Shown here: one piece after another, positions 1 to 28,681 of the stretch
How positions within the stretch are numbered: position 1 is the stretch's first letter
Layout: each line of letters starts with the position of its first letter
IMG/VR virus record: IMGVR_UViG_2563366854_000003
Coordinates: 1 to 28,681 of that record
Strand: one strand, 5' to 3'
Source: a virus
Taxonomy: Duplodnaviria; Heunggongvirae; Uroviricota; Caudoviricetes
Length of the DNA: 28,681 bases
Position numbers and translations under genes: made by a program
The notes under the pieces: generated by a model
What the model saw: the letters and a program-made list of their open reading frames with translations, nothing else
The model's database searches: none
What the model was told of the DNA's origin: nothing

Positions 1-1131
1 TCAAATGACCAGTTTTTTCCACTCCTTACCGCGTACATCGTTGTAAATATCGGTCATTTTTTGATTCGAATGGCCTAGCAAAATTTTGGTATCAACCCCC
101 TGCTCTCTGAACAATCGCTCTGATAAAGATCTCTGCTCATGGAAAGAGGGTGGGGTGCCATTAGCACGCCAGTTGTAATCCACAGAATCCCGGGCTTTTT
201 TAAATGCAACGGTTAATGTTGCTGGCTTAACCATCCCGCCGCGCTTAGCTGTCCCTTTCGCGTGATGGTGGTGCAATAGCCACGGACTAAGAACACAATC
301 GCGGCAGGATGACACTACATCATCCAGGGTGAGATTTAATTTATCGCAACGCAGAGCCAGAGGGATGGCAATCCGGGTTCCTGTTTTTTGCTGTTCGACA
401 TGAAGATAACCATCCCGGATATCCGAAAATTGCATTTTGCAAATATCTGAAAGGCGCTGGCCTGTCATCAGTGCCAGCAGCATACCGCGCTGTAAAAAGT
501 AACCATCCTTTTCCGCTGCGTTATAAATCATCATCCACTCATCAAAAGTCAGTCGCTGTCTTGATATCCGCACCTGCGGTTTTTTTGCCGATTCTGCAGG
601 GTTAAAGCCTGGCGGGACATCGCCCGTTTGCTGAGCTTCCCGGAAAACATCGATCAGTACCTTCCTGAAAATTTGTCCCATTCTGTTATGTCCTCTGGCC
701 TTGTACTCTTCCAGTACTGATACCACATCTTTTACGGTTATGGCATCTAACGGTCTGGTGCCAAAACGTTCATCAAATACCCTGAGAGGGGCCGCTTTCT
801 GTTTCAGCGTGTTGAGTTTGATCTCGCCGTTTTCATATCTTTCCTGTTGAATTTTTCTGTAATTATTCAGAAAAATGGTAACGGTTGATGAACCGCCGGT
901 ATCACTAATAATTTTCTCCTGCAGACTGAGCATTTGTTCCATTTGCTGCCGGGCAAGACGGCTGTTCGCTTCTGCTGCAATAGTTTCTGCCAGTTTCTGG
1001 TCAATACTGCCGAGACCGTGATTTTTGCCTGTTATGGGATGCCTGTAACGCCAGTAAACTTTGTTATTTCTTTTGTCAAAATACGGAGATAATCCCGGAA
1101 CATCGGTTTTATATTTTCGCGGGCGCGCCAT
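1..1131 (-). CDS. int: Phage tyrosine integrase (lambda Int family), complete; stop codon at window positions 1-3
   Basis: 376-aa minus-strand ORF; C-terminal region shows tyrosine-recombinase features (R...HxxR...Y, 'LGHSNQKMTDIYNDVRG'); start overlaps upstream xis, the typical xis-int arrangement. The att site would lie beyond the window start. Confidence 0.9.
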   Translation of the reverse strand: MARPRKYKTDVPGLSPYFDKRNNKVYWRYRHPITGKNHGLGSIDQKLAETIAAEANSRLARQQMEQMLSLQEKIISDTGGSSTVTIFLNNYRKIQQERYENGEIKLNTLKQKAAPLRVFDERFGTRPLDAITVKDVVSVLEEYKARGHNRMGQIFRKVLIDVFREAQQTGDVPPGFNPAESAKKPQVRISRQRLTFDEWMMIYNAAEKDGYFLQRGMLLALMTGQRLSDICKMQFSDIRDGYLHVEQQKTGTRIAIPLALRCDKLNLTLDDVVSSCRDCVLSPWLLHHHHAKGTAKRGGMVKPATLTVAFKKARDSVDYNWRANGTPPSFHEQRSLSERLFREQGVDTKILLGHSNQKMTDIYNDVRGKEWKKLVI

Positions 1132-1357
1132 CTTCCAGTATCCTCTTCAAAGCAGGGTGATCTGTGGCGATCACCTCCGGCTTGTTTACCATTCCGACAA
1201 AGCGAGCTTGCGGATCCACTCGCCAGCGTCTTCCAACTTTTTTGGGGAGAGGAAATATCATTCCGGCTTTAGCGTATTTACTTAACGTACTCGGAGTAGG
1301 GACCGGTTCACTGAATTCCTCTTTTGCCCACTCAGTGAGCAGAATAAGTCTTGCCAT
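1109..1357 (-). CDS. xis: Excisionase (Xis-like small DNA-binding protein)
   Basis: 82-aa ORF 'MARLILLTEWAKEEF...' directly upstream of and overlapping int by 23 nt; size and position typical of lambdoid excisionases. Confidence 0.7.
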   Translation of the reverse strand: MARLILLTEWAKEEFSEPVPTPSTLSKYAKAGMIFPLPKKVGRRWRVDPQARFVGMVNKPEVIATDHPALKRILEDGAPAKI

Positions 1358-1421
1358 GAGCGTCGTTCGCTAATCATGGTCGCCGCCACTATAGCTGGTG
1401 GGCAACGACCGGGGTTGAACA

Positions 1422-3893
1422 TTAAAAATCAGCCTGATTCGGGATCAGTTTTTGCCAGATAGTTGAAACGTATTTTGCCTGGTAACGGGCATCATCCAGC
1501 GCATTGTGGCGCTCACCTTCGAATGGAATAGCCGCCCTGGCATCGAAGTCCATGGCTTTTCCCAGCTCAACGATTGTGCGTACATCGCGATCGTTGTAGT
1601 AACGCCACGGGCAGGGGATCTCCTGCCGTTCGTATGAACGGCGCAAAATCGTGTTGTCGAAGTTGGCTCCATTTCCCCAGACCTGAACAAAAAATTCACC
1701 GGAGTTTTCGTCGATAAATTCCCGCAATTGTAACAGTGCATCATCTAACGGGATTTCATCGGTCATAATGGCAGATTGCGCTTCGCGTGATTGCTTAAGC
1801 CACCATTTAATGGTGTCCCGATCAATGACTCCGCCAGCAGTTTCCAGATCGATAGTCTTACTAAATTCCGGTCCCATATCTCCGGTTTGCGGATCGAAAA
1901 ATATTGCACCTATTGAGATAATCGGGGCATCGGGATTTTTTCCCATGGTTTCAAGGTCGATCATCAGATGAATCCCCGCTCTGCTGGTGGATGTGAGATT
2001 ATGATGACCGTTCGCCTTAATTAAGGGATCTGACGCCTCGCCAGTTTTACTATCGCTGGCATGATGCTGATTGCCGCCAGTGTTCTCCTTGTGCTGATGC
2101 GCAGTGCCTTCCATTTCCTCCGGATCATTTTCCTGAACTTCAGGCTGATTCTCTCCATCGAATATTTCCTGGTATGTTGCGTCACCCATCACCGCACCAC
2201 AATCAGGGCAGTTGCCGCCACCGCTATGACCGCAGGCGGTGCAGATCTTTTCCGGTTCCTGTTGCACTACTGGTTCAGGTTGTTTCGTTTCTGGCTCGTT
2301 TTGTTGCGTATTTGGGCTGTTTTGTTCCGCTTTCTGGTCGTTCTGTTCCGTTTCTTGCTGGTTCTGGTTCACAGAATCGCGGGTCTGGATCCCCTTAACC
2401 CATTTCGGATCATTCGGGTCGCTAATCCCTTCAACAAATTCACCACGTGATACTGCAAGCAGTTCATCGGCGTCAGGCTGGCTGATATTGGCTGCCTGCA
2501 TAATTTTGTTTACTTCGTCAGCGGTAACTTTTACTGACCCTGGTTGTGCGGTCGTGTCAGATGCACCAGTATTTTGTTGTGAACCTGAGTATGTACCGTT
2601 TTTGCGGGCGAAATATTCTTCTTTCGTGATTTCAGTAGCCCCAGCAGACAGCGCCTTATCCAGACCAGAAAGTTTGTTTGCGCGACCGTATTTTTCGCCA
2701 TCCTTGTCGGTGAAGAGGAAGTAGAACGGCCCCTCACGTTCTACAGATGGTTCGACTTCCACTTTGCATTCGGTTTTTTCGTTGTCTGGAATTGCCGTTT
2801 CCACTGCATCAGTTTCTGGTACTGGCGACGAGAGAGTATCAGTTGCGCTCTGATTTGTTCCTTCATCTTCAAACACGCCCTTTGTATTCAGGTATTCAGT
2901 AATGTATTTGTTCAGTGCCACAGGGTCTTTGTGAATGTCGATCGGACGTTCACGGACAAGGCCAAAAATAGTCTGGCGGTCGTAGCGAAGGGCATCAGGC
3001 TGTTTGCGCATTGATGCCGAGATACGCTTCCAGTCTTCGCGGTCGTTGTCGATAACTTCATTTTTTGCCCAGCGATGGATGCTGCCGTCAATGTTTCCGG
3101 CATCCACATCACCAGGCCAGAGAGCGTAGGCCAGTTCGTCATCCAGTGTTTTCCATGTCTGCTTGTATTCGCGATGAATGGCAGCAATGACCGGGTTGAT
3201 TTTTCCTGTTGAATTTTCAGTGTGCTGTTGATTGGCTCTGGCGCGGGCGAGATCAACAACAGACGTGTATTTTCCGGCTTCCTTGCGTTCACCTTCGCGA
3301 CGTTTTTTCCAGATGCGCATCTCTGCCTGAATTTCGGGCCATTTGGCACCAGGCTTACATTTATGCTTAACCCACCCGATGGCATGCAGCTTAAGCTCCG
3401 GATACATAGCGTTAACTTCTGGCATTTTCATCAACGCTTCAACGATATGGCCGTCGAATGTTGCCATGTCTTCCTGCAACAATTCCTGTGCGCTAATCAC
3501 CATATCAACAGTGATTTTTTCACATGTGTGGAACTTAACCATGACAGCGTTCTGTACTTCAGGGGCTAGGTTGTCAAAAGTGACGTTCATCGGATCGGAT
3601 TCAGTCTCGACCGGGACAAAGGAAGCAGACGCCTCATCCCAGCGGTTTTCCTGCATATATTCAGCATCCCAGGAATCGAGGGCAGGGCGGGGTATACCGG
3701 GTTTATCCTCGCAAACAAGAAATTTATAAGCGCAGTCCTGAGCAGCCGGATAATGTTCCAGGAATTGCCAGTGAAATTTTGCGCGGGCGCGACGTTCATC
3801 ACCGGCTTCAATGGCAGTGGCTACAGCGACGGCACCTTCTTCCTTTATTGCCTGTTCGTCCGGAATGGCGGCGCAAATAAAGACTTTACTCAT
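1422..3893 (-). CDS. Large prophage exonuclease with C-terminal DEDDh (DnaQ-like) 3'-5' exonuclease domain; intact counterpart of the disrupted ydfE-type gene of Qin
   Basis: 823-aa ORF; C-terminal domain carries Exo I 'IDLETMG', Exo II-like 'WGNGANFD' and Exo III 'HNALDDARYQAKY' motifs; central Cys-rich 'CTACGHSGGGNCPDCGAV' zinc-ribbon-like motif; internal Q/E/N/P-rich low-complexity tract. Sits downstream of dicB-ydfD as in Qin. Confidence 0.8.
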   Translation of the reverse strand: MSKVFICAAIPDEQAIKEEGAVAVATAIEAGDERRARAKFHWQFLEHYPAAQDCAYKFLVCEDKPGIPRPALDSWDAEYMQENRWDEASASFVPVETESDPMNVTFDNLAPEVQNAVMVKFHTCEKITVDMVISAQELLQEDMATFDGHIVEALMKMPEVNAMYPELKLHAIGWVKHKCKPGAKWPEIQAEMRIWKKRREGERKEAGKYTSVVDLARARANQQHTENSTGKINPVIAAIHREYKQTWKTLDDELAYALWPGDVDAGNIDGSIHRWAKNEVIDNDREDWKRISASMRKQPDALRYDRQTIFGLVRERPIDIHKDPVALNKYITEYLNTKGVFEDEGTNQSATDTLSSPVPETDAVETAIPDNEKTECKVEVEPSVEREGPFYFLFTDKDGEKYGRANKLSGLDKALSAGATEITKEEYFARKNGTYSGSQQNTGASDTTAQPGSVKVTADEVNKIMQAANISQPDADELLAVSRGEFVEGISDPNDPKWVKGIQTRDSVNQNQQETEQNDQKAEQNSPNTQQNEPETKQPEPVVQQEPEKICTACGHSGGGNCPDCGAVMGDATYQEIFDGENQPEVQENDPEEMEGTAHQHKENTGGNQHHASDSKTGEASDPLIKANGHHNLTSTSRAGIHLMIDLETMGKNPDAPIISIGAIFFDPQTGDMGPEFSKTIDLETAGGVIDRDTIKWWLKQSREAQSAIMTDEIPLDDALLQLREFIDENSGEFFVQVWGNGANFDNTILRRSYERQEIPCPWRYYNDRDVRTIVELGKAMDFDARAAIPFEGERHNALDDARYQAKYVSTIWQKLIPNQADF

Positions 3894-3985
3894 TTTGTTT
3901 TACCTCATTACAGATTTAAGGGTGAACAAATCCCTGCCATTGCTGGCATATAAGAATGAAATCGGATGTTTATTACGGAACTGTT

Positions 3986-4177
3986 TTAAAGACCTGCCGG
4001 GATTTCGTTATTATCCTGGTGAATAACTTTATCGACCGGGTAACAGTTACCGGGAATTTTCTGTTCGGTTGCTGCAGTCACACACTCCTGCATTGTCCTG
4101 TGAACACTGACTGCAATATCAACTGGCTCTCCGGAAACAAGAAAAACTGTCAGAACAAGTGCAAATGCTGTATTCAT
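3986..4177 (-). CDS. ydfD: YdfD-like small lysis/membrane protein (63 aa)
   Basis: Internal Met of the 81-aa track ORF gives 'MNTAFALVLTVFLVSGEPVDIAV...IPAGL' (63 aa), matching the Qin YdfD sequence as I recall it, with an N-terminal TM helix; start overlaps the dicB stop (ATGA). Confidence 0.8.
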   Translation of the reverse strand: MNTAFALVLTVFLVSGEPVDIAVSVHRTMQECVTAATEQKIPGNCYPVDKVIHQDNNEIPAGL

Positions 4178-4362
4178 TGCCAGCATCCTTTTTGTATCGG
4201 ACGTAAACGGGCCAACATTGAAAGAATGCATATTTTATTTAATAGCTCCCGTTCGTGTTTTCTCTTGTTAATGGCATCTTCAGTAAATACAGGGTTACTG
4301 ATAGTGACACCAATTTCAAAACAACCTTCAGACGTATTAACGTTTGGTAATAACGTTTCCAT
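4174..4362 (-). CDS. dicB: Cell division inhibitor DicB (62 aa)
   Basis: Internal Met of the 97-aa track ORF gives 'METLLPNVNTSEGCFEIGVTISNPVFTEDAINKRKHERELLNKICILSMLARLRPIQKGCWQ', recognisably DicB (MinC-activating division inhibitor); lies immediately downstream of dicF. Confidence 0.85.
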   Translation of the reverse strand: METLLPNVNTSEGCFEIGVTISNPVFTEDAINKRKHERELLNKICILSMLARLRPIQKGCWQ

Positions 4363-4531
4363 TATCGCGTCCTCAACAATGAATTTTGTGATGCGGTGCC
4401 TGGTGCTTCCAGGTGACGTTAACCAGTTAACAATTAACGCCGGATACAGAGAATCCACCCATAACACTGTTTTTGGTTTTAACTGTTCCGCGTGCGCTCA
4501 GCCGCATTCACCGCATCACAAAATTCACTTT

Positions 4532-4589
4532 AAAAAGGGCGGCAGAGCAGTCACGGAGTAAAACTGATACCGCCAAACGTCACCAGAAA
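4532..4589 (-). ncRNA. dicF: DicF small regulatory RNA (ftsZ-targeting sRNA) with its terminator hairpin
   Basis: Reverse complement of 4532-4589 reads TTTCTGGTGACGTTTGGCGGTATCAGTTTTACTCCGTGACTGCTCTGCCGCCCTTTTT, the DicF sequence ending in a GC-rich hairpin (GGCGGCAGAGCAGTCACGGAG...CTGCCGCC) plus T-run; position between ydfC and dicB matches the Qin operon. Confidence 0.85.
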
Positions 4590-4929
4590 ATTGATAACAG
4601 AGGGCGTTGCAGCGGGGTTGTCACTTAAGCGTATGGTCAACCTGACAACCCGGTGTCCTCAACGGGGAAGGAATAACCCCGCCATACTCACCGCCGCGCC
4701 ATTTCGCGGATTGCCACAACCGGAAGCGCACGGTCGACGAAAATTTAACGACAGGCTATCTATGAACCAGCTACCTCGCCGTGCGCTTTCGCGTTATGGT
4801 CTGACCTTTCAGGGAAATATCCTTTCAGTAAACTGTCTGTGCCGGATGCTCACCCGTGTCCGGCGCACGCACTCCACCTCATCCGTGGAGAACTCCTTAA
4901 TTACCAACCTTAGCTTCGTTGGTTAGCTA

Positions 4930-5148
4930 TTAACGCGGGTATGTAATCATTCTGGCAATGCTTAATGCCGCTGCTTTTTCCAGATTAGTGATATCCTGCT
5001 CCAGAGCGGACAGATTTTCAGCCTGCTTAGCCCTGGCTTCATTGGCCCATTTCAGATCCTGCGCTGCATTAATTTTCTGGTGCATCCACTCATAAAGTTC
5101 ATCATCGGTATAGTCTGGCGCGATGATGACGGGTTCTCGTTTCTGCAT
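4930..5148 (-). CDS. ydfC: YdfC-like small protein (72 aa) of the dicB operon
   Basis: 72-aa ORF at the position and size expected for ydfC between ydfB and dicF; the sequence itself is not independently recognised. Confidence 0.5.
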   Translation of the reverse strand: MQKREPVIIAPDYTDDELYEWMHQKINAAQDLKWANEARAKQAENLSALEQDITNLEKAAALSIARMITYPR

Positions 5149-5177
5149 ACTGATTCCTCGCGGTGCTGTTTCGCTTA

Positions 5178-5306
5178 TCAGCCGTTAGATTTTGCCGAAC
5201 TGGAAAGCGCCTGTTTAAACTCACTGAAGCTGAGAGCTTCTTCGCCTTCGGCAAGGCCTTCGAAGTATTCTTCGTAAGCCTTTTCCATGATTGTGTCGAA
5301 ATCCAT
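5178..5306 (-). CDS. ydfB: YdfB-like small acidic protein (42 aa)
   Basis: Manual translation from ATG (minus) at 5306: 'MDFDTIMEKAYEEYFEGLAEGEEALSFSEFKQALSSSAKSNG' (42 aa), stop at 5178-5180; packed tightly between ydfA and ydfC; below the 60-aa ORF-track threshold. Confidence 0.45.
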   Translation of the reverse strand: MDFDTIMEKAYEEYFEGLAEGEEALSFSEFKQALSSSAKSNG

Positions 5307-5307
5307 A

Positions 5308-5463
5308 TCACTCACCTGAGTTTCTTTCCAGCCAGCGACGGGCACCATTTTCGGTTTTAAACGTTTTGCTTTTGGTATACGTCATTGCGGTGAACGTGCC
5401 GTCCTGGTTGGGGAACACGCCACATACCAGAGATTCGCTGTTGCCAAGATCGATAGTATCCAT
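5308..5463 (-). CDS. ydfA: YdfA-like small protein (51 aa), first gene of the dicB operon
   Basis: Internal Met of the 78-aa track ORF gives 'MDTIDLGNSESLVCGVFPNQDGTFTAMTYTKSKTFKTENGARRWLERNSGE' (51 aa), the size of Qin YdfA; GAGG-type RBS upstream. Confidence 0.55.
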   Translation of the reverse strand: MDTIDLGNSESLVCGVFPNQDGTFTAMTYTKSKTFKTENGARRWLERNSGE

Positions 5464-5759
5464 GCTGACCTCATTTCCCCTTAACGCCGGGGTAGCGGAA
5501 CAAAAACCTGCTGCATAGTTATTAAAGTTGAACCCTGCCGTCATGTTCTTACGCCTCGGGCTGGCTACTTAACCCCTGACCACTGCCTGGTAACTCGAAG
5601 TATTGCCCTGCATTCTGTGGGGCGGGGTGGTGGCAGGTATATAATGTACTTTGTGTTCATTGTTGTAAAGTACTTTTAGTACATTTTGTGTGTAAAAAAA
5701 TGAGATGGGATAAAGTGAAGCACAAACCCGGAGGAAGGCGCTACCGGATTTATGCTGGT

Positions 5760-6179
5760 TTAAGAGGCTTTTTGTTTTTTCTTTCGTGCTAACTCTTCGT
5801 AAATTGCATTGTACTTCTGTTTTTTCTCTTCAAGAGTTTTTAAAAGTTCATCTGTCTCACTGTCAGGGAGCTCGTCCAGAAGGTCAATGATGATTTTTTG
5901 TCTTGGATTTAACTCCTGATAGAAACGTACCTGTCCACTTTCTTCTGTATCCTCTCCCAAAAGATAGGTTGGTGTTGTTCCTATTAGTGTTGCTAATTCC
6001 CTTAATTTCTCCCGGCGAGGAATTGTTTCGCCATTAAACCATTTGCTAACCGCTTTTGGTGTTAATTTCATTCGACGGGCAATTTCTGCCTGCCTTCCAT
6101 GTTGTTCATAACCAGCGTTTTCACAGGCTAGCGCAAGCCTACTGGCGAACTCTTTACGCGCTTTATCTTCATGAACCAT
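5760..6179 (-). CDS. XRE-family HTH repressor (DicA/cI functional analogue, no peptidase domain)
   Basis: 139 aa; HTH 'RQAEIARRMKLTPKAVSKWFNGETIPRREKLRELATLIG'; divergent from a Cro-like gene and upstream of the ydfA-dicB operon on the same strand, mirroring dicA in Qin. Sequence differs from K-12 DicA as I recall it. Confidence 0.8.
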   Translation of the reverse strand: MVHEDKARKEFASRLALACENAGYEQHGRQAEIARRMKLTPKAVSKWFNGETIPRREKLRELATLIGTTPTYLLGEDTEESGQVRFYQELNPRQKIIIDLLDELPDSETDELLKTLEEKKQKYNAIYEELARKKKQKAS

Positions 6180-6258
6180 AAGTTCAATGATATTCGCTCT
6201 TGAATGTACTGTCAGTTCTGTTATAGCATGTACTCAAAGTTCACATTGTGAGGGTGAT
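6180..6258. promoter_or_regulatory. Divergent promoter/operator region between repressor and cro-like gene
   Basis: 79-bp intergenic region holding two direct copies of ATGTACTnnnAGTTC (aATGTACTgtcAGTTC and cATGTACTcaaAGTTC). Confidence 0.4.
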
Positions 6259-6513
6259 ATGAACCAGAAAACACTTGAAGATGTAATCAAAACTGTTCGC
6301 GTTGCTGTTGTGGCCGACGTTTGTGGTGTCAGCCAAAGAGCAATCTATAAATGGATGGATAACGGAAAATTGCCTCGCACAGAATATACCGGCGAAACAA
6401 ATTACGCTGAAAAAATCGCTCTTGCATCAAACGGATTATTTTCTGCCGATGCAATTTTAACTATTGGCAGGAATAAAACTACTACGAAAAAGCTGATGGG
6501 AGTTGATTCATGA
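6259..6513 (+). CDS. Cro-like / YdaS-like small HTH regulator
   Basis: Internal ATG at 6259 preceded by GAGGG RBS; 'MNQKTLEDVIKTV...VSQRAIYKWMDNGKLPR' HTH; divergent from the repressor; ATGA overlap with the next gene. Confidence 0.65.
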   Translation: MNQKTLEDVIKTVRVAVVADVCGVSQRAIYKWMDNGKLPRTEYTGETNYAEKIALASNGLFSADAILTIGRNKTTTKKLMGVDS

Positions 6514-6935
6514 AAATCAAGCATGAACACATCCGCATGGCGATGAATGCCTGGGCGCGTCCTGATGGCGAAAAAGTTCCAGCAGCTGGAATAACCCAGG
6601 CTTATTTTGAGTTGGGTATGACGTTCCCAGAACTGTATGACGACAGCCATCCGGAAGCCCTGGCTCGCAATACCCAGAAAATTTTCCGCTGGGTAGAGAA
6701 AGACACCCCTGATGCTGTTGAAAAAATGCAGGCTCTGTTACCGGCGATCGAAAAGGCGATGCCGCCTTTGCTGGTGGCCCGTATGCGCAGCCACAGTTCT
6801 GAATATTATCGTGAGATCGTCGAACGGAGGGATCGGCTGGTGAAGGATGTCGATGATTTTGTTGCGTCAGCGGTTGTTTTGTATGACCAGATGAATCGCG
6901 GCGGCCCGGCAGGGAATGCTGTGGTGATGCACTAA
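6510..6935 (+). CDS. YdaT-like / CII-like regulatory protein (putative)
   Basis: 141 aa 'MKIKHEHIRMAMNAWARPDGEK...' immediately after the cro-like gene with a 4-nt overlap; assignment by position and N-terminal resemblance to Rac YdaT from memory. Confidence 0.45.
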   Translation: MKIKHEHIRMAMNAWARPDGEKVPAAGITQAYFELGMTFPELYDDSHPEALARNTQKIFRWVEKDTPDAVEKMQALLPAIEKAMPPLLVARMRSHSSEYYREIVERRDRLVKDVDDFVASAVVLYDQMNRGGPAGNAVVMH

Positions 6936-6942
6936 AAGCACG

Positions 6943-7920
6943 GTGTTCGGGGGTTTTATGAGCAGCAAGCTTCATGGTCTTGTCTGGGAAGGGTGCGCCT
7001 TCACCGGCATGATCTTATCCAGGGTGGCGGTTATGGCCCGTCTTGCAGACTACAGCAATGACGAGGGCGTGTCATGGCCTGCCATTGAAACTATCCGGCG
7101 TCAGATCGGTGCAAGAAGTGAATCCACAGTGAAATCGGCTATTGCAGAACTGGCGAAAGAGGGCTGGCTGACGAAGGAAGAGCGTAAGGTCGGTGGGCGT
7201 AATGTAAGCAATATCTATCGGCTTAATGTGGAAAAACTCGAAGCAGCTGCGGCGGCGGCGCGTGAGTCATATAAACCGAAAAGAAAAATTAGCCCGGCAA
7301 AAAATGACCCGTTAACAGTTGACCCGTCAAATATTGACCCCTCAACGGTTGACCCGTCAAATTTTGATGGATCAACTGTTGATAAAAAACTGCCGATTAG
7401 GGGGGCGATGATTGACCCCGATCCGTCAGTATTAAAACCTGATCCGTCAGATAAAAGATCTTCTTGTCCGGACGCTTCGCAACCGGACCCGCAGACGGCT
7501 GAACAGGATTTTTTAACCCGACACCCTGACGCGGTTGTGTTCAGTGCGAAAAAACGCCAGTGGGGAAGTCAGGAAGATTTGGTGTGCGCACAGTGGATCT
7601 GGGGACGAATCGTGAGTCTTTACGAGCAGGCGGCCAGCGATGATGGCGAGATCACTAGACCGAAAGAACCCAACTGGACAGCATGGGCCAATGACGTTCG
7701 CACAATGCGGATGCTGGATGGCAGAACTCACAGACAAATTTGTGAAATGTTTGGGCGTCTCCAGCGGGATTCGTTCTGGGTAAAAAACATCATGAGTCCG
7801 GCAAAACTCCGGGAAAAATGGGATGAACTGGTTATCCGCCTGGGGCGTTCGCCTGCGCAGCGTTGCGTGAATCACATTTCTGAACCGGACACTGAAATTC
7901 CGCCGGGCTTCAGGGGGTAA
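6943..7920 (+). CDS. Replication initiator (lambda O-like) with the origin iterons inside the gene
   Basis: 325 aa; N-terminal winged-HTH-like region ('ETIRRQIGARSESTVKSAIAELAKEGWL'); the central peptide 'DPLTVDPSNIDPSTVDPSNFDGSTVD' is encoded by tandem 15-bp DNA repeats, as iterons embedded in lambda O are. Confidence 0.7.
   Translation: MFGGFMSSKLHGLVWEGCAFTGMILSRVAVMARLADYSNDEGVSWPAIETIRRQIGARSESTVKSAIAELAKEGWLTKEERKVGGRNVSNIYRLNVEKLEAAAAAARESYKPKRKISPAKNDPLTVDPSNIDPSTVDPSNFDGSTVDKKLPIRGAMIDPDPSVLKPDPSDKRSSCPDASQPDPQTAEQDFLTRHPDAVVFSAKKRQWGSQEDLVCAQWIWGRIVSLYEQAASDDGEITRPKEPNWTAWANDVRTMRMLDGRTHRQICEMFGRLQRDSFWVKNIMSPAKLREKWDELVIRLGRSPAQRCVNHISEPDTEIPPGFRG
7305..7394. repeat. Putative replication origin iterons (about six tandem 15-bp units, TGACCCGTCAAnnnT consensus)
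   Basis: Units at 7305, 7320, 7335, 7350 (well conserved), 7365 and 7380 (degenerate); further ATCCGTCAG repeats at 7421-7450; AT-rich stretch follows. Confidence 0.65.
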
Positions 7921-7960
7921 GTGTTAATTTCTGGTCATGAGGTAATTTTCAGGAGGGCTT

Positions 7961-8386
7961 GTGGCAAAAGTTTTTACACAAGAAGAGCGGGAGAAAATTA
8001 AAGGGCAGGTTGTTGAACTCGTACGCCAGAGTGGGCGCGAGACGTTACGACAACTGGAAACTAAAACTGGGGCAACAAGATATCTGATGAGCGTTCTGGC
8101 CAGAGAGCTGGTTGCCAGTGGCGATGTATACAACTCTGGTTACGGGTTATTCCCGTCTGAACAGGCGCGTAAGGACTGGCAAAATGCTCGCAAAAAACTC
8201 TCAAGGGCAAAGGTGAAGAAACCTGCAGTGGTTGATCCGGACCTTATCTGGTCGTTACCAGACGGCGAAATACGCCGCTACGACAGGCGCCTGAATATAA
8301 TCTGTCGCGAGTGCCGGAAGAGCGAAGCTATGCAGCGTGTACTGGCATTTTATCAAGGAAATGTTAGGTATTTTAGACGTTACTAG
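7961..8386 (+). CDS. Hypothetical prophage protein (GTG start)
   Basis: 141-aa ORF starting GTG at 7961 with a consensus AGGAGG RBS at 7951-7956; basic C-terminus with a 'CRECRK' motif. Confidence 0.5.
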   Translation: MAKVFTQEEREKIKGQVVELVRQSGRETLRQLETKTGATRYLMSVLARELVASGDVYNSGYGLFPSEQARKDWQNARKKLSRAKVKKPAVVDPDLIWSLPDGEIRRYDRRLNIICRECRKSEAMQRVLAFYQGNVRYFRRY

Positions 8387-8526
8387 ATTAAAGAGCATTA
8401 GTTCAGATGTGAATTGACATTTTCATGGCGCAGGGTAGAGCCAGCGTGGTTGTCGAGCCTGTACATAGATTTGTGTAATTGCCTGATTTTGATATGTTCA
8501 ATCCAGCATCAAATGAAGGTTAATTT

Positions 8527-28681: not shown

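Follow-up and report, generated by a model that had tools for sequence, protein, structure and literature searches.

An intact DicF-DicB division-blocking operon in an Escherichia coli prophage under a phage repressor other than DicA but related to it

The occurrence of the dicBF genes of the K-12 prophage Qin beside a repressor gene that does not closely resemble dicA raises the question of whether such a locus is the same regulatory unit as in K-12 or a conserved block of genes placed under a different immunity switch, and of how the operon would be kept silent in a lysogen. The locus considered here lies in a stretch of 28,681 nt (28.7 kb), referred to below as the window, and is an E. coli prophage division-blocking operon (DicF RNA plus DicB protein) which is intact and stands under a phage repressor that is not the one found in K-12 but is related to it. 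The minus strand of the window carries ydfA-ydfB-ydfC-dicF-dicB-ydfD followed by a full-length exonuclease gene, xis and int, and the wider context is that of a prophage, with int, xis, exo, dicBF, an immunity region, replication genes, Q, lysis genes and terminase, and with ompW adjoining. Considered jointly, these features and those described below make it very probable that the locus combines the early-left (pL-type) operon of a lambdoid prophage inserted beside ompW with the immunity switch of that prophage, in which a short repressor of DicA architecture keeps the operon off in the lysogen.

The operon itself can be compared directly with K-12. In a pairwise nucleotide alignment, positions 3127-5501 match K-12 positions 1648470-1650844 over 2375 nt, with 96.2% identity and zero gaps, and because this alignment is ungapped the block contains no frameshifts; premature stops are likewise not found in the small genes, whose reading frames have their K-12 lengths. 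The complete arrangement proposed in a sequence-only reading of the locus is borne out, all of its elements being found on the minus strand: ydfA (5308-5463; 51 aa, 49/51 identical to K-12; Pfam DUF1391, E 8.8e-28), ydfB (5178-5306; 42 aa, 42/42 identical), ydfC (4930-5148; 72 aa, 71/72 identical; PHROG 1744), the dicF sRNA with its intrinsic terminator (4537-4589), the cell-division inhibitor gene dicB (4174-4362; 62 aa, 55/62 identical) and ydfD (3986-4177; 63 aa, 59/63 identical; Pfam DUF1482, E 3.7e-25), the start of which overlaps the dicB stop (ATGA) and the product of which is annotated as a lysis protein in K-12. The five proteins are equal in length to their K-12 counterparts and 89-100% identical to them. 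The same reading had called DicF exact and DicB and YdfD near-identical to the Qin proteins, and rightly so, since dicF matches K-12 at 53/53 nt (Rfam RF00039, 76.7 bits against a gathering score of 48) and the two proteins differ from Qin at only a few positions. DicB is recognized over residues 1-62 of 62 by both Pfam (127.4 bits against 27) and NCBIfam (132.7 against a cut-off of 100), and because seven of its 62 residues are substituted, four of them near the C-terminus, an activity equal to that in K-12 is an assumption.

Downstream of ydfD, the exonuclease gene (1422-3893, minus strand) is an uninterrupted reading frame of 823 aa, in agreement with the initial description of it as intact. 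Its product matches the PHROG 2082 exonuclease profile over 823/823 residues and contains a Rv2179c-like DEDDh 3'-5' exonuclease domain in its C-terminal part (Pfam, residues 642-813, E 8e-67). The first 255 codons agree at 243/255 positions with the ydfE fragment of K-12, which is cut off at IS2E, and by this alignment the gene is recognizable as an unbroken version of ydfE, a pseudogene in K-12. The suggestion that the window holds a functional-looking version of a module which is cryptic in K-12 stands only in part: operon and exonuclease are indeed intact here, but the ydfA-ydfD part of Qin is intact too, only ydfE and intQ being broken there, and the arrangement is common. At a coverage of at least 80% the dicBF block is present in 2189 of 5426 complete E. 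coli genomes; among the same genomes the DicA-type junction occurs in only 848, the immunity type of the window in 1047, and the window repressor together with dicBF in 257. Because it is common in E. coli genomes and present in a deposited phage genome, the arrangement is ordinary and not rare, and earlier reports place dicBF in several prophages and also in a phage that is functional (PMC5069750, PMC10448788). The finding itself matters little; its practical value lies partly in the frequency of this immunity type.

The intactness of the genes also bears on whether the prophage is defective in its host, with the operon kept as a domesticated, host-beneficial module as has been proposed for Qin. 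An insertion sequence of the Mutator/IS256 family is present at 8455-9769, the 3' limit of the window (28681) falls in the head genes, the closest relative, isolate AF58, carries an otherwise identical prophage in which terminase, portal and tail genes are truncated, and the literature has emphasized the retention of dicBF in defective prophages (PMC5069750). The insertion is intergenic, however, and the genes inspected within the window are all intact, among them int, xis, exo, Q, the large subunit of terminase and a protease-capsid fusion, while the module formed by immunity region and dicBF recurs at 98.1% identity in the complete 46.4-kb genome of phage Tritos. A defective, domesticated prophage is on balance rather unlikely, and it would in any case concern the state of the prophage and leave the wiring of the operon unaffected.

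The wiring depends on the repressor, which is encoded in the CI position (5760-6179, minus strand) and consists of 139 aa, with an N-terminal XRE helix-turn-helix (HTH) domain (Pfam HTH_3, residues 29-73) and a DicA-like C-terminal domain. If this protein were a plain DicA orthologue, the locus would be the same regulatory unit as that of K-12 Qin and homoimmune with it. The NCBIfam DicA subfamily model (NF007257) is in fact its best match, with an alignment that spans nearly the whole protein, the BLASTP comparison with DicA gives an E value of 5e-15, and length and architecture are equal; but identity is only 29% over 112 aa, and the model score of 56.8 bits lies below the cut-off of 101, where K-12 DicA scores 234.3. 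The two halves of the protein moreover point to different relatives. The C-terminal domain taken alone is 32% identical to that of DicA over 50 aa (E 6e-8), and the HTH domain is 62-72% identical to those of S24-type (LexA-like) CI repressors of Raoultella/Klebsiella-type prophages, relatives in which the S24 domain is present. Among solved structures, only the N-terminal domain of P22 C2 was matched (E 0.006). By these alignments the repressor is not an orthologue of DicA, yet it is a remote homologue with the same short, S24-less architecture, and it is identified here as a natural domain hybrid that combines the HTH of an S24-type repressor with a DicA-type C-terminal domain. The earlier characterization of an XRE-family protein unlike DicA was accordingly correct as to family and the absence of orthology, and overstated the distance.

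The regulatory DNA on either side of the repressor gene separates the two systems further. A 17-bp motif, ATG(A/T)AC-N5-GTACAT, is present in two copies over each of the promoters that flank the gene, and its four occurrences in the 28.7 kb, against 0.28 expected, all fall in these two regulatory regions, a count for which the pattern was derived from the same four sites, so that its sole independent support is conservation across genera. That conservation is found beside repressors sharing the HTH domain in Salmonella and Raoultella prophages, Logan metagenome loci and phage Tritos, where the same motif recurs at spacings of 24-26 nt; in these four other loci it accompanies the HTH domain irrespective of the C-terminal domain or the left operon. 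In the window the copies overlap sigma-70-like promoters. On the left (region 5641-5685), the putative operators at 5645-5661 and 5668-5685, 24 nt apart, overlap or flank a candidate pL-type promoter on the minus strand (TTTACA-17-CATTAT, 5669 to 5641). In the OR-type region (6187-6244), putative operators at 6204-6220 and 6228-6244, again 24 nt apart, accompany a minus-strand promoter resembling PRM (CTGACA-17-TATCAT, 6215 to 6187), which ends 8 nt before the repressor ATG, and a PR-like promoter on the plus strand (TTGAAT-16-TATAGC, 6200-6227), whose hexamers were read by eye and whose -10 element (TATAGC) is weak. The layout, with divergent repressor and Cro-like genes and one repeated operator at both leftward and rightward promoters, is that of a lambdoid switch.

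The DNA is homologous to K-12 only as far as 5501, a point 38 nt upstream of ydfA and short of the promoter, and therefore the promoter and operators belong with the repressor in the immunity module. The regulatory regions of the window lack the DicA operator that K-12 carries at its dicC/dicA and dicB promoters, TGTTAG-N6-CTAACA, the only matches being two elsewhere with two mismatches each, a number at chance level; and the protein in the Cro position gives no BLASTP alignment with DicC. A check of the repressor for DicA orthology is thus decided against it by model score, operators and Cro-like partner, and a locus equivalent to that of Qin can be regarded as extremely improbable. Because the operator motif differs from that of DicA, the window system and the DicA system should be heteroimmune. 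The mosaic boundary, the content and intactness of the genes, and the association of the operator repeats with the HTH domain from one locus to another can be read directly from the DNA, and they make the locus a case of normal lambdoid mosaicism, in which a conserved block of dicBF cargo is combined with one immunity module out of several that are interchangeable.

The rightward genes of this module complete the switch. The Cro-position HTH protein (6259-6513, plus strand, from the RefSeq start; 84 aa) belongs to Pfam HTH_17 and PHROG 35, and no solved structure was found for it. It is followed by a YdaT-family CII analogue (6510-6935, plus strand; 141 aa), which matches PDB 8bt1 with an E value of 1e-88 and is near-identical to it in the alignment; positions 6503-6520 form a perfect YdaT site, TTGATTcatgaaAATCAA. 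The role of YdaT has been described (PMC9986795, PMC8630535), as has a type of CI/YdaS/YdaT switch in which the CI equivalent has dicB or kil downstream (PMC8630535).

The following account of repressor binding, promoter use, induction route and product activities draws on work in K-12 as well as on the sequence. In the lysogen, the 139-aa repressor would be expressed from the PRM-like promoter and, by binding the 17-bp operators at the leftward promoter, would keep ydfA-ydfB-ydfC-dicF-dicB-ydfD, and then exo, xis and int, switched off, while the other two operators would serve the divergent region common to the Cro-like and YdaT/CII-like genes. No obvious terminator is seen between the repressor gene and the operon, which lie on the same strand, and therefore some expression of the operon by read-through is possible in lysogens. 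For the 5' leader (5464-5636), an RNA of the nut or put kind was considered and rejected, the fold being no stabler than shuffled sequence (z +1.33) and Rfam giving nothing there. Inactivation of the repressor would yield a polycistronic transcript, from which DicF would be released by termination and by RNase III/RNase E processing and would repress ftsZ, manX and other mRNAs; DicB would redirect MinC against FtsZ rings and inhibit ManYZ; and YdfD would act as a lysis protein, all by analogy with the mechanism established for K-12 dicBF (PMC10448788, PMC6832061, PMC5069750). On the same analogy, the operon may be expected to cause division inhibition, through DicB/MinC and DicF/ftsZ, and ManYZ-dependent phage exclusion (PMC6832061, PMC10448788).

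How the repressor would be inactivated is a separate matter. Its N-terminal domain, at 62-72% identity to repressors with an S24 peptidase, could suggest self-cleavage stimulated by RecA, as for lambda CI, which would make the operon a plain SOS-induced early operon; yet the protein has only 139 residues, a Pfam search gives no match to Peptidase_S24 (PF00717), its C-terminal 50 residues align with the C-terminus of DicA, and short DicA-type repressors are reported to be under antirepressor control in the summary of Lemire et al. (2011) given by PMC10448788. Self-cleavage is on this evidence very unlikely. Because the repressor lacks an S24 autocleavage domain, inactivation would most likely occur through an antirepressor or through protein instability, as for DicA and Rem. 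The search of the window for such an antirepressor identified none: tblastn of K-12 Rem against the window gave nothing better than E 0.17, a 90-aa reading frame in the position equivalent to rem (11110-11382) is unrelated to Rem, and SOS boxes that might mark a LexA-controlled antirepressor gave eight loose matches against 6.4 expected, the best of them inside a methylase gene.

Within the operon, a further layer of control may reside in the RNA. The 174-nt spacer between dicF and dicB (4363-4536, minus strand) is predicted to fold into a structured leader whose core (4517 to 4390) consists of a closing helix, GAUGCGGUG/CACCGCAUC, and four arms, and in the window copy an extended predicted helix, some 28 bp in length, runs as far as the U-tract of DicF and the Shine-Dalgarno sequence of dicB. 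Its minimum free energy is -67.7 kcal/mol, compared with -44.2 +/- 3.6 for shuffled sequences (z -6.6). Against the Rfam model of STnc100 (RF02076) it scores 38.7 bits, below the gathering score of 47, and homologous leaders score 31-44 bits. An alignment of 11 homologues, which includes the true STnc100 of the window, supports 32 pairs with 97.4% of cells paired and 14 pairs showing compensatory changes, compared with 30-40% paired and 0-2 such pairs in slid controls, and the spacer is identified on this covariation as a structured RNA related to STnc100. In other phages the same structured element stands ahead of kilR and of tciA, an observation which may be new. It is conceivable, as a tentative proposal, that the spacer is a portable cis-acting leader with a multi-arm junction, kin to the prophage sRNAs STnc100 and PasD, which gates small toxic or division-inhibiting genes by processing or by occlusion of the ribosome-binding site upstream of dicB (Qin-type phages), of kilR (Rac-type and Stx phages) and of tciA/terB (P1-like phages), and which is preceded in lambdoid phages by a DicF-type terminator sRNA whose seed differs between dicB and kilR cassettes. 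The leader that dicB, kilR and tciA have in common could account for the silencing of such toxic genes by phages. Reading frames of about 180 aa downstream of some copies of the leader were considered as tRNA arrays and rejected, ARAGORN finding no tRNA; the C-terminal part of one of them resembles, by eye, a Rha-family regulator.

Upstream of dicF, fold prediction gives a near-perfect helix of about 23 bp (4714-4799, minus strand), which contains position 4726, the expected 5' end of the 190-nt RNase III species of DicF. Processing of DicF by RNase III as well as RNase E is known in K-12 (PMC10448788). Cleavage by RNase III may be tied to this predicted helix. The 1994 work of Faubladier and Bouché probably deals with dicF-like sequences in Rac.

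Among known systems, the closest comparison for the operon is the dicBF locus of K-12 Qin (ydfABC-dicF-dicB-ydfDE under DicA/DicC), with which the window shares gene order, 96% DNA identity without indels, an identical dicF, the position of dicBF downstream of a leftward CI-like repressor gene and the OL/OR-type operator layout. The two differ in that promoter, operators, repressor and Cro-like gene are all replaced in the window, that exonuclease and integrase are unbroken where those of Qin are interrupted by IS2E, that the prophage lies at ompW with a different integrase, and that the interval between hokD and ydfU holds no Rem antirepressor. The functional temperate phage mEp460_ev081, reported with dicB, dicF, dicAC and rem (PMC10448788), shares a dicBF block 96.9% identical over window positions 3900-5501 and a dicB leader 99.5% identical, but the match ends at the same mosaic joint, 5501, and its immunity genes are DicA/DicC-like (PMC10448788).

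The repressor resembles the short, antirepressor-controlled repressors of the Gifsy/DicA type in its length (about 135-140 aa), its HTH followed by a short helical C-terminal domain and its lack of an Ala-Gly/S24 cleavage module, and differs from them in sharing its DNA-binding domain with S24-type repressors and in that the 28.7-kb window yielded no antirepressor. Such a hybrid offers a way to separate operator specificity from induction mode. The immunity region as a whole resembles that of CP-933P/Sp12 of E. coli O157:H7 (PaaR2 as CI, YdaS as Cro, YdaT as CII) in its layout, in the near-identity of its YdaT/CII analogue to PDB 8bt1 together with the perfect YdaT site, and in the division inhibitor gene downstream of the CI equivalent; it differs in being without the paaA2-parE2 toxin-antitoxin pair, and the operators of CP-933P/Sp12 are repeats based on GTTTAGTAA (PMC8630535).

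The comparison that unites both modules is with Escherichia phage Tritos (OV696610.1), deposited as a complete lambda-like phage genome. Tritos carries the repressor, the Cro-like and YdaT-like genes, the dicBF operon and the 823-aa exonuclease, with 98.1% identity over 99% of a 2.7-kb query and four operator copies identical in kind, and its depositors applied the labels CI, Cro, DicF and DicB; it differs in its integrase, nin-region genes and late region, and is without the insertion sequence. The Tritos copy would permit the timing of dicBF expression and the contribution of the operon to be studied in a live phage and not in the Qin fossil.

Gene placement from a six-frame ORF list, with dicF placed by Rfam, resolves the dicBF operon on the minus strand as ydfA (5308-5463), ydfB (5178-5306), ydfC (4930-5148), dicF (4537-4589), dicB (4174-4362) and ydfD (3986-4177), preceded by the gene of a 139-aa HTH protein, the repressor (5760-6179, minus). 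Downstream of the operon and on the same strand are an 823-aa exonuclease (1422-3893), an excisionase and then a lambda-type integrase which ends at base 1. The plus strand carries an HTH gene in the Cro position (6259-6513) and a YdaT-family gene (6510-6935), and its remaining content comprises replication genes, an IS, queH, hok/sok, DUF968, rusA, Q, a methylase, two tRNAs, STnc100, a nanS-like esterase, lysis genes, terminase and a protease-capsid fusion. This gene content, together with an integrase that abuts ompW in isolates with identical sequence, identifies the dicBF region, by sequence, as the early-left operon and immunity region of an ompW-integrated lambdoid E. coli prophage.

The sequence-only reading had described the operon as intact, and alignment to the Qin reference from NC_000913 bears this out: window positions 3127-5501 match K-12 1648470-1650844 at 96.2% identity over 2375 nt with zero gaps, no frameshifts or premature stops were found in the operon, and the proteins are of K-12 length, with 49/51 (YdfA), 42/42 (YdfB), 71/72 (YdfC), 55/62 (DicB) and 59/63 (YdfD) residues identical. 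The dicF sequences are identical at 53/53 positions, and both DicF and DicB score above the curated cut-offs of their families. The downstream exonuclease is likewise uninterrupted, as had been claimed, unlike ydfE in K-12: it is identical to the K-12 fragment at 243/255 residues as far as the IS2E interruption, and it runs on past the equivalent point to 823 aa, with a phage exonuclease profile covering it from end to end. The “exonuclease VIII” label that this protein carries in phage records is loose: RecE likeness is confined to its middle part (268 bits on NCBIfam, where the cut-off is 1269), and the catalytic domain, at the C-terminus, is a DEDDh 3'-5' exonuclease of the Rv2179c-like type.

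The DNA is homologous to Qin only as far as 5501, a point 38 nt upstream of where ydfA starts, which indicates that the promoter, operators, repressor and Cro-like gene belong to a module different from Qin's. The segment from the pL-type promoter to the start of Qin homology (5502-5630) is a widely shared mosaic joint, present by itself in some 3700 E. coli genomes, K-12 strains among them, where it lies at a non-Qin position; no unusual RNA structure was found in it (z +1.33). The claim that the repressor is an XRE-family protein other than DicA holds, with the qualification that a remote DicA-type likeness exists. Against DicA the protein shows 29% identity across 112 residues (E 5e-15). 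In NCBIfam its top match is to the DicA subfamily, with 56.8 bits where the cut-off is 101 and DicA itself reaches 234, and its two halves match DicA separately (HTH 29% over 45 aa, C-terminal domain 32% over 50 aa, E 6e-8 each). A domain search of its 139 aa found no S24 peptidase domain. Database searches showed that residues 1 to 76-102 share 62-72% identity with N-terminal domains of S24-type repressors of 235-240 aa, and returned a 138-aa protein from Salmonella with 65% identity over the full length. Taken together, the two-domain match to DicA, the absence of S24 and the HTH shared with S24-type repressors mark the protein, on sequence grounds, as one of DicA architecture whose DNA-binding domain is also used by classical cleavable repressors; it can be placed among the DicA-type short repressors as an uncharacterised and probably heteroimmune member. 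The Cro-like protein has no similarity to DicC. For the YdaT-like protein, the crystallised CII analogue of CP-933P is a match at E 1e-88, near-identical in the printed alignment. A copy of the published YdaT site TTGATT-N6-AATCAA (TTGATTcatgaaAATCAA; PMC9986795), overlapping both the Cro-like stop and the YdaT-like start, lies at 6503-6520 with zero mismatches, looser matches being expected by chance.

A repeat search returned a motif common to both regulatory regions. When GAACNNNNAGTACAT is scanned with at most one mismatch, four copies are found in the 28.7 kb (5644-5658, 5670-5684, 6204-6218 and 6228-6242), compared to 0.28 matches in shuffled sequence. These copies, 24 nt apart, overlap promoter-like sites of the dicBF operon (TTTACA-17-CATTAT, 5669->5641) and of the repressor (CTGACA-17-TATCAT, 6215->6187, ending 8 nt before the ATG). 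The four sites counted here also served to define the pattern, and independent support was sought in other loci: one from Salmonella with the 65%-identical short repressor, two from Raoultella and two metagenomic with S24-type repressors of the same HTH, and the Escherichia phage Tritos. In all of these a 17-bp ATG(A/T)AC-N5-GTACAT recurs as pairs 24-26 nt apart, directly ahead of the repressor gene; loci that reach far enough have it a second time where the leftward operon begins, an operon that in the Salmonella, Raoultella and metagenome loci lacks dicBF. The DicA regions of K-12 carry TGTTAGTCATAACTAACA-type repeats, which were not found in the control regions of the window; these differences in operator repeats support the reading that the prophage would be heteroimmune with Qin.

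By analogy with K-12 (PMC10448788, PMC6832061, PMC5069750) and the CP-933P switch (PMC8630535), the repressor would sit on OL and OR in the lysogenic state, and its loss would lead to transcription of ydfABC-dicF-dicB-ydfD and beyond. DicF would then be produced by termination and by RNase III/RNase E processing, DicB together with MinC would block septation, and DicB would inhibit ManYZ. In the fold predicted for the ydfC-dicF region, 4799-4776 pairs with 4714-4737 to form a helix of about 23 bp; within it lies 4726, at which the 190-nt RNase III species of DicF is expected to have its 5' end. The induction step is the weakest link of this mechanism, because the repressor lacks S24, no Rem homologue was found in the window and LexA-like boxes there are at chance level; we infer from DicA that the repressor may be controlled by an antirepressor or by its own instability.

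The association of the dicBF operon with a non-DicA repressor is common. Among 5426 complete E. coli genomes, at a coverage of at least 80%, the ydfA-ydfD block occurs in 2189, the K-12 dicC-dicA-ydfA junction in 848, the immunity module of the window alone in 1047 and the full 2.7-kb arrangement in 257, so that a DicA-type junction is present in at most 848 of the 2189 block-carrying genomes. Parts of the block occur in 4677 genomes, in up to 9 places per genome. Tritos, a complete lambda-like record of 46.4 kb (OV696610.1), has the arrangement at 98.1% identity with CI, Cro, DicF and DicB annotated, and the block is also present in other deposited phages with other immunity genes. dicBF has already been noted in multiple prophages of one strain (PMC5069750) and in the functional phage mEp460_ev081 (PMC10448788). 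The observation of the sequence-only reading is thus confirmed and its interpretation right in outline, but what it describes is ordinary lambdoid mosaicism already in public annotation and the literature. The dicBF region itself is of little significance, and the one element on which more work might be worthwhile is the structured leader.

This leader, the 174-nt dicF-dicB spacer (4363-4536, minus), has a predicted folding energy of -67.7 kcal/mol, compared to -44.2 +/- 3.6 for shuffled sequences (z -6.6), and a sub-threshold match to Rfam STnc100 (38.7 bits against 47), an RNA linked to PasD by a 2026 preprint in which dicB and kilR are unmentioned. Copies of the element at 80-91% identity lie directly upstream of kilR/kil in Rac-SA53 and in several Stx and other lambdoid phages, of terB/tciA in the P1-like phages P7 and D6, and of an unannotated ORF in a Klebsiella phage (comparison loci L011 1201-1370, L012 1201-1380, L013 1501-1616, L018 1201-1321 and L014 1201-1343), all with STnc100 scores of 31-44 bits. 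In an alignment of 11 sequences, including the true STnc100 of the window, a consensus of 32 pairs in five helices has 97.4% of cells paired, compared to 30-40% with partners slid, and compensatory double changes at 14 pairs, compared to 0-2 slid, a value reached in 0/500 shuffles. These results argue for strong structure in the leader RNA, with a multi-arm core that covariation supports, and for a relationship to STnc100. That full-length STnc100 sRNA (15735-15925, plus; 133.7 bits) has its own terminator and follows two tRNA genes (15312-15468, plus; Ile and Arg in the RefSeq annotation of an identical prophage), in the late region downstream of Q and just upstream of the opposite-strand iraM.

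When IMG/VR was scanned with a 20-nt seed and loci with an ORF within 130 nt downstream were kept, the next gene was dicB in 51, kilR in 17, tciA in 2 and another in 12, in a sample skewed both by the seed and by the weight of E. coli in databases. The kilR cassettes of Rac-type and Stx phages have a DicF-like terminator hairpin ahead of the leader (L011 1145-1199, L015 1149-1199, L016 1146-1200 and L017 1145-1200), which scores 34-41 bits against a DicF gathering score of 48. A terminator-like end lies just upstream of the leader in 16/17 of the IMG/VR kilR loci, and the exact DicF seed is present in only 1/17. Since its 5' single-stranded region differs from that of DicF (ACAUUGCUGUGUGUAGU-like), the DicF-like RNA may be a paralogous sRNA with other targets. 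The dicF-like sequences of prophages were reportedly the subject of a 1994 paper.

With regard to the state of this copy, the genes inspected in the window are all intact, and the window stops in the head genes. A Mutator/IS256-family IS at 8455-9769 (transposase ORF 8527-9735) separates the DUF977 gene from queH. Isolates AF58 and HSP425, whose prophages are otherwise 100% identical, lack it; the AF58 prophage has truncated terminase, portal and tail genes. The nin-like region contains a hok/sok-type type I toxin-antitoxin locus (10617-10942, plus; Rfam sok 120.5 bits) with a hokD-like ORF, which is 97.7% identical to the hokD region of K-12 Qin. Relatives with the operator type of the window have additional genes in the interval from the repressor gene to OL, namely a HigB-toxin/HTH pair in the Salmonella locus (L006 4553-5220) and a 480-aa AAA-type ATPase in a Raoultella locus (L007 4808-6250), and this is the position occupied by rexAB in lambda and by paaA2-parE2 in CP-933P.

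Follow-up and report, generated by a model that had tools for sequence, protein, structure and literature searches.

Organization of the locus

The window, by which we mean the whole stretch of 28,681 bases analysed here, belongs to an E. coli prophage and carries a divergently transcribed pair of regulatory genes: a repressor gene of 139 aa on the minus strand (5760-6179; Pfam HTH_3, E 1.8e-9) and a cro-like gene of 84 aa on the plus strand (6259-6513), whose product shares 60% identity with HK022 Cro in a 73-aa alignment (E 1e-33) and gives a weak HTH_17 match. Beyond the 3' end of the repressor gene, the ydfA-dicB operon runs leftward from ~5634. The start of this early-left operon (3986-5633, minus strand), apparently driven from a pL-like promoter, consists of a leader of ~170 nt followed by ydfA (5308-5463), ydfB (5178-5306), ydfC (4930-5148), the DicF sRNA (4537-4588; Rfam DicF, 76.7 bits), dicB (4174-4362) and ydfD (3986-4177), and the operon continues into an exonuclease VIII-like gene, xis and int. 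Its Pfam matches are DUF1391, DicB and DUF1482, and across 4800-5501 the ydfABC-dicF-dicB operon is 97% identical to that of Qin. The pL leader (5460-5640, minus strand) gave no Rfam match at the gathering threshold and essentially no covariation in RNAalifold, for which the available sequences are too alike. Directly 3' of the repressor stop codon lies a stable hairpin (5719-5756, minus strand; minimum free energy -19.2 kcal/mol, z-score -4.3 against shuffles) that has no T-run and is possibly a 3' end or an insulator separating the repressor gene from pL.

On the right, a ydaT-family gene, a CII analogue (6510-6935, plus strand; Pfam YdaT_toxin, E 2.6e-9), follows cro. It is common to other immunity types, and from 6499 onward the window is 99.7% identical to an O145-type prophage. 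At the start of this gene, on the right edge of the immunity module, lies a YdaT-box, TTGATTCATGAAAATCAA (6503-6520), the single match in the window to TTGATT-N6-AATCAA, the motif on which the YdaT proteins of Rac and CP-933P, themselves CII analogues, have been footprinted (PMC11879457).

Predicted operators and promoters

A sequence-only reading of this DNA had proposed that one operator-like motif recurs at both regulatory regions, upstream of the ydfA-dicB operon and between repressor and cro. This was borne out: ATGTACTNNNWGTTC has three exact matches in the 28,681-base window (5644-5658, 6204-6218 and 6228-6242), as opposed to none in 100 dinucleotide-preserving shuffles, and the other elements quoted for the left region are found as well (AATGTAC at 5643-5649, GTACATT at 5679-5685, AAAGTAC/GTACTTT at 5667-5676). 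A search with the dyad core GTACTNNNAGTWC also recovers a perfect palindrome at 5670-5682; it yields 12 strand-wise matches (8 distinct positions) where 1.2 are expected, and all four zero-mismatch sites fall within the two regulatory regions. The unit is a 15-bp inverted repeat, TGWAC-N5-GTWCA, present at five sites that overlap or abut promoter hexamers or the repressor start. The two copies between repressor and cro that had been described as direct are indeed both present (6204 and 6228), but as 15-bp inverted repeats and not merely as direct ones, and a fifth site, the best-scoring of all, had been overlooked.

The sites belong to the operator family of phages HK022 and HK75. We scanned 28,667 window positions with a matrix trained solely on HK022/HK75 operators, taking the HK022 operator coordinates from GenBank records and from the summary in PMC8053113, and all five sites ranked among the six best. 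The fifth-best score was 13.13, at which shuffled sequence averages 0.3 sites; one of the five, OL1 (12.96), lies just under it. Two matches scoring similarly to OL1 occur inside the exonuclease gene (1684-1698 and 2263-2277), and therefore the sequence score alone does not define an operator. We take these two as probable chance matches, since they lie in coding DNA and part of the exonuclease VIII-like gene also adjoins the O157-type immunity locus.

In the left region, the predicted operator OL1, TGTACTTTGTGTTCA (5645-5659), lies between the -10 and -35 hexamers of the pL-like promoter and is homologous to HK022 oL1, TGTACTTAAAGTTCA; its rounded score of 13.0 is the sixth of the 28,667 positions. 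OL2, AGTACTTTTAGTACA (5669-5683), also predicted, is a perfect dyad that abuts and overlaps the pL -35, is homologous to HK022 oL2, AGTACCAATAGTACA, and has the second-highest score in the window (18.1). The half-sites of both are unchanging in 10 loci, as is the TGTAAA hexamer that forms the pL -35. The promoter itself (5641-5669, minus strand) was found by a consensus scan, with TTTACA (5664-5669) and CATTAT (5641-5646) separated by a 17-nt spacer, and, anchored on OL1, its hexamers occupy the positions annotated for the pL -35 and -10 in the HK022 record X16093.1. A TATAAT-like hexamer had been noted here from the sequence; TATAAT does occur at 5640-5645, but on the plus strand, whereas the operon is on the minus strand, for which the scan gives TTTACA-17-CATTAT at 5669..5641. 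HK022 also has OL3 and OFR, for which the window holds no counterpart scoring at least 10 at the equivalent positions in the matrix scan; 5717-5731 contains one weak half-site only.

In the right region, the predicted operator OR3, TGAACCATAAGTTCA (6172-6186), is the site that had been missed. It spans the repressor start codon (6177-6179), is identical to HK022 oR3, which likewise lies over the cI start, and has the highest score in the window (20.4). OR2, TGTACTGTCAGTTCT (6205-6219), 33 bp from OR3, falls between the -35 and -10 of a pR-like promoter and is homologous to HK022 oR2, TGTACTATCAGTTCC, where the 33-bp offset is the same. The third predicted site, OR1, TGTACTCAAAGTTCA (6229-6243), lies just 3' of the pR -10 at the HK022 oR1 position, with the third-highest score (17.6), and its distance of 24 bp from OR2 repeats the spacing between OL1 and OL2. 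The pR-like promoter of cro (6200-6227, plus strand; -35 TTGAAT at 6200-6205, -10 TATAGC at 6222-6227, with a preceding TGT that makes an extended -10) was placed by position-for-position homology with the pR hexamers annotated in X16093.1, and its start is predicted near 6234; the consensus scan missed it because its -10 ends in C.

On the minus strand, the same scan returns promoters that coincide exactly with the OL pair and with OR3/OR2. The latter is a pRM-like promoter (6187-6215; CTGACA-17-TATCAT, 10/12 matches to consensus), which we infer to be the maintenance promoter. Its predicted start (6179-6180) is at or beside the repressor ATG, with no Shine-Dalgarno sequence 5' of the ATG, and the repressor message is probably leaderless. 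As the -35 of this promoter lies inside OR2, activation of the lambda style by an OR2-bound repressor does not fit.

Conservation and limits of the immunity module

The homology to HK022 extends beyond the operators. Positions 5640-5700 are 80% identical to its pL/oL region, and 6019-6354 match the N-terminus of cI, oR and cro at 72% identity. The operators of the window pair one by one with those annotated in X16093.1 and HM173637.1, at spacings of 24, 33 and 24 bp. The module thus shares with HK022 and HK75 the 15-bp operator family, the order OL1-24-OL2 and OR3-33-OR2-24-OR1 with OR3 on the repressor start, the pL and pR hexamers at the same positions, and homologous Cro proteins and repressor N-terminal domains. 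Left of 5640/pL no homology to HK022 is left and its putL/nun region is absent, and after cro there is a ydaT-family gene where HK022 has cII.

To examine the sites in related prophages, as the sequence-only reading had proposed, we compared 12 loci with repressors 40-100% identical to that of the window, drawn from E. coli, Salmonella, Citrobacter, Klebsiella, Providencia, HK022 and HK75. Position, spacing and half-sites are kept in all 12, while the surrounding DNA diverges: 25 out of 30 half-site columns are invariant in the OR operators of the 12-locus comparison and 20 out of 20 in OL, as opposed to 8 out of 15 (OR) and 1 out of 10 (OL) for the central bases, 5 out of 27 between the OR operators and 5 out of 50 in the OL flanks. 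Across 56 operators, G2, A4, C5, G11, T12 and C14 are constant.

Which protein maintained these sites has to be considered. It could be argued that they are mainly Cro sites and that Cro, not the 139-aa protein, kept them conserved, since the close similarity to HK022 Cro noted above is accompanied by co-variation of Cro with the module, and in lambdoid phages such as lambda, 434 and P22 the operators are common to Cro and CI. We regard this as unlikely. Shared use is the norm, and use by Cro does not exclude use by the repressor. Moreover, the recognition-helix region of the repressor is conserved across the 12 loci at least as well as that of Cro, and silencing in the lysogen, for which the OL sites are important, depends on the repressor. 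Less probable still, and in our view very improbable, is that promoter elements and coding sequence account for the conservation, the repeats being by-products of similar promoters. Each site does overlap or abut a promoter hexamer or start codon, and the TGTAAA -35 is invariant too, but one and the same dyad recurs at five places whose promoter registers differ (OR3 lies on a start codon, OR1 3' of a -10), its two half-sites stay constant while the 5 bp between them are free to vary, and the counterparts in HK022 are annotated as operators, the repressor of that phage being reported to bind OL and OR. A repeat arisen by chance in AT-rich intergenic DNA, for which the two exonuclease-gene matches of comparable score could be cited, is refuted with near certainty by the shuffles, by the way the sites cluster, by their constant spacings of 24 and 33 bp and by their conservation across genera.

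Homology to other immunity types (Rac, O157 and O145) ends at 5630-5644 and resumes at 6499-6505, and hence both promoter-operator regions are exchanged along with repressor and cro. This agrees with the proposal, made from the sequence, of an immunity-specificity swap. Rac has in common with the window the pL leader as far as 5630 (87% identity), the ydaT start (6504-6533, 97%) and the ydaT-family assignment, but has another repressor, another gene at the Cro position (ydaS) and other operators, with its own operator motif on both sides of racR. In strain EE72d the module seen here adjoins a Rac-type left arm. When 11-mers were compared between the OL and OR sides of six immunity types, the expected diagonal appeared for Rac, O145, Qin and the window; a contiguous 11-mer comparison cannot see gapped dyads (it gives 0 for HK022 with itself), and we use this as supporting evidence only. 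The prophage type is present in 1047 out of 5426 complete E. coli genomes, about one in five, and occurs in Salmonella with more diverged repressors. A literature search found no mention of phage Tritos.

Taken on the sequence evidence, the segment from 5631/5645 to ~6500 is very probably a lambdoid immunity module with operators of the HK022 type and a 139-aa repressor recognising TGWAC-N5-GTWCA. Textbooks define a lambdoid immunity region by the operators that OL and OR share, and the arrangement is the ordinary lambdoid OL/OR layout, with no new system or regulatory principle. As in lambda, the repressor and cro genes are divergent, multiple dyad operators, 24 bp centre to centre, lie over PL and PR/PRM, the repressor message is probably leaderless, and the module is exchanged as a unit among lambdoid genomes. 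It differs from lambda in its unrelated operator sequence, in having two OL sites instead of three, in the lack of an N/nut system downstream of pL, and in the positions of OR3 on the start codon and of the pRM-like -35 inside OR2, which make lambda-style activation doubtful.

A composite repressor and its predicted circuit

In Qin, dicBp is repressed by DicA, and both regions are described as containing operator-like sequences (PMC10448788). The DicA operator Oc is TTGTTAGTCATAACTAACAA (PMC3441716); it lies in the dicA-dicC region of Qin, with related sequences 5' of ydfA. The window resembles Qin DicA/DicC in its gene order, with a cro-like gene, a short non-cleavable repressor and then the promoter of ydfABC-dicF-dicB. 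The suggestion that a single repressor acts both at its own and the cro promoters and at the ydfA-dicB promoter, as DicA does in Qin, is supported by the sequence comparisons (promoter overlap, 12-locus conservation and breakpoints). The operator had been held to differ from that of Qin, and in this it is indeed unlike the DicA operator, neither regulatory region having an 11-mer in common with its equivalent in Qin (window-Qin cells 0), but it is not new, being of the HK022 family. The pL leader also differs from that of Qin and is longer.

The repressor had likewise been called a different protein from DicA, which holds for one half of it. Its N-terminal domain (~residues 1-76) is a helix-turn-helix domain like that of HK022 CI, with 47% identity over 99 aa (E 6e-32), whereas its C-terminal part (~residues 90-139) is homologous to that of DicA, with 29% identity over a 112-aa alignment that reaches the C-terminus; with the NCBIfam DicA model NF007257 the protein scores 56.8 bits, under the 101-bit cutoff. 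An alignment with DicA and the O145-type short repressor shows the DicA-type C-terminal helical segment (LL.LF..LPESE ... F..LFEELL), and the predicted structure comprises a five-helix domain, a linker (77-89, pLDDT below 50) and two helices (92-103 and 106-138). Among solved structures, only generic helix-turn-helix domains matched (P22 C2, 434, LexA-like HTH), and none matched the tail. HK022 CI has 235 aa with an S24/LexA-like domain; no S24 peptidase match was found in the 139-aa protein, whose alignment shows a 50-aa helical tail in its place. Longer relatives that carry PF00717 exist, and the recognition-helix region, TPKAVSKWFNGE (in HK022 TPKAISKWFNGE), is kept in all HK022-type repressors compared, short or long. 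The O145-type repressor and DicA have the same C-terminal tail with other N-terminal domains and other operators. In these comparisons, operator type follows the N-terminal domain of the repressor.

The tail also places the protein beside the short Gifsy-type repressors GfoR and GtgR, which are inactivated by antirepressors and to whose group DicA and RacR are also said to belong (PMC3121763). The likeness is one of size and architecture: a length of ~140 aa, a helix-turn-helix with a short helical tail and the lack of an autocleavage motif (PMC3121763). The cognate antirepressor or LexA-controlled gene of the Gifsy systems was not found in this window, nor was a LexA box (CTGT-N8-ACAG) anywhere in its 28.7 kb. 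DicA is released by the antirepressor Rem and not by RecA (PMC10448788); no Rem homologue was found here, the ORF at the rem position (11110-11382) being rejected for its lack of similarity to Qin Rem. There was no antirepressor candidate in the window, which may not span the whole prophage, and antirepressors are diverse.

We infer the binding, repression, cooperativity, autoregulation and induction route of the 139-aa repressor as follows. Dimers would bind the 15-bp dyad through the HK022-CI-like helix-turn-helix domain. OL1 and OL2 bracket the pL -10 and -35, and their occupancy would silence the early-left operon, that is ydfABC, DicF, DicB and YdfD and then exonuclease VIII, xis and int. 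OR2 and OR1 cover pR, so that cro and the ydaT/replication genes would be shut off, while OR3, on the start of the repressor's own message, would limit repressor synthesis. Cro presumably competes for the same sites, which would give a bistable switch, and YdaT, at its box, presumably drives establishment transcription of the repressor. Because a DicA-type helical tail replaces the LexA-like S24 domain, release would be expected, as with DicA, through an antirepressor or flipping of the switch instead of self-cleavage stimulated by RecA. HK022 CI is reported to bind cooperatively to neighbouring operators within OL and OR and to loop between them (PMC8053113), but the C-terminal domain responsible is replaced here, and these properties cannot be carried over to the 139-aa repressor.

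It is tempting to see in this protein a natural chimera, in which a DNA-binding domain of HK022 specificity sits on a short DicA/Gifsy-type tail while the operators of HK022 and their spacing are preserved. We put this forward tentatively, as a reading with a real but limited chance of being right; if the protein binds as predicted, its prophage family would provide HK022-type immunity without release by RecA-stimulated cleavage. Were this true, adjacent-site cooperativity and OL-OR looping would either come from an entirely different oligomerisation domain or be dispensable. The five sites and three promoters provide a testable operator map for an uncharacterised repressor predicted to silence DicB and DicF, which inhibit cell division, together with the rest of the early-left operon. 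Moreover, the repressors compared here form a natural domain-swap series, with one N-terminal domain joined to two C-terminal domains and one C-terminal domain joined to three N-terminal domains, which could show how much of cooperativity, looping and induction route resides in the C-terminal part.

Operators and promoters around the repressor gene

The window covers the left arm of a lambdoid E. coli prophage together with its early region. The minus strand encodes, from left to right, integrase (1-1131), xis, an exonuclease VIII-like protein (1422-3893), ydfD, dicB (4174-4362), the DicF sRNA (4537-4588; Rfam, 76.7 bits), ydfC and ydfB, ydfA (5308-5463) and a repressor of 139 aa with a helix-turn-helix (5760-6179); the plus strand then carries a cro-like gene of 84 aa (6259-6513), a ydaT-family gene (6510-6935) and a replication gene. 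The operator motif concerns the two non-coding stretches flanking the repressor gene. The sequence-only reading had noticed a motif repeated in both of these regulatory regions, and the repetition is real: ATGTACTNNNWGTTC has exactly three matches in the 28,681 bases, at 5644, 6204 and 6228, and none across 100 dinucleotide-preserving shuffles. When up to one mismatch is allowed, the dyad core GTACTNNNAGTWC has 12 strand-wise matches (8 distinct positions) against 1.2 expected, and all four zero-mismatch sites, including a perfect palindrome at 5670-5682, lie inside the two regions. A repeat finder pairs sites 24 bp apart, start to start, at left and right alike.

The idea that the operators are novel in sequence must be abandoned, as their family, that of HK022, has long been known. 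When the phage collection was searched for distant DNA matches, the HK022 immunity region came up at ~71% identity (repressor N-terminus, intergenic region and cro), and the HK022 (X16093.1) and HK75 records annotate oL1 (TGTACTTAAAGTTCA), oL2 (AGTACCAATAGTACA), oR3 and oR1 (both TGAACCATAAGTTCA) and oR2 (TGTACTATCAGTTCC). Five window sites align with these one to one, namely the left operators OL1 (TGTACTTTGTGTTCA, 5645-5659) and OL2 (AGTACTTTTAGTACA, 5669-5683) and the right operators OR3 (TGAACCATAAGTTCA, 6172-6186), OR2 (TGTACTGTCAGTTCT, 6205-6219) and OR1 (TGTACTCAAAGTTCA, 6229-6243). OR3, which the earlier reading had missed, is identical to HK022 oR3 and spans the repressor start codon, as oR3 does in HK022; the start-to-start spacings (OL1-OL2 24 bp, OR3-OR2 33 bp, OR2-OR1 24 bp) are likewise those of HK022. 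A weight matrix trained on the HK022 and HK75 operators alone, and hence independent of the window, ranks the five sites 1st, 2nd, 3rd, 4th and 6th among 28,667 positions; the score of the 5th-best position is reached by a mean of 0.3 sites in shuffled sequence. Two positions in the exonuclease VIII-like gene, 1684-1698 (TGAACAAAAAATTCA) and 2263-2277 (TGCACTACTGGTTCA), match the score of OL1 and are probably chance matches.

HK022 promoter hexamers, transferred by anchoring on the operators, place pL on the minus strand (-35 TTTACA, 5664-5669; -10 CATTAT, 5641-5646; 17-nt spacer). The TATAAT reported near ydfA is present at 5640-5645, but on the plus strand, which is the wrong one; an independent promoter scan instead gives the same TTTACA-17-CATTAT on the minus strand (5669..5641). 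The plus-strand pR (-35 TTGAAT, 6200-6205; -10 TATAGC, 6222-6227, preceded by TGT) comes from the HK022 transfer and was not recovered by the scan because its -10 has a terminal C. A further promoter predicted by the scan is CTGACA-17-TATCAT (6215..6187), on the minus strand and on the repressor side, whose start lies at or beside the repressor ATG (6179); since no Shine-Dalgarno sequence precedes this ATG, the repressor message is probably leaderless, as is the lambda cI message. The -35 of this promoter falls within OR2, so lambda-type activation by OR2-bound repressor should not be assumed.

The motif is also conserved in related prophages, and thereby withstands the conservation check that the sequence-only reading had proposed. 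We compared 12 loci: the window, phage Tritos, E. coli EE72d (97% DNA identity), a metagenomic E. coli locus (89%-identical repressor), two Salmonella loci (short repressors 65% and 62% identical), HK022, HK75, one Citrobacter phage, two Klebsiella phages and one Providencia phage. The OR3-33-OR2-24-OR1 arrangement occurs in all 12, and OL1-24-OL2 on a TTTACA -35 in 10 of the 10 loci whose left side was found in the retrieved DNA. Invariant half-site columns number 25/30 (OR) and 20/20 (OL), compared with 8/15 and 1/10 for the central five bases, 5/27 between the OR operators and 5/50 in the OL flanks. Across 56 operators (29 distinct sequences), G2, A4, C5, G11, T12 and C14 of the 15-bp dyad (TGWAC-N5-GTWCA) do not vary, and only A or T occurs at position 3. 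In Salmonella the OL pair is kept ~900 bp from the repressor, and in one locus (L015) it lies directly upstream of a DUF1391 (ydfA-like) gene. The intervening HigB-like toxin gene and HTH gene (L014, 3553-4220; L015, 3588-4255) are likely a toxin-antitoxin pair; lambda rexAB occupies the same position.

A chimeric short repressor

Over residues 1-99 the repressor shares 47% identity with HK022 CI (E 6e-32), and the recognition-helix stretch TPKAVSKWFNGE is kept in every aligned repressor of the 12-locus set, short and long. HK022 homology at the DNA level is limited to 5640-5700 and 6019-6354 (BLAST), leaving the repressor C-terminal part uncovered. From about residue 88 the protein resembles DicA (alignment 29% identical over 112 aa), and this tail is near-identical to that of the O145-type short repressor. 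Against the curated DicA model the repressor scores 56.8 bits, under the 101-bit cutoff. Judged by these alignments, the repressor is a chimera of an HK022-CI-like N-terminal part and a DicA-like tail, and operator type tracks the N-terminal domain, not the tail. The mix is thus a naturally occurring domain swap, and acts as a control on whether the repressor reads these predicted sites.

The AlphaFold model (mean pLDDT 80) has a five-helix domain, a linker (77-89, pLDDT <50) and two further helices (92-103 and 106-138); matches among solved structures are confined to the helix-turn-helix part. No S24 peptidase domain is found in the 139 aa, although one (PF00717) occurs in longer proteins related to the N-terminal domain. 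Cooperative binding to adjacent operators and looping between OL and OR are reported for HK022 CI (PMC8053113); both are properties of a domain missing from this repressor, so they may not carry over to it. DicA does not undergo SOS cleavage and is relieved through the Rem antirepressor and DicC-dependent switch flipping (PMC10448788), and Gifsy-type short repressors are inactivated by antirepressors (PMC3121763). By analogy, we expect the 139-aa repressor to be released in this manner, not by SOS cleavage. No LexA box and no Rem homologue were found in the window, the ORF at the Qin rem position (11110-11382) being unrelated to Rem.

Exchange among immunity types

Three prophages of other immunity types were compared by BLAST: Rac (racR/ydaS), an O157 prophage whose repressor is of the LexA family and an O145 prophage with a different repressor of 139 aa. 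Common sequence ends at 5630-5644 and resumes at 6499-6505; the interval has none, except that the O145 type shares the coding part of the repressor C-terminus (5761-5876; 1686-1801 in its locus L003; 75% DNA identity). The shared segment marks a recombination joint within the repressor gene. The O145-type repressor has an unrelated N-terminal domain, another operator, TACCCAT(A/G)GGTA, and a near-identical tail protein. In EE72d the module, at 96-97% identity, adjoins a Rac-type left arm (ydaF, sieB). By this mosaic structure, the immunity module is the unit of exchange. Judged by eye, each other type carries a repeat of its own to either side of its repressor: TAGGC...GCCTA in Rac, TACCCAT(A/G)GGTA in O145, AATCTAAAA/TTAGATT in O157 and TGTTAG...CTAAC in Qin; a crude 11-mer matrix across types gave the expected diagonal for most.

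Exactly at the right-hand boundary, and covering the ydaT-family start codon, lies a perfect match to the YdaT-box TTGATT-N6-AATCAA (TTGATTCATGAAAATCAA, 6503-6520), the sole one in the window. This box has been footprinted for YdaT in Rac and CP-933P, and Rac YdaT is a CII analogue whose binding there activates a leftward PRE-like establishment promoter for the repressor (PMC11879457).

Probable control of the early-left operon

The region is a canonical lambdoid immunity module. Repressor dimers at OL1/OL2 would block pL and silence the prophage's entire early-left transcription unit, including the host-toxic products DicF and DicB, while dimers at OR2/OR1 would block pR; OR3, where the repressor message begins, would restrict repressor synthesis, and Cro probably acts at the same operators. 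The sequence evidence supports the earlier proposal that one repressor governs its own and cro promoters and that of ydfA-dicB, as DicA does in Qin, and the control logic over dicB would be that published for DicA and dicBp. In the literature searched we found no description of an HK022-type DNA-binding domain and operators combined with a DicA-type tail and placed before the dicBF operon, nor of the frequency of the region among E. coli genomes; at least 80% of it is present in 1047 of 5426 complete genomes.

Several further features were observed. About 85 nt of the ~170-nt pL leader (5463-5633, minus strand) are near-invariant in the Rac, O157, O145 and window types, more conserved than the adjacent ydfA coding sequence, and missing from Qin, where homology ends at 5501; RNAalifold found no covariation and Rfam no family in this leader. 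The phage Tritos annotation lengthens ydfA into it as a 78-aa ORF (5308-5544, minus strand). Because the equivalent ATG in Rac opens only an 18-codon frame that stops before the gene, this extension is probably non-coding and the true start probably 5463. A stable hairpin without a T-run (5719-5756, minus strand; -19.2 kcal/mol, z-score -4.3) directly follows the repressor stop codon, with similar ones, by eye, at the 89%-identical E. coli locus and the Salmonella loci. An IS element (8527-9735; mutator-family transposase, 402 aa) lies within the replication region, so this may be a defective prophage. Beyond the IS element comes a hok/sok module (10617-10942; Rfam sok, 120.5 bits), and the late-regulatory region carries two tRNA genes and the STnc100 sRNA (15312-15468 and 15735-15925; Rfam gathering threshold).
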